Below are positions 1 through 64,000 of a DNA stretch of 64,000 nt, one piece after another. Under the pieces are notes generated by a model, which was not told where the DNA came from, searched no databases, and worked only from the letters and a program-made list of their open reading frames with translations. The stretch spans positions 32,001-96,000 of the IMG/VR virus record IMGVR_UViG_3300032607_000125; one strand, given 5' to 3'. How positions within the stretch are numbered: the first letter of the stretch is position 1; each line of letters starts with the position of its first letter. Made by a program: the position numbers and the translations under genes. This stretch comes from a virus.

Positions 1-1778
1 ATGTTGGATCTAACGTAAATGCTACTGCTAGAAAAGTAGTTGGACTTGTAGAAAGTTCATATTCATATGGAGAAGTTTTAAGTGAATATGTATCTGTGAA
101 TGGTGCTGCAGGAACTACTACTGGAGTAACATGTATACTATTAGGCCAAGAAACTAGAGGTGCAAATTATCTTATGTATGTAGATAACATACTTGGTGGT
201 AGTTTACATTCAGATTCTGGTTCAAACGTTTATTACTTAAGAGGCGAATTTACCACAGGAACTATTAAATATGTTTCAACTAGTACACTTAATAGATTAA
301 ATCCAACAACATTAAGCACCACATTTAGTGGACAAATATTTGGAACGTTTAGTATTCCAAATGATGCAGCTATGAGTTTTAGAACTGGTGTAAGACAACT
401 TAGATTTACAGATAGTTCTACTAACAATGTTAAGAATGAATTAACATATTCAGAACAATCATTTGAATCTCGTGGTACTATTGAGTGGATGGAAAAAACT
501 ATTCTATCAACTAGAACTGCTCAAGTGGCATCTGCTCAAGTGTCAGAAACATGGACATTAAATACTACACGCCAAGCAGTCGGAAGTGACACTGGGTGGT
601 ATGACCCATTAGCACAAACTTTCTTAGTCGATGTTCCTGGTGGAATCTTTGTGACAGACGTCGATTTATTCTTTGCAGCAACCGATCCAAATATTCCTAT
701 TAAAGTTGAAATTAGAAACGTAGTCAATGGTTATCCTGGTCCAGTTATTGTTCCATTTAGTACTATAATTAAATACCCATCTGCGATTGCAGTTAATGCA
801 ACTACTGGCGGTGCAGCAACTAATTTCAAATTTGTTTCTCCAATATATCTTCAAGCAAATACAGAATATTGTCTATGCATGTTTGCAGATTCTGCTAAAT
901 ATAGATTATGGGTTGCGCAATCTGGAGAGATTGATGTAAACGGATCTGGTTTAATTACAGGTCAACCATATAATGGCGTGCTGTTTAAATCACAGAATGC
1001 TTCTACATGGACTGCAGATCAATCTCAAGATTTGAAGTTCCAATTGAATAGAGCAGTGTTTGACATAAACAACACTGCAACTCTAGATTTAGTAAATCAG
1101 CATACACCGAGTGATCTAAATTTTGATGTACTATTAGCAAATGCTAGTAATATTATTTTTACCAATACTGCAATTACAGCTCAGTATATTGATAGTGATG
1201 CGGTAAGCACTTCTATTAATCTTGGTGACAATACTTACTTTAACTCTCCTAAACTTATTAAATCTTCTGTAAACGAAGCAGGTACGTCTTCAATGAGAGT
1301 TAGAATGAATATGTCTTCTAGCGCAAGTAATGTTTCACCTGTAGTAGACTTAGGCAGATGTAATGCTACAATGATTAGCAATGTTATTGATAATATTGTT
1401 TCAGATAATGAAATATATCCTGAAGTTGGACTTGCTACTGCAAAATATGTTACTAAACAAATTAACTTAAATGATAGTGCAACTACTATTAGAGTTCTCT
1501 TTAGTGCATGTGTTCCTAACTTATCAAATACTGATGTAGATGTTTATTATAAAGTTGGTGATTCTTCTTCAAATACGTTTGATGATCAATTATTTACGCT
1601 AATGGCACCCACAAAAGCATATGTAAAAACACAAAATTCTAAATCATTCACTGAAGCAGAATATTTAATAGAAGATATTACGCCATTCACTACTATTAGA
1701 GTAAAACTAGTATTTAAGTCGGATAACACTTCACAAGTGCCAAGAGTTAAAGACTTAAGAGTATTGGCATATGCGTAA
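1..1778 (+). CDS. Large virion/baseplate structural protein, C-terminal part (DUF4815-like, T4-like phages); 5'-truncated
   Basis: Frame open from nt 3 with no stop before the GTG at 96. Motif YDPLAQTF..GIFVTDVDLFF..D..IP..VEIR..GYP and C-terminal P..KDLRVLA resemble conserved T4-like structural proteins. Confidence 0.65.
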   Translation, partial: VGSNVNATARKVVGLVESSYSYGEVLSEYVSVNGAAGTTTGVTCILLGQETRGANYLMYVDNILGGSLHSDSGSNVYYLRGEFTTGTIKYVSTSTLNRLNPTTLSTTFSGQIFGTFSIPNDAAMSFRTGVRQLRFTDSSTNNVKNELTYSEQSFESRGTIEWMEKTILSTRTAQVASAQVSETWTLNTTRQAVGSDTGWYDPLAQTFLVDVPGGIFVTDVDLFFAATDPNIPIKVEIRNVVNGYPGPVIVPFSTIIKYPSAIAVNATTGGAATNFKFVSPIYLQANTEYCLCMFADSAKYRLWVAQSGEIDVNGSGLITGQPYNGVLFKSQNASTWTADQSQDLKFQLNRAVFDINNTATLDLVNQHTPSDLNFDVLLANASNIIFTNTAITAQYIDSDAVSTSINLGDNTYFNSPKLIKSSVNEAGTSSMRVRMNMSSSASNVSPVVDLGRCNATMISNVIDNIVSDNEIYPEVGLATAKYVTKQINLNDSATTIRVLFSACVPNLSNTDVDVYYKVGDSSSNTFDDQLFTLMAPTKAYVKTQNSKSFTEAEYLIEDITPFTTIRVKLVFKSDNTSQVPRVKDLRVLAYA

Positions 1779-1995
1779 TCAGGTTGTCATTGAAAATGAG
1801 ATTGGTATGACTAGAGATATGACTAGTCATGCCGTCTTGTGTGACGTTAAGCATAAAATATTAGACTATAACGCTAAAAGACAAGCGGCTGAACAGAGAG
1901 ATACTCTAATTAAGAATCATGAAGAACAGATAAATAGTCTAAAGAATGATATAAGCAGCATAAAAGATATGCTAACAGCTTTAATGCAAAGGTAG
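1771..1995 (+). CDS. Small coiled-coil hypothetical protein
   Basis: 74-aa ORF overlapping the upstream stop; heptad-like C-terminus; tight packing. Confidence 0.7.
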   Translation: MRNQVVIENEIGMTRDMTSHAVLCDVKHKILDYNAKRQAAEQRDTLIKNHEEQINSLKNDISSIKDMLTALMQR

Positions 1996-1998
1996 AAA

Positions 1999-3588
1999 AT
2001 GGCACTAGTTTTTAGAACAGCACAGTCAACGCCGTTGACAAACGATCAATTAGATGGCAACTTCATATATTTGCGTGATCAGTTACTTTTAAAATATTTA
2101 ATTAGTGATTTTACCGCTGTAAATATTGCTGCGAAGCTAAACACTTTTGGCGCAGGTCAAAGTACTGCTATTCAACTTGCTGAAACAAATGCAATTAACG
2201 CTTGGACTATTAAGAACTTAGCGCCATCGAATACGCTTCCAGTGTCTACTGATAAATCTTCATTAGTCTCTAGAACTTCAACTGGTGATATTACGGTATC
2301 AACAGTATATGGCAATCTATCTGGAACAGCGTCGACTGCTACTTTAGCAACTAGTTCAATTAAACTGCAAACTGCTAGAACTATCAATAATGTTTCTTTT
2401 GATGGCACTACAGATATCACAATAGCAGATTCTACTAAGTTACCACTTAGTGGTGGAACTATGGGTGGAAAGATTGCGTTGCTTCCAGCAACAGCATTAT
2501 CTGCATCTCTTAATTTTGGAACTAGCACAATTACGCCAACAAATCCAATTAATGGAGATATGTGGGGCACTACGTCTGGTTTATTTTATAGAATCACTGG
2601 TACTATATACAAAATAGCACAGGTTGATAGTCCCACATTTACAGGTCTTGTGTCTGCTCCTGGATATACTGGTGTAGCAGATTCTGTCATAACGATAAGT
2701 CATCTTGACGCAGCTAAGACTGTTTTAAATGCATCAATTGCACTAAAATCTAATTTATCTAGTCCTACATTTACTGGCACACCAATAGCTCCAACAGCAT
2801 CTAATGGAACTAACACTGCACAATTAGCGACTACTGCGTTTGTCACTACGGCAGATATTAACAATGCAAATGCTTTAACACTAGCGTATCAAGCATATAC
2901 GACTAGTGCAGTTACTACTTTTAGTAACGCTAATAATATTGCACTAGCACTAAAATCTAATTTAGTAAGTCCTGAATTTACTGGAATTCCACGAGCTCCA
3001 ACTGCTGCAAATAACGACAATAGTACACAACTTGCCACTACGGCATTTGCTACTTCAGCTGCAGCATCAGTGCAACAGCAATTAAATGCCGCAATCATTT
3101 CATTAAACAATGCGATTGCGGCAACTAGACCAGTTCCAATTGGTGCAGTATTCTATATGTTAAAAGCAACTATACCTTATGGATACTTAGAAGCAAATGG
3201 GCAATCAGTATCTAGAACAACGTATTCTGACTTATGGAATTATCTTGGGCAACCAAATACTGGCAATGGAAGCACCACATTTAACGTTATCGATTTAAGA
3301 GCAGAATTTATTCGCGGGTGGGACAATGGCCGAGGTGTTGACACTAATCGGGTTCTTGGCTCATACCAAGAACCAATTAACTTAGCACATAATCATGGTA
3401 TGCCAGGTGACGATCAACTGTCTTACGCTAATGGCGCTGCAGGATGGGCAGCGACTAGTCGCGCCTCATTTCAATATGATGCAACATCGCGCTATGGCGG
3501 CGGTGCGCAAATTTGGAACACGACAACTGACGGCGGAAACGAATCTCGCCCCCGCAACATTGCTTTGATGCCTATCATCAAGTGGTAA
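1999..3588 (+). CDS. Tail fibre with tail-collar domain (short-tail-fibre-like)
   Basis: Repeats SPTFTG.P.APTA...N.TQLATTAF. Collar motif PIGAVF...P.GYLEANGQ.VSRTTY..L...TFN..DLR.EFIRGWD.GRGVD; ends ESRPRNIAL..IIK. Confidence 0.85.
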   Translation: MALVFRTAQSTPLTNDQLDGNFIYLRDQLLLKYLISDFTAVNIAAKLNTFGAGQSTAIQLAETNAINAWTIKNLAPSNTLPVSTDKSSLVSRTSTGDITVSTVYGNLSGTASTATLATSSIKLQTARTINNVSFDGTTDITIADSTKLPLSGGTMGGKIALLPATALSASLNFGTSTITPTNPINGDMWGTTSGLFYRITGTIYKIAQVDSPTFTGLVSAPGYTGVADSVITISHLDAAKTVLNASIALKSNLSSPTFTGTPIAPTASNGTNTAQLATTAFVTTADINNANALTLAYQAYTTSAVTTFSNANNIALALKSNLVSPEFTGIPRAPTAANNDNSTQLATTAFATSAAASVQQQLNAAIISLNNAIAATRPVPIGAVFYMLKATIPYGYLEANGQSVSRTTYSDLWNYLGQPNTGNGSTTFNVIDLRAEFIRGWDNGRGVDTNRVLGSYQEPINLAHNHGMPGDDQLSYANGAAGWAATSRASFQYDATSRYGGGAQIWNTTTDGGNESRPRNIALMPIIKW

Positions 3589-3594
3589 TAAATA
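3587..3594 (+). promoter_or_regulatory. Probable late promoter variant AATAAATA
   Basis: One mismatch to T4 late consensus TATAAATA, about 30 nt before ATG 3624. Confidence 0.5.
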
Positions 3595-3623
3595 AACAAA
3601 TACCGACTAAAAGGACAAAGTAA

Positions 3624-5258
3624 ATGGCAAATATAGTTTATAGAGGTGCAGTAACGCCGACAGTTACTAACACTGCAGCAAACAAAAATGCAGCGTTAAC
3701 CAACGACGAAATCGATAAAAATTTATTTGCATTGAATGTTGGCCCTACAATTGGATCAACTACAATTTCACCGGGTACAGCATCTACTGTTTTAACGGGA
3801 TTAACATCGGTTACATCTACTACATTCATTGGTGCGCTTACAGGCAATGCTTCTACAGTAACTACTAATGCTAACCTAACTGGTGATGTAACGTCACTTG
3901 GTAATATTACTACACTTGCAAATACGACAGTTAGCGCTGGTACTTATGGGTCATCAACTTCTATTCCAAGTTTTAGCGTTGATAGCAAAGGCAGAATTAC
4001 GTCTGCCAGCGCAAATTCTATTAGTGTTGGTGATGGTAATCTTACTCTTGGTATTGGCGCTGCAGGCGCAACGAGCACTTCTATTACTATTGGAACTGGA
4101 ACTGGATTTTCTGCAAATGATGCGGTTGCAGTTACTTACGATATTAGAGTAGGACCAGCGTTAACTAATCTTGTTGCGACTATGACAACGGCTGGTGCTG
4201 GTTTTATTAGACGTGGTGCGACAGCAGACACCTATGCTATTGATACTAGCACTTATTTGACTGCGTTAAGTGGTGATATAACAACATCTGGAACAGTTGC
4301 TACATTAGCAAATACTGCTGTTACAGCAGGTTTATATGGATCATCTACATCTATTCCAAGCATTACTATTGATAGCAAAGGTAGAATAACTGCTGCAAGT
4401 ACAAGCGCTATAACAGTTGGTGATGCAGCTCTTACAGTTGCAAGTTCTGCAGGATTGACAAATACTAACGTAACACTTGCATTAAGCGGAGCATACAGTG
4501 CTAACGCTACTATAGCTAGAAGTCTTAACTTTACTGTCGGTCCAGCACTAACCAATCTTTCCAGTTTCATGACTACAGTAACTGCTGGATTTATTAAGCG
4601 TACAGGACAAGATGCATATGGAATTGATACTACTACATATGCATCTGGTACTGGTACTGCAAATGGAACAAATACTGGCGATCAAACTATTACTCTAACT
4701 GGTGACGTAACTGGTACTGGCACTGGATCGTTTACAACTACACTAACTAATACAACAGTTACTGCTGGATCATATGGTTCTGCGACTGCTATTCCAGTAA
4801 TTACAATCGATGGTAAGGGTAGAATAACATCTGCGAGTACGATAGCACTAAGTGTTGGCGATGGAGCTCTTACTCTTGCAATTGGCGCTGCCGCTGCGTC
4901 AGCAACAACAGTTACTATAGGAACTGGAACTGGTTTTACTGCCAATGATACAGTAGCAAATACTACATATGATATTAAAGTTGGACCAGCATTAACTAAT
5001 CTTGCAACGCTAATGACAACTGCAGGTGCTGGCTTTATTAGACGTGGCACTACGGCTGATAGTTACGCAATTGATACTAATACATATGTAGTATCTGGCA
5101 GCGCAATTGCAGCATCATCATTAGTTACTACTGGATTTTCAGTATTAGAATCGGGCGGTGTTCTTTACTTTAAATCTGGCGCAACAAATATTGCTAAGTT
5201 AGATGCAAGTGGCAATCTAACTGTTCTTGGTACAGTAACGTCTAATGGCACAATATAA
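3624..5258 (+). CDS. Tail fibre / fibrous virion protein with internal repeats
   Basis: Three copies of L.NT.V.AG.YGS...IP....D.KGRIT.AS and three of VGPALTNL...MTT..AGFI.R; Thr/Gly/Ala-rich. Confidence 0.8.
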   Translation: MANIVYRGAVTPTVTNTAANKNAALTNDEIDKNLFALNVGPTIGSTTISPGTASTVLTGLTSVTSTTFIGALTGNASTVTTNANLTGDVTSLGNITTLANTTVSAGTYGSSTSIPSFSVDSKGRITSASANSISVGDGNLTLGIGAAGATSTSITIGTGTGFSANDAVAVTYDIRVGPALTNLVATMTTAGAGFIRRGATADTYAIDTSTYLTALSGDITTSGTVATLANTAVTAGLYGSSTSIPSITIDSKGRITAASTSAITVGDAALTVASSAGLTNTNVTLALSGAYSANATIARSLNFTVGPALTNLSSFMTTVTAGFIKRTGQDAYGIDTTTYASGTGTANGTNTGDQTITLTGDVTGTGTGSFTTTLTNTTVTAGSYGSATAIPVITIDGKGRITSASTIALSVGDGALTLAIGAAAASATTVTIGTGTGFTANDTVANTTYDIKVGPALTNLATLMTTAGAGFIRRGTTADSYAIDTNTYVVSGSAIAASSLVTTGFSVLESGGVLYFKSGATNIAKLDASGNLTVLGTVTSNGTI

Positions 5259-5271
5259 GAATCTGCACGCT

Positions 5272-5279
5272 AATAAATA
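5272..5279 (+). promoter_or_regulatory. Probable late promoter variant AATAAATA
   Basis: Intergenic, about 20 nt before ATG 5299, followed by a GGA-containing RBS. Confidence 0.5.
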
Positions 5280-5298
5280 AAGCAATAGGAATACTAAA

Positions 5299-5631
5299 AT
5301 GGCAACGACATCGTACTTAGATATAGATCAGGGTTCAGATTTTGTCACAGAGATGACTCTTGAAAATGATGATGGAACTCCAATGAATCTAAGTAGCTTT
5401 ACTGTGCATTCACAGTTTAGAAAAAGCTACGATTCTACAACTGGTTATACATTTATTACGAATATTAATGATGCAACAAATGGCAAATTTACACTATCAC
5501 TTTCAGGTATTACTTCATCTGCTATAAAATCTGGAAGATATTTGTACGATGTTGAAATTTATAATAATGTTTCAAAAATTAGAGTAGTAGAAGGAGTGAT
5601 CACTATCAATCCTGAAATAACTAAAATATAA
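5299..5631 (+). CDS. Small conserved virion structural protein (beta-sandwich, BppU-N-like)
   Basis: Motif L.IDQGSDF...L....G.P.NL......QFRKSY...GRYLYDVEI....RVVEG..T..PEIT. Confidence 0.7.
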   Translation: MATTSYLDIDQGSDFVTEMTLENDDGTPMNLSSFTVHSQFRKSYDSTTGYTFITNINDATNGKFTLSLSGITSSAIKSGRYLYDVEIYNNVSKIRVVEGVITINPEITKI

Positions 5632-5888
5632 TGAAAATAAAAGTAAATAGTCAACAGACTAAGATTGTTAGCGTTAACACACAATCTAATAATGAAGTAA
5701 TAGCTGTAGGAATTCAAGGGCCTGCAGGACCTGCAGGCCAAGTTAATGTTGAACGTATGTCGGATATTGGAGATACAGACATAACAACATTGATCAATGG
5801 TTCTATTCTTGTCTATAATGTAAATACTAATAAATGGACATCTACCACTACTCTTGATGCGCAAGACATGGAAGGTGGAGAGTTTTAA
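5631..5888 (+). CDS. Hypothetical tail-associated protein
   Basis: 85 aa, coupled to the upstream stop; short collagen-like GIQGPAGPAG; ends MEGGEF. Confidence 0.65.
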   Translation: MKIKVNSQQTKIVSVNTQSNNEVIAVGIQGPAGPAGQVNVERMSDIGDTDITTLINGSILVYNVNTNKWTSTTTLDAQDMEGGEF

Positions 5889-5904
5889 CTAGAGAAAATA
5901 AAAA

Positions 5905-7236
5905 ATGGCAAGCATAATTAGAATTAAAAGATCCGGTGTTAGTGGCAACCCAGCCACGTTAGCAGCAGGAGAACTTGCGTATTCAGCATTAGCCGATACT
6001 GGTGCTAATGGCGGAGACAGATTATATATCGGTAGTGGAACTGAAACTTCTGGCAATGCTGCGAACCACGTAGTAATTGGTGGCAAGTATTTTACCGACA
6101 TGGTTAGTGCTGCAACAAATACCAATACTGCTTCAACAATCGTAAAACGAGATGGTGCTGGAAACTTTAGTGCTGGAACAATTACAGCAGCTTTAACTGG
6201 TACTGCTAGTACAGCAACTGGTTGGGCAACAGGTAGAACACTTTCATTGACTGGAGATATCTCATATACTTCACCAAGTTTTGATGGAACTGGCAATGTA
6301 ACAGCTATAGCAACTCTACCAGTTGTCAATAGCAGCGTTGGTGCTTTTGGTTCTACTACAGCAATTCCAATCGTAACGGTAAATGCTAAAGGTCTAATTA
6401 CAAGCGTAACAACTGCTACAATTTCTAGTACACTATCGATTGCTGGTGGAACTGGAACTGATACAGTCAGTGTTGGAACTGATACACTAACTTTTGCTGG
6501 TGGAACTGGCGTAACAACAACAGTTACTAATAATCAAGTGAGTTTTGCAATTGGTCAAGCAGTAGCAACTACATCTAATGTAACGTTTAACGATATTACT
6601 GTCAATGGTACTTTAAATAGCAATGATATCACTAGTGCTTCTATTAGCATTGCTGGTGATGCTACTATTACTGGTAACTTAACTGTTAACGGTACGACAA
6701 CTACTATTAATTCGACAACACTAGAAGTCGGTGATCTTAATATTGTACTTGCTAAAGACGCCACAACTGCCACTGCTGCAAATGGCGCAGGTTTAACAAT
6801 CAATGGTCCTACGACTCCTGCGACAATACTATATAGTTCTATAGATGATCGTTGGAATTTAAATAAAGATTTAAATGTTGGAACAATATATGGTGCGCAT
6901 TCTGGTAACTCTACAACTGCTACTACATTAGCTACTGGCAGAACAATTGCGTTAACTGGTGATGTTACGTATACATCGCCAAGTTTCAATGGTAGCGCGA
7001 ACATTACAGCTGCAGCAACGCTTGCAACTGTCAACTCTAATGTTGGCAGTTTTGGTAATAGTACAACAGTGCCTAGTTTTACAGTTAATGCTAAAGGGTT
7101 GATCACAGCAGCAAGTAGCACAGTAATCCCAACATCAACATCTAGCGTTAATGGTTTAGCATCTTTTGATTCTACAAACTTTACTGTAGTAAGCGGTTTG
7201 GTTACTATAGCATCTGTAGATGGTGGCACATATTAA
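5905..7236 (+). CDS. Tail fibre protein with Mtd-N-like N-terminus
   Basis: N-term IIRIKRSG....P..LA.GELAYS; duplicated GRT..LTGD..YTSPSF.G / TVNAKGLIT modules; ends DGGTY. Confidence 0.75.
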   Translation: MASIIRIKRSGVSGNPATLAAGELAYSALADTGANGGDRLYIGSGTETSGNAANHVVIGGKYFTDMVSAATNTNTASTIVKRDGAGNFSAGTITAALTGTASTATGWATGRTLSLTGDISYTSPSFDGTGNVTAIATLPVVNSSVGAFGSTTAIPIVTVNAKGLITSVTTATISSTLSIAGGTGTDTVSVGTDTLTFAGGTGVTTTVTNNQVSFAIGQAVATTSNVTFNDITVNGTLNSNDITSASISIAGDATITGNLTVNGTTTTINSTTLEVGDLNIVLAKDATTATAANGAGLTINGPTTPATILYSSIDDRWNLNKDLNVGTIYGAHSGNSTTATTLATGRTIALTGDVTYTSPSFNGSANITAAATLATVNSNVGSFGNSTTVPSFTVNAKGLITAASSTVIPTSTSSVNGLASFDSTNFTVVSGLVTIASVDGGTY

Positions 7237-7254
7237 TAGCAATAAACATATTAA

Positions 7255-7283
7255 GGGAGACTTCTTAGTCTCCCATTTTTTTT
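7255..7283 (+). terminator. Rho-independent terminator
   Basis: GGGAGAC-TTCTTA-GTCTCCC stem followed by A and a T8 run. Confidence 0.85.
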
Positions 7284-7306
7284 CATTTCCTTTTTAGGCA
7301 TATAGT

Positions 7307-8584
7307 ATGGCAAATAAAGTTCTTTTAAAGAAGTCTTCAGTAGTATCAAAGATACCTTTATCTACAGACTTAGATTATGGTGAATTAGCACTTAATTATG
7401 CTGATGGTAAACTATATTATAAGAATTCTTCTAATGCTATAGACGTCTTTACTTCGGGTGGAGCTGGAGGTGGTGGCGTCACATCTATTAGTACTGGCAC
7501 TGGTTTAACTGGTGGACCAATTAGTTCAACCGGCACAATTTCACTTGCTAATACAAGTGTTACGCCTGGCGCGTATACGCTAGCAAATATTACTATTGAT
7601 GCACAGGGTAGAATTATTGCTGCAACTAGTGGTAGTGCAGGAAGTGGAACCGTTACTAACGTAATTGCGACAACTCCACTCTCAAGCACAGGTGGTACTA
7701 CTCCAACAATTAGTATGCCAGCAGCGACTACTTCAGTATCTGGTTATTTAACTAGTACTGACTGGACTACATTCAATAGCAAACAAGCGGCATTGGGATT
7801 CACGCCATATAGCGCGACCAATCCATCTGGATACACGACTAATACCGGTACAGTAACATCAATTACAAGTGGAACCGGTTTAACAACTGGCACTATTACT
7901 ACATCTGGTACTATTTCACTTGCCAATACTGCAGTTACTCCTGGTTCATATACCGCAAGTAATATAACCGTTGATGCACAGGGCAGAATTACTGCAGCAG
8001 CAAATGGCGTTGCTGCTGGTGATTTAACTGCTATTATAGATCGTAAGTCATACACTATAACTGTTGCAGGATCTAACACTAAAAACGTAAATTATGATGT
8101 TGGATTTGTTGATGTATATGTTAATGGCGTTAAACTTAATAGTAGCGCTACAGGTACAAACGTTACTGCAACAAACGGTACATCAGTAACAATAACAGGT
8201 TTACTAGTTAATGATGAACTTCAATTAATTGGATTTAGCAAACTTACTTTTGCTAGTCGCATGAGAAGTGCAACCACTACGTCTACTGCAACAATCACTC
8301 CGACTATTGATACTCTTGATCAATATAGTGTTACAGCTCTAGCAGTAGCGGCGTCAATAGCAATACCAACTGGCACGCCTTTAGATGGTCAACGACTTAC
8401 TATACGCATAAAAGATAATGGTACGCCGCAAACACTAACTTGGATTACAACTTCTGGTGGGTATCGCGCAATTGGAACAACGTTACTGACAACAACAGTC
8501 GCAACAAAAATAGTATATATAGGTTGTGTGTATAATTTAAATGACTTATACTGGGACGTAGTCTCAGTAGCTCAGCAAGCATAA
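7307..8584 (+). CDS. Tail fibre protein
   Basis: N-term KVLLKKSS...P...LDYGELALNYADGKLYYK; two VTSI..GTGLT.G.I...GTISLANT.VTPG.YT..NIT.DAQGRI repeats. Confidence 0.75.
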   Translation: MANKVLLKKSSVVSKIPLSTDLDYGELALNYADGKLYYKNSSNAIDVFTSGGAGGGGVTSISTGTGLTGGPISSTGTISLANTSVTPGAYTLANITIDAQGRIIAATSGSAGSGTVTNVIATTPLSSTGGTTPTISMPAATTSVSGYLTSTDWTTFNSKQAALGFTPYSATNPSGYTTNTGTVTSITSGTGLTTGTITTSGTISLANTAVTPGSYTASNITVDAQGRITAAANGVAAGDLTAIIDRKSYTITVAGSNTKNVNYDVGFVDVYVNGVKLNSSATGTNVTATNGTSVTITGLLVNDELQLIGFSKLTFASRMRSATTTSTATITPTIDTLDQYSVTALAVAASIAIPTGTPLDGQRLTIRIKDNGTPQTLTWITTSGGYRAIGTTLLTTTVATKIVYIGCVYNLNDLYWDVVSVAQQA

Positions 8585-8592
8585 GGACTAGT

Positions 8593-8811
8593 ATGATTAA
8601 GATTGACTTTGAAATTGAAACAAACTATGGCGTATATCGTGACGCCTTACACTTACAAGATGACCATGTTTTTACAGAAGAAGAAATTCAAGCAATGAAG
8701 AATGAACGAGTTGATAATTGGATTACTGTTATCACTACGCCATCAGTTGAAATTCCAGCACCAGCAGATTTTATCGAGGTGGACGGCGTACAGTACGCAA
8801 AGGTAGTCTAA
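8593..8811 (+). CDS. Small acidic hypothetical protein (possible fibre chaperone)
   Basis: 72 aa with RBS AAGGA; lies between two fibre/adhesin genes. Confidence 0.65.
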   Translation: MIKIDFEIETNYGVYRDALHLQDDHVFTEEEIQAMKNERVDNWITVITTPSVEIPAPADFIEVDGVQYAKVV

Positions 8812-8812
8812 C

Positions 8813-11800
8813 ATGGCAGATAGATACTGGGTTGGTGGAGCAGGTACGTGGGATACAACCACTACAACAGGGTGGTCTGCCACATCTGGAGGAGCGGGTG
8901 GGGCTTCTGCTCCTACGTCTGCTGATAATGCAATCTTTGATGCAAACTCTGGACTGACGGTAGGTCTTTCTGTCACCATCACTGGCGGTGTATGTGCAAA
9001 CTTAACATACACCCCAGCAACCGCCATGACCATTGGGCGTGTGAACTTTGTAATCGTTTCATCCCTTACGGTAGCAGGAACATTCTCAACTTCCGGTACA
9101 GCAGGCAATAATCGACTTAGGATCAAAAGTCTTACCCTTGGTATTGCCACTAGCTTTGTGGTGGCTACGGCGGGTTCTATTAGTGATATTGACTTTTACG
9201 AAATCATTGTTAGCGGCGCTGCTGCTCCCATATCTGGTACTCGTCTTGGTAACGTGGTTAGCGTTCAAGGCGTAACTTTTGCAGCCCCTAAAAACGTCTA
9301 TTGGAACTTAGCAGGCGCGCAAAACTGGTCAGCTAACGGCTGGGCAGCTACGTCGGGTGGAACTCCAAACACAGATTATTTCCCCTTAGTGCAGGACACA
9401 GCAGTATTTGATAATGCAGGTAGTGTCACAGGTTCTATTGCGATGGACACCGCAGCGTTCCAGTATTTTGGCAATGTTGATATGTCAGCCCGTACATCGG
9501 CTATGACATTAACTTCAAGTGGCGGTATATTTTTATTTGGGAACTGGACTAACGGCTCAGGAACAGGAGTATCAAGTCTAAGCGCAATGCAGTGGTATGG
9601 TAGAGGAACACAAACACTTATAAGCGCAGGTAAAACATGGCCTTCTGTGTTTATCGTACTAAGTTATGGTGGAACTTTTGCTCTTGGTGATGCGCTTAAT
9701 ATTGGCGCAAATGCTTTAACAGTAACCAGCGGTAATTTTGTCACCAATGGTTATGCTGTTACAGCAAGTCAAATTTCTTCTAACACAGCAGGCCCACGAT
9801 CTATTAGCCTTGGATCAAGCACCGTTACGCTATCATCTACAGGTACGCCAATTATTTTAAGTACAAATAATGGCCTTGCCTTTAATGCTGAAACGTCCAC
9901 TATTATTTTTACAGCAACTAGTTTAACTTCTATTGATATTGGGTATGCGTATTATAATGTAACTCTACCAAACTATAATACGATACTTACTTTAACTAGT
10001 TCTAATACATTTAATAATCTTATATTTAGTATTGTTATAAATTCTTTAGTTTTACAAGCAGATCAAATAATTAATGGCAATCTTTCGCTATATGGAAGTA
10101 CAAGTACAAGTAATCGAACTACTATAAAATCCAATACTCCAGGAACTAACCGAAATATAACAATTAATAGCGCAGTAACATTAACTGATATAGATTTTCA
10201 AGATATTATCATTGCGGGTATTGCGTCTCCTATTTCCGGTACTCGATTAGGAGACGTTGGAAATAACTTAGGTATTACATTTACATCCAAGACTGTTTAT
10301 TGGAATCTTGCTGGCGCGCAAAACTGGTCAGCTAACGGCTGGGCAGCTACATCAGGTGGAACGCCCTCAGTAGTTAATTTTCCTTTGACACAAGACACCG
10401 CTGTCTTTGATAACGTGGGTTCAGTTACAGGCATAATTAGTATTAATGCTGATTACACTCTACCTACAATAGATATGTCAGCTCGTACAACTGCAATGAC
10501 GCTATCTTCTACAGTAGCCGCAAGGGTGTATGGTGATTGGATAAATGGCTCTGGTATAACACTCAGTGGCACAGGTATTTTGACGTTTTCAAAACGTACC
10601 GGAACACAGACAATCACTTCTGCAGGTAAGACGTTTACATGCGGCATTACAGTCAACACGCTTACTGGAACAGTGCAATTAGAGGGTGCTTTATCATCCA
10701 ATGCTTCAGCTGGACTTACTATTACCTCCGGCACTTTTAATGCAGTTTCATATAACGTAACAACTAACGCAGTTCAAAGTGGAGGTACCATTACTAGAAC
10801 TATTAATATGGGTTCTGGGCTATGGACGCACTCTTCTTCAGGAGGTGTATGGAATGTTATAGCTACAGGTTTGACTATAAATCAAGGCACGGCTGATATT
10901 CTACTTTCAAATACTCAAACAACCGCTAAAACTTTTGCAGGTGCGGGGTTTTCATACAACAAACTAACAATTGGTGGTTCGGGAATATCCACAACTACGT
11001 TCAGTGGCGCGAACACCTTTACTGAGCTTGCCAGCACCAAGACTGTTGCACACACGGTTGCATTAAGCACCACTGCACAGACGTTTGGTAAGTGGACAAT
11101 TACAGGTACTGTTGGAAACGTCGTTACTGTTACGGGCGCAGGAAGTCACATTATTGCAGGGCCAAGAGTAGCAGGAGTAGACTACCTAGCCCTTGGTACA
11201 ACTTCATTTGTATACACCTCATCAGGGGAGTTTTATGCGGGGGTTAATTCTACTGGCACAGGTGTAGGCGTTATTTTAACAGCCGCCCCCGCAGCAGTTA
11301 CTCGGTACTGGGTTGGTGGAACGGGTGTTTTGGATATAACAACAACGACAAATTGGTCAGATACGTCTGGAGGCGTTGGCGGATTTTCAGTACCTGTTTC
11401 TGTAGATACAGTAATTTTTGACACTCTTTCAAGTTCTACCGCATACACAGTAACTTTTACTCCGGTAGGCAATAGTAACTTTCGATTTAGTAGCCTAACA
11501 ATGGGCGCACCCATGTCTGGAAATATTACATGGGCGGGTACAGCACTTATTACAGCGCATTCAGCGATAAATTTAACTGGTGGTTCATCTCGCATAACAA
11601 GAACATATACGGGAAATATTCTACTTGGCGGTGCATCCACGGGTACATTGACAACTAATGGTGTTTCTCTTGCATCAACATCAGGAATTACTTGTACGGG
11701 TATTGGTAGTAGTTGGTCATTAGAGTCGGCATTAACTTTAGCAACAAGCCCATTAACCATATCTAGAGGGTCATTTGATACTGCGGGGTACGCTCTAACT

Positions 11801-13396
11801 GTAAACACAATAAATTTAATTGGACAAGCGCCAAGAGCACTTTTGCTAGGCGCATCTACGGTTTCAATAGCAAGCGCAACACCTCTTAGTTTAACCACAA
11901 CGGGATCAACGCTTAATGCAGGGACATCCACAATTAGTTTAACTAATGCAGCTCCAGCATTTACAGGTGCTGGATTTACATATTACAACGTAACTTATAC
12001 GGTAGCAAACACAACAGGACTTAACGTAACCGGCGCAAACACGTTTAACAATCTGACATTTACGGGTGGAACTACTGGAGTCAAGATAGTATCGTTTGCA
12101 GCAGATCAAACATTTACAGGTGCATTAACTACAACTGGTACAACCGCTATTGCACGTATTACAGTAAGCTCAGATATTGTGGGTACAGCTCGCACGTTCA
12201 CAACTAACAGCACAGCGTCTATCTCAGACATAGACTTCCAAGACATTGCAGTAGTTGGCACAGCAGCGCCTATTTCGGGGACTCGCTTAGGTGATCTTGG
12301 AGGAAACTCTGGTATTACCTTGACAGCTAAAACGGTTTACTGGAACTTAGCTGGTGCTCAAAACTGGAATGCTACTGGGTGGGCTGCTACATCGGGTGGG
12401 TCACCTGCAATATCTAATTTCCCACTAGCGCAAGATATTGCCGTCTTTGATAATACGGGGTCAGTGACAGGCACTATTGCTTTTGTCACGGGTTACGCAT
12501 ACCCCACCATAGATATGCGTGCCAGAACCGCGGCAATGACCTTGGCTACCGTAGCATCAGCTATTTATGGTGACTGGATAAACGGTTCTGGCACAACATT
12601 ATCTGGTACAGCTACTCTGACGTTTGCCAAGCGTGGAACTCAGACTATTACTCCTGCTGGTAAACCCTTTACGCAGTCTATTAACATAAACTCTATTAAT
12701 GGAACAGTAAGGCTGTTAGCAGACACTGTTAGCAACCGCACTGGGGCAGGCGCAATCGTACTGACTAACGGCACGTTAGATTTAAACGGGTACACCCTGT
12801 ACCAAAATTCAACAGGTGGTAGTTTTATTACTGCGGCGGGAACTAAGACACTACTGTTCAACGGCGGTACTGTTTCAATATTTTCAGCATTAACAATAGG
12901 CTTTAACAACGCAGCGCCTACAGGTCTTACAGTATTAGCTGGTTCTGCGCCGGGGACAATTGTTTGTACCTTCGGCACTACAACTTTTGCTGGGGGAGGC
13001 TCAGTTTGGCCTTGTACGCTTAGAAAAACAGCTAGTGGTACTTTTACAATTACAGGCAATAATACATTTTTAGGTATAGATAGTACTTATATAGGCGCAT
13101 CAACAATTGCCCTTGGATCAACAATTCAAACAGTTGGCACATGGACAGCAGCGGGTACAGCAGGTAACTTGTTAACCGTATCAGGAGCTTCCGCAGCAGC
13201 ACCTGCATATCTTGTTTTAACTGGCGTTAGTCCTGTCAATGTTGACTACTTAAATATCAGTAACGTACGCGTTACACCACTTTCTAATAAGTGGTACGCC
13301 GGAGCTAATTCTATCAACAATGGATCGCTGGGTTGGATATTCACTACTGCTGTAATAGTAGCATCGGTCGTTTCAACATTCTTCTTAATGTTTTAA
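8813..13396 (+). CDS. Very large repetitive adhesin / receptor-binding-like protein (predicted beta-solenoid)
   Basis: 1527 aa, Gly/Thr/Ser/Ala-rich. Two RYWVGG..W..TSGG..G.S.P...D..IFD caps and three VYWNLAGAQNW.A.GWAATSGG.P...FPL.QD.AVFDN.GSVTG modules. Confidence 0.7.
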   Translation: MADRYWVGGAGTWDTTTTTGWSATSGGAGGASAPTSADNAIFDANSGLTVGLSVTITGGVCANLTYTPATAMTIGRVNFVIVSSLTVAGTFSTSGTAGNNRLRIKSLTLGIATSFVVATAGSISDIDFYEIIVSGAAAPISGTRLGNVVSVQGVTFAAPKNVYWNLAGAQNWSANGWAATSGGTPNTDYFPLVQDTAVFDNAGSVTGSIAMDTAAFQYFGNVDMSARTSAMTLTSSGGIFLFGNWTNGSGTGVSSLSAMQWYGRGTQTLISAGKTWPSVFIVLSYGGTFALGDALNIGANALTVTSGNFVTNGYAVTASQISSNTAGPRSISLGSSTVTLSSTGTPIILSTNNGLAFNAETSTIIFTATSLTSIDIGYAYYNVTLPNYNTILTLTSSNTFNNLIFSIVINSLVLQADQIINGNLSLYGSTSTSNRTTIKSNTPGTNRNITINSAVTLTDIDFQDIIIAGIASPISGTRLGDVGNNLGITFTSKTVYWNLAGAQNWSANGWAATSGGTPSVVNFPLTQDTAVFDNVGSVTGIISINADYTLPTIDMSARTTAMTLSSTVAARVYGDWINGSGITLSGTGILTFSKRTGTQTITSAGKTFTCGITVNTLTGTVQLEGALSSNASAGLTITSGTFNAVSYNVTTNAVQSGGTITRTINMGSGLWTHSSSGGVWNVIATGLTINQGTADILLSNTQTTAKTFAGAGFSYNKLTIGGSGISTTTFSGANTFTELASTKTVAHTVALSTTAQTFGKWTITGTVGNVVTVTGAGSHIIAGPRVAGVDYLALGTTSFVYTSSGEFYAGVNSTGTGVGVILTAAPAAVTRYWVGGTGVLDITTTTNWSDTSGGVGGFSVPVSVDTVIFDTLSSSTAYTVTFTPVGNSNFRFSSLTMGAPMSGNITWAGTALITAHSAINLTGGSSRITRTYTGNILLGGASTGTLTTNGVSLASTSGITCTGIGSSWSLESALTLATSPLTISRGSFDTAGYALTVNTINLIGQAPRALLLGASTVSIASATPLSLTTTGSTLNAGTSTISLTNAAPAFTGAGFTYYNVTYTVANTTGLNVTGANTFNNLTFTGGTTGVKIVSFAADQTFTGALTTTGTTAIARITVSSDIVGTARTFTTNSTASISDIDFQDIAVVGTAAPISGTRLGDLGGNSGITLTAKTVYWNLAGAQNWNATGWAATSGGSPAISNFPLAQDIAVFDNTGSVTGTIAFVTGYAYPTIDMRARTAAMTLATVASAIYGDWINGSGTTLSGTATLTFAKRGTQTITPAGKPFTQSININSINGTVRLLADTVSNRTGAGAIVLTNGTLDLNGYTLYQNSTGGSFITAAGTKTLLFNGGTVSIFSALTIGFNNAAPTGLTVLAGSAPGTIVCTFGTTTFAGGGSVWPCTLRKTASGTFTITGNNTFLGIDSTYIGASTIALGSTIQTVGTWTAAGTAGNLLTVSGASAAAPAYLVLTGVSPVNVDYLNISNVRVTPLSNKWYAGANSINNGSLGWIFTTAVIVASVVSTFFLMF
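9314..9351 (+). repeat. 38-nt exact direct repeat, copy 1 (copy 2 at 10313-10350; diverged third copy near 12350)
   Basis: ggcgcgcaaaactggtcagctaacggctgggcagctac occurs at 9314 and 10313, 999 nt apart. Confidence 0.85.
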
Positions 13397-13400
13397 GATT

Positions 13401-13408
13401 TATAAATA
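13401..13408 (+). promoter_or_regulatory. T4-type late promoter
   Basis: Exact TATAAATA 20 nt before the gp13 ATG; AGGAG RBS. Confidence 0.85.
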
Positions 13409-13427
13409 GATTATAATAGGAGAAGAC

Positions 13428-14168
13428 ATGGCCGTAACATCAAGATCTAGTTTAATAACATATTGCTTAAGAGCTCTTGGCGAGCCCGTTGTCGAAATTA
13501 ATATTGATGAAGGCCAAGTTGAAGATCGTGTAGACGAAGCAATTGAATACTTTCGACAGTACCACTTTGACGGTATTGAAAAAGTATATCTAAAGCACGA
13601 AATTACTCAAGAAAATATTGATAACAAATACATTGAAGTCCCCGATCTAATCTATGGTATCACTAAGGTATATCCAATCGCATCTGGAACTTCTACATCA
13701 AAGTCTATCTTTGACTTACAATATCAATTGCGGTTAAACGATCTATATGATCTAACATCTACGTCAGTAATGTATTACACTCAAGTAATGAGTCACCTAG
13801 CATTACTTGATTTAACACTTAATGGTCATCCACTGTATCGGTTTAACCGATTAAGTAATAAGCTTTATATTGACATGGCGTGGAAAGAAAAGATGGGTCT
13901 TGGTAACTTTATTCTAGTTGAGTGTTATCGAGCGATGGATCCAGAAACTGCGACTAGAATGTACAATGAAACTTGGCTTAAGCACTATACTACCGCATTG
14001 ATTAAGAAACAGTGGGCAATCAATCTTAAGAAATTCTCTGGCATGCAATTACCAGGTGGAGTATCAATCGATGGGCCTGCACTATATGCGGAAGCTATGA
14101 CAGAGATTAAAGACCTTGAAGATGAGATGCTGAATAAATCGGCACCCCTCGAATTTTTTCTTGGCTGA
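13428..14168 (+). CDS. gp13: Neck protein gp13
   Basis: L..YCLRALG.PVVEIN....QVEDR..EAI.YF..YHFDG...Y.TALIK.QW..NL.KF.G.QLPGGV; synteny with gp14 and gp15. Confidence 0.92.
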   Translation: MAVTSRSSLITYCLRALGEPVVEINIDEGQVEDRVDEAIEYFRQYHFDGIEKVYLKHEITQENIDNKYIEVPDLIYGITKVYPIASGTSTSKSIFDLQYQLRLNDLYDLTSTSVMYYTQVMSHLALLDLTLNGHPLYRFNRLSNKLYIDMAWKEKMGLGNFILVECYRAMDPETATRMYNETWLKHYTTALIKKQWAINLKKFSGMQLPGGVSIDGPALYAEAMTEIKDLEDEMLNKSAPLEFFLG

Positions 14169-14172
14169 AATT

Positions 14173-14772
14173 ATGGATAAGTATCAAAAATGGTATAACG
14201 CTCTAATAGATAATGCTAAAAAAAGAGCATGGGTAAAAAAGACTGCGCCATGCTATGTTGAAAGACACCACATTATTCCAAAATCTCTAGGTGGATCAAA
14301 TGATTCTAATAATTTAGTTTTTCTAACAGCAAGAGAACATTGTGTAGCGCATTTGATGTTGTGCAGATTTGGCAATAAGAATCAAATGATTAATGCTTTG
14401 CAAAGATTTATGTCATCAAATAAAACGGTATCTAGCATTTTATATGAAAGTTGTAAAAAACAATTTTCTATTATGATAAGCGAAAGATTAAAAGGCAATA
14501 AACATAGATTAGGTAAAATCGATTCTATAGAAACTCGTAAAAAGAAAAGTGTGCTTGGAAAGGGTGGTACTTGGAAAAGAACTGATGAACATAGAAGACA
14601 ATGTTCTGAAAGAGCTACTAAGAGAGCATACGAAAACAATCCTATGAATAGTGAAGAATCTAGAAAAAAAGTTGCTTTAAGTAAAATTGGTAGAAAGAAA
14701 TATATCAATCAATTAACTGGAGAAAGTAAAATGTTTTTACCTGGAACAGAGTTAATAGGTTGGAGTCGTTAA
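14173..14772 (+). mobile_element. Free-standing HNH homing endonuclease (ORF track starts at TTG 14161; ATG 14173 preferred)
   Basis: ERHHIIPKSLGGSND..NLV.LTAREH.VAH.ML HNH motif; basic NUMOD3-like C-terminus (H..GK..S.ETRKK.S); sits between gp13 and gp14. Confidence 0.88.
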
Positions 14773-14773
14773 T

Positions 14774-15421
14774 ATGCCAAATGTATATTTTTCACATGGT
14801 ACTCGTAATGAACAGTATCTTCTAGAAGATCTAATCGTAGAGTCTATCTCTATCTGGGGCCAGGAATTCTATTATATTCCTAGAACACTAGTTGCTAAAG
14901 ACGAGATCCTTGGCGAAGATCGCCTATCTAAATTTAAAAGCGCGTATCCAATTGATATGTACTTAGAATCAGTTGACGGGTTTGAAGGTCAGGGCGCATT
15001 CATTCAAAAGTTTGGTCTAATGATGGAACAATCTGCGACACTAACTGTCGCTCGTCGCACATGGGAAAGAGTAGTTGGAAAACATGGAAGCACTATACTT
15101 CCAAACAGACCATGTGAAGGCGATCTATTATACTTTCCGCTGACTAAAGGTCTATTTGAAATTAAGTTTGTTGATCATCAGGATCCATTCTATCAACTGA
15201 AGAAGCTTTATGTTTATAAGCTTCAGGTGGAACTATTTCAGTATGCTTCTGAGAAGATGGAAACTGGAATTCCAGCGATTGACATATTTGAAACTCTTAA
15301 GACTATGGATACTACACTACAACCTAACATTGATGTTGTAGATTCATATGGCGATAACAATAAGTTTAAAGCTGAAGCAACTGCCGTAGTCTTTGACACA
15401 AACAATCCATTCGGCGAATAA
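14774..15421 (+). CDS. gp14: Neck protein gp14
   Basis: EQ.LLEDL..ESI.I.G....YIPR.LV..D..LGED..SKF..AY..DMY.E..DGFEG...NPFGE. Confidence 0.92.
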   Translation: MPNVYFSHGTRNEQYLLEDLIVESISIWGQEFYYIPRTLVAKDEILGEDRLSKFKSAYPIDMYLESVDGFEGQGAFIQKFGLMMEQSATLTVARRTWERVVGKHGSTILPNRPCEGDLLYFPLTKGLFEIKFVDHQDPFYQLKKLYVYKLQVELFQYASEKMETGIPAIDIFETLKTMDTTLQPNIDVVDSYGDNNKFKAEATAVVFDTNNPFGE

Positions 15422-15422
15422 T

Positions 15423-16157
15423 ATGTTAAATAACAATATTTTCTATCATGCAATTACGCGTAAAGTTATAGTTGCATTTGGCAGTTTGTTTAGTGACATC
15501 CGTATTGAACGTAAAAAAGATGGTGATGTAGTTCAAACATTAGCAGTCCCAGTTGCATATGCACCAAAGGAAAAATGGCTTATCCGCATTGAACAAGATC
15601 CAATGCTAGAGAATCATACTTATACTACACTTCCAAGGTTATCATTTGAAATAACTGGACTAAACTATGATGCTTCACGCAAGACAAATAGAATGAGTCA
15701 TATTGCAGTCAATGATGCAAATGGAAATAATAGTAAATTATATGCTCCAGTTCCATACAATATAGACATATCGCTATATGCTTTGACAAAGACTCAAGAA
15801 GATGGATTACAAATCATTGAACAGATTCTTCCATACTTTACACCAGAATATACATTATCACTTAATGCTATTCCCAATAGCGATATTATAATGGATGTGC
15901 CAATTATTTTAGATAGCGTATCAATACAAGATGATTATGATGGTGATTTTGCAACTAGAAGATTTGTTACTTACACTATGAATTTTACTTTGAAGTGTAA
16001 CTTCTATGGTCCATTGACTGAAGGTAAGCTTATTACTAAGACATTCGTTGATCTTAATACTATCAATCTTACTCTTGATGCACTAGTTGCCAACAACGAT
16101 GGTGTTGGCAATCCAATAGATGGATCCAAAACTAATGTATGGACTGAAAAACCATAG
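15423..16157 (+). CDS. gp15: Tail terminator / sheath stabiliser gp15 (ATG 15423 preferred)
   Basis: FYH..TRK..VAFG.LF.DI...VP.AYAPKEK...TLPR.SFEI....YD..RK...PVPYN..ILPYF.P motifs. Confidence 0.92.
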   Translation: MLNNNIFYHAITRKVIVAFGSLFSDIRIERKKDGDVVQTLAVPVAYAPKEKWLIRIEQDPMLENHTYTTLPRLSFEITGLNYDASRKTNRMSHIAVNDANGNNSKLYAPVPYNIDISLYALTKTQEDGLQIIEQILPYFTPEYTLSLNAIPNSDIIMDVPIILDSVSIQDDYDGDFATRRFVTYTMNFTLKCNFYGPLTEGKLITKTFVDLNTINLTLDALVANNDGVGNPIDGSKTNVWTEKP

Positions 16158-16173
16158 TACTATTATACCATAC

Positions 16174-17766
16174 ATGACAGAAAACCTAAAATCTTATAAT
16201 TCTAATTCGGGACTTAAAGCGGCAGGCCAAATTATTGGCTTTAGTAAAGAACAACTTCAAGAATATTTGAAGTGCGCTGAAGATCCAATTTATTTTATCA
16301 ATAATTATTGCATGATCGTATCACTCGATCAAGGCTTAATTCCATTTAAATTATACCCGTGTCAAGTAAATAAGATAAACATCATCCATAATAATCGTAA
16401 GGTTATTCTAATGGAAGGTCGTCAGCAAGGTAAGACTACATCTTCAGCAGCATACATCCTTTGGTACACTATATTTCAAACTAGTAAGACAGTAGCTATC
16501 CTTGCGAATAAAGCAACCGCAGCTCGTGAGGTATTAAATCGTTACCAATTAATGTATGAAAATCTTCCACTTTGGATGCAACAGGGTGTTACCACATGGA
16601 ACAAAGGCGATATCGAATTAGAGAATGGTTCTAAAGTATTCACTGCTGCAACATCAGCATCTGGTATTCGTGGTAAGTCTGTTAACATGTTGTATGTTGA
16701 CGAAACTGCGATCATCCCAAACACTGTTGCCGATCAGTTCTTTGCTTCAGTATACCCAACAATTTCAGCCGGTGATACTACGAAGATCTTATTAAGTTCT
16801 ACTCCTTTGGGATATAACCACTTTTGGAAATTCTGGAACGATGCAGAGAATGACCGCAATGGGTTCGTTCCATTGTTTATTCCATATACAGATATTCCAG
16901 GTAGAGACGCAGCATGGGCTAATGAACAACATAGATTACTCGGTGATCTTAAATTTAATCAAGAAGTATTATGTACTTTCCTTGGTTCAAGTTTAACATT
17001 GATTGGTTCAAACACAATCTCACAAATGTCTCCGGGAAGAATAATATATAGTAAAGACGGATTTGATGTCTATGAAAAACCGATGGTTGGTTGCGTATAT
17101 GCACTGGTTGCAGACACCGCAAAAGGCGTTGGTGGAGATTATTCTGCATTCGTAGTTATAGATATGACAGAACTTCCATATAGACTAGTTGCCAAGTATA
17201 AAGACAATAGGATTAGTCCTATGTTGTATCCTTCGATTATAAATAAAGTTGGAAAAGAATATAATACTGCATACGTTCTTATTGAGATTAACTCTTCAGA
17301 ACAAGTTGCTGATATTCTATACAGCGAATATGAATATGACAATGTTGTTATGGTCAATAGAAGTGGCGATGGACAGACAATATCGGGTGGCTTTGGTGGC
17401 GGAAAAACTCAATTGGGGGTTATAACCGACAAGAGAGTCAAACGAATTGGATGTTCTAATTTTAAAGCTCTCGTTGAAGAAAAACGATTATTGATTCCCG
17501 ATGCCGATGTTATATCTGAAATTTCTACATTTATTCAAGTAAAGAATAGTTATGAAGCAGATGAAGGTTATCATGATGATCTAGTTATGCCTTTAGTATT
17601 GTTTTCGTGGGCAACTAGTAGTCAATACTTTAAGGATCTTAGTAATATCAACATTAGACAAGTGATGTATGAAAACCAAATGAAACAAATTGAATCGGAC
17701 TTAACTCCATTTGGTTTTCTAGATGATGGACAAACAAGAGAAGATGGCCTAATGGCTAACTTCTAA
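16174..17766 (+). CDS. gp17: Terminase large subunit gp17 (ATG 16174 preferred)
   Basis: Walker A region GRQQGKT, ILANK...ARE, Walker B LYVDE.A, STP.G.NHF, nuclease DT.KG.GGDYS and HDD.VM. Confidence 0.97.
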   Translation: MTENLKSYNSNSGLKAAGQIIGFSKEQLQEYLKCAEDPIYFINNYCMIVSLDQGLIPFKLYPCQVNKINIIHNNRKVILMEGRQQGKTTSSAAYILWYTIFQTSKTVAILANKATAAREVLNRYQLMYENLPLWMQQGVTTWNKGDIELENGSKVFTAATSASGIRGKSVNMLYVDETAIIPNTVADQFFASVYPTISAGDTTKILLSSTPLGYNHFWKFWNDAENDRNGFVPLFIPYTDIPGRDAAWANEQHRLLGDLKFNQEVLCTFLGSSLTLIGSNTISQMSPGRIIYSKDGFDVYEKPMVGCVYALVADTAKGVGGDYSAFVVIDMTELPYRLVAKYKDNRISPMLYPSIINKVGKEYNTAYVLIEINSSEQVADILYSEYEYDNVVMVNRSGDGQTISGGFGGGKTQLGVITDKRVKRIGCSNFKALVEEKRLLIPDADVISEISTFIQVKNSYEADEGYHDDLVMPLVLFSWATSSQYFKDLSNINIRQVMYENQMKQIESDLTPFGFLDDGQTREDGLMANF

Positions 17767-17777
17767 AATCGACTATA

Positions 17778-17785
17778 TATAAATA
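17778..17785 (+). promoter_or_regulatory. T4-type late promoter
   Basis: Exact TATAAATA upstream of gp18; AAGGAG RBS. Confidence 0.85.
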
Positions 17786-17833
17786 AAGATAGACAAAGTT
17801 CTAATTTATTAATAACTCTCAAGGAGAATCGCA

Positions 17834-20125
17834 ATGCCTTTCGCACTATCTCCAGGCGTAACAATTGTTGAGAAAGACTTCTCATCTATTATTCCTGCTG
17901 TTTCAACTTCCGCTGGCGCGTTCGCTGGCGTGTTTTCATGGGGACCAGTGGCAGAGCCAACGACTGTTTCTTCTGAGGATGTACTAGTACAATCATTCGG
18001 AAAACCAAATGATTCAAACTATCAATCGTTTTTCTCTGCCGCTAACTTTTTATCATATACAAACAATCTAATTGTTAACCGTACTGATACTTCTGATCTA
18101 CGCAATGCTGTTTCGGCTGCTGGTGGTGAAGTTTTAGATGTAACGTTTTCAACTAAGGGTTCTGGTTATAAAATTGGTCATGCTCCTACCGTAACGTTCT
18201 CTGCGCCAGAAACTGCTGGTGGAACTACAGCTGTTGGCACTATCGTTCTTAGTGGCGGTATTGTTACTGGTTTTACTATTGTTGGCGGCGGCGGTTATAT
18301 AACTGCTCCTACTGTTACTATTAGTGCTCCTGAAATTGAAGGTGGCCAAACTGCAGTAGCTACTGCAGTTCTTAGTGGTGGTGTTGTTACTGCAATTAAC
18401 TTGACTTCTGGTTACACCGGTTCAGGTTATCTTAATGCTCCTACTATTACTATTAGTGCAGCTCCAGCAGGTGGAACTACTGCGACTGCGACTGCGACTG
18501 TTGCAACTTCTAGCATTAGCAAAATTAGTCTTACTACTGGTGGTTCTGGTTACGTTGCAGTTCCTACTGTTACTATCGTAGCAAATAACACTGGTACTGT
18601 TGGCGCTGTAGTTGCTCCTACTGGTGTAACGGCAGTTTTATCATCTTCTACAGGTGTTAAGATTAGAAACACTGCCGACTACGTTGCCAACTTCCGCGAC
18701 TTCCAGCAATCAGTGTATGGTATGTTTGCCGCTAGATATCCAGGTACTCTTGGTAATGGCATTCAAATCGTATTAGTTGATAATAGCGTATACACTTGGG
18801 CTTTAGCAAATCCAACTAGTTATATTAGTGGTACGACTGTAAGAGCTTCTGTTATTACTAGTAGCTTTGCTGGTGCGCCAGGAACTAGCACTGCTGCAGC
18901 ACTAAAAGGTATCATTAATGACGAACTTCACGTTTTAGTATTAGATACTCCTCGTGGAACTTGGTCTGGTGTACCTAATACTACTCTTGAAAAGTATTCA
19001 TACCTTTCAAAGATTAAAGGTGTTACTCGTAGTGATGGCACAAATGTTTACTTCCGTGATGCAATCAATAGTGGATCTAGATATGTTTGGGTTCTAAACA
19101 CTCCAAGCGTAGTTCTAATCAATGATCCGCAGAATGCAGATTGGAATCAAAGCATTGATTCGATTCTTCAAGCAACCAATCTTCGCGACTTAAAACCTAC
19201 TGCAGTGGCAACAGTGCTAGCTGGTGGTGTAGATGACTTTGTTGCAACCGACGGTGAAACACAAGCAGCATTCTTACAGTTCACTAATACTGATTTGTAT
19301 GATATCTCTCTTGTCGTATCAGGCGATGTTAGCGCAGTAACTGCAAACGTTCTAATTAATAGTTTGGCTGAAATCCGCAAAGACTGTGTAGTGTTTATCT
19401 CTCCACGAAATGCTGATGGTTCTCCAATTACTATTTCTACTAGTGCAGTAACAAGTATCCAAGCGTTTAAATCGACGTTGACTAATAGTACTTATGCAGT
19501 TCTAGACACTGGTTGCAAATATCAATATGATCGTTACAATGATGTATATCGTTGGATTCCATTGAATGCAGACATCGCCGGTCTGTGCGCTCGCACTGAC
19601 TATACGACTGACGCATGGTTCTCTCCAGGTGGTTTCACTCGTGGACAAGTAAAGAATGTAGTTAAGTTAGGTTTCAATCCTGGCCCTACTGATCGCGATA
19701 ATCTTTACAAAGAAAGCGTAAATCCAGTCGTAACATTCCCAGGTCAAGGTACAATCCTTTACGGTGATAAAACATTCTGGGCTAAACCAAGTGCTTTTGA
19801 TCGTATCAACGTACGTCGTCTATTCATTGTGTTGGAAAAAGCAGTTGCAACAGCAGCTAAATACCAACTATTCGAGTTTAACGATGACTTCACTCGTGCT
19901 CAATTCCGCAATCTAGTGGAACCGTTCCTACGAAATGTTCAAGGCCGTCGTGGTATTATCGACTTCCGTGTTAAGTGTGACAATAGTAATAACACAGGCG
20001 AAGTGATTGATCGTAATGAGTTTGTTGCAAGTATCTTCATCAAACCAAATCGTTCTATTAACTTCATCACGCTAAACTTCGTAGCCGCTCGTTCAAGTGT
20101 AAGCTTCGACGAAATCGGCGGTTAA
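17834..20125 (+). CDS. gp18: Tail sheath gp18 with inserted repeat domain
   Basis: SPGV...EKDFS, FSWGP, C-terminal WFSP.G..RG, RD.LY...NP, DKT...AFDRINVRRLF, IKP.RSINFI.LNF. Confidence 0.96.
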   Translation: MPFALSPGVTIVEKDFSSIIPAVSTSAGAFAGVFSWGPVAEPTTVSSEDVLVQSFGKPNDSNYQSFFSAANFLSYTNNLIVNRTDTSDLRNAVSAAGGEVLDVTFSTKGSGYKIGHAPTVTFSAPETAGGTTAVGTIVLSGGIVTGFTIVGGGGYITAPTVTISAPEIEGGQTAVATAVLSGGVVTAINLTSGYTGSGYLNAPTITISAAPAGGTTATATATVATSSISKISLTTGGSGYVAVPTVTIVANNTGTVGAVVAPTGVTAVLSSSTGVKIRNTADYVANFRDFQQSVYGMFAARYPGTLGNGIQIVLVDNSVYTWALANPTSYISGTTVRASVITSSFAGAPGTSTAAALKGIINDELHVLVLDTPRGTWSGVPNTTLEKYSYLSKIKGVTRSDGTNVYFRDAINSGSRYVWVLNTPSVVLINDPQNADWNQSIDSILQATNLRDLKPTAVATVLAGGVDDFVATDGETQAAFLQFTNTDLYDISLVVSGDVSAVTANVLINSLAEIRKDCVVFISPRNADGSPITISTSAVTSIQAFKSTLTNSTYAVLDTGCKYQYDRYNDVYRWIPLNADIAGLCARTDYTTDAWFSPGGFTRGQVKNVVKLGFNPGPTDRDNLYKESVNPVVTFPGQGTILYGDKTFWAKPSAFDRINVRRLFIVLEKAVATAAKYQLFEFNDDFTRAQFRNLVEPFLRNVQGRRGIIDFRVKCDNSNNTGEVIDRNEFVASIFIKPNRSINFITLNFVAARSSVSFDEIGG

Positions 20126-20132
20126 TTTAAAA

Positions 20133-20154
20133 GGGGGAGATTAACCTCTCTCCC
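20133..20154 (+). terminator. Hairpin / possible terminator between gp18 and gp19
   Basis: GGGGGAGA-TTAACC-TCTCTCCC stem with one G.U pair; weak U tract; AATAAATA late-promoter variant directly after (20160-20167). Confidence 0.5.
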
Positions 20155-20189
20155 GTTTGAATAAATAAAAGAATAAAGGAGTCATTCAG

Positions 20190-20786
20190 ATGGCAAACAT
20201 TTCAGATTTTAAAGCACAACTTACTGGTGGCGGTGCTCGCGCCAACCAGTTTAGAGTTCAGTTGGCTTTCCCTACGTTTGTAAACCTTGGCGCAGTTGCT
20301 GGTGTACAAGCTCAGTTCTTATGCAACACAGCACAATTACCAGCATCGACTATTGAACCTATCTCTGTACTATATAGAGGTCGTCCAGTAAATTTTGCAG
20401 GTGAACGTACGTTTGCACCTTGGACTGTTTCAATCTATAACGATACGAACTTTAATATTCGTAACGCACTAGAACAATGGTCTAATGGCATTCAGAACAA
20501 TGCAGCAACAACTGGTATTGTCAATCCATTAAATTATCAAGTTGACTTAGCTGTATATCAATTGGATCGCAATGGCGCTACAATTAAAACATACAACTTT
20601 GTTGATGCATTTCCTTCTGAAGTTGGTGATATCCAACTAGGATACGATCAAGGTAACGCGATTGAAACGTTTAACGTGACATTCCAGTATAACTTCTGGA
20701 CATCAGACACTTCAACCGGCGGTGCTGCTGGTGGATTTGGAGTTAGCGGAACAATTAACACCCCAGTCGGTTCATTCCCTATTTAA
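20190..20786 (+). CDS. gp19: Tail tube gp19
   Basis: I.DFKA.L.GGGAR.NQF.V...LPAS.I..I...YRGR....AGERTF..WT..YND..F.IR...E.W. Confidence 0.96.
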   Translation: MANISDFKAQLTGGGARANQFRVQLAFPTFVNLGAVAGVQAQFLCNTAQLPASTIEPISVLYRGRPVNFAGERTFAPWTVSIYNDTNFNIRNALEQWSNGIQNNAATTGIVNPLNYQVDLAVYQLDRNGATIKTYNFVDAFPSEVGDIQLGYDQGNAIETFNVTFQYNFWTSDTSTGGAAGGFGVSGTINTPVGSFPI

Positions 20787-20802
20787 TTAAAAGCGATATA
20801 TA

Positions 20803-22338
20803 ATGAAAGTTTTTGGTTTTGAAATTCAGCGCAAGAAACAACCTGAAACGTTATCAATTATTGCGCCATCAGCAGATGATGGCTCAACGGTTGTTACGTC
20901 TACTGCAGGATACTATGCACATGTGATGAACATGGATGATACGATTAAGAGTGAAAATGACTTAATTCGTAGATACCGTGAAGTATCTCAATATCCAGAC
21001 TGCGATAGTGCCATTGATGATATCACCAATGAAGCTATTGTTGCAGAAGAAGATCATGCACCAGTTGAAATTGTTTTAGATGATCTAAAAGTTTCTGCTG
21101 CAATTAAAACCAAGATTACTGACGAGTTTAAGAACGTCATGACCCTTTTGAAATTTGATCAAAAAGGTCATGACATCTTTCGCAATTGGTATGTTGATGG
21201 TAGATTATACTATCAAATTCTGGTAGATGAAGAAAATCCTAAGAATGGTATTGCCGAACTACGACCAGTCGATTGTCGTAAAATTCGTAAGATTAAGAAT
21301 GTAAAGAAACAAAAGAACGCACAAGGCGTGGAAGTTGTTATGAACGTAGAAGAGTACTACCTATACAACGATAAAGGTATTACAGAATCTACTACACAAG
21401 GAATTAAACTTCCTGTTGATTCTATTCTCTACACTCCATCAGGAGTGATAGACCAAAATAGTGGTCTTATGCTATCGTATTTGCATAAGGCTATTAAGTT
21501 AGTAAATCAACTTAAAATGATGGAAGACTCGCTAGTCATCTATCGTATTAGTAGAGCACCAGAACGTAGAATTTTCTACGTTGACGTTGGTAATCTACCA
21601 AAACAAAAAGCTGAACAATACGTCAATGATTTGATGAATAAGTTCCGCAACAAAGTTGTTTACGATGCAACAACTGGCGAAGTCCGTGATGATCGTAAGC
21701 ATATGTCTATGATGGAAGACTTCTGGATGCCACGCCGTGAAGGTGGTAAAGGCACAGAAATCACAACACTTCCAGGTGGACAAACTCTTGGTCAAATTGA
21801 AGACATTGAGTTCTTCCAAAACAAATTATACCAAGCATTGAACGTCCCAATGAGTCGTCTAAAAGGCGATAGTGGATTTAGTATTGGCCGCTCATCTGAA
21901 ATTTCTCGAGATGAGATCAAGTTTACAAAGTTTGTTTGGAGAATTCGTAAGAAATTTTCAAACTTATTCCTCGATGCATTAAAGATTCAGTTAGTTCTTA
22001 AAGGTGTTATCAATATCGATGATTGGTCAGAAATGGTTCAACAGATTCGATTTGACTTCATGAAGGATAATCACTTTTCGGAAATTAAAGACAATGAGAT
22101 TATGCAAGGTAGAATCAATTTACTAACTTCTATTGATCCATTTGTTGGCAAGTATTATTCTCCTACATATGTTAAACGTAAGATCCTTATGCTTAATGAT
22201 GAACAGATTGAAGAAATTGACGCAGAGAATGAGACACATAATGCTGAAACCCAAGCAACTGAAATAGAAGACATGAAAGTCAAAGGTCAAGCTAATGCTG
22301 ACATTGTGAATATGAAAGACACTGGAGATAAAAAATGA
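20803..22338 (+). CDS. gp20: Portal vertex protein gp20
   Basis: LIRRYRE....P.CD.AI.DI.NE, WYVDGR.YY, YRI.RAPERRIFYVDVGNLPK.KAEQY, EDFW.PRREGGKGTEITTLPG. Confidence 0.97.
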   Translation: MKVFGFEIQRKKQPETLSIIAPSADDGSTVVTSTAGYYAHVMNMDDTIKSENDLIRRYREVSQYPDCDSAIDDITNEAIVAEEDHAPVEIVLDDLKVSAAIKTKITDEFKNVMTLLKFDQKGHDIFRNWYVDGRLYYQILVDEENPKNGIAELRPVDCRKIRKIKNVKKQKNAQGVEVVMNVEEYYLYNDKGITESTTQGIKLPVDSILYTPSGVIDQNSGLMLSYLHKAIKLVNQLKMMEDSLVIYRISRAPERRIFYVDVGNLPKQKAEQYVNDLMNKFRNKVVYDATTGEVRDDRKHMSMMEDFWMPRREGGKGTEITTLPGGQTLGQIEDIEFFQNKLYQALNVPMSRLKGDSGFSIGRSSEISRDEIKFTKFVWRIRKKFSNLFLDALKIQLVLKGVINIDDWSEMVQQIRFDFMKDNHFSEIKDNEIMQGRINLLTSIDPFVGKYYSPTYVKRKILMLNDEQIEEIDAENETHNAETQATEIEDMKVKGQANADIVNMKDTGDKK

Positions 22339-22505
22339 GTACACGCGATTTAGTAGATGCCCTAATTTCAGGCGATTCAATTGAAATTGAAAATGCATTT
22401 GATGCTACTATGGCAGAAAGAATGTCAACAAGTTTGGATGCATATAAAGTTGAAATAGCACAATCAATGTTTAACGCCATTACTGCAGACGAAACTTCAG
22501 AATAA
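22335..22505 (+). CDS. Small acidic prohead core protein (gp67-like); not in ORF track
   Basis: 56 aa MSTRDLVDALISGDSIEIENAFDATMAERMSTSLDAYKVEIAQSMFNAITADETSE; ATGA overlap with the portal stop; gp67 position. Confidence 0.7.
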   Translation: MSTRDLVDALISGDSIEIENAFDATMAERMSTSLDAYKVEIAQSMFNAITADETSE

Positions 22506-22550
22506 TTCTAATTTATTTGATGATAAATATAAAATCAATAAGGAACTAAT

Positions 22551-22985
22551 ATGGCGGTCGTAAAAAGCTTTTTAAAATTAACAGAATCTGACTGTGTAGT
22601 TAAAGTCGCAGGAACTGCAGGAGCAGCTACTATTAGTTTGTCTACTGATTTGTTACGCCCAACAGAATCGCTTACTGGTGGAGCACAAGCGCCTAAAGTT
22701 GTTATTACTACACTGACGTGGACTGGTGACACTGCTGGCGTTATTAGTATTTCTAGAGGCGGTACGATTATTTGCACTCTCTTAGCAGCTGCATGCAGTC
22801 AGTTGGATTTTGGAGGACAATTTGCAACAGCAGAAAACACTAATGCAACTAACGATATTGTTGTTACTATTAGCGGTGGACAAGCAGAATTGTTTATGCG
22901 TATTTCAAAAGTAACAGGCTATTCAAGCAAAATTGAAACTTCACAGTTCAGCGTATATGATGATACCTCAGTAGTGGGAAGCTAA
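22551..22985 (+). CDS. Hypothetical beta-rich protein in the head cluster
   Basis: 144 aa, AAGGA RBS, between the gp67-like gene and gp21. Confidence 0.7.
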   Translation: MAVVKSFLKLTESDCVVKVAGTAGAATISLSTDLLRPTESLTGGAQAPKVVITTLTWTGDTAGVISISRGGTIICTLLAAACSQLDFGGQFATAENTNATNDIVVTISGGQAELFMRISKVTGYSSKIETSQFSVYDDTSVVGS

Positions 22986-22987
22986 TC

Positions 22988-23641
22988 ATGTATTTAATTA
23001 AAGAAGTTTTAGAATCAGTACACCTTATTACCGAGAACAAACTCGGTAAAGGTAAAGAATATTTTATTGAAGGTGTATTCCTTCAATCAGAAGTTAAAAA
23101 TCGTAACGGCCGTATGTATCCAGAGTCTACAATGGATAAAGAAGTTGCTCGTTATATGTTAGAAAAAGTAAATAAGAATACAGCTTATGGAGAACTTGGT
23201 CATCCAGATTCTCCTTCTATCAATTTGGATAGAGTATCACATATGATCGTCGATCTTCGTAAAGAAGGCACTAATTATATTGGTAAAGCAAAGATCATGG
23301 AAACGCCAATGGGTAATATTGCACGAAGCCTTCTTGAAGGTGGAGCAAATCTAGGCGTTTCCAGTAGAGCGCTTGGTTCTATTCGAATGAATAGAGAAGG
23401 AATTCAAGTTGTTCAAGACGATTTTATGTTGTCTACAGCGGCAGACATCGTAGCTGATCCTTCAGCGCCTGATGCTTTCGTAAGAGGTATCATGGAGTCG
23501 GCAGAGTGGGTTTTTGTTGATGGTCGCTTTGAACAAAAGCATATTGAACAAACTAAGAAACTTATTCAGAATGTTCCATCTAAGCGATTGAACGAAGTTT
23601 CCGTACAAGCATTTCAGAACTTTCTGAATAATCTAAAGTAA
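22988..23641 (+). CDS. gp21: Prohead protease gp21
   Basis: FIEG.FLQ.E.KNRNGRMYP, GELGHP, RVSH, GVSSRALGS, D.V.DPSAPDAFV.GIME. Confidence 0.96.
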   Translation: MYLIKEVLESVHLITENKLGKGKEYFIEGVFLQSEVKNRNGRMYPESTMDKEVARYMLEKVNKNTAYGELGHPDSPSINLDRVSHMIVDLRKEGTNYIGKAKIMETPMGNIARSLLEGGANLGVSSRALGSIRMNREGIQVVQDDFMLSTAADIVADPSAPDAFVRGIMESAEWVFVDGRFEQKHIEQTKKLIQNVPSKRLNEVSVQAFQNFLNNLK

Positions 23642-23647
23642 TAAATA
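23640..23647 (+). promoter_or_regulatory. Probable late promoter variant AATAAATA (tandem) before gp22
   Basis: taataaataaataa upstream of the AGGAG RBS and ATG 23675. Confidence 0.55.
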
Positions 23648-23674
23648 AATAATCTAGTTTAGGAGAATAAACAA

Positions 23675-24535
23675 ATGTCTATCGAACAAAAAATTGCCGA
23701 CCTTCTTGAAGAATCTAAGAAGTTGCAAGAAGAAGAACAAACTGAAGTGGTTGCTGAAGAAGTGATTACCGAAGAAGAAGTAACTGAAGAAGTAACTGAA
23801 GTGGTTGCTGAAGAACTTACAATCGATGTATCTGAAGACGTTGCCGCACTGGTTAACGGTGAAGATCTATCGGAAGAATTTAAAACTAAAGCTGCTACAA
23901 TTTTTGAAGCAGCTGTAGTAACTCGCGTTAAGCAAGAAATTGCTAAACTCGATGAACAGTTTGATACTAAACTTGCAGAGCAAGTCGAGTCAATCAAAGA
24001 GGGTCTTGTTGAAAAAGTTGATGGATATCTCAACTACGTAGTTGAGCAGTGGATGACAGATAATGAGCTTGCCCTTGAGAATGGTATGAAGAGTGAAATC
24101 ATGGAGAGTTTCATCACAGGTATGAAAGGCCTTTTTGAACAACACTACATTGATGTACCTGAAGAAAAGTTTGATGTTCTAGGCGAAATGCAAGAAGAAG
24201 TTAGTGCTGTAAAGTCTAAACTCGACGAGCAATTAGCTGCTAATGTTGAATTAACTAAGCAAGTAAATGAAATGAAGAGAGTTGCTGCGATTGCAGAATC
24301 AGCAGCAGGAATGGTTGATACCGACGTAGAAAAGTTTAGCGGCCTTGCCGAAGAACTTGCCTTCGAAGATGCTGATACCTTCAAGACAAAACTTCAAACC
24401 ATTAAGGAAAATTATTTTGGTAAGAAGGTAAGTAAGACTGTTAATTCAGTCGTGACAGATGAACCAGTGCAACTCTCTGAAGAAACTATCAGTCCTAGAA
24501 TGGCTGCTACTCTTCGTGCACTTGGCAAAAAGTAA
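23675..24535 (+). CDS. gp22: Prohead scaffolding protein gp22
   Basis: Acidic; LSEEFK.KA.TIFEAAV, VD.YL.YVVEQWM..N.LA.E.G...E..ESF. Confidence 0.93.
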   Translation: MSIEQKIADLLEESKKLQEEEQTEVVAEEVITEEEVTEEVTEVVAEELTIDVSEDVAALVNGEDLSEEFKTKAATIFEAAVVTRVKQEIAKLDEQFDTKLAEQVESIKEGLVEKVDGYLNYVVEQWMTDNELALENGMKSEIMESFITGMKGLFEQHYIDVPEEKFDVLGEMQEEVSAVKSKLDEQLAANVELTKQVNEMKRVAAIAESAAGMVDTDVEKFSGLAEELAFEDADTFKTKLQTIKENYFGKKVSKTVNSVVTDEPVQLSEETISPRMAATLRALGKK

Positions 24536-24558
24536 ACATCCATTAAAGGAAAAATAAA

Positions 24559-25827
24559 ATGACAACACGTCAAGATTTAATTAAAAAGTGGTCTCCAATC
24601 CTGGAAGCTACGGAAGCTGCTCCAATCCAGTCTAACTATCGTAAAGAAGTTACTGCTGTTCTTTTGGAAAACCAAGAACGCGCAATGTCAGAGAGCTACC
24701 ATGCTCTTAACGAAATTGCTAACACTGGTGGCGCTGGTGTTTCATTGGGTGCCGCTGGTACTAATGCTAATATGGCTGGTTATGACCCAGTTCTTATCAG
24801 TCTAGTTCGTCGTGCTGCTCCACAGATGATCGCTTATGACATTGCTGGTGTTCAGCCAATGACTCAGCCTACAGGTTTGATCTTCGCTATGAAGAGCAAG
24901 TATGCTGCTCAAGACGGCGCAGAAGCATTGTTCAACGAAGCAGATACTGACTTCGCTGGTGCAGCATCTCCTGCTCACGCTGGTTCTAACCCACTAGACG
25001 GTACTTATACTACTGGTACTGGTATGTCTACCTCTACGGCTGAAGATCTTGGTGCTGGTACAGCATTCGGTCAAATGGCTTTCTCTATCGAGAAGACTAC
25101 TGTAACTGCTAAAACTCGTGCCCTAAAAGCTGAGTACACAGTTGAACTAGCACAAGACTTGAAAGCAGTTCACGGTCTTGACGCTGAAGGCGAACTAAGC
25201 AACATTCTTTCAAGCGAAATCTTGAATGAGATCAACCGCGAAGTTCTTCGTACAGTGTACGTTGGCGCTAAAGTTGGTGCTCAAGTTGGTACCGCTTCTG
25301 TTGGTACTTTCGACTTGGACGTTGATGCTAACGGTCGCTGGTCAGTTGAAAAATTCAAAGGTCTAATGTTCCAAATCGAACGTGAAGCCAATGCAATCGC
25401 GCAGACAACACGTCGTGGCCGTGGTAACTTCATCATCTGTTCTTCAGATGTTGCAAGTGCTTTGGCAATGGCTGGTGTTCTTGATTATGCTCCTGCTCTT
25501 TCAACTGGTTTGAATGTTGACGAAGCAAGCACTACTTTCGCTGGTGTTCTAAATGGTAAGTATAAAGTGTATGTTGATCCATACTCTGCTAACCAAGCAA
25601 ATACCCAGTTCTTCGTAGCTGGTTATAAAGGTACTTCTGCATTCGACGCTGGTCTTTTCTATTGCCCATACGTGCCACTAGAAAAAGTTCGTGCTATCGA
25701 TCCTGCTACATTCCAGCCGAAAATCGGGTTTAAGACTCGTTATGGAATGGTTGCTAACCCATTCACTTCATTGGCTTCTGGCACCAACATTTACTATCGT
25801 AAAGTTGCAGTTACCAACTTGATGTAA
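24559..25827 (+). CDS. gp23: Major capsid protein gp23
   Basis: KWSPIL, LLENQE, DPVLISLVRR, GVQPM..PTGLIFAM, A.TRALKAEYT.ELAQDLKAVHGLDAE, FYCPYVPL, FQPKIGFKTRYG. Confidence 0.98.
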   Translation: MTTRQDLIKKWSPILEATEAAPIQSNYRKEVTAVLLENQERAMSESYHALNEIANTGGAGVSLGAAGTNANMAGYDPVLISLVRRAAPQMIAYDIAGVQPMTQPTGLIFAMKSKYAAQDGAEALFNEADTDFAGAASPAHAGSNPLDGTYTTGTGMSTSTAEDLGAGTAFGQMAFSIEKTTVTAKTRALKAEYTVELAQDLKAVHGLDAEGELSNILSSEILNEINREVLRTVYVGAKVGAQVGTASVGTFDLDVDANGRWSVEKFKGLMFQIEREANAIAQTTRRGRGNFIICSSDVASALAMAGVLDYAPALSTGLNVDEASTTFAGVLNGKYKVYVDPYSANQANTQFFVAGYKGTSAFDAGLFYCPYVPLEKVRAIDPATFQPKIGFKTRYGMVANPFTSLASGTNIYYRKVAVTNLM

Positions 25828-25858
25828 TCGAGTTAAGTCTACGTAAGATAGACACCTT

Positions 25859-25885
25859 AAAAGGGAGCTTCGGCTCCCTTTTTTT
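25859..25885 (+). terminator. Rho-independent terminator after gp23
   Basis: AAAAGGGAGC-TTCG-GCTCCCTTTTTTT; cUUCGg loop. Confidence 0.92.
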
Positions 25886-25888
25886 CGT

Positions 25889-25896
25889 TATAAATA
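25889..25896 (+). promoter_or_regulatory. T4-type late promoter
   Basis: Exact TATAAATA only 4 nt before the gp3 ATG, implying a very short or leaderless mRNA. Confidence 0.8.
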
Positions 25897-25900
25897 GAGT

Positions 25901-26434
25901 ATGACTACATTACTTTCAACTCAAATTCCAGAAAACATTAATCCGTTATCACCTAATGGATACTTGTTTGCGATCGATAGAATCCCATCTCTATCATATT
26001 TCTGCCAAGAAGTTGCACTGCCAAGTATAACACTTCCAGAAGTAATTCAAAATACACCTTTCTCAAGGGTGTCTCTGCCGGGTGATCAAATTGACTATGG
26101 TGTATTAACCATACAATTTTTGATAGACGAAAAAATGGAAAATTATAAAGCCATTCATAATTGGTTGATTGGTTTAGGGTTTCCGGAAAACTATCAGCAA
26201 TATACGGATATCGTAAATAGTGGTAGTATGTTAGAGTCTTCTGAAGTCGCAAGAGCATCGTCAGACGCAGCACTAATGATTCTTGGTAATGACAATAATA
26301 CAGTTCAAACCATACAGTTTACCGATTGTATTCCACAAAGTCTAGAGAGTGTTACATTCACGTCTACGAGTCAAGACGTACAGTATTTAATTGGAAACGT
26401 AACGTTCTCATATTCTTACTACAAATTCGTTTAA
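25901..26434 (+). CDS. gp3: Tail completion / sheath stabiliser gp3
   Basis: N.LSP.G..F.I.R.P...YFCQ...LP.I.L...GD...YG.L...FL.DE.MENY..IHNWL.GLGFPE. Confidence 0.9.
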   Translation: MTTLLSTQIPENINPLSPNGYLFAIDRIPSLSYFCQEVALPSITLPEVIQNTPFSRVSLPGDQIDYGVLTIQFLIDEKMENYKAIHNWLIGLGFPENYQQYTDIVNSGSMLESSEVARASSDAALMILGNDNNTVQTIQFTDCIPQSLESVTFTSTSQDVQYLIGNVTFSYSYYKFV

Positions 26435-26467
26435 TTATTAGCCGAAAGGCTATCACTGAAATACATT

Positions 26468-26905
26468 ATGAACATAACAGAATTACATGACCTTTGGGAT
26501 GTTGATTGCAATATCAACGGTGATCACCTCGATCGCGAGTCAGTTAAAAGCCCACAACTCCATGCAAAATATCTGCGCTTTCTTATCCAGCATAAGATGA
26601 AGCTATCTGCATTTACTGCAGAGTATAATACCCTTCGACAAAAGAAATTTCGATACTATCGCGGTGAAATGAGTAAAGATGAACTCACCGAAACTGGATG
26701 GAATCAATGGCAAGGAATTAAACCATTAAAGAATGAGATGGAAGAATTCCTTGAAGGCGACTCCGATCTTAACAAGATCAACATAAAGAGCGCATATATA
26801 AAAGGAATGGTAGAGGCTTTAGAGTCTATCCTTGGTCAAATCAAATCGCGTGACTGGCAAATTCGAAATGCCATCACTTGGAAACAATTCGTTGCTGGTG
26901 CATAA
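26468..26905 (+). CDS. uvsY: Recombination mediator UvsY
   Basis: W..DC.I....LD.ES...PQLH.KYL...YY.G...I..R.WQI.NAI.W..F.AG. Confidence 0.92.
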   Translation: MNITELHDLWDVDCNINGDHLDRESVKSPQLHAKYLRFLIQHKMKLSAFTAEYNTLRQKKFRYYRGEMSKDELTETGWNQWQGIKPLKNEMEEFLEGDSDLNKINIKSAYIKGMVEALESILGQIKSRDWQIRNAITWKQFVAGA

Positions 26906-26907
26906 TA

Positions 26908-28389
26908 ATGATTTCAATTGAGAAGATAAACAACGTTCACTTACGGATCTACACTGATCCTTCAATCACACAAGAACTATCGGAATTCTTTACCTTTCAG
27001 GTTGAAGGATATAAGTTCACGCCTGCTTATAGAAGCGGACAGTGGGATGGGAAGATCCGCATGTATGACATGAATCGTAAGACATTATATGTTGGTCTTC
27101 TTAAGTATGTACTTGGTTTTGCAGAGCGTAATCAGTATGAAGTTAAATACATTAATGAAGTATTGCCCACTAGTACTATTACGCGAGATGAAGTAGTAGA
27201 ATACGCTAAGTGGTTAAACCCTTGTTCTCGCGGTGTGCCAATTGAGATCTATGACTATCAAGTAGATGCAGTATATAAAGCACTAACAGATGAAAGAGCT
27301 TTGTTGCTTTCACCTACTGCGTCTGGTAAATCATTTATCATCTATACAGCAATGAGATACCACCTTGAACAGAACCGCAAGTGTATAGTTATCGTTCCAA
27401 CTACATCTCTAGTAGAACAACTGTATGCAGACTTTGCAGATTATTCTTCTGTCAATGGATGGAGAACTGATCGTCACTGCCAGAAATTATACAGTGGATT
27501 CACTAAGGACGTCACTGCAGATGTGTTAATCACTACATGGCAATCAATCTATAAGCAACCTGCAGCGTGGTTCAATCAGTTTGATGTCATCTTTGGAGAT
27601 GAAGCCCACAATTTTAAAGCAAAGTCTTTAACTTCTGTCATGGATAAGATGACTAATGTTGCACATCGTATAGGTACTACTGGCACACTAGACGATAAGA
27701 AAGTCAACAAACTTGTTTTAGAAGGAATCTTTGGTCCAGTGCATAGAGTCATCTCGACTCGTGAACTAATGGATTCCAATAGAGTTGCAAACCTAAAGAT
27801 TACTTGTCTAGTATTAAAGTATGACGAAGTAAGTCGTAAGGTAATGAATAGAGCACAGTATCCAGATGAGATCAACTTTATCATTGGCCATGAGAAGCGC
27901 AATAGGTTTATTCGTAATCTCGCTATTAGTTGTGAAGGCAATACTCTAGTACTATTTCAGATGGTTGCTAAACATGGTAAGATACTACACGAACTAATTC
28001 AAGCAAAAGTTGGAGACACTAGAAAAGTATTCTTTATCTATGGTGGTACCGACACTGAAGCTCGTGAGTCTGCTCGTAAAGCAATGGAAGGTGAAACAGA
28101 CGCTATCTGTATTGCTTCATTTGGCGTATTCTCGACAGGTATAAATATTCCATCGATAGAGAACGTTATCTTTGCTTCACCAAGTAAATCTAAGATTCGC
28201 AACCTTCAATCTATTGGTCGTGGTCTACGATTAAAAGAAGGAAAGACTCATTGTAATCTATATGATATCAGTGATGATCTACATTATAAATCTTATAAGA
28301 ATCATACTCTTGGTCACTTTGCAGAAAGACTAAAGACATATTCTGAAGAGAAGTTTACTTACAAGATTGTTGAGGTACCAGTTGAATGA
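26908..28389 (+). CDS. uvsW: SF2 DNA helicase UvsW (ATG 26908 preferred)
   Basis: WDGKIR, SPTASGKS (Walker A), VPTTSLVEQ, DEAH, QSIGRGLR. Confidence 0.96.
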   Translation: MISIEKINNVHLRIYTDPSITQELSEFFTFQVEGYKFTPAYRSGQWDGKIRMYDMNRKTLYVGLLKYVLGFAERNQYEVKYINEVLPTSTITRDEVVEYAKWLNPCSRGVPIEIYDYQVDAVYKALTDERALLLSPTASGKSFIIYTAMRYHLEQNRKCIVIVPTTSLVEQLYADFADYSSVNGWRTDRHCQKLYSGFTKDVTADVLITTWQSIYKQPAAWFNQFDVIFGDEAHNFKAKSLTSVMDKMTNVAHRIGTTGTLDDKKVNKLVLEGIFGPVHRVISTRELMDSNRVANLKITCLVLKYDEVSRKVMNRAQYPDEINFIIGHEKRNRFIRNLAISCEGNTLVLFQMVAKHGKILHELIQAKVGDTRKVFFIYGGTDTEARESARKAMEGETDAICIASFGVFSTGINIPSIENVIFASPSKSKIRNLQSIGRGLRLKEGKTHCNLYDISDDLHYKSYKNHTLGHFAERLKTYSEEKFTYKIVEVPVE

Positions 28390-28735
28390 TTACGTAGTAC
28401 TTAAATTAATTAGCGGTGAACAACTAATTGCTAGTCTGTTGAATGAAACTAGTGAAGGTATTGTTGTACTAGATCCTATTGTAGTAAGGATGCATGCTAT
28501 AGTAAGAGATGGTACTAATGTTGAACAAGCTGTTACTAGTAGATTCTGTCAGTTTGGAGAAGACAATGTATTTGCTTTCCATTATAGGAATCTAATCTAT
28601 CGAAAGAAGTTAGATCCTGATATGATACCTTATTATACTCGTATTGTTAAAGCATTAGAAGCTGAAGACAATATGATTGATCCTCCAGAGGAGTTACTTA
28701 GTAGTGATATTCCAATTGATAGGATTATACATTAA
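28382..28735 (+). CDS. Conserved hypothetical, Sm-like fold (TTG start near 28382 inferred)
   Basis: VLKLISGEQLIA motif shared with the 40602 gene; typical uvsW-gp55 position. Confidence 0.65.
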   Translation: MNDYVVLKLISGEQLIASLLNETSEGIVVLDPIVVRMHAIVRDGTNVEQAVTSRFCQFGEDNVFAFHYRNLIYRKKLDPDMIPYYTRIVKALEAEDNMIDPPEELLSSDIPIDRIIH

Positions 28736-28754
28736 CTTGAAAGACCATAGATTT

Positions 28755-28783
28755 ATTATACCATCAGTCAGAAGATCTGTACA
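28755..28783 (-). promoter_or_regulatory. Antisense sigma70-type promoter
   Basis: Minus strand TGTACA-17 nt-TATAAT (plus strand ATTATA 28755-28760, TGTACA 28778-28783). Confidence 0.65.
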
Positions 28784-28806
28784 ATCTAAATGCGTCTAAT
28801 CTTTGG

Positions 28807-28835
28807 TGTACAGTCAATCATTTATAGTGTATAAT
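28807..28835 (+). promoter_or_regulatory. Early sigma70-type promoter for gp55
   Basis: TGTACA-17 nt-TATAAT; GGAG RBS before ATG 28862. Confidence 0.85.
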
Positions 28836-28861
28836 AGAACAAATATCACTATGGAGTCTAT

Positions 28862-29452
28862 ATGGCAACCCACTATGTCAACAATGCCCAAATGCTTGAA
28901 TTTATCAAGGATTATCGGGAAAAGCTTTTAACAGCTAGAGCCAACTCTACTGAAACACCTCGCATTCCCGAATATCTTGGAGAGTGTATCCTAAAGATCG
29001 CCACCGGTCTAAGTAGGAAATCGAACTTTATCAATTACTCGTATAAAGACGATATGATTCTCGATGGAATTGAAAACTGCATTCAATGTATGCACTCCTT
29101 TGATCCAGAGAAATCTTCAAATCCATTCTCCTATTTTACTCAAGTGATCTACTTTGCTTTCCTTCGCCGTATTGCTAAAGAGAAAAAGCAATCGTATATC
29201 AAGGGTAAGCTTATTCAAGACATGGCATTTGAATCATTTGATCTACAGGGTCATGATGACGATGCAGACTTTAAGAATGCTTACACTGCATTCATTCAAG
29301 CAAATTCTAACTTTGATGATTCCTTTATAAAGAATAAAGAAAAGAAAAAGAAAGAAAAGCTTGAACAGTCACTTGCTAACTTCATTGATGAGCCAAAGTT
29401 AATTAAAGACGATAACGATCCATTCTCACTTGGTGATATTAATGACGGTTGA
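28862..29452 (+). CDS. gp55: Late-transcription sigma factor gp55
   Basis: HYVNN, IPEYLGEC.LKIA..LS...NF.NYSYKDDMI.DGIENC..FDPEKS.NPF.YFTQ..YFAFLRRI.KEKKQ. Confidence 0.96.
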   Translation: MATHYVNNAQMLEFIKDYREKLLTARANSTETPRIPEYLGECILKIATGLSRKSNFINYSYKDDMILDGIENCIQCMHSFDPEKSSNPFSYFTQVIYFAFLRRIAKEKKQSYIKGKLIQDMAFESFDLQGHDDDADFKNAYTAFIQANSNFDDSFIKNKEKKKKEKLEQSLANFIDEPKLIKDDNDPFSLGDINDG

Positions 29453-29585
29453 AAAAGATTGGCTTGATAAAGTTGCCTTAGCCGCTTCTGTTTATTGTGA
29501 ATCGCCTACAGCTAATGAAGCGGAGATAGATAAGTTCATTGAATTTTTGTATTATGCATATGGATACGATAAACTAGTAAAATGA
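29442..29585 (+). CDS. Small hypothetical protein (47 aa); not in ORF track
   Basis: MTVEKDWLDKVALAASVYCESPTANEAEIDKFIEFLYYAYGYDKLVK; fills the gp55-gp47 gap with an ATGA overlap at gp47. Confidence 0.55.
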   Translation: MTVEKDWLDKVALAASVYCESPTANEAEIDKFIEFLYYAYGYDKLVK

Positions 29586-30637
29586 AAATAGCAATTATAA
29601 CTGATCAGCACTTTGGTGCTCGTGGTGATAGTGTACAGTGTTTAGATTATTATGAGAACTTCTATAAGAATGTTTTCTTTCCTAAACTTAAAGAACAACG
29701 TATCACTACAATGTTAATCCTTGGTGATACTTTCGATCGTCGTAAGTTCATTAATTTTAACACACTTTCTCGTGCTAAAAAGATGTTCTTTGACATAGCA
29801 TTCGCTGATGGTATTATGATCACGATGATTGCTGGTAATCATGATACGTATTTTAAAAATACTAATGAAGTTAATAGTCCTGAGCTAACATTAAAAGAGT
29901 ACACTAACATTTCCATTGTTAGTGATCCAAAGACCGTTAGCATTAATGGAACTGATGTTTGTTTTCTTCCATGGATCTGTTTAGATAACTATGCAGATTC
30001 AATGAATGAGATTAAGAACACTAAAGCAGATATCTGCATGGGTCACCTAGAGATATCTGGATTTGCAATGTATAGAGGAGTTGAATCGCATGAAGGTTTA
30101 TCTAAAGCAATGTTTGGCAAATTTGATATGGTGTTCTCCGGACATTATCATCATAAATCTAATAATGGGAACATATTTTATCTTGGTAACCCTTACGAAT
30201 TAACATGGCAAGATTATAAAGATCCACGTGGTTTTCACTTCTTTGATCTTGACACTCGTCAACTAGAATTTGTTCAGAATCCATATAGTCTATTCGAGCG
30301 TTATGAATATGATGATACTGTTGAAGATCCAGATGGTGTTGATACTAGTTTTGTCGCCGATAAGTATGTCAAAATTGTTGTGATCAATAAGACTGATTTT
30401 TATAAATTTGATAAGTTTATCAACCGTGTCTATCTTCGCAATCCACTCGAAGTAAAGATCATCGAGAACTTTTCAGAATTTAGTGATGGTCAAGTTGATG
30501 AAAATATAAACCTTGAAGATACTTCAAGCGTGCTATCGGATTATATTGACTCTGTTGAAACTGATGTTGATAAAGATAAAGTGAAGAATTTTATGAAAGC
30601 TTTGTATACTGAAGCATTGAACAAGGATGTAGTCTAA
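29582..30637 (+). CDS. gp47: Recombination nuclease gp47 (Mre11/SbcD-like)
   Basis: ITDQHFG.R, LGD.FDRRK, GNHD, GHLEI, SGHYH metallophosphoesterase motifs. Confidence 0.96.
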   Translation: MKIAIITDQHFGARGDSVQCLDYYENFYKNVFFPKLKEQRITTMLILGDTFDRRKFINFNTLSRAKKMFFDIAFADGIMITMIAGNHDTYFKNTNEVNSPELTLKEYTNISIVSDPKTVSINGTDVCFLPWICLDNYADSMNEIKNTKADICMGHLEISGFAMYRGVESHEGLSKAMFGKFDMVFSGHYHHKSNNGNIFYLGNPYELTWQDYKDPRGFHFFDLDTRQLEFVQNPYSLFERYEYDDTVEDPDGVDTSFVADKYVKIVVINKTDFYKFDKFINRVYLRNPLEVKIIENFSEFSDGQVDENINLEDTSSVLSDYIDSVETDVDKDKVKNFMKALYTEALNKDVV

Positions 30638-32349
30638 TGCTTATTTTTAAAACTCTAACTTGGCAAAACTTTCTATCAACTGGTAATTCTCCTAATACGA
30701 TTATCCTTAATAGATCTGCTAGCACTCTTGTCATTGGTAAGAATGGAGAAGGCAAATCTACAATGCTTGACGCACTGACCTTTGCTTTGTTTGGTAAACC
30801 ATTTCGTAACATTAATAAGCCACAATTAGTGAATAGTATTAATGGCAAAGGTTGTGTAGTTACTATTGAGTTTGAACTTGGTACTGCTGAGTATAAGATT
30901 GTTCGTGGCATTAAACCGGGCATCTTTGAGATCTATCTCAATGGCGTTATGATCAATCAAGACGCAGCAGTTAAAGATTACCAAAAAGTTCTAGAACAAC
31001 AAATTTTACGTCTTAACTATAAGACTTTCACGCAAGTTATTATTCTTGGTTCTGCATCATTCGTTCCATTCATGCAACTACCAGCATGGCAACGTAGAGA
31101 AGTCATTGAAGATATTCTTGACATTGGTATCTTTTCCACTATGAATTCAATCTTAAAAGAAAGAATTAGTGAGACTAAAGAAGAGATGCATAGTATCGAG
31201 AATAAAATCGAGATTGCTAAGAACTCTGTAGTTGCTCAAAAGAAAATCATTACATCGATGGTGTCATCTAAGCAAGAATATGTAGATCATATTCGTAAAC
31301 AGATTGATGATAATGCCGTAGAGATTAAAGCAAATGAAGATCGTTGGGAAACTCTTACAGATCAAATGAATGCTCTACTTGCATCTAGTGATAACGCTAA
31401 AGATCTTAAAGAAGACATTGATAGAGCAACTGCCCTGCGTTCTAAACTAAACTCTAAAAAAGAACACATAGAAGAGACATTGCAGTTCTTTGCTGATAAT
31501 ACTACATGCCCTAGTTGTGCTCAAGATATTCCACATCAACATAAAACTAATATTAGTTCTAAGTTTAATCAAGAATATAATGATAGTGTAGATAACATTA
31601 ATGTTATTCAAGAAGCTTTTGATACTCTAATGGATCGCCAACAAAAGCTCAATGAATTGAATGTAAAACTGTTGACTATTAATTCACAGTCTAATGCTAC
31701 AATTACTGCTAATAAACTATTAACAAAGAGTACTAAAAAACTCAATGAAGACATCGCAGCAACAAAACAAGACACTGGCAATATTGATGTTGAGAAACAA
31801 AAACTTAAACAAGTCGCAGACGACGCAATAGTTCTAATTGATAAAAAGAATGAACTATCCGCTGAACGCAATATCCAAGAAGTATCGGCTTTACTGCTGA
31901 AAGATACTGGAATTAAAACTGCTATCATTAAGGAATACCTTCCTGTCATGAATAAGTTGATCAATGGTTACCTTACTGCAATGGACTTCTATGTTCACTT
32001 TGAATTAGATGAATCATTCAATGAAGTAATTAAATCTAGATTCCGAGATGAATTCACGTATGAATCTTTCTCAGAGGGCGAGAAAATGCGCATAGATTTG
32101 GCTATATTGTTTACATGGCGCCAGATTGCTAAGATGAAAAACTCTGTTAATACTAATCTTCTAATTCTTGATGAAATCTTTGATTCTAGTTTAGATAACT
32201 CTGGTACTGATTACTTCCTTTCTATCATGAATGCTATTGGAGATAAGTCCAACATATTTGTGATTAGCCATAAGGGAGACCAGTTGTTTGACAAGTTTCA
32301 CTCTGTGATCAAGTTCGAGAAGAAGAACGACTTTTCATCTATCGTTTAA
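30637..32349 (+). CDS. gp46: Recombination ATPase gp46 (Rad50/SbcC-like)
   Basis: GKNGEGKST, zinc hook CPSC, FSEGEK.R.DLA, LILDE.FD, SH. Confidence 0.96.
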   Translation: MLIFKTLTWQNFLSTGNSPNTIILNRSASTLVIGKNGEGKSTMLDALTFALFGKPFRNINKPQLVNSINGKGCVVTIEFELGTAEYKIVRGIKPGIFEIYLNGVMINQDAAVKDYQKVLEQQILRLNYKTFTQVIILGSASFVPFMQLPAWQRREVIEDILDIGIFSTMNSILKERISETKEEMHSIENKIEIAKNSVVAQKKIITSMVSSKQEYVDHIRKQIDDNAVEIKANEDRWETLTDQMNALLASSDNAKDLKEDIDRATALRSKLNSKKEHIEETLQFFADNTTCPSCAQDIPHQHKTNISSKFNQEYNDSVDNINVIQEAFDTLMDRQQKLNELNVKLLTINSQSNATITANKLLTKSTKKLNEDIAATKQDTGNIDVEKQKLKQVADDAIVLIDKKNELSAERNIQEVSALLLKDTGIKTAIIKEYLPVMNKLINGYLTAMDFYVHFELDESFNEVIKSRFRDEFTYESFSEGEKMRIDLAILFTWRQIAKMKNSVNTNLLILDEIFDSSLDNSGTDYFLSIMNAIGDKSNIFVISHKGDQLFDKFHSVIKFEKKNDFSSIV

Positions 32350-32352
32350 CGG

Positions 32353-32381
32353 TGTACATTAATTCGTCTATTAGATATAAT
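32353..32381 (+). promoter_or_regulatory. Early sigma70-type promoter
   Basis: TGTACA-17 nt-TATAAT; predicted +1 falls on the ATG at 32388. Confidence 0.85.
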
Positions 32382-32387
32382 AGACCT

Positions 32388-34556
32388 ATGGCAACACAAA
32401 CAAACACTCAATCTCAGGACATGCTAGCCAAGCTGCTAGCTACTGAGAACATCAACATCCTTCGTTCTAACGTTAAAACAGCTGCGTTTGACATTAAAGG
32501 CCGCACTCTATTCCTTCCTCGTTGGAAGGAAATGACACCAGTGATCGAAGAAGCACTCATGATGCATGAAGTTGGTCATGCGCTTTACACTGGAATTGAG
32601 ACCTATGGCGTAGTTTTTGAGGAAAAGAAACACCTTAAAGATTACGCCAATGTGATCGAGGACGTTCGCATCGAAAAGAAGATGAAGGAACGCTATCCTG
32701 GTTCGCGTAAGTCATTCAACAACGGGTATCGTGAACTTAACGACCGCGACTTCTTTGGCATCAAAAATCGAGATCTATCAAAACTTCTATTGATTGACCG
32801 CATTAACTTGTACTTTAAAGTAGGGTATAACTGTGGTGTGCAATTCAATGCCGAAGAACAAGAATTTATTCGTCGTGTAGACAAGTGCTCTTCTGAAAAT
32901 GATGTATTAGCATTGGCTGAAGAAATCTTTGCGTATAGTAAAGACACAATCAAAAGCAGCAACGAAAAGCGTAGAGTCGCCGGCGCACCAAAATCAAAAG
33001 GAAAAGCAGAAGAATCAGATGAAGACGAAGAATCTTCAATGTTTGATGAATATGCTGAAGAAGAAGAATCTGAAGAAGAATCTGAAGAACAAGATGGCAA
33101 CTCGGATGGAGAAGAAGAATCTGAAGAAGAGCAAGACGCTAAGGATAGCACTGGAACTTCATCTTCTAAACAAGCACCTAAAGAAGATGAAATAGACGAA
33201 GAAGAACTTCTTAAAGATCTTGCGCCTATTACCAATAAACAGTTTGAAGAAAAGTTAGAACTGCTTGCCGACGATTTACTCGTTACTCGTTACTTTGAAC
33301 CATCAATGGAACTAGAGTACGCCGACATTATTGTAAGCTATAAGAAAACTTTGCCAGTATTTGAAGAAACGCTTAAAGAAAGTGTTATCTCAAATAAGTC
33401 TAGGATTGCTAAGTTTAAATCAAACTCTTCTGGTATAGTTAGTTATCTAGTCAAAGAATTTGAAATGCGCAAATCAGCTACTGCTTATAAGCGCGCTAAA
33501 ATATCAAGGATTGGTCAATTAGACAGCAGAAAGCTTTACGCATATAAGATCAAAGAAGATTTGTTCCGCCAAATCATGACAGTGCAAGATGGTAAGAAAC
33601 ACGGCATGGTGTTCCTCCTCGATTGGTCGGGTTCTATGGCAGCTTGCATGGACGAAACGATTGAACAAGTTATCAATTTAGCTATGTTTTGTCAGAGAAT
33701 TCAAATTCCATATCAGGTATTTGCATTTACTGATGGATATACTAATACTAATGACGACGGAAAAGTTGCGAGTGCAAATGCAAATGGACTAACTGCAAAC
33801 GTTAGTCTTTTAGAATTATTTTCAAATAGAATGAGCAACGTTGAATTTAATCGTATGGTGAACTATATGATGTGCTCGCCGTACAATAGAATTCGTAACT
33901 ATTCGTTGAATGGTACTCCATTAAATGAAGCACTTCTATTTATGACTAGTTATCTTGGTAAGTTTATTCGTGATAATAATGTGGAAAAAACTACATTCAT
34001 TACTTTGACTGATGGCCAAGGCGGCGCACTTTATGGCAATAATACTGCCAACATTAAGAATGGTTTGGAGCATAAGTATAATGATAAACTTGAATATCGT
34101 GAAACTAAAGTCAAAAGCTATCTTCGTGATCCTATTACTAAAAAGGAATATGATCTAACCCGTGACTCCAGTGAACAGACTGCGCTATTTTTGAATGTCA
34201 TTAAAGATAGATACGGCGTTAAAAGCGTGGCATTCTTTGTTATGGATTCTACTATGAGAGCATGTGGAGCGTTCATAAGAGCTAATAGCACGATAACTAG
34301 TGCTTCTCAGGCTATTGATGCTTCTTCTCATATCATGAATTCATTGAGAAAAGATAAGTTCTGTGTTCTTACGAACATTCCTGGTCGCGATGAAATGTAT
34401 TTGTTAGTAGCTAATACTAAAATTCGAGATGATAGTATTAAGAATATCACTGAAGATATGTCTGCAAGCTCCATTGCACGTCTTCTTGGGAACTCTATGA
34501 ATTCGCGTAAGTCATCGCGGGTGGTTCTTAACAAATTTATTGGAATGGTTGCATAA
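32388..34556 (+). CDS. Metallopeptidase-like / vWA protein (CobT-like partner of MoxR-type ATPase); ATG 32388 preferred
   Basis: LAKLLATE, HEVGH (HExxH), NVIED.RIE, acidic linker, MIDAS LLDWSGSM, GTPLNEA, ITLTDG. Confidence 0.85.
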   Translation: MATQTNTQSQDMLAKLLATENINILRSNVKTAAFDIKGRTLFLPRWKEMTPVIEEALMMHEVGHALYTGIETYGVVFEEKKHLKDYANVIEDVRIEKKMKERYPGSRKSFNNGYRELNDRDFFGIKNRDLSKLLLIDRINLYFKVGYNCGVQFNAEEQEFIRRVDKCSSENDVLALAEEIFAYSKDTIKSSNEKRRVAGAPKSKGKAEESDEDEESSMFDEYAEEEESEEESEEQDGNSDGEEESEEEQDAKDSTGTSSSKQAPKEDEIDEEELLKDLAPITNKQFEEKLELLADDLLVTRYFEPSMELEYADIIVSYKKTLPVFEETLKESVISNKSRIAKFKSNSSGIVSYLVKEFEMRKSATAYKRAKISRIGQLDSRKLYAYKIKEDLFRQIMTVQDGKKHGMVFLLDWSGSMAACMDETIEQVINLAMFCQRIQIPYQVFAFTDGYTNTNDDGKVASANANGLTANVSLLELFSNRMSNVEFNRMVNYMMCSPYNRIRNYSLNGTPLNEALLFMTSYLGKFIRDNNVEKTTFITLTDGQGGALYGNNTANIKNGLEHKYNDKLEYRETKVKSYLRDPITKKEYDLTRDSSEQTALFLNVIKDRYGVKSVAFFVMDSTMRACGAFIRANSTITSASQAIDASSHIMNSLRKDKFCVLTNIPGRDEMYLLVANTKIRDDSIKNITEDMSASSIARLLGNSMNSRKSSRVVLNKFIGMVA

Positions 34557-34561
34557 AGTCC

Positions 34562-34590
34562 TGTACATTAAATCGTCTATTTGATATAAT
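34562..34590 (+). promoter_or_regulatory. Early sigma70-type promoter (near copy of the 32353 promoter)
   Basis: TGTACA-17 nt-TATAAT; tgtacattaaatcgtctatttgatataataga vs tgtacattaattcgtctattagatataataga. Confidence 0.85.
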
Positions 34591-34617
34591 AGATCTATAA
34601 CTACCGAGTTCTATATT

Positions 34618-35733
34618 ATGGATACAAATTTTCTCTCTGTTCTTTTCAAAGAATTTCCCGATGTTGTAACATCGAAGCAGGTAACCCGCGCTCAAATCGT
34701 TGAAGTGATGGCTTTAACTGCTACGTCGAAATACCCTACTTGGCTTATGCAGAATCGCGTAGGCCGTGGTCTCTATGCTGTTCTAAACGACACCATTGAT
34801 GAAGTTCCACCTGAAGTTCCAACTCCTAAAAATCTTAAGTCTATGGTTAAAAATGAAGACACCGCATCTCTGATTCCAAAGGTAGACCCTAACTATGTCG
34901 CCTTTGGTAATCATAAGGACATTGATACGATCATTAAGTCTAAGCAGTTTTATCCTGCTTACATTTCAGGCCCAACTGGTAATGGTAAGTCTACTACTGT
35001 AGAACAGGCTTGTGCTAAGAACAAACGACCTCTCATTCGAGTTAACTTGAATATGATGACTGATGAAGATCAACTGATCGGGTCTAAGACTCTAGTAGAT
35101 GGCAATGTTGAAGTGATTGAAGGACCGGTTTTGATCGCTATGCGCTCCGGTATTCCTCTTCTGCTTGATGAGATTGATGCCGGTTCTGCGAACACACTAC
35201 TGTGTCTACAACCTATTCTTGAAGGTAAACCATTTTACTTCAAATTGAAGAATGAATTGATCTATCCTACTGAAGGCTTTACTGTATTTGCCACTGCGAA
35301 TACTAAAGGTAAAGGATCAGAAGATGGTCGTTACATTGGCACAAATGTTTTGAATGAGGCGTTCCTTGAGCGCTTTGCAATCACTTTTAATCAGGAGTAT
35401 CCATCTGCTTCTATTGAACGTAAGATTGTTATGAATCTAATGAAGTCCTACTCATGCGAAGATGAGGATTTTGCTGACACTCTAGTTAAATGGGCCGATG
35501 CAATTCGTAGGACTTTTGCAGATGGCGGAGTTGATGAGACCATTACAACCCGTCGTTTAGTACACATTGTTCGGGCATTCTCTATCTTTAAAGATAAGAA
35601 GAAAGCCGTTGAATTGTGTATTAATAGATTTGACGATATCACTCGCAATGCTTTCGCCGATCTATTTGAAAAGGTCTCAACGCCAATTGTTACAACTACT
35701 ATGCCTGTAGCATCAACTGAAATCCCATTCTAA
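34618..35733 (+). CDS. CobS-like / MoxR-family AAA+ ATPase
   Basis: GPTGNGKS, LLLDEID, TANTKG.G..DGRYIGTNVLNEAFLERF, ITTRRL. Confidence 0.9.
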   Translation: MDTNFLSVLFKEFPDVVTSKQVTRAQIVEVMALTATSKYPTWLMQNRVGRGLYAVLNDTIDEVPPEVPTPKNLKSMVKNEDTASLIPKVDPNYVAFGNHKDIDTIIKSKQFYPAYISGPTGNGKSTTVEQACAKNKRPLIRVNLNMMTDEDQLIGSKTLVDGNVEVIEGPVLIAMRSGIPLLLDEIDAGSANTLLCLQPILEGKPFYFKLKNELIYPTEGFTVFATANTKGKGSEDGRYIGTNVLNEAFLERFAITFNQEYPSASIERKIVMNLMKSYSCEDEDFADTLVKWADAIRRTFADGGVDETITTRRLVHIVRAFSIFKDKKKAVELCINRFDDITRNAFADLFEKVSTPIVTTTMPVASTEIPF

Positions 35734-35741
35734 GGACTTAT

Positions 35742-36098
35742 ATGAATTACACTACACTGAGCAAAACACAAAAGCGTTGCATTGATGCTTTTATTACTAT
35801 TCGCCCTGCTCTGGCGTCCCAATACAGTATTACGCGATCGGAGGTAGAAGCACTTTTTGCTGAACTACATTCAATGCGTAATACAGGCGGGGAAAAGATT
35901 GGTTACCCTATGTGGCTTGTCAAAGGTGACAAAGTTTCACGTGGTCACTATAAGTTCCCTGCACCAAATTTGATCGAAGCACAAGAAGCTCAGATCAAAT
36001 CTAATGCCAAAGCTGCTGAAGATTTGGTGAAAAATTCAGAAGAAGATAAAGAATATTTCACAGAATTGCATGCTTATGGTATAATGGAAGTAGCTTAA
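35742..36098 (+). CDS. Hypothetical protein
   Basis: 118 aa, AAGGA RBS; its YP.WL....VSRG.Y motif resembles the N-terminal segment of the upstream ATPase (YPTWLMQNRVGRGLY). Confidence 0.7.
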   Translation: MNYTTLSKTQKRCIDAFITIRPALASQYSITRSEVEALFAELHSMRNTGGEKIGYPMWLVKGDKVSRGHYKFPAPNLIEAQEAQIKSNAKAAEDLVKNSEEDKEYFTELHAYGIMEVA

Positions 36099-36128
36099 CC
36101 GCTATATCATCAACATAATGGAGTTATC

Positions 36129-36374
36129 ATGAGTAAATTATCTCGACTTGAAAAATACCTGAAATCAGGTTCTACTGCAACGCCTCGCCAGATCACTGGC
36201 ATGTTTGGATTGCAAAATCCAACATCGGCAATCCACGCTCTTCGTAGTGCTGGTCTTTGCGTGTATGCAAATAAAGCTACACTTAGCACTGGTGTTACTA
36301 CTGTTAAATACAGTGTTGGTAAACCAACGAAGAAAATGATTGCAATGGCGCACGCGCTTGGCATGTTTGCTTAA
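36129..36374 (+). CDS. Small basic protein, possible winged-HTH
   Basis: 81 aa, GGAG RBS; YLKSG..T..Q...FGL.NP...I..LR..G..VY pattern. Confidence 0.65.
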   Translation: MSKLSRLEKYLKSGSTATPRQITGMFGLQNPTSAIHALRSAGLCVYANKATLSTGVTTVKYSVGKPTKKMIAMAHALGMFA

Positions 36375-36380
36375 TTAGAT

Positions 36381-36409
36381 TGTACTTAAATGGGAGATTT
36401 TGATATAAT
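36381..36409 (+). promoter_or_regulatory. Early sigma70-type promoter for the DUF5664-gp45-gp44-gp62 operon
   Basis: TGTACT-17 nt-TATAAT. Confidence 0.75.
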
Positions 36410-36434
36410 AGTATCTTAATCTCCTATTTTAATT

Positions 36435-36767
36435 ATGAAAAGCAAACCAATACTTACACCGGCAGGTCGCAAATTTGATGGTGGTAAACTTCGCTATGGA
36501 CTAATACCTCCTCTTGCACAACAAGAAATGGTAAAAGTTCTTACGTTTGGTGCAGAAAAGTATGAACCTGATAATTGGAAATATGTTGAAGGTTCTATCA
36601 CTCGCTATTTTGATGCCATGGAACGACATGTTTGGGCATGGAAAATGGGCGAAGAGTTAGATCCAGAAAGTGGAATCCACCACTTGGCCCACGCAATGTG
36701 TTGCCTTGCATTCCTCTATGAACATGATGTGAAATATACAAAGAAAGAACCAAATGGAATTAAGTAA
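36435..36767 (+). CDS. dATP/dGTP diphosphohydrolase-like protein (DUF5664)
   Basis: G.KFDGGK.RY.LIP...V.TFGAEKY...NW...RY.DA..RH..AW..GEE.DPESG..HLAHA.C.L.FL. Confidence 0.85.
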   Translation: MKSKPILTPAGRKFDGGKLRYGLIPPLAQQEMVKVLTFGAEKYEPDNWKYVEGSITRYFDAMERHVWAWKMGEELDPESGIHHLAHAMCCLAFLYEHDVKYTKKEPNGIK

Positions 36768-37410
36768 AGAAACCCTGTCGTTGATCAAGAACTTCGCTGG
36801 CATTAATGGCAGTCTGATGCTTAAGCAGGGAAATAAGTTGTCCACAATCTCAGAAGGAAAGAACATCATGGCAGAAGTGTCAATTGATGAAGACTTTCCA
36901 ATGGATTTTGGAATTTACGATTTGAATGAATTCCTAAATGTCGTATCGCTGTTCCCAAGCACTCAACTTGACTTCAATGAGAAGTATGTCATGGTGTCTG
37001 ATGGTGGTACCAGCAAGATTAAATACTTTGCTGCAGGTGATGGTGTTGTTAAATCCGCGCCTTCTACGATTAAGTTTCCACAAGCCGATGTTGAGTTTAC
37101 AATTGATGCAGCTCAACTGGCAATGATTCTTAAAACCTCTTCAGCATTGAAGGCAAGTGACTTGTCTATTGTTGGTGACGGAAGTACTCTTAAAGTTCTA
37201 GTGTCTGATAAAAAGAATGATACTTCGAATGCATATGAAGTTACTATTGGCAAGACCAATGAAACCTTTAAAGCTAATCTTAAAGTAGAAAATCTTAAGA
37301 TGCTTCCCGGCGACTACGAAGTTTCTATCTCTAAAAAGAAAATCTCCCGCTTTAAAAGCACTACTGATCTCACATACTTTGTCGCTGTTGAAGCTGACTC
37401 GGAGTTCTAA
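36754..37410 (+). CDS. gp45: Sliding clamp gp45
   Basis: LS.ETL..IKNFA.IN.S, FP.DFGIYDLNEFL, K.ENLK.LPG.Y.V; synteny. Confidence 0.95.
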   Translation: MELSKETLSLIKNFAGINGSLMLKQGNKLSTISEGKNIMAEVSIDEDFPMDFGIYDLNEFLNVVSLFPSTQLDFNEKYVMVSDGGTSKIKYFAAGDGVVKSAPSTIKFPQADVEFTIDAAQLAMILKTSSALKASDLSIVGDGSTLKVLVSDKKNDTSNAYEVTIGKTNETFKANLKVENLKMLPGDYEVSISKKKISRFKSTTDLTYFVAVEADSEF

Positions 37411-37545
37411 TGGGCGAAGGTGCATTTAGAGGACTTGGTGAAGCATTTGTAATTGGCTTTATCCTTCTCTGCACACTAGGTTTTTTGGAAATTAGTGGAC
37501 ATTGTTATTTGGCTGTTTCAACACGTGAGCATTAATATATTATGA
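37410..37545 (+). pseudogene. Small membrane-protein ORF, apparently frameshifted at a T6 run
   Basis: As read, 41 aa (stop 37535). Removing one T at 37481-37486 gives ...LGFWKLVDIVIWLFQHVSINIL ending in an ATGA overlap with gp44. Confidence 0.4.
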
Positions 37546-38480
37546 GTAATCAGTATCTTTGGACCGAGAAGTATAGACCATCGACAATCGATGAGTGTAT
37601 TCTCCCCGAAGCAATGAAGAAAACTTTCCGTGAGTTTATCGACTCCGGAGAGTTGCCTAATTTCTTATTCTGTGGCGGCGCTGGTGTGGGTAAAACCACA
37701 GTAGCAAAAGCACTATGTAATGAAATTGGTGCAGAATATCTCTTCATCAATGGATCAGAAGAATCTGGTATCGATGTTCTTCGTAGTAAGATTAAAAGTT
37801 TTGCATCTTCTGTCTCTTTGACTGATGCTAAGAAAGTAGTTATTCTTGATGAAGCAGACTATCTTAACGCTAATAGCACTCAGCCTGCTCTTCGTGGTTT
37901 TATTGAAGAGTTCAGTAATAACTGTAGGTTCATCTTTACCTGTAACTTCAAGAACCGAATCATCGAACCTCTGCATTCTCGCTGTGCAGTGGTCGAATTC
38001 AAAGTAGAGAATAAAGATAAGCCTGCAATCATGGGTGCATTCTATAAGCGTGTAGTTGGTATCCTTAAGACTGAAAATGTCACCTTTGAGCAAAAGGTTG
38101 TGGTTGAATTAGTTTCTAAGTACTTTCCAGATTATCGTCGTGTTCTAAATGAATTGCAACGATACTCTGTTAGTGGTACTATTGATTCTGGTTTGCTTGT
38201 CAATCTTGGCGATGAATCATACGTTGAACTTATCAAACACTTGAAGACTAAAAACTTTACTGAAGTTCGTAAGTGGGTCGGTAAGAATTCTGATACTGAA
38301 TCGACTGAACTATTTCGCAAGTTCTACGATAAAGCTGTTGACATTCTAGAGCAAGGATCTATTCCTCAATTAGTTTTGATTCTTGCTGAGTATCAATATA
38401 AAGCGGCCTTTGTCGCAGACCGTGAAATTAATACTATGGCAGCCTTGACTGAAATTATGGCACAACTAAAGTTTAAATAA
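37542..38480 (+). CDS. gp44: Clamp loader large subunit gp44
   Basis: LW.EKYRP, G.AGVGKTT, ILDEAD, SRC motif. Confidence 0.97.
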   Translation: MSNQYLWTEKYRPSTIDECILPEAMKKTFREFIDSGELPNFLFCGGAGVGKTTVAKALCNEIGAEYLFINGSEESGIDVLRSKIKSFASSVSLTDAKKVVILDEADYLNANSTQPALRGFIEEFSNNCRFIFTCNFKNRIIEPLHSRCAVVEFKVENKDKPAIMGAFYKRVVGILKTENVTFEQKVVVELVSKYFPDYRRVLNELQRYSVSGTIDSGLLVNLGDESYVELIKHLKTKNFTEVRKWVGKNSDTESTELFRKFYDKAVDILEQGSIPQLVLILAEYQYKAAFVADREINTMAALTEIMAQLKFK

Positions 38481-38794
38481 TGAATGAATACCTTCAAATT
38501 GTATTGTTTGTAATTATCTTTTTTCTTGGTTGGTGGGGTCGTGAATGGTCAGCTAAGCGACAAGTAGACGCAATGTTAAAAGAAATTGCAGAAGAAGAAA
38601 CTGCAGTCGTAGATGGCAATAAGATTCGTATCACTGTTGAGAAACACGATGGGTGTTTCTATATCTATGATCGTAGTGGCACATACCTCTCTCATGGCGA
38701 AAGCTTTGACATCGTTGAAGCTATTCTGAAAGAAAAGTTTCCAGGTAAGTTGTTCGCAGCATCTGAAGAAGATCTAGCTAAGTTGAATTCATGA
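38480..38794 (+). CDS. Hypothetical protein with N-terminal membrane anchor
   Basis: YLQIVLFVIIFFLGWWGR hydrophobic segment; coupled stops and starts. Confidence 0.7.
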   Translation: MNEYLQIVLFVIIFFLGWWGREWSAKRQVDAMLKEIAEEETAVVDGNKIRITVEKHDGCFYIYDRSGTYLSHGESFDIVEAILKEKFPGKLFAASEEDLAKLNS

Positions 38795-39171
38795 GTTTCT
38801 TTGACTTCTTAAACGCGATCAATGATAGTAAAAAGGATCTTATAAAAGAAGACCCTCTTACTGAAAAGGATTATATTCCATTCATGGTGAACAGGGGCTT
38901 GTCATACTTTCCCGATACTATTATGTTTGCAAATGAAATGAATTCGCATGCTGCTATTCCAAAAGATTGGCAGTTTGCTTTTTATCTTAATGGAATCAAT
39001 AAGAAGAAACGTTTCTCTAAGTGGCATAAGAAAGATCAAAACTCTGATCACCTTAAACTTGTCATGAAGGAATATGATTACTCTGCAGAAAAAGCAGCAG
39101 TTGCATTAGAACTTCTTACCGATGAAAATATTAAAGAATTAACTACAAAATATAAAGAAGGTGGTAGATAA
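38791..39171 (+). CDS. gp62: Clamp loader small subunit gp62
   Basis: FDFLN.IN..KK, Y.PFMVNRGLSYF.DT..FANEMN, KKKRFSKW.K. Confidence 0.93.
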   Translation: MSFFDFLNAINDSKKDLIKEDPLTEKDYIPFMVNRGLSYFPDTIMFANEMNSHAAIPKDWQFAFYLNGINKKKRFSKWHKKDQNSDHLKLVMKEYDYSAEKAAVALELLTDENIKELTTKYKEGGR

Positions 39172-39175
39172 GTAG

Positions 39176-39183
39176 TATAAATA
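39176..39183 (+). promoter_or_regulatory. T4-type late promoter upstream of regA
   Basis: Exact TATAAATA in the gp62-regA gap. Confidence 0.75.
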
Positions 39184-39231
39184 TTCAGTCTCATATACAT
39201 ATTATGATAATAATATAACAAGGAAAAGTGA

Positions 39232-39654
39232 ATGACTGAATTAATTTATTACGATTGGACTCAAGATTCAATGCTTGAGGTGACGTTGCCAGAACCAGAT
39301 AATTTTCTTAAGGTTCGTGAAACTCTCACTCGTATTGGAGTAGCATCTCGTAAAGATAAGACACTGTATCAATCTTGCCACATCTTGCATAAGCAGGGTA
39401 GGTATTTTATTGTACACTTTAAAGAACTTTTTGCGCTTGATGGTAAAGAAGCTAATATTACTATCAGTGATATTGAGCGTAGAAATACGATTACTAGTTT
39501 GCTTGCAGACTGGGGATTGTTAAAAATCGTTCTTCCGTCTAAGGCAGAAGAGCGTGTATCGTTGTCTCAGATCAAAGTAGTATCCTTTAAGGAGAAACAA
39601 GATTGGACTCTAACTGCTAAATATAACATTGGCAAAAAACCTAACACTAATTAA
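39232..39654 (+). CDS. regA: Translational repressor RegA
   Basis: MLEV.L.EPDNFLKVRETLTRIGVASRK...LYQSCHILHKQGRYFIVHFKELFALDG. Confidence 0.97.
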   Translation: MTELIYYDWTQDSMLEVTLPEPDNFLKVRETLTRIGVASRKDKTLYQSCHILHKQGRYFIVHFKELFALDGKEANITISDIERRNTITSLLADWGLLKIVLPSKAEERVSLSQIKVVSFKEKQDWTLTAKYNIGKKPNTN

Positions 39655-39663
39655 TGGACATAT

Positions 39664-39867
39664 ATGTTAAAATTTGAATTGACTCTTGAAGAAGCAAACG
39701 CTATTCTTGCTGCTCTTGGCAAAGGCACTTTTGATCAAGTTGCTGCGTTGATCAATAAACTTCAGCAACAAGCACAACCGCAATTGCCAGCACTGGAAGA
39801 AGCAATGGCAACCGCAGCAAAAGCTAACGCTGTTGCTGAAGCAGCTGACGCTTCAGCCGCTGCTTAA
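39664..39867 (+). CDS. Small hypothetical protein
   Basis: 67 aa; LT.EE.N.IL.AL...P/F..V..LI.KL..QA.PQL pattern; GGA RBS. Confidence 0.7.
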   Translation: MLKFELTLEEANAILAALGKGTFDQVAALINKLQQQAQPQLPALEEAMATAAKANAVAEAADASAAA

Positions 39868-39874
39868 TAAATCT

Positions 39875-40068
39875 CAGGGATGGGAACTAGGCGGCACCCT
39901 AGTAAATAACTGCCATTAATTTGGCCCACCTTAGGGCTGTTTGATGCTACGGTAAAAGGCGTCCGGGCAATTGCACTGTCACTCGTTAGTTGACCCTGTA
40001 TTAAGTAAGCAGGACTATCGTTATGCCTTCGGGGTAACACTTACTACACTCGCTTAATAGGAGAAATC
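39875..40068 (+). ncRNA. Structured 5' leader / candidate ncRNA with pseudoknots and a terminal ROSE-like thermometer hairpin
   Basis: About 200-nt GC-richer intergenic region with six hand-folded stems; last hairpin CUCGCU-UAAU-AGGAG occludes the hsp20 RBS with a bulged G. Confidence 0.6.
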
Positions 40069-40578
40069 ATGACTAATTTTAAATTAGGTAATATCACGTT
40101 CGGTCCAGCATTCAAGGACTTTGACAAATACTTCGTAGGTCTTGAAGAACAACAAGATCACATGCAAAGACTGCATGCAGAAATCGCGAAGAACATCCCC
40201 GGTTACCCTCCATACAATATCAAGAAAAATAGTGACAACTCATACACTATCGAACTTGCTGTTGCCGGTTTCGCTCAAAGTGAAATTGACATCGAAATTG
40301 ATGGTGGCAAACTAATCGTTAAGGGCAATTCTGCTCTTACTGAAGACGACAAAAATGAAAACTTTCTGTTCAAAGGTATTGCTAATCGCGCGTTCACTCG
40401 TGCTTTTGCTATTGATGATCAGATTGAAGTAAAAGGTGCTGAACTTTTTAATGGTATGCTTAGAATTGTTTTGGAGCGCTTAATTCCAGAAGAAACTAAA
40501 CCGAAGAAAGTTCAAGTTAAAACTAGAGGTAAGACTCTTAGCGAAAGCGAAAAAGAGCATATCGCTAGTAGACTATAA
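40069..40578 (+). CDS. hsp20: Small heat-shock protein (Hsp20/IbpA family)
   Basis: YPPYNI, Y.IELAVAGF...I.I, GIA.RAF.R.F, V.GA.L.NGML.I.LER..PEE.KP. Confidence 0.95.
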   Translation: MTNFKLGNITFGPAFKDFDKYFVGLEEQQDHMQRLHAEIAKNIPGYPPYNIKKNSDNSYTIELAVAGFAQSEIDIEIDGGKLIVKGNSALTEDDKNENFLFKGIANRAFTRAFAIDDQIEVKGAELFNGMLRIVLERLIPEETKPKKVQVKTRGKTLSESEKEHIASRL

Positions 40579-40601
40579 ATGATTTAATATTTGGAGTTAT
40601 T

Positions 40602-40910
40602 ATGGCAGTGACAGTTTATAAACTTATCAGTGGTGAAGATATTATTGCAGATGTAGAAGGAGAAACTTCTACTACAGTTACTCTAAAAAACCCAGCTGCA
40701 ATTATTGTACAGCAAACAGATGATGGAAGAGTTGGAGCAGCTTTTGCTCCATTTACTCCATTTGCTAAAGACAATAGAGTTGTGATCTATAAATCAGCAA
40801 TTGCTGGTCATATGGAAATAGACGTTAAATTGGCTAATGAATATAGTAGGATTTTTGGATCTGGTATCATGATTGCTTCTGCGAACGAGATGCCAAAGAT
40901 GATTATCTAA
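40602..40910 (+). CDS. Conserved T4-like hypothetical protein (Sm-like fold)
   Basis: KLISGEDIIA...LKNP...PF.PF...Y...FGSGI; usual hsp20-gp43 position. Confidence 0.75.
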   Translation: MAVTVYKLISGEDIIADVEGETSTTVTLKNPAAIIVQQTDDGRVGAAFAPFTPFAKDNRVVIYKSAIAGHMEIDVKLANEYSRIFGSGIMIASANEMPKMII

Positions 40911-40912
40911 AT

Positions 40913-40941
40913 TGTATTTTTAATCAGGAACAGGGTATAAT
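40913..40941 (+). promoter_or_regulatory. Early sigma70-type promoter for gp43, overlapped by a 12-bp inverted repeat
   Basis: TGTATT-17 nt-TATAAT; AACAGGGTATAA(40929-40940) pairs with TTATATCCTGTT(40947-40958). Confidence 0.7.
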
Positions 40942-40983
40942 TAATTTTATATCCTGTTTTACGTTATATCATGAAAGTTAAGA

Positions 40984-43518
40984 ATGCGATTTTATACATC
41001 TATTAATAGATACGGAAATAACTTATTGTACCGTGGATACGAAGATGGAGTGCGCGTTAAGAAAAAAATTCCATTTAAGCCTACGCTTTATGTTAAAGGC
41101 AAAGGCAAGTCTAAGTATAATGCATTGGATGGTACTAATGTAGATCCAATCAAACTCGGCTCAATGCGTGAAGCTAAAGAGTTTGTTGAGAAGTACGACA
41201 GCATTGAAAATTTTACCATTTATGGTAACACTAATTACATCGCTCAATTCATTGCGGAAGAATTCCCCGGTGACATTAAGTTTGATCGTAGCAAGATTCG
41301 AGTTCATACACTTGACATCGAAGTAGCATCTAATGAGGGTTTCCCTGAGCCAGATGTAGCACTTCACACAGTAACAGCAATTGGTATTAAAGATAGTGTT
41401 CTAAACGTTTACTTTGTTTGGGCTCTAGGCGACTATGACACGACCAAAGCAATCATGAAAGATTGCCAAATTCGCTATACGAAATGTAAAGATGAAGCAA
41501 CACTATTAAAGTCTTTCATTGCATTCTGGCATGATGAATTCTTATGTCCTGATGTAGTGACAGGATGGAATATTCGCACCTTTGATATTCCATATCTCGT
41601 TAATCGTATCAATCGAATTCTTGGTGAAGATGATGCTAAAAAGCTTTCACCGTGGGGAATGGTTGAAGCTAAGATGGTCACAATGCGTAAAGGCTTGGTT
41701 CAAGTTTATGAAATTACTGGTATTGCTCAGCTTGATTATCTTGATCTATTCCAAAAGTTTGGGTATTCCTTTGGTCCACAAGAATCATACAAACTTGATC
41801 ACATTGCGTATGTAGTGCTTGGTGAAAAGAAACTAGATTATGACGGTACTCTATATAGTCTTTATCTAACAGATCACCAAAAGTTTATTGATTACAACAT
41901 CAAAGACGTATGGCTTGTTGATCGCATGGAAGATAAGATTGCAATGATTACGCTGTGTTTGACTATGGCCTATAAAGCCGGTGTTAATTACTCGGATACA
42001 ATGGGCACTGTTGCAATTTGGGATGCATTGATTCATAGAACTCTGATGGCCGATAACATCATCATTCCGCCGAATAAGAATAGTTTTAAAACTGATTATG
42101 AAGGTGGATATGTTAAAGATCCACAGTGTGGAGTCCATGATTGGGTTGCTTCTTTTGACGTTAACTCGCTTTACCCAAACATCATTGTGCAATGGAATAT
42201 GAGTCCAGAAACTATTCTTAAAGGTGATGTTGAACGCAACGTTAATGTTGACACTTGTCTTAGTGGTCTTTTGAACACAACTGAAAAGTCTATGGCTGGA
42301 ACTGGTCAATACTTCTCAAAGCATAAGCAAGGATTCATGCCAAAGATCATTGAAGAAATGTATGAAGAACGAGTTGTCATTAAAAAGAAAATGATTGAGT
42401 CTAAGAAAGAACTTGAGGTATGTGATCGTACTGATAAAGTAGAAGTATATCGCATTGAACGTGACATTGCTCACTTTGAAAATCAACAAACTGCTATCAA
42501 GATTCTATTGAATTCATTGTATGGCGCTCTTGGCAATAAGTACTTCCGTTACTTTACGATGGAGATTGCAGAAGGTATTACTATCTCTGGCCAATTGATT
42601 ATTAAGTGGGGTGAGAAGTACATCAATAAGTATCTCAATGATATGCTTAAGACTAACAAAGATTATGTTATTGCAATCGATACTGATTCGATCTATGTAA
42701 GTCTTAATGATCTTGTTAATAAAGTTTATAGTGTTGATGGTATGGTTTCATCTGAGTTTCCCAAAGATAAAATTGTAGATTTTCTTAGTAGAGTTTGTAC
42801 TAAGATTGAAGCTGATGTATTTGACCGATGCTTTAAAGAACTTGGCGAAAACATGAATGTGTACAAACCTCGTATCACAATGAAACGAGAAAGCATTGCA
42901 GACCGTGCAATCTGGTCTGCAAAGAAACGATACATTCTAAATGTATTAGATAATGAAGGAGTTCGATATGCGCAACCGAAACTTAAAATCATGGGTATTG
43001 AGGCGATCAAATCGTCTACGCCGGCAACGTGTCGCAAGGCTTTTAAAGAGTTGTTTCAAGTGCTCATTAGCGGCACGGAAGCACAAACTCAGAGCTTTAT
43101 TCAAGATTTCCAAAAAAGATTCGATGCTTTACCAGCGGAAGACAAAGCATTCCCGCGTGGTGTATCGTCGCTTAAGAAGTATAGTGACCCAAAGCTAATC
43201 TATAAGAAAGGTACTCCAATCAATTCACGAGCATCACTATTGTATAATAACATGCTTAAATTGCATAAGTTAGAAAACAAGTATGAAGCTATTAAAGAAG
43301 GTGAAAAGATCAAGTACATTTATCTTAACCCTAGGAACCCTATGCGTGAAGATGTTATTGCATTTACTAGCATTCTGCCTCCTGAGTTTGGTCTACATCG
43401 CTTTATTGACAATACAACACAATTTGAAAAAGCTTTTCTCGATCCTGCAAAGATAATCATTACTTCTATTGGTTGGAAGGCGGCAGAGGAAGCATCACTT
43501 GAGGATTTCTTTAGTTGA
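40984..43518 (+). CDS. gp43: DNA polymerase gp43 (family B)
   Basis: Exo DIEV, GWN..FD.PY, YN..D; Pol SFDVNSLYP, KI.LNS.YGA.G, DTDS, KKRY; C-terminal SLEDFF. Confidence 0.98.
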   Translation: MRFYTSINRYGNNLLYRGYEDGVRVKKKIPFKPTLYVKGKGKSKYNALDGTNVDPIKLGSMREAKEFVEKYDSIENFTIYGNTNYIAQFIAEEFPGDIKFDRSKIRVHTLDIEVASNEGFPEPDVALHTVTAIGIKDSVLNVYFVWALGDYDTTKAIMKDCQIRYTKCKDEATLLKSFIAFWHDEFLCPDVVTGWNIRTFDIPYLVNRINRILGEDDAKKLSPWGMVEAKMVTMRKGLVQVYEITGIAQLDYLDLFQKFGYSFGPQESYKLDHIAYVVLGEKKLDYDGTLYSLYLTDHQKFIDYNIKDVWLVDRMEDKIAMITLCLTMAYKAGVNYSDTMGTVAIWDALIHRTLMADNIIIPPNKNSFKTDYEGGYVKDPQCGVHDWVASFDVNSLYPNIIVQWNMSPETILKGDVERNVNVDTCLSGLLNTTEKSMAGTGQYFSKHKQGFMPKIIEEMYEERVVIKKKMIESKKELEVCDRTDKVEVYRIERDIAHFENQQTAIKILLNSLYGALGNKYFRYFTMEIAEGITISGQLIIKWGEKYINKYLNDMLKTNKDYVIAIDTDSIYVSLNDLVNKVYSVDGMVSSEFPKDKIVDFLSRVCTKIEADVFDRCFKELGENMNVYKPRITMKRESIADRAIWSAKKRYILNVLDNEGVRYAQPKLKIMGIEAIKSSTPATCRKAFKELFQVLISGTEAQTQSFIQDFQKRFDALPAEDKAFPRGVSSLKKYSDPKLIYKKGTPINSRASLLYNNMLKLHKLENKYEAIKEGEKIKYIYLNPRNPMREDVIAFTSILPPEFGLHRFIDNTTQFEKAFLDPAKIIITSIGWKAAEEASLEDFFS

Positions 43519-44090
43519 AAAATCTATCAGATTATATCAAAGTTTATGATGATGTATTTACAAAAGATTTTTGTTCATCGCTGATTACTAAATTTGAAAC
43601 GTTGGATAGTACTACTAGTCCTTCACTGAGATTGTCAGATCATTCTTGGGATAAAGATTATAGACGTTTCATGGAAGTCAACATAAAACAAGATCCAGCA
43701 TTTACAGATTTAATAGATCCATATTATGCTCGCATTCAGGAAGTTTACGCGCATTATAAACAGATGGTAGGCGGCGAATTCTTTCCATCTAAATTCTCAC
43801 TTGAAGAAGCAAGAATGAAGAGGTATTTAAACGACGACTACGAGCAGTTTGGTTGGCATGTCGACATCGGAGATAAGGCTTCGGCTAGTAGATATTTAGT
43901 TATGTTTACTTATCTGAATGACGTAGAGGATGGTGGGGAGACTGAGTTTAAGTCTAATTCAAATTTTACTGTTAAACCTAAATGTGGTAGAATTGTAGTA
44001 TTCCCTCCTTATTTTATGTTTGAACATCGAGGCAGAAAACCAATCAGCAATAACAAATATATCTTGTCTACATACTTACACTACGCATAA
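43515..44090 (+). CDS. 2OG-Fe(II) oxygenase (prolyl-4-hydroxylase-like)
   Basis: WHVD (HxD), YLNDV..GGET.F, G...FPP....HRG...KY; TTG start overlapping the gp43 stop. Confidence 0.88.
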   Translation: MKNLSDYIKVYDDVFTKDFCSSLITKFETLDSTTSPSLRLSDHSWDKDYRRFMEVNIKQDPAFTDLIDPYYARIQEVYAHYKQMVGGEFFPSKFSLEEARMKRYLNDDYEQFGWHVDIGDKASASRYLVMFTYLNDVEDGGETEFKSNSNFTVKPKCGRIVVFPPYFMFEHRGRKPISNNKYILSTYLHYA

Positions 44091-44101
44091 GGAAACATCT
44101 A

Positions 44102-45187
44102 ATGAGCTTACTAGATAAAATTAAAAAAAATACAACGATCAAAGATTCTGCAATTCTCTCGCAGAGTAAATTCTTCACCAAGAAGGATATGATTCAAACG
44201 GCAATTCCAGCAATGAACGTTGCATTGTCGGGAGAACTTGATGGCGGCTTCGTTCCAGGACTTACACTTTGGTGCGGTCCATCAAAACACTTTAAGTCCA
44301 TGTTCTCTTTGATCATGGCAAAGTCCTATATGGACAAATACCCAGATGCAGTCATGGTATTCTATGACTGCGAATTCGGTACACCAACTGCTTACTTCAC
44401 AGCACTTCAAATCGATACTAGTCGTATTCTTCACGTTCCAATTATGAACATGGAAGAATTTAAATTTGACGTAATCAAACAACTTGAAAATCTTGATCGT
44501 GGTGATCGCGTTATCTTTGTTGTAGACTCACTTGGCAATATGTCATCTAAGAAAGAAATGGATGATGCTCTAGAAGGTAAGTCAGTTGCCGATATGTCTC
44601 GTGCTAAACAGATGAAGTCTATCTTCCGTATGATTACACCTTACTTGAATCGTCTTGATATTCCAATGGTAGCCGTTAATCACATCTATATGGAACAAGG
44701 ATTGTATCCTAAGGCTATCGTATCAGGTGGAACTGGTGTTTATCTTTCAGCTGATAATATCTACATCCTTGGTCGTCAACAAGAGAAAGATGGAACTGAT
44801 ATCATTGGTTACAACTTCATTATCAACGTTGAAAAATCACGATATGTTCGTGAGAAATCTAAGATTCCAGTTTGTGTTAAGTTTGAAGGCGGTCTAAGCA
44901 AATGGTCTGGACTTCTAGACATGGCACTTGAATCTAAGCATGTTATTAAACCAAGCAATGGCTGGTACGCCAAAGTAGATCCATCAACTGGAGAGATGGA
45001 AGAAAAGAAATGGCGTATTAAGGATACTGAATCGAAAGAATTTTGGAGTTCTATTCTCCTGGATGCTTCATTTAGAAATTGGGTTAAAGAACGCTATCAG
45101 GTATCACATGGTGATATCATTAATGATCACGAAATCTTAAAGGAAATGGAAACATATGCAGAAGACGACACCTCTGAGACCTCATAG
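44102..45187 (+). CDS. uvsX: RecA-like recombinase UvsX
   Basis: GPSKHFKS, YDCEFG, DSLGN..SKKE, DMSRAK, NH.Y, SGG.G, NVEKSRYV.EK. Confidence 0.96.
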   Translation: MSLLDKIKKNTTIKDSAILSQSKFFTKKDMIQTAIPAMNVALSGELDGGFVPGLTLWCGPSKHFKSMFSLIMAKSYMDKYPDAVMVFYDCEFGTPTAYFTALQIDTSRILHVPIMNMEEFKFDVIKQLENLDRGDRVIFVVDSLGNMSSKKEMDDALEGKSVADMSRAKQMKSIFRMITPYLNRLDIPMVAVNHIYMEQGLYPKAIVSGGTGVYLSADNIYILGRQQEKDGTDIIGYNFIINVEKSRYVREKSKIPVCVKFEGGLSKWSGLLDMALESKHVIKPSNGWYAKVDPSTGEMEEKKWRIKDTESKEFWSSILLDASFRNWVKERYQVSHGDIINDHEILKEMETYAEDDTSETS

Positions 45188-45539
45188 GGTTTTAGGTAAG
45201 ACTTCTCCCACTGGTGAACTTCATGCCTTGTCGTTCACTAGTGGAGAATTTGCTGATATTATATTCTCATACACTGATGTCAAGTTTATTGAACACGATG
45301 ATGCTTTAACTATTGCATTTGAGTATCATTTGCATGACGTACCTCATCACTTAAAAGACTTCAATACAGAAGTTTTTGAAAAAGAACTTGGTGATTTTAT
45401 AACAGCGTTACTCTACTATGGTATTGAACGCGACAAAATGGGATTTATTGATGGCGAACAGAATAGAGAAGACGATTCTTTCGAATCTGATGCACAACGA
45501 AGCGTACTGCCGGAAGGTAGTGCCATTCCTAAAGACTGA
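45156..45539 (+). CDS. Probable head-vertex assembly chaperone (gp40-like)
   Basis: uvsX-X-gp41 synteny; I.FSY..V.F...L.F.Y...F....GD pattern. Confidence 0.6.
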   Translation: MQKTTPLRPHRVLGKTSPTGELHALSFTSGEFADIIFSYTDVKFIEHDDALTIAFEYHLHDVPHHLKDFNTEVFEKELGDFITALLYYGIERDKMGFIDGEQNREDDSFESDAQRSVLPEGSAIPKD

Positions 45540-46086
45540 GTATTTCTCAGATCAATTTGAGAAAGTTGTTGCTCAAGAGTTAGTAGCGTTCTTCACTGAA
45601 TATAATAAGCCAGCATCACTTGAAATCCTTGCGATTCAACTCGGCAATCGCAAGGATCTTCGTGGTGAACAACTTGCTCAGGTTGAAAGCTACATCAATG
45701 AACTGACATTCAAAACTGATAACGATGAATGGTTGTATAAACACACTGAGGCTTTTTGTAAGAAGCAAGCGGTGTATAATGCAATCATTGATTCGTTTGA
45801 AATCATTGAAGGCAAAGACAAAGTTCGCAGTGAAGATGCTATTCCTTCCATGCTATCAGAAGCTCTTGCGGTTTCATTTGATGCATCGGTTGGCCATGAT
45901 TATCTTGAAGACTTTGAAGAACGATACGACTTCTATAATCGTACTGAAGAGAAACTAGAATTTGATCTAGATCTATTCAATAAAATTACAAAGGGTGGTC
46001 TATCGAAGAAGACTCTGAATGTTATTCTCGCAGGCTGCGTTCATCCAGATACTTTAGTTAGAGTGCGATTTAAGAAGAAAGCGTAA
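45451..46086 (+). CDS. gp41: Replicative helicase gp41, N-terminal fragment (195-aa extein plus 16-aa IntN)
   Basis: IEKTIL.NL..NE.Y.RKV.PFLK.EYF, AL.V.FD..VGHDY, TKGGL..KTLNVILAG then CVHPDTLVRVRFKKKA stop. Confidence 0.93.
   Translation: MANRIEKTILSNLMHNEAYCRKVVPFLKTEYFSDQFEKVVAQELVAFFTEYNKPASLEILAIQLGNRKDLRGEQLAQVESYINELTFKTDNDEWLYKHTEAFCKKQAVYNAIIDSFEIIEGKDKVRSEDAIPSMLSEALAVSFDASVGHDYLEDFEERYDFYNRTEEKLEFDLDLFNKITKGGLSKKTLNVILAGCVHPDTLVRVRFKKKA
46036..46083 (+). mobile_element. Split intein N-fragment (IntN, 16 aa)
   Basis: Cys1 block A CVHPDTLV immediately after Walker A ...ILAG; basic tail RVRFKKKA. Confidence 0.9.
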
Positions 46087-46693
46087 ATCCTAATCTATAT
46101 CCATTAGACAAGAATTCGTTTAATCTTTCTTGACGAATTCTTGTTCTGTGTTTTCCATTTGTTACACAAATCATACCTATTAATGATTTTCCTCCAAGAG
46201 AAGCGTATTCAGATCTTTTTTCTTTATTGAAAATTGCAATTCCAGCTTTCATTTGTGATTGTGCGCCAATTTTACCACCTAATGATGCATGTTCTTTAAA
46301 TTTGTCTGGATTGTGAATACCAATCATATTCTTGATTTGCGTGGCTGCACCCATACGCCGCCATTCATTTCGTTCTTCTAAAGACTTTGAGAAAAATCCA
46401 ATGTCATTATCTCTGCAATATTCACCAGTTATTTTGCGCTGATGCGATGTTAAATTTGCACCGAGCATATACATAGCCCTTAAATCATTTGGAGATTTAT
46501 AAATTTTCCATAGTAAATAATGCGCAATAATGTGTTCTCTTATTGTCAAATATGTAAAATTAGAAATGTCATCAGTTCCACCAGCATGTTTAGGAATAAT
46601 ATGGTGCCTATGTAAATTAGAACTAGGTTTCCATTCATTTATGATTGTACTTTTACTCATACATAGATTATAATAAACTTTATCGTAGAACAT
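46070..46693 (-). mobile_element. Antisense free-standing HNH homing endonuclease between the intein halves
   Basis: HRHHIIPKHAGGTDD..N.TYLT.REH..AH.LL; AGGAGA RBS on the minus strand; C-terminal TNG...R.....EFL..GYRLG. Confidence 0.9.
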
Positions 46694-46729
46694 TGGTTTC
46701 TCCTAAATTATCGCCTGTACCGGCTAACT

Positions 46730-46737
46730 TATTTATA
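46730..46737 (-). promoter_or_regulatory. T4-type late promoter driving the antisense HNH
   Basis: Plus strand TATTTATA = TATAAATA on the minus strand, about 37 nt upstream of the HNH ATG. Confidence 0.8.
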
Positions 46738-46753
46738 CTCTAAATTGAAAAAT

Positions 46754-47125
46754 ATGACTTGGATCACAAAAGAAATAAAAATAAATGACATTGAGTCTAT
46801 GCTAGAAGACTATGATGTTGAAGTAGATTCTCCAGATGGGTTTGTCCCAGTATCTCTATTTGTTGATAAGGGAGAATGGGACGAGTTTAAGTTGACAATG
46901 CTGGATGGTCGCACTATTCACGTCAACGAAAATCATCTATTTGAAACCGACTCAGGTTGGCAGTATGCTAAAGATTTAGTTGATACTGGTGTTAATACAT
47001 ATATTAGCGATACTGGCACTTCACTTGGTATTTTGACAAAAACTGGAAATCGTATTCCCATTGTTGATATTCAGGTAGAACACGAGAATCATAGGTATTA
47101 TACTAATGGAGTATCATCGCATAAT
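46754..47125 (+). mobile_element. Split intein C-fragment (IntC, about 124 aa)
   Basis: VDSPDGF, block B VNENHLF, block F VDIQV, block G NHRYYTNGVSSHN followed by Thr+1 (TGVGKS). Confidence 0.92.
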
Positions 47126-47932
47126 ACTGGCGTGGGCAAGAGTTTGTTCATGTGTCACGTCGCCGCTGGCGCTTTAATGCAAGGTAAGAACGTACTGTAT
47201 ATTACAATGGAAATGGCAGAAGAACGTATCGCTGAACGTATCGATGCTAACTTGCTTAACATGACAATGGAAGAACTTAGTAAAGTTACTAAGGACATCT
47301 ACGAGACTCGTCTTGGCAAGTTGATCAAGAAAACTGCTGGTAAGTTAATCGTTAAGGAATACCCCACAGCAGCAGCTCACTCTGGACACTTTAAAGCATT
47401 GCTTGAAGAGTTGAAGATGAAACGTAACTTCATGCCAGACTTAATCGTTATTGATTATCTAAACATCTGTTCTTCTGCTCGTATGAAAGCCGGTGCTGGA
47501 GTTAATTCATACACCTTCATTAAGTCTATTGCAGAAGAACTTCGTGGTCTAGCCGTTGAGTATAATGTACCAATCCTTAGTGCAACTCAAACTACTCGTA
47601 GTGGATTTGGTAATACCGATGTTGGACTAGAAGATACTTCTGAATCATTTGGTCTTCCAGCAACTACTGACTTTATGTTTGCGTTAATCTCCACTGAAGA
47701 ACTTGAGAATCTTAATCAGATCATGGTTAAACAACTTAAGAATCGTTATAATGATGTGAACTATTATAAACGATTCGTTATTGGTGTTGATAGATCTAGA
47801 ATGAAATTATATGATGTTGAAGAATCAGCGCAGAAGAATATATCTGATGCTGGTCAAGATGATGGCCCTGCCTTTGATAAGACTTCATTTGGTAAAAGGA
47901 TGAAAAGTGCCGGTGACGGGTTTACATTTTAA
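46754..47932 (+). CDS. gp41: Replicative helicase gp41, C-terminal fragment (IntC plus 268-aa extein)
   Basis: After HN: TGVGKSLFMCH, YITMEMAEE.IAERIDAN, IDYLNI, LRGLA, SATQTTRSG, SESFGLPAT.D, KQLKNRY. Confidence 0.95.
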   Translation: MTWITKEIKINDIESMLEDYDVEVDSPDGFVPVSLFVDKGEWDEFKLTMLDGRTIHVNENHLFETDSGWQYAKDLVDTGVNTYISDTGTSLGILTKTGNRIPIVDIQVEHENHRYYTNGVSSHNTGVGKSLFMCHVAAGALMQGKNVLYITMEMAEERIAERIDANLLNMTMEELSKVTKDIYETRLGKLIKKTAGKLIVKEYPTAAAHSGHFKALLEELKMKRNFMPDLIVIDYLNICSSARMKAGAGVNSYTFIKSIAEELRGLAVEYNVPILSATQTTRSGFGNTDVGLEDTSESFGLPATTDFMFALISTEELENLNQIMVKQLKNRYNDVNYYKRFVIGVDRSRMKLYDVEESAQKNISDAGQDDGPAFDKTSFGKRMKSAGDGFTF

Positions 47933-47949
47933 TCGTAATGTGTTATAAT
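47921..47949 (+). promoter_or_regulatory. Early sigma70-type promoter
   Basis: TTTACA-17 nt-TATAAT; AGGAG RBS before 47966. Confidence 0.8.
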
Positions 47950-47965
47950 TGTTATAGGAGAATAT

Positions 47966-48367
47966 ATGTCAACTAATTGGGTAAAAGACATGCAGGATAT
48001 GCATGCAAAATTTGGTGTTAACACCGTGATTCGTGGATTGGATAAAGCAAAGCTTGCTGCATTCATTCAATTTCGCATTAAGTTCTTGCAAGAAGAACTA
48101 GATGAAATGATCGTATCAGACAATGGTGATGATACAGTTGATGCATTGATTGATCTTTGTGTGGTTGCTATTGGAACACTTGATGCGCTAGATGTTAACG
48201 CATATACTGCTTGGGATCGAGTGCTAACAGCAAATATGACAAAAGAAATCGGTATTAAAGCGAGTAGACCTAATCCACTGGGATTACCAGACTTGATTAA
48301 ACCAGAAGGTTGGATTGCTCCAAGTCACGCTGATAATGTTGGATTGCTAAGTAAGGTACAAAAGTAA
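47966..48367 (+). CDS. MazG-like / all-alpha NTP pyrophosphohydrolase
   Basis: R..F..EE..E......D..DALID...V..G...V..ANM.K...RP...DLIKPEGW..P. Confidence 0.8.
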   Translation: MSTNWVKDMQDMHAKFGVNTVIRGLDKAKLAAFIQFRIKFLQEELDEMIVSDNGDDTVDALIDLCVVAIGTLDALDVNAYTAWDRVLTANMTKEIGIKASRPNPLGLPDLIKPEGWIAPSHADNVGLLSKVQK

Positions 48368-49333
48368 ATGTTTTCTCTCACCGTGTTTAAATCAATCTTT
48401 GATAACAAGACGGATACTCGTATTGACTTTGAAACCTTTGAAAAGTTTGAGAAGTCTTTATATTATCTTTCTACTATTAAAGGTTATAAAGCTAAGCGCG
48501 GTGAGTTTGTAAAGCATGCATCTCCTCTTATTTCACCAGCTGTCTATAAGCCTGATACTACTAGAGCAAATGCAAACGTAATTGAATGGGCAGGCTGGGC
48601 CGCCCTTGATGTTGATAGTCACACCTTTGAAGGAGACCTTGAAAATGCATTGGCTAATTTATATCCTGACATTTATTTCGTTTGTTATTCTACTGCTAGC
48701 AGTACTCGCTTGGCACCTAAGTTCCGTCTCGTTTTTCCACTTGCGAGATCTATTAGGAGTGAGGAAATCAAACACTTCTGGTTTGCACTCAATACAGAAT
48801 TTGGCATGGTGGGAGATACACAGACTAAAGATCTATCTAGAATGTATTACGTCCCTGCGATATATCCTAATGCTCATAATTTTATCTTCAGTCATCGCAC
48901 TGATAAGTTTCTTGATGTTGATGCTCTTTTAAGCAAACACCCGTTTACTGCTCCAAGTACATCTAGTTCTTTTATGGATAGACTACCCGAGAGTATGCAA
49001 AAAGAAATAATTAAGCATCGTCAACAAAAACTATCAGAAGATAAAAAAGAATTTGAATGGACATCTTACAACGATTGCCCATTTTTAAGTAAGCATCTAA
49101 TTAGTGATTATAAAAGTATTTCTAGAGTAGATGGCTCAGGTCGATATTCTATGATCTATAAGATAATGACTAGCATTGCATGTAATGCTATTAAACGTAA
49201 ATACCCCATCACTGAATATGAAATTGTTGATATCGTTCGTAATCTGGATCGTGACACTAGCAATCGCTATGCTAAGCGCCCTCTTAATGTTGAAGCTTCC
49301 AGGGCTATCGAATTTGCATATAGAAACGTTTAG
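48368..49333 (+). CDS. Archaeo-eukaryotic primase (AEP/PrimPol)-like protein
   Basis: W.ALDVD (DxD), YST.SS...PKFRLVFPL.R, D.Q.KD.SR.YY.P; helical C-terminal domain. Confidence 0.7.
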   Translation: MFSLTVFKSIFDNKTDTRIDFETFEKFEKSLYYLSTIKGYKAKRGEFVKHASPLISPAVYKPDTTRANANVIEWAGWAALDVDSHTFEGDLENALANLYPDIYFVCYSTASSTRLAPKFRLVFPLARSIRSEEIKHFWFALNTEFGMVGDTQTKDLSRMYYVPAIYPNAHNFIFSHRTDKFLDVDALLSKHPFTAPSTSSSFMDRLPESMQKEIIKHRQQKLSEDKKEFEWTSYNDCPFLSKHLISDYKSISRVDGSGRYSMIYKIMTSIACNAIKRKYPITEYEIVDIVRNLDRDTSNRYAKRPLNVEASRAIEFAYRNV

Positions 49334-49336
49334 TTG

Positions 49337-49365
49337 TTTACTTTAATTCGTTCTTATGGTATAAT
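49337..49365 (+). promoter_or_regulatory. Early sigma70-type promoter
   Basis: TTTACT-17 nt-TATAAT; AGGAG RBS before 49392. Confidence 0.75.
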
Positions 49366-49391
49366 AAAATTATACTTAATAGGAGTACTAT

Positions 49392-49610
49392 ATGAATGAT
49401 CGCGATTATAACAATCTGCAATTCTTGCTCACATCGAGTGAAGATGTCATCGCAGATTGGTTTTTAAAAACCAGTGTAGATGATATTGAATATGCTATGC
49501 AAATTATGCTTATGGCAGGTGAAGAGATGAGAGCTATCTCTTCTGAAATTCACGACGAAAATGAAACTTTTGAAGAAGCTAACGCAGTATTATCAAGATT
49601 CCGTCTATGA
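49392..49610 (+). CDS. Small acidic hypothetical protein
   Basis: 72 aa; RBS; coupled to the next gene. Confidence 0.7.
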   Translation: MNDRDYNNLQFLLTSSEDVIADWFLKTSVDDIEYAMQIMLMAGEEMRAISSEIHDENETFEEANAVLSRFRL

Positions 49611-50041
49611 CTAATCAAGAAACGCTTGGCACTATAGGTGAGATCTATTATCAAGCTATCTTTGGCGGTCTTCTTTCCGAATACAAGTATGATGGCAATA
49701 AAGACCTCGTGCAAGTAGATGGGCTTCAAGTCGAAATAAAAACACAGAGCCGCTTACGTGGTTCTAATGCGTTCACTGTTAATAAAGCAAATGCGAACAA
49801 CTTAAAGAAATGTTTGTATGTTGATAGATTAATTTTTATAGAATATAGCCTTAGTGATATAATAATTATATACGAATGCACTGATCGTAGAAGTGTATTT
49901 GGCACCCTTACAGCTGATGGCCGAAACATGGCATGCTGGCCTATCAATCAAATGCAAGTTCTTAAAAAAGTAAAACACCCAAAACTCGCAGAAATCATGC
50001 GCAACTTCTCTAACTCTGAAACTCTAGGACATTTTGAATGA
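49607..50041 (+). CDS. Putative PD-(D/E)xK nuclease
   Basis: G.IGE.....D..KD.....VEIKTQ motif arrangement. Confidence 0.55.
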   Translation: MTNQETLGTIGEIYYQAIFGGLLSEYKYDGNKDLVQVDGLQVEIKTQSRLRGSNAFTVNKANANNLKKCLYVDRLIFIEYSLSDIIIIYECTDRRSVFGTLTADGRNMACWPINQMQVLKKVKHPKLAEIMRNFSNSETLGHFE

Positions 50042-50511
50042 AAGAAAATCAATACTCACGCGAATCAGCAAACATTCTCCTTGAAGCTGCAAAACTTCAA
50101 GAATCGAAAGGCCGTGATTATAACAACGCAGTATCCAGCGTCCAGCAAGCAGATTACTATCCACGTGGCGTGTATTCTATTCTAGACATTGTGAATGCAA
50201 AATATCTTCGTATGGTTTCAGTTCTCGAGACTATGGAACACGGTGGTAAAGTTAATTTTGAATCCGTTGAAGATTCCGCGATTGATCTTATTAACTATGC
50301 ATCATTTGTAGTTGCATATATTCGTGGTGAAGTTCCAGGCCAATTGACTAACAAAGATATCTTCAATAAAACCATGAGTAAAGAAACTCATCCAACTAAT
50401 TCACTGACTCCAAACAAGTTTAAAGCAACGCGCTTAGAATCAACTCCTATTGACGTTGATTGGGCTAATGCAAAAACTGGAACAGTTCGTGCTCAATTTA
50501 ACGATCGTTGA
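50038..50511 (+). CDS. Nucleotide-modification-associated all-alpha protein (Nmad1/DUF1599-like)
   Basis: A...Q..KG.DY....R...E...DS..DLINYA motif. Confidence 0.65.
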   Translation: MKENQYSRESANILLEAAKLQESKGRDYNNAVSSVQQADYYPRGVYSILDIVNAKYLRMVSVLETMEHGGKVNFESVEDSAIDLINYASFVVAYIRGEVPGQLTNKDIFNKTMSKETHPTNSLTPNKFKATRLESTPIDVDWANAKTGTVRAQFNDR

Positions 50512-50512
50512 T

Positions 50513-51232
50513 ATGAATACTGTACATGATATTCGACAAAAGCTTGCCACGCTTTACAAAAAAGGCGAGTTTGTAACTGATAAGTCTGGTGTAAAAACTG
50601 TTGAGATTATGAATGCAAACTTCATGGCCACATCACCTCTTATCTTTGGCGCTGTCAATGAAGACTATGTTCAGCGTGAACTAGCATGGTATAACTCTGA
50701 ATCATTGAATGTTAATGATATTCCCGGTGGACCTCCAGCAATCTGGAAACAGGTCGGCGATAAAGACGGGTTTATTAATAGTAACTATGGTTGGTGCGTC
50801 TATTCCGCTGATAACAACTATCAGTTTGATCACGTTGTAACTGAACTTGAAGAACGCCCTGATTCCCGTCGTGCCATTATGATCTACACTCGTCCTACGA
50901 TGTGGGGTGATCATAATAAGAATGGTCGTTCAGACTTCATGTGTACCAACACAGTTCAATACATGGTGCGTGATAATAACGTACATGCTATTGTTAACAT
51001 GCGTTCCAATGATGCATGGGCTGGATATCGCAATGACTACGCATGGCAAATGCATACATTGATTGCTGTAGCAAAATCGCTTAACTCTCGTGGTAAAGAT
51101 TATTTGCTTGGTGATATTTACTGGAGCGCTGGGTCACTTCACATTTATGAACGTCAGTTCTATTTGATTGACAACTATATCAAAACTGGTGACTTATCTA
51201 TCTCTAAAGAAGAATATGACAAATTGGTCTAA
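50513..51232 (+). CDS. gp42: dCMP hydroxymethylase-like thymidylate-synthase homologue (gp42-like); ATG 50513 preferred
   Basis: DSRRA, catalytic DFMCT, MRSNDAWAGYRNDYAWQ with Asp at the Asn177-equivalent (D169+8) position, GSLHIYE. Confidence 0.8.
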   Translation: MNTVHDIRQKLATLYKKGEFVTDKSGVKTVEIMNANFMATSPLIFGAVNEDYVQRELAWYNSESLNVNDIPGGPPAIWKQVGDKDGFINSNYGWCVYSADNNYQFDHVVTELEERPDSRRAIMIYTRPTMWGDHNKNGRSDFMCTNTVQYMVRDNNVHAIVNMRSNDAWAGYRNDYAWQMHTLIAVAKSLNSRGKDYLLGDIYWSAGSLHIYERQFYLIDNYIKTGDLSISKEEYDKLV

Positions 51233-51659
51233 ACGATATCTCAGCTTAGCAAAAGAAGTTTCTACTTGGAGTAAAGATCCTAGTAGAAAAATTGGTGCTA
51301 TCGCTGTAGGATCTAAAGGTCAGATTTTATCTCAAGGCTATAATGGATTCCCTCGTGGAATTGATGATACTCTTGAAAGATATAATGACCGTGAAACAAA
51401 GTATAAATACGTCGTCCACGCAGAAATGAATGTAATTTATAATGCAACGTTTAATGGGGTATCCTTAGACGGAGCTTCATTGTACGTGTATGGGCTTCCA
51501 GTTTGCTCCGAGTGTGCTAAAGGTATTATCCAAGTTGGTATAAAGAACGTCATCATCTTCACTGATGACGTGGTTCCAGAAATTTGGACTAAAATGTATA
51601 ATTTGTCGTGGAGTATGTTTATAGAAAGTGGCGTTCAATGTGAATGGATTCATGACTAA
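51216..51659 (+). CDS. cd: dCMP deaminase (ATG 51216 preferred)
   Basis: SKDPS.KIGA, GYNG.PRG, HAE.N, PVCSECAK zinc motifs. Confidence 0.92.
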   Translation: MTNWSKRYLSLAKEVSTWSKDPSRKIGAIAVGSKGQILSQGYNGFPRGIDDTLERYNDRETKYKYVVHAEMNVIYNATFNGVSLDGASLYVYGLPVCSECAKGIIQVGIKNVIIFTDDVVPEIWTKMYNLSWSMFIESGVQCEWIHD

Positions 51660-51789
51660 CGAAGAAGTTTTAAAATTTTATGATGAATTGGTTGAACACT
51701 ATGGCGATGAACTAGTTGACTTTGAACACTGCCCAATTACATTCGCTCATCAAATTAAATTATACAAATATTATAAGGTGACTACATGA
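51652..51789 (+). CDS. Small hypothetical protein (45 aa); not in ORF track
   Basis: MTNEEVLKFYDELVEHYGDELVDFEHCPITFAHQIKLYKYYKVTT; overlaps both neighbours. Confidence 0.6.
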   Translation: MTNEEVLKFYDELVEHYGDELVDFEHCPITFAHQIKLYKYYKVTT

Positions 51790-52991
51790 AAATAGCAATC
51801 ATCATGGGCCGTGGCATTGAAGGCTGTGGCGTAACTAAATTTACCGTTGAGCAAACTAAATGGTTTGCAAAGAATGGTCATGAATTTACTGTGTTCTCTT
51901 CTAAAGATAAGTCATGGACTCGTAAGAACGCGCATGATGTGTCAAACGTTGTTCAACTTAAATTTGCAAAACCAGAAGAAACTGATAAACTCATTGCGGG
52001 TTGTAATGCCGCCGATGTTGTTATTATCAATAGTCTACCATCGATAGGTCATTCTGAAGACTGTATCACTCAATTTAAACGAGCATTAAATGAAATCACT
52101 AAACCAATTGTTCTTATTCAACATGACCATTCTGCGCTATCAATTCGTCGTAATGCTGCAATCAATGAGTCTATTGGAAAAGCTAGTGTGCTCTTTGGCC
52201 ATAGTTCTACTAATGATTTCGCTCGTATCGTTGAGTCTTCAACTGGTGGCGGTGGTTTAGCAGGGTTTTTCGGTGAAGATAATTCTAAGAGTATTCTAAA
52301 CTTTCAACCAGGCATGGACTTTGATTCTGTTCGTGCTAAGTATTGGTTGCCCATCGAACAGACTAATCCTATAATGAATAAATGGGTTGGACGTACTACT
52401 TCTTGGAAAGGTTACGTTCAGATGTTTAAATTCCACAATGAATTTTTACGTCCAGGTGGATATATCACAACCTTTGAAGGTATTGAAAAGTCACCAGCAT
52501 ACTTAGCATTCCGTGAGTTGTCTGAATTTAATCCTCATATCAATGATAAAATTACAGATATTGCATTAAAGACTAATGAACCTGCATATGTATTTGGACC
52601 ATACATTAATCATGAAATGCTTCAACGTATGGCACTATGCGGATTTGGTTATCAACTATCTGCATTGGATGGACGATACATTGAACGATCAATTGAGTAT
52701 ACTCATTGTGAGGTTGCGTGTACTGGCGTAGTTCCTGTATTTCGTAAGGCTTATGGCGAACGTTGTACTCATCGATCACTTGGCGATAAACTAATTAATT
52801 GCAAAGACACCGGTACAATTTGGCTTGATGATAATAACATGCAGCCTGCGTATGAACTACTAAATAAGTTGGCCAAGGATGATATCATGAGAAACGAATA
52901 TCGTGAAATGGCATTTGAATTTTATAAACAACATCAAGATTCTCAACATACCTTTGATGAGATGATGGTACAAATCGAAAATAACTTATGA
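51786..52991 (+). CDS. agt: DNA alpha-glucosyltransferase (T4 AGT-like)
   Basis: M.RGIEGCGVTKF..EQ..WF.KNGHE, QHDHS.LS.RRN, NFQP.MD...VR..YW, W.GRTT.WKG, EYTH.E...G..PVF, HQDS: recalled to match T4 AGT along its length. Confidence 0.88.
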   Translation: MKIAIIMGRGIEGCGVTKFTVEQTKWFAKNGHEFTVFSSKDKSWTRKNAHDVSNVVQLKFAKPEETDKLIAGCNAADVVIINSLPSIGHSEDCITQFKRALNEITKPIVLIQHDHSALSIRRNAAINESIGKASVLFGHSSTNDFARIVESSTGGGGLAGFFGEDNSKSILNFQPGMDFDSVRAKYWLPIEQTNPIMNKWVGRTTSWKGYVQMFKFHNEFLRPGGYITTFEGIEKSPAYLAFRELSEFNPHINDKITDIALKTNEPAYVFGPYINHEMLQRMALCGFGYQLSALDGRYIERSIEYTHCEVACTGVVPVFRKAYGERCTHRSLGDKLINCKDTGTIWLDDNNMQPAYELLNKLAKDDIMRNEYREMAFEFYKQHQDSQHTFDEMMVQIENNL

Positions 52992-54175
52992 CCTTTAAAC
53001 ATGCAAGTATAGTTCCACTAATTGGTGGCGAAACACTTGGTCAAATGGCAGCATTTGGAACTAAACCAGATTACCTACTTTCATATTCACCATTTAGTAG
53101 TAACGATTCACATCTTGTTAATCACTTAAAGGATGTTCCATATATCTTACTTGATCAGGGTGGAACTCATCCTCATTACGTAGATGTTGTTAATGCAGTT
53201 TGTCCATGCGCAGGATTATCTTCATTGTCTCCATCTGCAAATTCTGACTCAGCCGTTAACGATTGGTTGACAACTACTGCTAAGTATGTACTAGAAGAAA
53301 TGAAACCAAAAGTTTTGTGGGGTGAAAATGCACCACGATTTGCCGGTGCAATGGGTAAACCAATCGTAGATAAACTTCATAAGCTTGCAAGCGACAATGG
53401 TTATACAATGTCAATCTATCGTACTAAGTCACTATTGCACGGCCTTAGTCAAGTTCGTGAACGTTCATTCTATTTCTTTTGGCAAGGTACAACCATTCCA
53501 ATCTTTAATTACTTTGATCGCCCAAATAAAAAGATTGAAGATCTTCTAACTGAAGTGCCAAAAGACGCTACTCAGAACGAAGTTACAAATAAAAGAATCC
53601 CATCAAAAGATGATCCTTATTATCGTTATGTGCTAGAAGAACTTGAAGGCGGTATCACCCACGCAGAGTTTGCTTCTAAGATCAATCTGTCATATGACAT
53701 TCTTAATTACATTGAATCTAAGACTAACTATCTAGAGGTTAAGAAGTGGGCTGAAAAACAAGGTCTCACTAAAATGGCAGCTAAGTGCCAGGTGATGCAT
53801 GACAAACTCGCCGCTGGTGGTAACATCATGAGACGTTCTTCTTATGTTCCAAAGAACTATAGCGGTGCATTCGTTGGACACCTTCCCATGAGTATGACTC
53901 ATCCTGTAGAAGATAGGTATCTAACATATCGTGAATGTATGGCAATGATGGGATTGCCAAATGACTTTGAATTGTTAAGTCCTGCTAAGAATCTAAACCA
54001 CATTTGTCAGAACGTACCAGTTGGAACTGCTACTGATATGGCTATGGAAGTTAAAGCATCGTTGGAGGGTAAGCGTGATAGAGTGAATGCTTCATTGCTT
54101 TATCAGTTTAACAACAATAAGACATATGAGATTCGAGACACTGAACCTATACAAAGTCTAGAAGAATTCTTCTAA
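52988..54175 (+). CDS. Divergent C5-cytosine DNA methyltransferase-like protein
   Basis: Motif IV CPCAGLS, motif VI GENAP, motif VIII Q.R.R.F, motifs IX-X LT.REC...MGLP.DF and QNVP; atypical motif I (PLIGG). Confidence 0.75.
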   Translation: MTFKHASIVPLIGGETLGQMAAFGTKPDYLLSYSPFSSNDSHLVNHLKDVPYILLDQGGTHPHYVDVVNAVCPCAGLSSLSPSANSDSAVNDWLTTTAKYVLEEMKPKVLWGENAPRFAGAMGKPIVDKLHKLASDNGYTMSIYRTKSLLHGLSQVRERSFYFFWQGTTIPIFNYFDRPNKKIEDLLTEVPKDATQNEVTNKRIPSKDDPYYRYVLEELEGGITHAEFASKINLSYDILNYIESKTNYLEVKKWAEKQGLTKMAAKCQVMHDKLAAGGNIMRRSSYVPKNYSGAFVGHLPMSMTHPVEDRYLTYRECMAMMGLPNDFELLSPAKNLNHICQNVPVGTATDMAMEVKASLEGKRDRVNASLLYQFNNNKTYEIRDTEPIQSLEEFF

Positions 54176-54177
54176 TA

Positions 54178-54196
54178 AAATGCCCTTCGGGCATTT
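54178..54196 (+). terminator. Hairpin terminator (possibly bidirectional)
   Basis: AAATGCCC-TTC-GGGCATTT. Confidence 0.7.
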
Positions 54197-54205
54197 GTAG
54201 TTTAT

Positions 54206-54213
54206 AATAAATA
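54206..54213 (+). promoter_or_regulatory. Probable late promoter variant AATAAATA
   Basis: Directly after the terminator, upstream of ATG 54243. Confidence 0.5.
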
Positions 54214-54242
54214 GAATTAGAAACTTTATAAATGGAATAATC

Positions 54243-55154
54243 ATGACGGCGAATACGATACTATCAGACATTAACGAACTATATACTGGATATGTGTTGA
54301 ATGGCAACAAATGGTATGACAGTGAAGCTCAACGCCAATATAATATTCGTGTAGGTCAAGCGCAACCAGATGAAGTTGCAGATGCAATTGGTAAAGCTAA
54401 AGTCATGGCCGAAGAGTTTTTAAAATGGGCTAAAGCTAATAAGTATTCTAACAATGTAAAAGGTGTATGGTGGACAGCTAGACCGGGATCTATGAGTTCT
54501 GCATTTGGTTCGCCAGTTGATCAAAAAAAGAATCCAACAGATATTTTAGTGCAGTTTACTTCTGGTCCAATTAATGGATTTTTAGGATTATCCGCAAAAG
54601 CTACTAAAGGCAGTGGCGATATTGGATTTAAGAATCCAGGTCTTGGCACAGTAGATAGAAATCTAGGACTTAAATTAGCAGATGAATACGCTAATCAGAG
54701 CAAACAAACTATTGTTAAATTTGCTTTGCCAGAAGCGGCACAGGCTCGTAAAGAATATATTCGTAAGAATCCTGGTATTAAAAAACACACAGAAGCGATT
54801 GGTTCTAGTATATTATCTGCAATGAGAGATGAGATGTTAGTAAGATTAAATAAGTTTAATCAAAAAGATCTTATGAAGTATCTATTGACTGATTGGATGG
54901 ATGCTGATATAGTATCTCCTCCATATGTTAAAGTTACTGGTCAAGGCAATAAGCAACCATATAAAGCAGTAGTAATGGATCCAACAGATAATGAGAAACT
55001 TAATGCATTATCTAAATATACAATTACATTAGAAAAAGTAGGTAATGAATCTATTGGTGTTAAAGCTGGCGCTAAAAAGATAATGAAGATTCGATTTAAA
55101 TTTGAATCCGAAAAGATGGCTTCTTCTGTTAAATTGTCTGGTGATCCTTGGTGA
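54243..55154 (+). CDS. Hypothetical protein, possible restriction-like nuclease fold
   Basis: NE.Y.G near the N-term, NPTDIL...GLSAK (PD...SxK variant), FKN.G. Confidence 0.55.
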   Translation: MTANTILSDINELYTGYVLNGNKWYDSEAQRQYNIRVGQAQPDEVADAIGKAKVMAEEFLKWAKANKYSNNVKGVWWTARPGSMSSAFGSPVDQKKNPTDILVQFTSGPINGFLGLSAKATKGSGDIGFKNPGLGTVDRNLGLKLADEYANQSKQTIVKFALPEAAQARKEYIRKNPGIKKHTEAIGSSILSAMRDEMLVRLNKFNQKDLMKYLLTDWMDADIVSPPYVKVTGQGNKQPYKAVVMDPTDNEKLNALSKYTITLEKVGNESIGVKAGAKKIMKIRFKFESEKMASSVKLSGDPW

Positions 55155-55160
55155 AAGCCC

Positions 55161-55189
55161 TGTACAATAAATCTAATGTGTGGTATAAT
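55161..55189 (+). promoter_or_regulatory. Early sigma70-type promoter
   Basis: TGTACA-17 nt-TATAAT. Confidence 0.8.
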
Positions 55190-55206
55190 ACTACTATAAA
55201 GACAAA

Positions 55207-56436
55207 ATGCTAAATCTAAAAGACTACCTTAAAGAAGAAAAGAATACGCACATGGAACACATTGAAGATTTGGTCTTCAATGAGGGCGTTACCGGTACTC
55301 GTAAAGCTATTAACTTTTTGCAAGACTTGCGTAATATGCTTGCTGGCAATAGTAAAAGTAAAGTCACTGCGACAGTTAAATGGGATGGCGCACCTGCAAT
55401 CTTTGTTGGTGTAGATCCAACGGATGGAAAATTCTTTGTAGCAAAGAAGGGTATCTTCAATAAGAATCCAAAAGTCTACAAGACAAACACAGAGATTGAT
55501 GCTGATCTATCCGGCGAACTTGCTGCAAAGTTTAAAGTTGCTCTTAAAGAATTTGCAAAACTTGGTATTAAATCCGGTGTTTATCAAGGTGACTTAATGT
55601 TCACTGATGATAAAAAGACTGAAACGATTGATGGCGAGAAGTATATCACTTTCCATCCAAACACCATTATGTATGCAGTTCCATATGATTCGATTCTTGG
55701 CAAGAAGATTCGTTCTGCAAAGATCGGCGTGATTTGGCATACCACATATGTTGGCGATTCATTTGAATCAATGTCTGCTTCATTTGGTAAGACTATTGTT
55801 GACAAGCTTAACGCTATTTCAAGTGTTTGGATGGATGACGCTAACTATAAAGACTATTCTGGTACTGCAACATTTACTGCTGCAGAAACTAAAGAAGTTA
55901 CTACAATCTTATCACGTGCTGGCACTTTGTTTAATTCTATTAGCGCTCCAACGTTGAATGCTATTAGCAATGATGAAGACTTGCTAATGGTTGTTAAAAC
56001 ATTTGGCAACTCTAAGATTCGTAAAGGTGAAGTGATTACCAACACTAAAGCTCATGTACAAGAACTCTACCATTGGATTCACGATAGATACGAAAAAGAA
56101 ATAGAAAAGAAAAAGACTTTGGCTGGAAAGAAAACACAAGAACAGATGCGTAAGAAAATCCTAAGTTTCTTTGCTCATCATGATCAGAATCAAATTGTCG
56201 CAATCTTTGATTTGGTTAATTTACTAGTTGAAGCAAAATCAATGATCATTGGTAAGATGAATCAGGCTGGCCACGTTAGCACATTTCTTAAGACTGCTAA
56301 TGGTTTTAAAACAACCGGCGTTGAAGGATTTGTTGCAATAGATCACCTCACTGGCGGTGCTGTAAAGATTGTAGATCGTATGGAATTCAGCAATGCTAAT
56401 TTTTCTGCTAACATTATTAAAGGATGGACAAAATGA
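55207..56436 (+). CDS. Conserved T4-like protein with ligase-like KxDG motif (DUF6267-like)
   Basis: H.EH.ED, TVKWDGAPAIF.G.DP.DGKFFV.KK, QGD.MF, FHPNTI.Y, EGFVA, K.VDR.EFS.ANF. Confidence 0.7.
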   Translation: MLNLKDYLKEEKNTHMEHIEDLVFNEGVTGTRKAINFLQDLRNMLAGNSKSKVTATVKWDGAPAIFVGVDPTDGKFFVAKKGIFNKNPKVYKTNTEIDADLSGELAAKFKVALKEFAKLGIKSGVYQGDLMFTDDKKTETIDGEKYITFHPNTIMYAVPYDSILGKKIRSAKIGVIWHTTYVGDSFESMSASFGKTIVDKLNAISSVWMDDANYKDYSGTATFTAAETKEVTTILSRAGTLFNSISAPTLNAISNDEDLLMVVKTFGNSKIRKGEVITNTKAHVQELYHWIHDRYEKEIEKKKTLAGKKTQEQMRKKILSFFAHHDQNQIVAIFDLVNLLVEAKSMIIGKMNQAGHVSTFLKTANGFKTTGVEGFVAIDHLTGGAVKIVDRMEFSNANFSANIIKGWTK

Positions 56437-56957
56437 TAGATTTTAAAACATACTTAGAAGAAAAGCGCGGGCTTTGGGATAACATCCACGCTAAGCGTAA
56501 ACGAATTGAAGCCGGTTCAGGCGAACGTATGCGTAAACCTGGCAGCAAAGGCGCTCCATCTGAAGCTGATCTAAAAGCAGCAAATGAACAGTTCGATCTT
56601 ATTGAAGAAGTAGTAGAACAACTTGCCGAAGAACAAGGTATTGATTCAGAAACTATCTGGGAAACTCTCGAGTCAGTCGATGATAATGAATTGTATGAAT
56701 ATGCTATTGACGCAAAAGGCCATAAGAGTTCTACTGGCGGCCTAACGCAAAAAGGTGTTGATGCGTACAATGCAAAGACTGGTGGTAACCTTAAGACTGC
56801 CGTAACAACTCCACCTTCTAAATTGAAGCCTGGTTCAAAAGCTGCTAATCGCCGTAAGTCTTTCTGTGCTAGAATGGGCGGAGTTGAAGGTCCAATGAAA
56901 GACGATAAAGGTCGTCCAACTCGTAAAGCATTGGCACTCAAGAAGTGGAACTGCTAA
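56433..56957 (+). CDS. Basic probable internal head protein (ATG 56433 preferred)
   Basis: MIDFKTYLEE N-term; GLWDNIHAKRKRI...RMRKPGSKGAP; RRKSFCARM.G...ALKKWNC. Confidence 0.7.
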   Translation: MIDFKTYLEEKRGLWDNIHAKRKRIEAGSGERMRKPGSKGAPSEADLKAANEQFDLIEEVVEQLAEEQGIDSETIWETLESVDDNELYEYAIDAKGHKSSTGGLTQKGVDAYNAKTGGNLKTAVTTPPSKLKPGSKAANRRKSFCARMGGVEGPMKDDKGRPTRKALALKKWNC

Positions 56958-57103
56958 TGATTACGTTTAAAGATTGGTTAAAAGAAGAGAATACTCAAGG
57001 TGATGAGGGAACTGATAAGCTTACCAAGCATCGCAAGAAGCTTACGCCGGGCGAATTACCAATTACCGCAGAACCTCTTAAGAATTTTGAAATGTATAAA
57101 TAA
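56957..57103 (+). CDS. Small probable internal head peptide (48 aa); not in ORF track
   Basis: MITFKDWLKEENTQGDEGTDKLTKHRKKLTPGELP...; start overlaps the upstream stop. Confidence 0.6.
   Translation: MITFKDWLKEENTQGDEGTDKLTKHRKKLTPGELPITAEPLKNFEMYK
57095..57102 (+). promoter_or_regulatory. T4-type late promoter
   Basis: Exact TATAAATA about 30 nt before ATG 57133. Confidence 0.75.
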
Positions 57104-57132
57104 GAGTATAACAATTGTATTGATGGAACAAA

Positions 57133-59217
57133 ATGAAAAAACTAAGACAGGTCTTAAAAGAACTGCCATCTAGAAAAGTAGTATTCGCATTTGGTCGCTT
57201 TCAGCCACCAACGACAGGGCACGAGTTGCTTGTTAATGCAGTCAAAAAGATCGCCTCCGCACAGAAGGCCGATCATGTCATCTTCGCTTCTCGAACAAAT
57301 GACAAAAAATCAAACCCACTTCCAGTAGATCGTAAGGTATATTACCTTACGAGAATGTTTCCGCGAACTAACTTTGTTGCTGCTAATGATGAAATTCGCA
57401 CATTCATTGAAGCTGCGAAGATGTTATCCGGCAAGTATAAAAATCTAGTCATGATTGCAGGTTCAGATAGAGTTCCTGAATATACTAAGATCTTAAATAA
57501 ATATAATGGCGATATATTTCACTTTGACACAGTTGAAGTAGTTTCAGCCGGCGAACGAGATCCAGATAGCGATAGCGCTACAGGAATGTCCGGTACTAAG
57601 ATGCGTGAAGCTGCAGTCGCTGGCGATTTTAAAAAATTCAAAACAGGTCTACCACGTACACTAACTGATCTTGATGGCAAGCGTCTCATGAACGAGATTC
57701 GTCATGGCATGGGCATTGAAGCTGTTAAAGAACAAGTAAAGTTTGCAACTAATACTTTGCGTGAAAAGTATTACGCCGGCGAAATATTCAACATTGGTGA
57801 TAAAGTAACTGATGGCAATAATGTATATGAGATTCTTGATCGTGGTTCTAACTATATCACCGTTGTCAATGAATCCGGCGCAACAAGTAAAAAGTGGCTC
57901 GACGCAGTACAACCGATTGTAGTAGAAGACGTCAAACCTGGATATGATCCAAAGCAAATATCGTATAAGGGTTATACCACAAAGAATTTTGATAGATCAG
58001 AAGATGCTGCAAAAGCGTTTCAAGATACTATCAATAGAGATGGCGATCCAGTTGCAATTTTAAACGCAATCAAAGCAACTGATACATATATGGGTCTTAA
58101 TGATAAGCACCTAACTGGTGAAAAATTTACAGATCAAGAAAAAGAAACATGGATTGCAGCGCATGAAAAGGCTAGAGAGTCTTTAAACAGAGTCGGTGAA
58201 TTTGCTCATCACCAAGATTACTGGCATATGCATCATAATGAATTAGAAGGCACATTAGTTCATTATGATGAAACTGGCAAAGAAGAAATGCGCGAACAAA
58301 TAGAAAGAATAGAAGAAATGAAATTCTCACCATCGGATAAAATTAAAGTAGCTCGCATTATTGCCGGTTCACTTGGCGTAAATAATGTAGACGACAAATC
58401 AGGTCCTGAAGGAATGGTTAATCAAGGTTTACGTACTATTAAAAATAAACGTATGACACCGGAAGCATGGGCTGTCATTAAAAACATGCTTACAATGGCG
58501 ACAGATGCTGGTATTAAATTCGATGCTAATATCGTTGGCAAGAAAGTAGAAGAAGCTGTCGCTATTGCAGATAAAAATAAGAACAACACTTCAGATCAAG
58601 AGGCATTGCAATCAGATATAGTTGCTAATGACAAAAGTAACGTTGGTCATACACTTGGCGGTACGAATGATTCTCATCGTAGAATGAAAATTAAATATTC
58701 ACTTGGTGAAGAATCTGAAAGAGAAGAACTTGAAGATGAAGGTCTATCAGATGAAGAAATCGATAAGATGATTGAAGACTTATCGGATGATGATTACTTA
58801 GAAGCATACGACGACGAAGAACTATCTGTTGTTGATGAAGACACTGGCGATCATATTAACGAGTTAAAGGAAGAAGAAATAATTATGGAAGTTCTTTCGC
58901 GTGCTGAAAGAATTAGATCAAAAATTAGATTTGCTCGCTCATCATCAAAGCGCGAACGTAGAACCCGCATTGCTCTTAAGACTAGATCTACTGGCAAAGT
59001 TATTAATGGAAGAGCCCGTAAAATGGCAATCATGGCAATGAAAAAGAGAATTGCAAAGAAACCATTGAATACATTGTCTATTGGCGAAAAAGAAAGAATC
59101 GAAAAGATTATCGCTCGTAGAAAAGCAGTCATCAATCGCATTGCAATGAAGATGGTTCCAAAAGTTCGCAAGATTGAGAACGATAGATTAGTGCATAAGA
59201 CATACACAAAAGGTTAA
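57133..59217 (+). CDS. HIGH-motif nucleotidyltransferase (cytidylyltransferase-like) fused to SH3/KOW-like, acidic and basic regions
   Basis: FGRFQPPTTGH, K.NPL, GSDR, SAGERDPD, MSGTKMR; later acidic block and Arg/Lys-rich tail. Confidence 0.8.
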   Translation: MKKLRQVLKELPSRKVVFAFGRFQPPTTGHELLVNAVKKIASAQKADHVIFASRTNDKKSNPLPVDRKVYYLTRMFPRTNFVAANDEIRTFIEAAKMLSGKYKNLVMIAGSDRVPEYTKILNKYNGDIFHFDTVEVVSAGERDPDSDSATGMSGTKMREAAVAGDFKKFKTGLPRTLTDLDGKRLMNEIRHGMGIEAVKEQVKFATNTLREKYYAGEIFNIGDKVTDGNNVYEILDRGSNYITVVNESGATSKKWLDAVQPIVVEDVKPGYDPKQISYKGYTTKNFDRSEDAAKAFQDTINRDGDPVAILNAIKATDTYMGLNDKHLTGEKFTDQEKETWIAAHEKARESLNRVGEFAHHQDYWHMHHNELEGTLVHYDETGKEEMREQIERIEEMKFSPSDKIKVARIIAGSLGVNNVDDKSGPEGMVNQGLRTIKNKRMTPEAWAVIKNMLTMATDAGIKFDANIVGKKVEEAVAIADKNKNNTSDQEALQSDIVANDKSNVGHTLGGTNDSHRRMKIKYSLGEESEREELEDEGLSDEEIDKMIEDLSDDDYLEAYDDEELSVVDEDTGDHINELKEEEIIMEVLSRAERIRSKIRFARSSSKRERRTRIALKTRSTGKVINGRARKMAIMAMKKRIAKKPLNTLSIGEKERIEKIIARRKAVINRIAMKMVPKVRKIENDRLVHKTYTKG

Positions 59218-59221
59218 TAAC

Positions 59222-59668
59222 ATGAATGGATTACTACCAGCGCTAAGAACATCATTGGCTAACACCTTTGTAATGTACTTCAAAACACAGGGCTTTCACT
59301 GGAATGTCGAAGGTATTCACTTTAGTCAATATCATAGTTTCTTTGGTGATCTTTATGATGACCTTTATGGAGCAGTAGATCCATTAGCTGAAAATGTTAG
59401 AAAACTTGGAGAGTATGCTCCAAGAAGTCTTACTGAAATTTATAAGTATAGTACACTTACAGAGTCTGACCTCGTTGGAACCGACGTAAAAGAAATGCTA
59501 AATAGTTTACTAACAGACAATACTGAAGTACTTAATTCACTGAATAGAACATTTGCATTAGCAAATACCGCAAATGAACAAGGTCTTGCAGACTACATTG
59601 CAGCACGTATTGACGCACATAAGAAGCATGAATGGCAATTGCGTTCATCACTAAAGGGACAAGAATGA
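59222..59668 (+). CDS. dps: Dps-family ferritin-like protein
   Basis: K...FHWNV.G..F...H.FF..LY......D.LAE..R.LG and H.KH.WQL; ferroxidase His, His, Asp and Glu present. Confidence 0.9.
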   Translation: MNGLLPALRTSLANTFVMYFKTQGFHWNVEGIHFSQYHSFFGDLYDDLYGAVDPLAENVRKLGEYAPRSLTEIYKYSTLTESDLVGTDVKEMLNSLLTDNTEVLNSLNRTFALANTANEQGLADYIAARIDAHKKHEWQLRSSLKGQE

Positions 59669-61422
59669 GCACACTTAAAAAAATCTTAGAACGTCGTGGC
59701 ATGGGCAAACAACAATGTTGCCCAGATTGTGGAAGCCGCGTGCAAATGCAAGAAGGCGGTTGTCCAGATTGCGGTATTAATTATGGATTAAGCATGGGCG
59801 CTAAAGATGCACCGGGCATGTCTGAAGCTAAAACAGAAAAAGAAGAACAACCCACATCTGATTTTAAATTAGACAAAGCTGGTAGAAAAATTAAAGCATC
59901 AAAAATTATCTTTAGTTCAGGTGAAGATGATTCAACAAAGAGAGTACAGGAAAATATGAAAACAGCATACAAAGATTTAGTTGGAGCATATTCTGCACTA
60001 CGACTAGAATCTCTACAACTTGAAGATGAGATCAATGAAGTCTTATCTAAAGACGCTGCAGCTGGCGAATGGATTAGTGACTTTGTTCACAGTGATAATC
60101 CAAAGTTTGCCAGTAAGTCTAAAGAGAAGCGTAAACAGATGGCCCTTGCTGCTTATTATGCTAAGCAAAAGAATGAAGAAGTTGATATTGATGAAGGCAC
60201 CGGATCACTTAAGCCGGGTTGGATGTTAAAGAAAGATTCAGAACTTGCTAAAAAAGTAAAAGCTAATCAAGATTTAAACAAAAAGCGTGAAGCATCTTAC
60301 GGCGATAAAGAAGCTGGTAAATCTGTTAAAGAAGAAGTCATTGATGAACTATCAGTTGATACTTTAAAATCTTATGATAAAAAAGCTACAATGGATTATG
60401 CAGTAAAGCGCTTGGCTGGCGATGATGTTGAAAAACGCCGCGCTGGTGTTAAAAATGCTAGAGCAAAATTGGCTAAAGAAGATCTCGAACTGGACGAAGT
60501 AGATGATGCTCTTAATAAGCGTAATGCAGCATTAGCCGCCTTTGATAAAAAATCAACAGCAGATTATTGGAAAAGTCATGCTGAACTAAAAAAACATGAT
60601 CCTAGAACAGCAAAGCCTACTGACAAATCTGTTAAAGAAGACCTTGAACTAGCCGAAGCAGAAAAAGAATATAAGCCTTCCACTGCTCAAATGGGCCATG
60701 CAGGTAAGACAACAATCAAGCATATTAAGAATCCAGACGTTACACAACGCATGGCAGCTCACGATGTAAAATCATATGCCGATCGTATTGCTCTTCTTAA
60801 AGATGCAAAGCGCAAGGGCAACTTAAAGGAAGACGGCATGCAAGAATCAGTATTTGATTATAAGAATAATCCAAGAGAAACTAAAGACAAGACTAAAACA
60901 TCGACATACCATGATGTGAAGAAAGTGTCTACTGGAACTGTTTACACTAAACAGTTTGACAAAGATGGTACTTCAAAAGGTAGTGGAGATGATGCTGCTA
61001 AGAAAGCTGAAGGCGCTGTAAAACGTGGTCGTGGGCGTCCAAAGAAAGATAGATTCGCAGAATCAGTTGAAATTCTTATGAGCCTATCTGAAGAACAATT
61101 TGACTCAATGATGGAAGAAGGCTTTGACGCATTCTTTGAAGCATACGAACAAATCGATGAGTTGTCTAAGGATACTCTAAAGTCATATGTTAAGAAAGCC
61201 GCTCACTCTGCATCTAATACTGGTGCTGAATTTGGTTCACGCCACGCAGCTGGTCAAGAAGTAGAACGTTTTGCTAATCGTCACATGGCTGATAAGTTTG
61301 GTAATCAAGACAAAATGAAAGCAATGGTCGGCGCTTCCCAGAAAGAAGTTGAAGCTGCTCGTGAGAAAAGCATGAAACGTGTAAGCGGCATCAAACAAGC
61401 CGTTGACAAATTAACAAAATAA
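59665..61422 (+). CDS. Highly charged probable internal head polyprotein (ATG 59665 preferred)
   Basis: CCPDC..CPDC zinc ribbon; WISDFVHSDNPKFA.KSKEKRKQMALAAYYA block; AT-hook KRGRGRPKK; repeated DELS.DTLKSY. Confidence 0.7.
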   Translation: MSTLKKILERRGMGKQQCCPDCGSRVQMQEGGCPDCGINYGLSMGAKDAPGMSEAKTEKEEQPTSDFKLDKAGRKIKASKIIFSSGEDDSTKRVQENMKTAYKDLVGAYSALRLESLQLEDEINEVLSKDAAAGEWISDFVHSDNPKFASKSKEKRKQMALAAYYAKQKNEEVDIDEGTGSLKPGWMLKKDSELAKKVKANQDLNKKREASYGDKEAGKSVKEEVIDELSVDTLKSYDKKATMDYAVKRLAGDDVEKRRAGVKNARAKLAKEDLELDEVDDALNKRNAALAAFDKKSTADYWKSHAELKKHDPRTAKPTDKSVKEDLELAEAEKEYKPSTAQMGHAGKTTIKHIKNPDVTQRMAAHDVKSYADRIALLKDAKRKGNLKEDGMQESVFDYKNNPRETKDKTKTSTYHDVKKVSTGTVYTKQFDKDGTSKGSGDDAAKKAEGAVKRGRGRPKKDRFAESVEILMSLSEEQFDSMMEEGFDAFFEAYEQIDELSKDTLKSYVKKAAHSASNTGAEFGSRHAAGQEVERFANRHMADKFGNQDKMKAMVGASQKEVEAAREKSMKRVSGIKQAVDKLTK

Positions 61423-61439
61423 TTCAAGGAGAATAAAAA

Positions 61440-62003
61440 ATGGCACTATGGAATAAAACAGACGTTAGTGGAAGTAAGCCTAAGTATCTTAGCGCTGCTG
61501 ATGCTGCAAAAACAGTATTCGTATCACGCGAAGAAGCATTGCTTAAAACAAATAAAGACAAAGGTATCACTAGCGCAGGTTGGTGGTTATTTAAAGAACA
61601 TAAAGATAGCAGTGGTAAAACACGATATAAAGCAGAATGCCTTGTAGCTATGAGTGTTGCTAATGCAATCTCCGGTGACGATGCAGATGATGCAATCGTT
61701 GCAGACGTTGAAATTACAATCACTATTGCTGCACAACCTACTGCTCAAACATCAGTAACTGGCGCAGCAACATTCGGTGTAACTGCTTCAGTTAATACTG
61801 GTGCAGTTACATACCAATGGCAACGTGCTTTAGCAGCAACGCCAACACGCTTTGCTAATGTATCAGCAGCTACTTCAGCAACTCTAACACTAAGTGGCGT
61901 TGCTGCTGGCGATACTGGTAACCTATATAGAGTCGTTCTAAGTTCTGATTCTGGCGCTGCTAAAGTTAATTCTACTTCAGCTGCATTGACTTTCGGTTCT
62001 TAA
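61440..62003 (+). CDS. Virion protein with C-terminal Ig-like domain (Hoc-like decoration)
   Basis: ITI.AQP...T....ATF.V.A....TYQWQ....AT.ATLTL....D.GN.YRV. Confidence 0.75.
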   Translation: MALWNKTDVSGSKPKYLSAADAAKTVFVSREEALLKTNKDKGITSAGWWLFKEHKDSSGKTRYKAECLVAMSVANAISGDDADDAIVADVEITITIAAQPTAQTSVTGAATFGVTASVNTGAVTYQWQRALAATPTRFANVSAATSATLTLSGVAAGDTGNLYRVVLSSDSGAAKVNSTSAALTFGS

Positions 62004-62030
62004 TAGACTGGGCTTCGGCCCATCTTAAAT

Positions 62031-62402
62031 ATGAAATTAAATGATGATAACTTTCTTCTATATGCAATGCACAACTATGATAACATACAGTGCCAAACAA
62101 TAGAAGAGTTTGAAGAAGATTTAAAGAAGCTTCTTTACATTAAGAAGCTTCTTTCCAGATATAAAAATGATAATGATTTAAGAGAAAGATTAATCTTAAA
62201 TCATATCATAGTGTTATATAATGTTTTTGGTGATGCTTTCACTAATATGATTTTTTTCAAGATAGATGAAGAGCACTGGCCAGCATTGATAACATTCTTA
62301 GTATGCGTTAATCGTATGCCAGATCTAATAGAATCCTATGGGATTCGTTTGTCTGATATTGTTCTTGATCAGAACATTATATCAGCGTTAAGGAAAATCT
62401 AA
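62031..62402 (+). CDS. Conserved T4-like hypothetical protein
   Basis: LN..NFLLYAM..YDN.QC...EEF.EDL....YIK.L..RY....L.ERLILNH.I.LYNVFG. Confidence 0.8.
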   Translation: MKLNDDNFLLYAMHNYDNIQCQTIEEFEEDLKKLLYIKKLLSRYKNDNDLRERLILNHIIVLYNVFGDAFTNMIFFKIDEEHWPALITFLVCVNRMPDLIESYGIRLSDIVLDQNIISALRKI

Positions 62403-62403
62403 A

Positions 62404-62943
62404 ATGATTGACAATTTAATAGCATTCAGAATTCTGTATATGCTCGTTACATCATTCGATAAGACAGATGCGTTTAAACTTGGTATCATTGATGCTGAAG
62501 GTAATCCTCTTAAGAAAATTAAAGATCTTAAGACATCTGAAGAAAAGAACGCATATGACATGCTTGATCGTTTAGTGTTCTCATTGAAGAAATTGCTTAG
62601 CAAATTGCCGGGTGGTAAGAGTAAACTTGCAAGTTTAGCTGCGGCATATTGGTTAGTTAAGGAGTCCTACGAGACTCAAGAAGTAGTGACACAAGAACAA
62701 CTAAATAGTCTTGTAGACCTCATTGAATCAAATCAAATTGTATTAAAAGAACAAGCAAACATTCAGGGTTACCTAAGTCTTACCGAAGAAGGTGAAGGCG
62801 GAATAGCTAATGTTTCTGGTGCTGCAACTTCAACAGATAAACCTGTTGTTAAATTAAATAAAAAGAATAAACCAGTGTCCGGCATAATTGGTACTCCTAA
62901 TTATGTTGTACGTCGCAACAAAAAAATTACACCGATGGGATGA
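62404..62943 (+). CDS. Conserved T4-like hypothetical protein
   Basis: D....FR.L..LV..F..T.AF.LGIID.EG..LKK...L.RLVF.LK.LL.K.PGG..KL..AA..L.KE. Confidence 0.78.
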   Translation: MIDNLIAFRILYMLVTSFDKTDAFKLGIIDAEGNPLKKIKDLKTSEEKNAYDMLDRLVFSLKKLLSKLPGGKSKLASLAAAYWLVKESYETQEVVTQEQLNSLVDLIESNQIVLKEQANIQGYLSLTEEGEGGIANVSGAATSTDKPVVKLNKKNKPVSGIIGTPNYVVRRNKKITPMG

Positions 62944-62945
62944 TC

Positions 62946-63890
62946 ATGAAAAACTTTAAAGAATTTAGCGTAGAATTAGACGAAGTTTCTAATGATTATT
63001 TTAAACGCCGTAAAGATGAAGAAGATCGCATTGCTGGAAAGAAAGCTCCCGCTAAACGTAAGCCTAAGCAAACTGATTACGAAAAGAAACGCAAAGAGCA
63101 AATGAAAGAAGATATTGCTATTTGCTCAGAGTGCGGTCAAGCACCATGTGTGTGTGATGATAGTCATGGGTTTGTATCAGAAGCTGCCACTAGTGTAAAA
63201 GGTTGGGCTGCACAAGTTCGAAAAACCCATGGTGCAACTGTTAAGTTTGTCAACAAAGCGTCTGGTAGTGGCATAGACAATAGATCAATTGCTAGAAATG
63301 CAAAAGGTGAAACTGTTGGAGTGTATAATCGCAACACGGGTAATGCTACTGTGCACGAACCAAAGTCGAATATAAAAGAAGCTGCTTTAGATGAAGTTGC
63401 ACAAGGCCATACTATTGAAGCTCATGGCATTCGTGGTATGAAAGGGACTGCTTGGAAAAAGACTTTCAAGAGTCATGATCATTTAGCTAAATGGGCAGAC
63501 GCCAATGATAGCATTGAAGTACATGCTACTCGCGATCTTGATGGCGTTAAAAAGAAAACAAATGAAGAAGCATTATCGAAAAGAATGCCTGGAAATGTTG
63601 GCGATTCCCTCGGGTATTTAAATGCTGCGGAACGCGCCAAAGAACTTGCACGTCGTAAAGCTAAGATAGCTGGTAACACAACTCCTGCTAGTAAAGCATT
63701 TGTTAATAAAGCACTCAAAAAAGAAGAAGTTCTTGATGAACTCTCTACTGATACTTTAACTTCCTATAAAAAGAAAGCTGGAGAATCAGCCACTGCAGCA
63801 GATAAAGCCGGTGATACTACTAAAGGCCATAAGCGCTTTAAGGGTATCATGAAAGCTACATTCAAACAGTTCGCTAACGACGCTAAGTAA
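62946..63890 (+). CDS. Basic probable internal head polyprotein (start 62940 or 62946)
   Basis: MKNFKEF..ELDE N-term; modules separated by LDE/SEA; CxxC..CxC; third DELS.DTL.SY copy. Confidence 0.7.
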   Translation: MKNFKEFSVELDEVSNDYFKRRKDEEDRIAGKKAPAKRKPKQTDYEKKRKEQMKEDIAICSECGQAPCVCDDSHGFVSEAATSVKGWAAQVRKTHGATVKFVNKASGSGIDNRSIARNAKGETVGVYNRNTGNATVHEPKSNIKEAALDEVAQGHTIEAHGIRGMKGTAWKKTFKSHDHLAKWADANDSIEVHATRDLDGVKKKTNEEALSKRMPGNVGDSLGYLNAAERAKELARRKAKIAGNTTPASKAFVNKALKKEEVLDELSTDTLTSYKKKAGESATAADKAGDTTKGHKRFKGIMKATFKQFANDAK

Positions 63891-63892
63891 TC

Positions 63893-64000
63893 ATGTGGCT
63901 ACTTAGCTTCCTTCCAGATTATGCCTTTCACTTATTGACTCTACTTGGAGTCATAGGTGTTATCGCCTGTTTATTTCCAATTCCATATAAACAAATCGTT
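63893..64000 (+). CDS. Membrane protein, 3'-truncated (possibly spanin-like)
   Basis: MWLLSFLPDYAFHLLTLLGVIGVIACLFPIPYKQIV, open to the window end. Confidence 0.55.
   Translation, partial: MWLLSFLPDYAFHLLTLLGVIGVIACLFPIPYKQIV

Follow-up and report, generated by a model that had tools for sequence, protein, structure and literature searches.

A VidaL-type split intein at the break of a fractured gp41 helicase gene in a freshwater T4-like phage

Dassa et al. (2009, PMC2677866) described fractured genes in which split inteins accompany free-standing endonuclease genes, gp41-1 to gp41-9 among them, and reported an atypical split at the terminase locus only. Short-IntN split inteins serve protein semisynthesis and live-cell protein editing, and in the literature that we searched, natural split inteins whose IntN can be synthesised are few (VidaL, PolB16, and the AceL, GOS, and Cat TerL inteins). 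VidaL (PDB 6vgv/6vgw) has a 16-aa IntN (Neugebauer 2017; Burton 2020; both as cited in PMC13014065).

Here we describe a locus in a window of 64,000 nt (the whole stretch of DNA that was analysed) from a 130-kb viral metagenome record that is ~80% complete. We consider it very probable that the locus is a fractured gp41 gene with a VidaL-type class-1 split mini-intein that is trans-spliced to yield a 463-aa helicase, with an HNH endonuclease gene in the break. The features are as follows.

45451..46035, plus strand: N-extein of gp41 (DnaB-like replicative helicase), 195 aa, ending ..KKTLNVILAG within Walker A (from the open reading frame list and the sequence)
46036-46083, plus strand: IntN, CVHPDTLVRVRFKKKA, 16 aa, block A with Cys1, net charge +4
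46084-46086, plus strand: TAA stop after IntN
46070..46693, minus strand: free-standing HNH homing-endonuclease gene, 207 aa (Pfam HNH and PHROG 655 matches)
46700-46704, minus strand: Shine-Dalgarno AGGAG of the HNH gene, preceding its ATG at 46693
46730-46737, minus strand: T4-type late-promoter motif of the HNH gene, TATAAATA
46754..47125, plus strand: IntC (MTWITKEIKIND...NGVSSHN), 124 aa, from ATG 46754, with blocks B, F, and G
47126-47128, plus strand: Thr+1 codon
47126-47929 (to 47932 with the stop), plus strand: C-extein of gp41, 268 aa, from Thr+1 (TGVGKS..), Pfam DnaB_C

The helicase reading breaks within Walker A, where ..NVILAG runs into CVHPDTLVRVRFKKKA and the stop, and resumes at SSHN/TGVGKS. 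A sequence-only reading had placed the resumption about 670 nt downstream, with an endonuclease in between and joined exteins of 463 aa; these points were confirmed, as the spacer from the IntN stop to the IntC start is 667 nt and houses the minus-strand HNH open reading frame, and the exteins (195+268 aa) join into an intact AGTGVGKS P-loop. Both exteins are recognisably parts of gp41. The N-extein matches the Pfam DnaB N-terminal domain (E 5e-4) and is 48% identical to the N part of gp41 from the Synechococcus phage S-CAM7 and 84% identical to an intein-less relative (L010). The C-extein matches DnaB_C (E 3e-14) and is 67% identical to S-CAM7 gp41 and 70% identical to Melnitz gp41. For an unsplit homologue, the top PDB matches are T4 gp41 structures (8dtp etc.). 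Two downstream gp41 sites, after RSGF and after DTSE, are occupied in some relatives and are unbroken in the window. Megablast of the locus against an isolate-phage collection gave no match. Removal at the RNA level by a group I intron was rejected: Rfam, group I introns included, gave no match at E ≤ 1 over 45300-48100.

The insertion site is precise. The uninterrupted gp41 of S-CAM7 reads ..IALAG/TGVGKS.. and so continues exactly at the junction, which means that the LAG/TGVGKS boundary is not a chance match. Intein-less relatives with 84-87% extein identity (L010, L011, and L014) are continuous at exactly this point, as are the X6 and X9 contigs, and lake-metagenome contigs restore ..NVILAGTGVGKS.. 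across 46025/46028 to 47144. (Tblastn matches of S-CAM7 and S-SSM4 that began at query residue 83 had suggested that these phages carry an intein there. We rejected that part of the alignment as spurious because S-CAM7 gp41 is an ordinary, uninterrupted gene of 460 aa.) Judged by sequence, the intein's position in the Walker A loop is equivalent to insertion point b of DnaB; the P-loop is a known intein hot-spot. The bacterial P-loop inteins at DnaB insertion point b (Novikova et al., PMC4760082) are contiguous and lie in cellular DnaB, whereas this one is split and lies in a phage gp41. DnaB inteins gave weak PDB matches to the IntC.

Pfam detects no intein or Hint family in the IntC, nor in the contiguous 140-aa form, so the identification of the intein rests on PDB sequence matches, fold matches, and motifs. 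The solved protein closest to the IntC is the VidaL intein (6vgv, E 1.1e-9), followed by the gp41-1 intein (E 1e-5), and an unsplit homologue is matched to VidaL over the whole intein (E 1.3e-12). Annotated terminase inteins of Klebsiella phages were also matched. For the fold, we used a natural unsplit homologue that is 68% identical in the IntC (L013). Its predicted structure (pLDDT 91, pTM 0.83) has the HINT horseshoe fold, its best structural match is VidaL (TM 0.86/0.89, rmsd 1.7 Å), and its 50 best matches in the PDB are all inteins or BIL domains. In this model, the window's break would fall in the loop at 19-24, between strands 12-18 and 25-30 and ahead of helix 33-39. Likewise, in an alignment with the fused VidaL chain, the breaks of both inteins lie at ..KK(G/A)/M.. 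(the slash marks the break). The suggestion that this is a VidaL-like atypical intein thus holds up in both sequence and predicted fold.

The two inteins have much in common. The VidaL IntN, (C)LPKEAVVQIRLTKKG, aligns with that of the window, and each is 16 aa. They share the split point (S1), Cys1, a basic IntN that ends in KK plus a small residue, a block B without Thr, a block F of H.NHRYY, the ending SHN, and insertion in a P-loop. They differ at ~70% of positions (29-30% identity). Also, the +1 residue is Thr in the window and Ser-like in VidaL and in phage PA5oct. The host proteins appear to differ as well: the window intein lies in a gp41/DnaB-type helicase, while for VidaL, the G/../SG flanks and a closer resemblance to PA5oct's fractured RecA/UvsX-like gene point to the P-loop of a recombinase. 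The original VidaL paper is reported to list a "T4Lh" (T4-like helicase) intein as well, and this could be a nearer relative. The literature searched, which stopped short of the primary VidaL papers, yielded nothing relevant on T4Lh, on an atypically split UvsX, or on Lake Vida inteins. We conclude that the window intein, which had been proposed to be new, is identical to no characterised intein and yet is a plain VidaL homologue with the same split point: it is a well-conserved new member of the VidaL kind, from a freshwater T4-like phage, and represents no new type or class.

The catalytic residues fit a class-1 intein, with Cys1 and Thr+1 as nucleophiles and with both the penultimate His and the terminal Asn present. 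In the IntC, block B is VNENHLFE, block F is IPIVDIQVEHENHRYY, and block G is SSHN (in the ending NGVSSHN). Block B reads N-E-N-H rather than the usual T-x-x-H: its His is invariant and its Thr is replaced by Asn, and VidaL, which is active, also lacks this Thr. The split is genuine in that a TAA follows the 16-aa IntN and the 124-aa IntC opens separately at ATG 46754, as the sequence-only reading had it; the IntN of relatives are 14-18 aa. That reading also noted a basic IntN facing an acidic IntC start, and the net charges are indeed +4 for the IntN and −7 for the first 30 residues of the IntC. Among 8 split relatives (alignment A3), the invariant IntN residues are C, V, H, P, T, and one R. 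Among 30 relatives (A4), the IntC has 45 invariant columns, including N58-T65, I101-I106, H110, N112-Y116, and S121-N124.

One alternative is that the protein functions without splicing: the two fragments of the helicase would associate non-covalently, through the intein halves or through the helicase fold, and the intein remnants would serve solely for dimerisation. Split genes whose products assemble in this way do occur in T4-like phages (the intein-less NrdA of Aeh1; PMC2677866, PMC3045599). However, an unspliced complex would keep ~140 residues in the Walker A loop, and the residues that matter for catalysis alone (Cys1, the block-B His, the penultimate His, the terminal Asn, and Thr+1) do not vary among 30 diverse split relatives at 49-98% identity. 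Also, dN/dS for the IntC is 0.044 against one relative (L105) and 0.041 against another (L107), and VidaL, the nearest relative that has been characterised, trans-splices with a half-life of ~1 min (PMC13014065). We therefore consider assembly without splicing to be quite unlikely, and prefer trans-splicing.

A second alternative is that the locus is a decaying pseudogene, with gp41 killed by insertion of the endonuclease gene and another helicase serving the phage. The record is ~80% complete, and neither a Shine-Dalgarno sequence nor a sigma-70-like promoter is evident ahead of the IntC start. (A scan for promoters and terminators gave counts no higher than in shuffled sequence, with nothing in the gap that separates the halves.) Against this, both exteins, the IntN, the IntC, and the HNH gene are all intact reading frames. 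Values of dN/dS for the HNH gene (0.095 against L105 and 0.109 against L107) and for the C-extein (0.068 against L105), like those for the IntC, point to strong purifying selection, and the layout persists over lineages that have diverged to 47-60% identity. An intact gp41 elsewhere, which had been raised as counter-evidence, was looked for: the fractured gp41 is the one DnaB-type helicase in the 130-kb record, with a single DnaB_C match. Decay thus seems very improbable to us.

A third alternative, that the assembly mis-joined an HNH segment into an intein-containing gp41, has a negligible chance of being correct. It is true that the window comes from a metagenome assembly and that intein-less and HNH-less alleles coexist in the lake samples. 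But X5 contigs from an independent study are identical over 45820-46776 and 46760-47163, and two relatives from other samples (L105 and L107) keep the order, a gap of 667-668 nt, and the overlap. (L105-L107 came from a metagenome scan; other near relatives, P0002-P0020, are at 90-98%.) Relatives show a series of alleles at this site: empty; occupied by a contiguous mini-intein (140-147 aa in P0089, L006, and L013); split with an HNH gene on either strand; and split with the HNH gene lost.

The open reading frame in the break matches Pfam HNH (E 1.3e-4) and PHROG 655, "homing endonuclease" (E 3.8e-18), and its final codons overlap the IntN codons in antisense. L005, L012, L090, L093, L105, and L107 have homologous HNH genes in the equivalent minus-strand position. 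The position of the TATAAATA motif is kept on the endonuclease's strand at all seven loci with a minus-strand HNH gene, and on the plus strand in L007. As the count of this motif over the whole window is not above chance (9, versus 7.3 expected), its conserved position alone carries weight.

In the fractured genes of Dassa et al. (PMC2677866), TATAAATA likewise lies upstream of the endonuclease gene. There as here, the gene halves keep their original order and locus, intein halves flank the break, an endonuclease gene lies between them, endonuclease-less alleles exist, and the host can be a T4-like gp41 that adjoins uvsX. In contrast, the endonucleases of those genes are GIY-YIG or Vsr-like rather than HNH. 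We also considered whether the window holds a canonical split intein of the gp41-1 type and rejected this: gp41-1 to gp41-7 lie at position 356 of P-SSM2 gp41 and are split canonically into an IntN of 88-105 aa and an IntC of 33-54 aa, whereas the window intein lies in Walker A and is split 16/124. AceL-TerL, GOS-TerL, Cat-TerL, and PolB16 OarG are likewise natural split inteins from DNA-metabolism genes of phages or metagenomes, and they too pair a long IntC with a short IntN, of 15-37 aa. In the TerL inteins, however, the break comes further along, beyond helix alpha-1 (S2), and gives an IntN of 25-37 aa, while the window intein breaks at S1. PolB16 is cysteine-less (Ser1/Ser+1) and structurally farther (8cpn ranks 42nd, with TM 0.59, in the search with the L013 model).

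We propose that the Walker A loop harbours a class-1 mini-intein whose break lies in the hairpin loop that follows the first long beta-strand (S1). The two polypeptides would be made separately, and the basic IntN would dock as a beta-strand on the acidic IntC, presumably helped by the opposite charges. Cys1 would form the thioester, Thr+1 would attack it, and the terminal Asn124 would cyclise, releasing the 463-aa helicase with its P-loop restored and ..TLNVILAGTGVGK.. (..NVILAGTGVGK..) at the junction. The split was probably made by the endonuclease invading a contiguous intein allele, and the endonuclease may spread the cassette through homing.

A broader reading, which we hold tentatively and think rather doubtful, is that the family preserves a full natural record of atypical splitting by invasion, homing, and loss of a late-promoter HNH gene. 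This gene would have invaded a contiguous P-loop mini-intein at its first hairpin loop rather than at the canonical endonuclease-domain site. The HNH gene would now home into contiguous-intein or empty alleles, and its loss in some lineages would leave a promoter scar. As the HNH gene is antisense to the helicase message, its late transcription might also stop helicase synthesis late in infection. If so, the HNH/intein cassette would work as a timing device rather than purely as a parasite.

Rarity had been overstated, as at least 345 protein clusters (at 90% identity) bear the intein, and its value for engineering is moderate because it depends on Cys1, as VidaL does. VidaL homologues with an IntN of 14-18 aa and Thr+1 form a large and varied set that includes this locus, and contiguous counterparts are there for comparison; the set shows which positions tolerate change and could yield orthogonal or faster variants. 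The allelic series (empty, contiguous, and split with or without the endonuclease) records, at a non-canonical break point, the "gene-breaking" route that has been proposed. Finally, we infer that protein trans-splicing would be needed to make a protein that is essential for replication in abundant marine and freshwater T4-like phages.

The gp41 locus in the window fits the "fractured gene" layout of Dassa et al. (2009). The sequence-only reading held that this helicase gene is broken inside Walker A, resumes about 670 nt downstream, and is rejoined by a split intein with an IntN of 16 aa. This break is borne out by both the listed ORFs and the raw sequence (667 nt separate the IntN-bearing ORF from the IntC-bearing ORF), and the interpretation as a whole is supported by the junction, by homology, by the fold of a homologue, and by constraint. 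The parts of the locus are:

45451-46035, plus strand: gp41-like N-extein ORF, 195 codons, starting MANRIEKTILSNL.. and ending ..KKTLNVILAG (ORF list, raw sequence)
46036-46083, plus strand: IntN, CVHPDTLVRVRFKKKA, with its stop at 46084-46086 (ORF list, raw sequence)
46070-46693, minus strand: HNH ORF, 207 aa (Pfam HNH, E 1.3e-4; PHROG 655 'homing endonuclease', E 3.8e-18)
46754-47125, plus strand: IntC, 124 residues from the ATG at 46754, with VNENHLFE, IPIVDIQVEHENHRYY, and NGVSSHN (ORF list, raw sequence)
directly after IntC to 47929, plus strand: C-extein, TGVGKSLFMCHV.., 268 residues (DnaB_C-type helicase, Pfam E 3e-14)

The exteins add up to 463 aa (195+268), as had been calculated, and the joined P-loop reads AGTGVGKS. 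The IntN is indeed basic and the start of IntC acidic (net charges of +4 and, for the first 30 IntC residues, −7). The HNH ORF is the intervening endonuclease that had been proposed; its 3'-terminal codons overlap the IntN codons in antisense. The IntC start at ATG 46754 is backed by the jumbo phage PA5oct and by two close relatives (L105 and L107), all of which align from residue 1; neither a ribosome-binding site nor a sigma-70-like promoter was found upstream of this ATG. A 12-bp inverted repeat (ACAAGAATTCGT .. ACGAATTCTTGT, at about 46100-46145) lies just past the IntN stop, inside the 3'-terminal part of the HNH ORF, and may serve as a signal for transcription or translation. Upstream, a 127-aa ORF (45156-45539, plus strand) that is unmatched in PHROG runs from the end of uvsX into gp41 and overlaps both genes (gp41 by its first 89 nt); at the equivalent position in Methylophilales phage Melnitz, a small ORF likewise overlaps the gp41 start.

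Intein-less relatives place the junction exactly. The uninterrupted gp41 of Synechococcus phage S-CAM7 (460 aa) reads ..NIALAG|TGVGKSLFMCHVAA.. across the break point. Of 80 IMG/VR loci that encode related helicases, the closest three (L010, L011, and L014; N-extein identity 74-84%, C-extein identity 84-87%) have no interruption at the site, and the last N-extein base adjoins the first C-extein base. Also, contigs from two lake metagenome studies (X6, with two variants at a depth of about 250-280, and X9) join 46025/46028 of the window to 47144 via 25-28 other letters, without the intein-HNH cassette. With its flanks, this join translates to ..KKTLNVILAGTGVGKSLFMCHVA.., exactly the sequence predicted for the spliced product; the contigs read ..NVILAGTGVGKS.. 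at the junction, with synonymous differences around it. Therefore, intein-less alleles of close relatives exist in lake samples, which contain both intein-plus and intein-less alleles.

An assembly artefact could also break a gene, but we rule this out because contigs that another, independent study obtained (X5) show no difference from the window over 45820-46776 and 46760-47163 and because the gap between the halves in L105 and L107 is 667-668 nt, as in the window. A DnaB_C profile search of the 130,182-base record (about 80% complete, CheckV) found only this locus. In Rfam, neither group I introns nor any other family matches the locus region.

Pfam does not detect the intein, either in IntC or in the contiguous form. 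Among PDB chains, the best sequence match to IntC is the atypically split intein VidaL (6vgv/6vgw, E 1.1e-9, about 30% identity), followed by the gp41-1 intein (E 1e-5) and then by DnaE, DnaX, and DnaB inteins; none of these characterised inteins is identical. Among isolate phages, tblastn matched terminase inteins annotated as such in Klebsiella phages (E 2e-8) and, with full IntC coverage, the N-terminus of a Pseudomonas phage PA5oct protein labelled "UvsX-like recombinase". When the IntC region was searched against proteins, at least 345 clusters were returned; for the best 120, E was always < 1e-42 and identity ranged over 58-100%. The majority have 372-409 aa (IntC plus C-extein), and a few, at 567-611 aa, are full-length helicases with a contiguous intein of 140-147 aa at the same site (e.g., ..IALAG|CVHPDTKVKIRFRKRISNFEEKSVNISEIEKL...SSHN|TGVGKS). 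For one contiguous homologue, the alignment to the fused chain of VidaL spans the entire intein (E 1.3e-12).

The IntN has 16 residues in both inteins, and the break falls at the same alignment position (VidaL, ..IRLTKKG | MIEEKKVTV..; window, ..VRFKKKA | MTWITKEIKI..). We predicted the fold of a contiguous homologue (L013, 68% identical to the window's IntC) with 5 extein residues on each side and an 11-row alignment (mean pLDDT 91.1, pTM 0.83). Foldseek against the PDB placed VidaL first (TM 0.86/0.89, rmsd 1.7 Å, 29% identity), and the further matches listed were inteins or BIL domains only (Ssp DnaB, Mtu RecA, gp41-1, Npu DnaE, NrdJ-1, and others). On this model, the window's break maps to loop 19-24, between strands 12-18 and 25-30 and ahead of helix 33-39. 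This is the S1 position, directly after strand beta-2, at which VidaL and PolB16 are broken, whereas the break of AceL-TerL and GOS-TerL is at the later S2 (PMC13014065). By sequence and model, the window's intein is a VidaL homologue with an identical break point but in a different ATPase and with Thr at +1.

When 30 split relatives (A4, 49-98% identical overall) are aligned, 45 positions of IntC do not vary, including V57-T65 (the whole of block B), I101-I106, H110, N112-Y116 (block F), and S121-S122-H123-N124; Thr+1 is invariant as well. In block B, Asn replaces the Thr of most inteins, and VidaL likewise is without that Thr. Across 8 N-fragments, Cys1, V, H, P, T, and one Arg of the IntN are invariant, as is G-1 of the extein. 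A metagenome scan gave three close relatives with DNA (L105, L106, and L107). By Nei-Gojobori estimates, dN/dS against L105 is 0.044 for IntC (dS 0.68), 0.095 for HNH (dS 0.56), and 0.068 for the C-extein (dS 1.68); against L107, it is 0.041 for IntC (dS 1.31) and 0.109 for HNH (dS 0.80). The IntN peptide of L105 is the same as the window's despite two synonymous changes. Therefore, both halves of the intein, like the endonuclease, are under as much constraint as the helicase. From the homology to an active intein and the conserved catalytic residues, we infer protein splicing at this locus.

The relatives (L-numbers are their loci or contigs) form an allelic series:

(a) empty site: relatives at the same site
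(b) contiguous mini-intein: L006/L100/L101, L013/L085-L087
(c) split, with a minus-strand HNH gene overlapping the IntN end: the window, L005, L012, L090/L092, L093-L096, L105, L107
(d) split, with a plus-strand 263-aa ORF weakly resembling the HNH protein: L007
(e) split, without an endonuclease, with a gap of only 20-80 nt: L088, L091, L106

Across the split relatives, the IntN is 14-18 aa long and begins with CVHP[DE/N]T in every case, and the intein always ends SSHN|T wherever the junction is readable. In 7/7 minus-strand loci examined, the strand of the endonuclease carries a T4-type late-promoter motif (TATAAATA) at a distance of 15-38 nt from the IntC-proximal end (in the window at 46730-46737, minus strand, just upstream of the HNH gene, and at the same spot in L005, L012, L090, L093, L105, and L107). 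In L007 the motif is on the plus strand, which is the strand of that locus's endonuclease-like ORF. L088, which has no endonuclease, retains it in its 34-nt gap, where it reads as a scar of endonuclease loss. The same motif precedes the endonuclease genes of fractured genes (Dassa et al., PMC2677866).

L106 (SXGQ01209995.1, 788-916 versus window 46036-46753) is missing about 570-600 nt of the HNH gene, and its 80-nt gap contains a perfect hairpin. Its DNA identity to the window is 97-99% in IntC (dS 0.03) versus 77-95% in the flanking helicase parts (dS 0.6-1.0), which suggests that the cassette was transferred recently. In L105 and L107 the cassette is likewise closer to the window's than the exteins are. 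Therefore, the cassette's common ancestor is younger than the host gene's. This is as expected of a mobile element, and points, indirectly, to homing.

The previously described gp41-1 to gp41-7 inteins are at position 356 of P-SSM2 gp41, are canonically split, and have GIY-YIG or Vsr-like endonucleases; atypical splits were found only at the terminase locus (Dassa et al. 2009, PMC2677866). In contrast, the window's intein is at another site (the P-loop), is split atypically, and has an HNH endonuclease. The P-loop, which in DnaB is insertion point b, is an established hot-spot for inteins (PMC4760082). Other natural split inteins with a short IntN include VidaL (16 aa), PolB16 (15 aa), AceL-TerL (25 aa), and GOS-TerL (37 aa) (PMC13014065).

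A RecA/UvsX-like gene of PA5oct, an isolated phage, is fractured in the same way as the window's gp41 (L002, NC_071039.1, 766-3772). Its N-part is an 81-aa ORF ending ..FAGESG|CLPETAKVKIRLSKKQS (a 17-aa IntN), followed by a 477-aa ORF with no Pfam match and then by IntC and the recombinase (..SSHN|SGKS); the record annotates these merely as hypothetical protein and UvsX-like recombinase. This gene looks like the isolate-phage counterpart of VidaL, whose flanks and closer likeness to the PA5oct intein suggest a RecA/UvsX-type gene as the source of VidaL. The paper that introduced VidaL reportedly also named a "T4Lh" (T4-like helicase) intein, so a close relative of the window's intein may already have been described.

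In many A4 relatives (e.g., L093, 2947-4125), the C-fragment ends with a further IntN, that of a second split intein, at DTSE|C.. or RSGF|CLD.., and the RSGF| form resembles the well-known gp41-1 IntN. Such relatives encode gp41 in three pieces and would need two trans-splicing events. The window's gp41 is uninterrupted at both downstream sites. The sequencing runs that contain the window's stretch (44102-45187 and the whole record) are freshwater and lake metagenomes, and the closest isolate helicases are those of Methylophilales phage Melnitz and T4-like cyanophages; thus, the phage is a freshwater T4-like (Kyanoviridae-like) myovirus. Its intein belongs to a large, Pfam-invisible family, and the window's case is neither unique nor surprising to specialists. 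This intein family is well suited to mining and to the study of how inteins become split.

Follow-up and report, generated by a model that had tools for sequence, protein, structure and literature searches.

The window analyzed here (64,000 nucleotides, positions 32,001 to 96,000 of IMG/VR record IMGVR_UViG_3300032607_000125) derives from a marine T4-like phage making glucosyl-hydroxymethylcytosine DNA. Its glucosyl-hydroxymethylcytosine (glucosyl-hmC) module runs in the order MazG-like, gp42, dCMP deaminase, DNA alpha-glucosyltransferase (AGT) and, last, a C5-methyltransferase-like enzyme (MT) of a subfamily that we call PLIGG:

50450-51232, + strand: gp42, dCMP hydroxymethylase (E 4.1e-88 to T4 gp42, PDB 1b49)
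51168-51659, + strand: cd, dCMP deaminase (PF00383, E 7.5e-19; phrog_174, E 2.3e-43)
51786-52991, + strand: AGT (PF11440, E 8e-93; E 9.7e-109 to T4 a-gt)
52988-54175, + strand: MT, 395 aa (PF00145, E 2e-15)
54178-54196, + strand: terminator-like hairpin immediately 3' of the MT stop (8 pairs, TTC loop, T-rich tail)

The AGT stop overlaps the MT start (ATGA), and the position of the hairpin indicates that AGT-MT closes the transcription unit. Judged by its sequence, gp42 is a bona fide dCMP hydroxymethylase, with the catalytic Cys and Asp179 (RNDYAW) in place. For T4 gp1, gp56 and beta-gt, phmmer found counterparts neither in this contig nor in the complete relative G006; the MazG-like proteins may fill the role of gp56. 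The sole 2OG oxygenase of the window (43515-44090) belongs to PF13640 and not to Tet_JBP (PF12851), for which neither this contig nor G006 gave a match in a search whose control was likewise silent. A search of the window for TATAAATA enrichment was also negative. The module poses a puzzle, which the initial annotation had raised and the intact gp42 makes real: gp42 should put hmC in place of C before replication, which may leave a C5 methylase little substrate, and a C5-methylase-like protein is nonetheless paired with DNA glycosyltransferases in phages of this kind.

MT is distant from described enzymes. It scores 28.6 bits with NCBIfam dcm, whose cut-off is 100.65, the Pfam and PDB profile matches do not cover its N-terminal 40-60 residues, and phmmer with the single protein found no match among PDB sequences, where the family profile alone matched. 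Among cultured phages, megablast returned no match and tblastn only relatives of about 30%, namely S-TIM5-type cyanophages, Pseudoalteromonas phage XG4 and Bacillus phage G; a search of the ESM Atlas yielded nothing further on MT. The AF2 model (pLDDT 95.9, pTM 0.93) has M.HhaI as its top small Foldseek match (E 7e-14, TMt 0.70) and also matches DNMT1 and MET1, all of them, M.HhaI included, at E about 1e-13. The modelled fold is that of a class I MTase with the C5-MTase small domain, on which the following motifs can be placed:

53009-53029, + strand: variant motif I, I-V-P-L-I-G-G (residues 8-14), preceded by S
53204-53209, + strand: motif IV, P73-C74 (catalytic cysteine), aligned to PCQ of M.HaeIII
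53324-53335, + strand: motif VI, E113-N114-A115-P116 (canonical ENV), aligned to HaeIII ENV
53450-53464, + strand: motif VIII, Q155-V-R157-E-R159 (QxRxR)
54008-54019, + strand: motif X, Q341-N342-V-P, aligned to the HaeIII motif X region, with the Asn equivalent to HhaI N304

An atypical motif I beside intact PC, EN and Q.R.R motifs had been noted in the initial annotation, and both observations hold. Over 125 family members, C74 is kept in 124, E113, R157 and R159 are invariant, and N114 (123), A115 (121), Q155 (122) and the motif X Gln (123) and Asn (121) are nearly so. MT shares this fold and motifs IV, VI, VIII and X with M.HhaI, M.HaeIII and Dcm (PF00145), but reads PLIGG instead of FxGxGG, PCA instead of PCQ and ENA instead of ENV, and seemingly lacks the motif II Glu at the end of beta2. 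These departures are family traits: in motif I, P10 and G13 are invariant, L11 is found in 124/125 members and G14 in at least 98%, and hhalign sets V9-P10-L11 opposite F-A-G of E. coli Dcm, so that the canonical FxGxGG SAM loop is absent; position 75, canonically Gln, is A, S or G (106, 15 and 4 members); Ala115 replaces Val. Strand beta2 (residues 30-32) runs into S32-Y33-S34 with no Glu at its end; after another turn of helix, the AF2 model and family alignment show a near-invariant N39-[DE]40. MT is probably a catalytically competent member of a distinct branch of the C5-methyltransferase fold, and by its aligned residues its cofactor pocket departs from that of every characterized C5-methyltransferase.

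The genomic company of the subfamily is informative. PLIGG genes lie immediately 3' of a DNA glycosyltransferase gene, and MT directly follows AGT in 31 of the 32 loci that an AGT query retrieved. The most frequent neighbors are genes of the thymidylate synthase family (14/32 MT clusters), and dCMP-specific thymidylate synthase homologues accompany PLIGG genes in several lineages. In several phage lineages the subfamily is embedded in cytosine-modification modules of the thymidylate synthase type. A genome scan with the family alignment A2 recovered only 16 loci, every one on a MAG contig, which points to a family confined to viruses. The tight coupling to a glycosyltransferase, seen in every lineage, suggests that the enzyme acts within the glycosylation pathway and not as a backup methylase, a point against the explanation favored below. 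A phage post-replicative pathway of C5-MT, TET (5mYOX) and glycosyltransferase was reportedly described by Burke et al. in 2021; there, too, the C5-MT lies beside DNA glycosyltransferases in hypermodification clusters, whereas here gp42 supplies the 5-hydroxymethyl group before replication.

What MT transfers, and to which base, bears on a first alternative, in which the enzyme docks on the clamp without being a SAM methyltransferase of bare cytosine. It would instead use the Cys-C6 adduct to swap or build on the C5 substituent of hmC or of its glucoside, or would draw a non-methyl one-carbon unit from a donor other than SAM; in the latter case it might, for example, hydroxymethylate residual C in DNA and leave the last step to the glucosyltransferase. 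Three canonical SAM contacts appear altered family-wide (motif I F to V/I, its first G to L, and the Glu at the end of beta2), which speaks for this alternative, as do the glycosyltransferase adjacency, the dCMP-specific thymidylate synthase homologues of several lineages and the intact gp42. The two smaller pocket residues, Ala75 for Gln and Ala115 for Val, would also make more room around C5 and the group to be transferred. In M.HhaI, the corresponding Q82A change lowers methylation about 16-fold and favors bulkier groups over methyl (PMC3526304). However, Asn342 of motif X, the conserved Asp56 and Asp/Glu40 could still hold SAM, and no partner enzyme for a new donor was recognized in the cluster. 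We also know of no natural enzyme of the C5-MTase fold with such non-SAM chemistry, and consider this alternative unlikely, if the most serious of those weighed here.

One donor can be set aside. CmoX of Synechococcus phage S-B43 (PDB 8yf3), a C5-carboxymethyltransferase, is likewise a phage C5-MTase fold in a non-standard role and is the second-best PDB profile match of MT (E 1e-14), and carboxy-SAM had been put forward as one of three ways out of the substrate puzzle, beside the capping of residual C and action on the modified base. CmoX is defined by SPPC and by an Arg at the position of HhaI Asn304 (PMC12783734). MT has V-C-P-C and Asn342 at these sites, its neighborhood differs in holding a thymidylate synthase homologue and a glycosyltransferase, and the Cx-SAM synthase CmoA (TIGR00740) was found in neither this contig nor the complete relative G006, in a search that was positive in control genomes. 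Carboxy-SAM is thereby excluded as the donor.

The second unusual trait of MT is its C-terminus, which is best read beside the sliding clamp and its established clients. The clamp gene is followed by gp44, gp62 and regA as in T4, giving the gene order 45-44-62-regA-43:

28862-29452: gp55, late sigma factor, 196 aa (phrog_234, E 2.5e-55)
29369-29386, + strand: gp55 motif SLANFI, residues 170-175 of 196
36754-37410, + strand: gp45 sliding clamp, the presumed docking partner (phrog_223, E 1.1e-71)
40984-43518, + strand: gp43 DNA polymerase, 844 aa (phrog_262, E 1.6e-301)
43495-43515, + strand: polymerase tail SLEDFFS (protein ends ...EEASLEDFFS)
54155-54172, + strand: SLEEFF, putative gp45-docking tail of MT (protein ends ...EPIQSLEEFF, then stop)

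The likeness of the two tails, on which the initial annotation was built, can be read directly from the ORFs. Relatives have polymerase tails of the form [AS][ST]LE[DA]FF[SGTAV], and T4 gp43 ends KASLDFLFG in the T4 record. For gp55, the annotated SLANFI is present, but it stands 21 residues before the end and not at the extreme tail. T4 gp55 reads PSLDFLYEAND, gp55 of G006 reads TSLENFLQEEPKDE, and a relative has SLENFL seven residues from the end; by this comparison the T4 gp55 clamp motif has its homologue in the internal SLANFI. T4 gp43 and gp55 bind gp45 through their C-terminal motifs (PMC9690074), a precedent on which the initial annotation drew. In the T4/RB69 clients of gp45 (gp43, and gp55 and gp33 of late transcription), a short acidic-hydrophobic peptide likewise sits at or near the C-terminus after a flexible linker; T4 clients read SLDFLF/Y where this phage has SLE[DE]FF, and MT falls within S-L-[DE]-x-[FL]-[FY]. 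As a putative client, MT differs in being a DNA base-modifying enzyme.

The match is unlikely to be an accident of composition. Across the 40,470-aa proteome, the polymerase and MT alone match the strict core [ST][LI][ED].F[FLMI], each once and at its C-terminus, against 0.008 C-terminal matches expected by chance. The relaxed core [ST][LI]..F[FLMI] has four matches, in gp55, the polymerase, MT and one internal site; in G006 (52,936 aa) the strict core marks only gp55, the polymerase, MT and one spurious ORF of 45 aa. Conservation, which had been proposed as a check, bears the proposal out: the tail is kept in 118/118 MT orthologues behind a variable linker (entropy 2.1-3.3 bits), with L(-5) in 116, F(-2) in 118, E/D(-4) in 108 and S/T(-6) in 110, and persists across viral loci down to 51% identity. 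The alignments indicate that the tail is under selection, that it is common to MT and its cognate polymerase, and that their match is not chance. A structural protein of this phage (PF12322 T4_baseplate, 237 aa) ends GLESFF, with GLDSFF in G006 and GINAFFS in L103, so the motif reaches beyond the known clamp clients.

Orphan C5-methylases are common in phages, and MT might be an ordinary anti-restriction enzyme of that kind whose tail, merely polymerase-like, serves oligomerization, another partner or stability. The baseplate ending fits this reading, since the motif is not exclusive to known clients, but the T4 counterparts of gp43 and gp55 bind gp45 through the very motif that MT shares, the chance expectation is minute, and the tail class switches along with polymerase, glycosyltransferase and sigma-factor tails across lineages. 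We hold this reading to be very improbable.

That switch is seen when the tails of PLIGG loci are compared. In T4-type loci, MT, glycosyltransferase and polymerase tails all read LE[ED]FF(x). Other lineages carry x[LV]F-type tails on MT, on family-B polymerases, on three glycosyltransferase families and on ECF-type sigma factors; there, 29/279 neighboring ORFs end in [LV]F, compared with 0/236 elsewhere (Fisher p 1e-8). The S-TIM54 homologue lacks such a tail and adjoins a thymidylate synthase homologue whose specificity site holds Asp. Tails of the x[LV]F type resemble the bacterial beta-clamp motif QL[SD]LF; in four partial genomes of non-T4 lineages (45-84% complete) neither gp45-type (PF09116, phrog_223) nor beta-type (PF00712) clamps were found. 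As aligned here, the tail class of MT co-varies by lineage with those of polymerase, glycosyltransferase and sigma factor.

The distribution of tails also bears on whether MT acts chiefly as an adaptor that binds or flips hmC and brings AGT to the clamp, its own catalysis being secondary. AGT lacks a docking tail in this clade and MT, whose gene overlaps that of AGT, has one; T4 alpha-GT itself binds gp45 (PMC13216743). In other T4-type lineages, however, glycosyltransferase and MT both bear the tail, which makes an adaptor unnecessary there, and the (near-)invariance of the catalytic Cys, Glu and Arg over 125 diverse members argues for catalysis. We regard a mainly adaptor role as hardly probable.

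We favor, with somewhat better than even confidence, the explanation that MT is a clamp-docked PLIGG enzyme capping cytosine that has escaped hmC replacement on nascent DNA. Co-translated with AGT as the last gene of the glucosyl-hmC module, MT would carry a flexible C-terminal peptide, [ST]-L-[ED]-x-F-[FLMI], that copies the clamp-binding motif of the polymerase and gp55. This peptide would tether MT to gp45 clamps, either those loaded on freshly replicated DNA or those that stay behind on it. There MT would flip out a cytosine-type base, and Cys74 would attack C6 with the aid of Glu113, Arg157 and Arg159. The likeliest substrate would be a stray cytosine; at its C5, MT would add a methyl from SAM, or some other cap, and so leave nascent phage DNA free of bare cytosine. 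One PLIGG family member is fused to a zf-CXXC domain, which in eukaryotes reads unmodified CpG, and this hints weakly at bare C as the target. Against the explanation weigh the scant substrate that gp42 may leave, the altered SAM contacts and smaller pocket residues, the coupling to glycosyltransferases, and the negative clamp searches in the partial genomes of the non-T4 lineages. Fold, catalytic residues, synteny, tail conservation and tail co-variation come from this analysis; from them we infer gp45 binding, timing at the fork, substrate and cofactor. Docking on gp45 is well supported by comparison, and modification of DNA at the replication fork is probable.

The initial annotation had likened MT to DNMT1 on PCNA, and that part stands on a tail that is conserved, shared with clamp clients and co-varying by lineage, while its carboxy-SAM part falls. 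Clamp-coupled DNA methylation by DNMT1-PCNA is a textbook mechanism in eukaryotes; in both cases a C5-MTase-fold enzyme would be brought to nascent DNA by a clamp-binding peptide, the docking of MT on gp45 being putative. The clamp families are unrelated in sequence, DNMT1 uses an N-terminal PIP box where MT has a C-terminal tail, and the reading of hemimethylation is not evident for MT, whose context is hmC replacement. A closer parallel is T4 alpha-GT, an hmC-pathway enzyme coupled to the sliding clamp that would modify DNA during replication, its interaction with gp45 reportedly described by Sommer in 2004 and since reconfirmed (PMC13216743). In T4, alpha-GT is itself the interactor and its docking motif is undefined; here alpha-GT is tail-less and its putatively co-translated neighbor bears the tail, and glycosyltransferases of other lineages, unlike that of T4, bear explicit tails. 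To our knowledge, T4 alpha-GT is the only phage modification enzyme linked to the clamp, and no DNA base-modifying enzyme has been described as a docking-peptide client of gp45. What is new here is an explicit, conserved putative docking peptide on a DNA-modifying enzyme. In several uncultured phage lineages, glycosyltransferases, sigma factors and polymerases share lineage-specific tails, which makes clamp-coupled hypermodification directly testable with peptides.

More speculatively, and in our view rather doubtfully, PLIGG enzymes would form a new class of non-methyltransferase, clamp-riding cytosine-C5 enzymes that complete hypermodification on nascent DNA, in phages whose whole modification toolkit carries lineage-specific docking tails. 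Such enzymes might turn stray C directly into 5-hydroxymethylcytosine or swap the C5 substituent of hmC for another, feeding the adjacent glycosyltransferase. If so, the tails of the toolkit (PLIGG enzyme and at least three glycosyltransferase families), together with those of polymerases and sigma factors, would couple base hypermodification to the replication fork. MT could represent a DNA-modifying activity not seen before and might serve biotechnology as a useful tool.

The source is an IMG/VR viral contig of 130 kb with a completeness of about 80%; the window covers its bases 32001-96000. The virus is a marine T4-like myophage. Its polymerase shares 46-49% identity with cyanomyophage polymerases, and its replication genes keep the T4 order (gp55, gp45, gp44, gp62, regA, gp43, uvsX, split gp41, primase). 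The phage also carries a cytosine-modification module, the last gene of which encodes a C5-methyltransferase-like enzyme (MT); its start overlaps the stop of the alpha-glucosyltransferase gene (AGT) in an ATGA, and a terminator-like hairpin lies 3' of it. The relevant window features are:

28862-29452, gp55, with SLANFI at residues 170-175 of 196
36754-37410, gp45 sliding clamp
40984-43518, gp43 polymerase, C-terminus ...EEASLEDFFS
50038-50511, MazG-like or Nmad1-like ORF
50450-51232, gp42 dCMP hydroxymethylase (T4 gp42, E 4e-88; Cys and Asp179 kept)
next after gp42, dCMP deaminase
51786-52991, AGT (PF11440, 8e-93)
52988-54175 (+), MT, 395 aa, C-terminus ...EPIQSLEEFF

MT matches PF00145 from residue 62 (E 2e-15) and has the catalytic motifs P73-C74, E113-N114, Q155-x-R157-x-R159 and Q341-N342, while motif I reads V-P-L-I-G-G, after which we name the PLIGG subfamily. 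An AlphaFold2 model (125 relatives as input) reaches a pLDDT of 95.9, with the last ~15 residues at only 72-78, and its closest structures are M.HhaI, DNMT1 and MET1. The initial annotation had noted the odd motif I beside intact PC, EN and QxRxR, and a tail like that of gp43, with SLANFI in gp55; the sequence confirms these observations, which we extend here.

The predicted proteome (40,470 aa) contains the strict core [ST][LI][ED].F[FLMI] two times, at a C-terminus in each case, against about 0.008 C-terminal occurrences expected by chance; with the relaxed form [ST][LI]..F[FLMI], gp55 and a single internal site are the sole additions. In G006, a complete related genome of 166,832 bp whose MT shares 73% identity, the strict core is found in gp55 (TSLENFLQEEPKDE), the polymerase, MT and one spurious 45-aa ORF. 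Tail conservation, proposed earlier as a check, is borne out: among 118 full-length MT orthologues (68-91% identity), F(-2) is present in 118/118, L(-5) in 116, S/T(-6) in 110 and E/D(-4) in 108, after a variable linker (2.1-3.3 bits of entropy over the five preceding positions). Viral loci down to 51% identity retain the tail (SSLEGFFS, DTLEAFFG, VQLDQFMI, NTIEAYFS), and polymerases on the same contigs end in [AS][ST]LE[DA]FF[SGTAV]. Judged from these sequences, the MT tail is not due to chance.

The tails also match within each lineage. Other T4-type lineages have NLEEFFA, SLEEFMS or TLEEFLV on MT, ATLEDFFG or GLEEFFG on the GT-B glycosyltransferase upstream of it, and NTIEDFFS or TLDDFFG on the polymerase. 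In one lineage, whose family-B polymerase is split, the tails are YTTSLF (polymerase), KV[KN]S[VI][IF] (MT) and ATSLF or NNKLF (glycosyltransferase), and two further proteins of no assigned function end in SSVF and IRKLF. A third lineage has KSK[NV]LF on MT, AKSLF on an AGT-like protein, STKLF on GT-B and NKQLF on GT25; two ECF-type sigma factors of this uncultured lineage (viral loci L079:2417-3025 and L082:2156-2755) end in NQNKLF and ETNELF, and may be an analogue, outside T4-like phages, of T4 gp55-gp45 coupling. C-termini in [LV]F occur in 29 of 279 neighbouring ORFs in loci of x[LV]F-type lineages versus 0 of 236 in other loci (Fisher p 1e-8). A single lineage-specific C-terminal peptide is therefore common to polymerase, sigma factor, glycosyltransferases and MT, as would be expected if all were clients of one hub. 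Homology with T4 points to gp45 as this hub in T4-type lineages; the partial genomes of the other lineages yielded no clamp gene.

T4 gp43 and gp55 end in KASLDFLFG and PSLDFLYEAND, and bind gp45 through these C-terminal peptides (PMC9690074), in agreement with the initial annotation. T4 alpha-GT co-purifies with gp45 while beta-GT does not, with no docking motif defined there (PMC13216743, reconfirming Sommer 2004). That hmC DNA can be modified in a clamp-coupled way is thus established in principle. The literature searched describes clamp-binding tails for neither methyltransferases nor glycosyltransferases of phages, and we know of no methylase-like gp45 client. MT probably docks on the clamp, and adaptor or non-clamp readings rank last. 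The earlier proposal of a replisome-tethered cytosine modifier remains the best-supported reading, its tethering favored by tail conservation and lineage co-variation. MT would extend an already known principle through an uncharacterized enzyme subfamily that looks virus-only: 185,579 species genomes yielded 16 PLIGG loci, every one on MAG contigs.

A complete HMMER scan retrieved 745 family representatives (E<1e-3) sharing an N-terminal [IV][IV]PL[IV]GG, invariant E113, R157 and R159, and near-invariant C74, N114, Q341 and N342. The apparatus predicted for C6 attack is intact. The whole family departs from the canon on the cofactor side: in motif I, Phe becomes Val/Ile and the first Gly becomes Leu, and strand beta2 is not followed by Glu. 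Ala stands in place of the Gln that normally follows the catalytic Cys, and also of Val in the ENV motif; in M.HhaI, Q82A lowers methylation about 16-fold and favors bulkier transferable groups (PMC3526304). Among the candidate reactions, we rank SAM-dependent capping of residual cytosine first; second comes non-canonical chemistry, acting on hmC or using another donor. The suggested carboxy-SAM donor did not hold up: the defining features of the phage carboxymethyltransferase CmoX are SPPC, an Arg where M.HhaI has N304, and a CmoA partner (PMC12783734), whereas MT has CPC and Asn342, and CmoA is absent from the source contig and G006. A search for a TET gene, run without a positive control, found none; the 2OG oxygenase of the window is PF13640.

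The module's gene order recurs in 41 viral loci. In a separate count that used AGT as query and so carries no bias towards MT, MT lies directly 3' of AGT in 31 of 32 loci with enough downstream sequence. In contrast to the highly conserved gp42 and alpha-GT, T4 gp1 (dNMP kinase), gp56 (dCTPase) and beta-gt had no phmmer match in the whole contig or G006; two MazG-like ORFs (47966-48367 and 50038-50511) are candidates for the kinase/dCTPase roles in the hmC pathway. Given the lack of matches to these T4 genes, C-to-hmC replacement may fall short of that in T4, in which case bare cytosines would remain as substrate. Within the dCMP deaminase gene, ~380 nt 5' of AGT, lies an exact T4 late-promoter-like TATAAATA (51402-51409), a motif not enriched across the window (9 found, 7.3 expected). 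A variable slot between MT and DUF6267 holds a 303-aa ORF (54243-55154) that is found in only some related loci (80-85% identity) and resembles no entry of Pfam, PHROGs or NCBIfam.

The commonest neighbors of distant members (32 non-redundant clusters) are TS (thymidylate synthase) homologues (14), NDP-sugar epimerases (13), glycosyltransferases (12+5), dUTPase/DCD-like proteins (9), dCMP deaminases (7) and nucleotidyltransferases (6), and the gene immediately 5' of MT is usually a glycosyltransferase. In the cultured cyanophage S-TIM54, a tail-less MT homologue adjoins a TS homologue whose dCMP-specificity residue is Asp, and one distant 598-aa member (P0206) carries a C-terminally fused zf-CXXC domain (PF02008, E 6.6e-07). 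Tandem pairs of PLIGG paralogues occur in some phages, each copy ending in an x[LV]F tail (L052:11184-12404, L079:10001-11197).

Elsewhere in the phage, the gp41 helicase is divided over two ORFs (45418-46086 and 46745-47932), between which the other strand encodes a homing or HNH endonuclease (46070-46693 (-)). Directly 5' of gp45 lies a 110-aa protein (36435-36767) with a match to the dATP/dGTP diphosphohydrolase N-terminal domain, PF18909 (E 9.5e-34). Upstream of the window, a 237-aa PF12322 T4_baseplate protein (phrog_150 'baseplate hub'; L002:10310-11020 (-), genome 10307-11020) ends in GLESFF, and its orthologues end in GLDSFF (G006:143127-143840) and GINAFFS (L103:19746-20459), so that a polymerase-like tail on a structural protein is conserved across two T4-type lineages.
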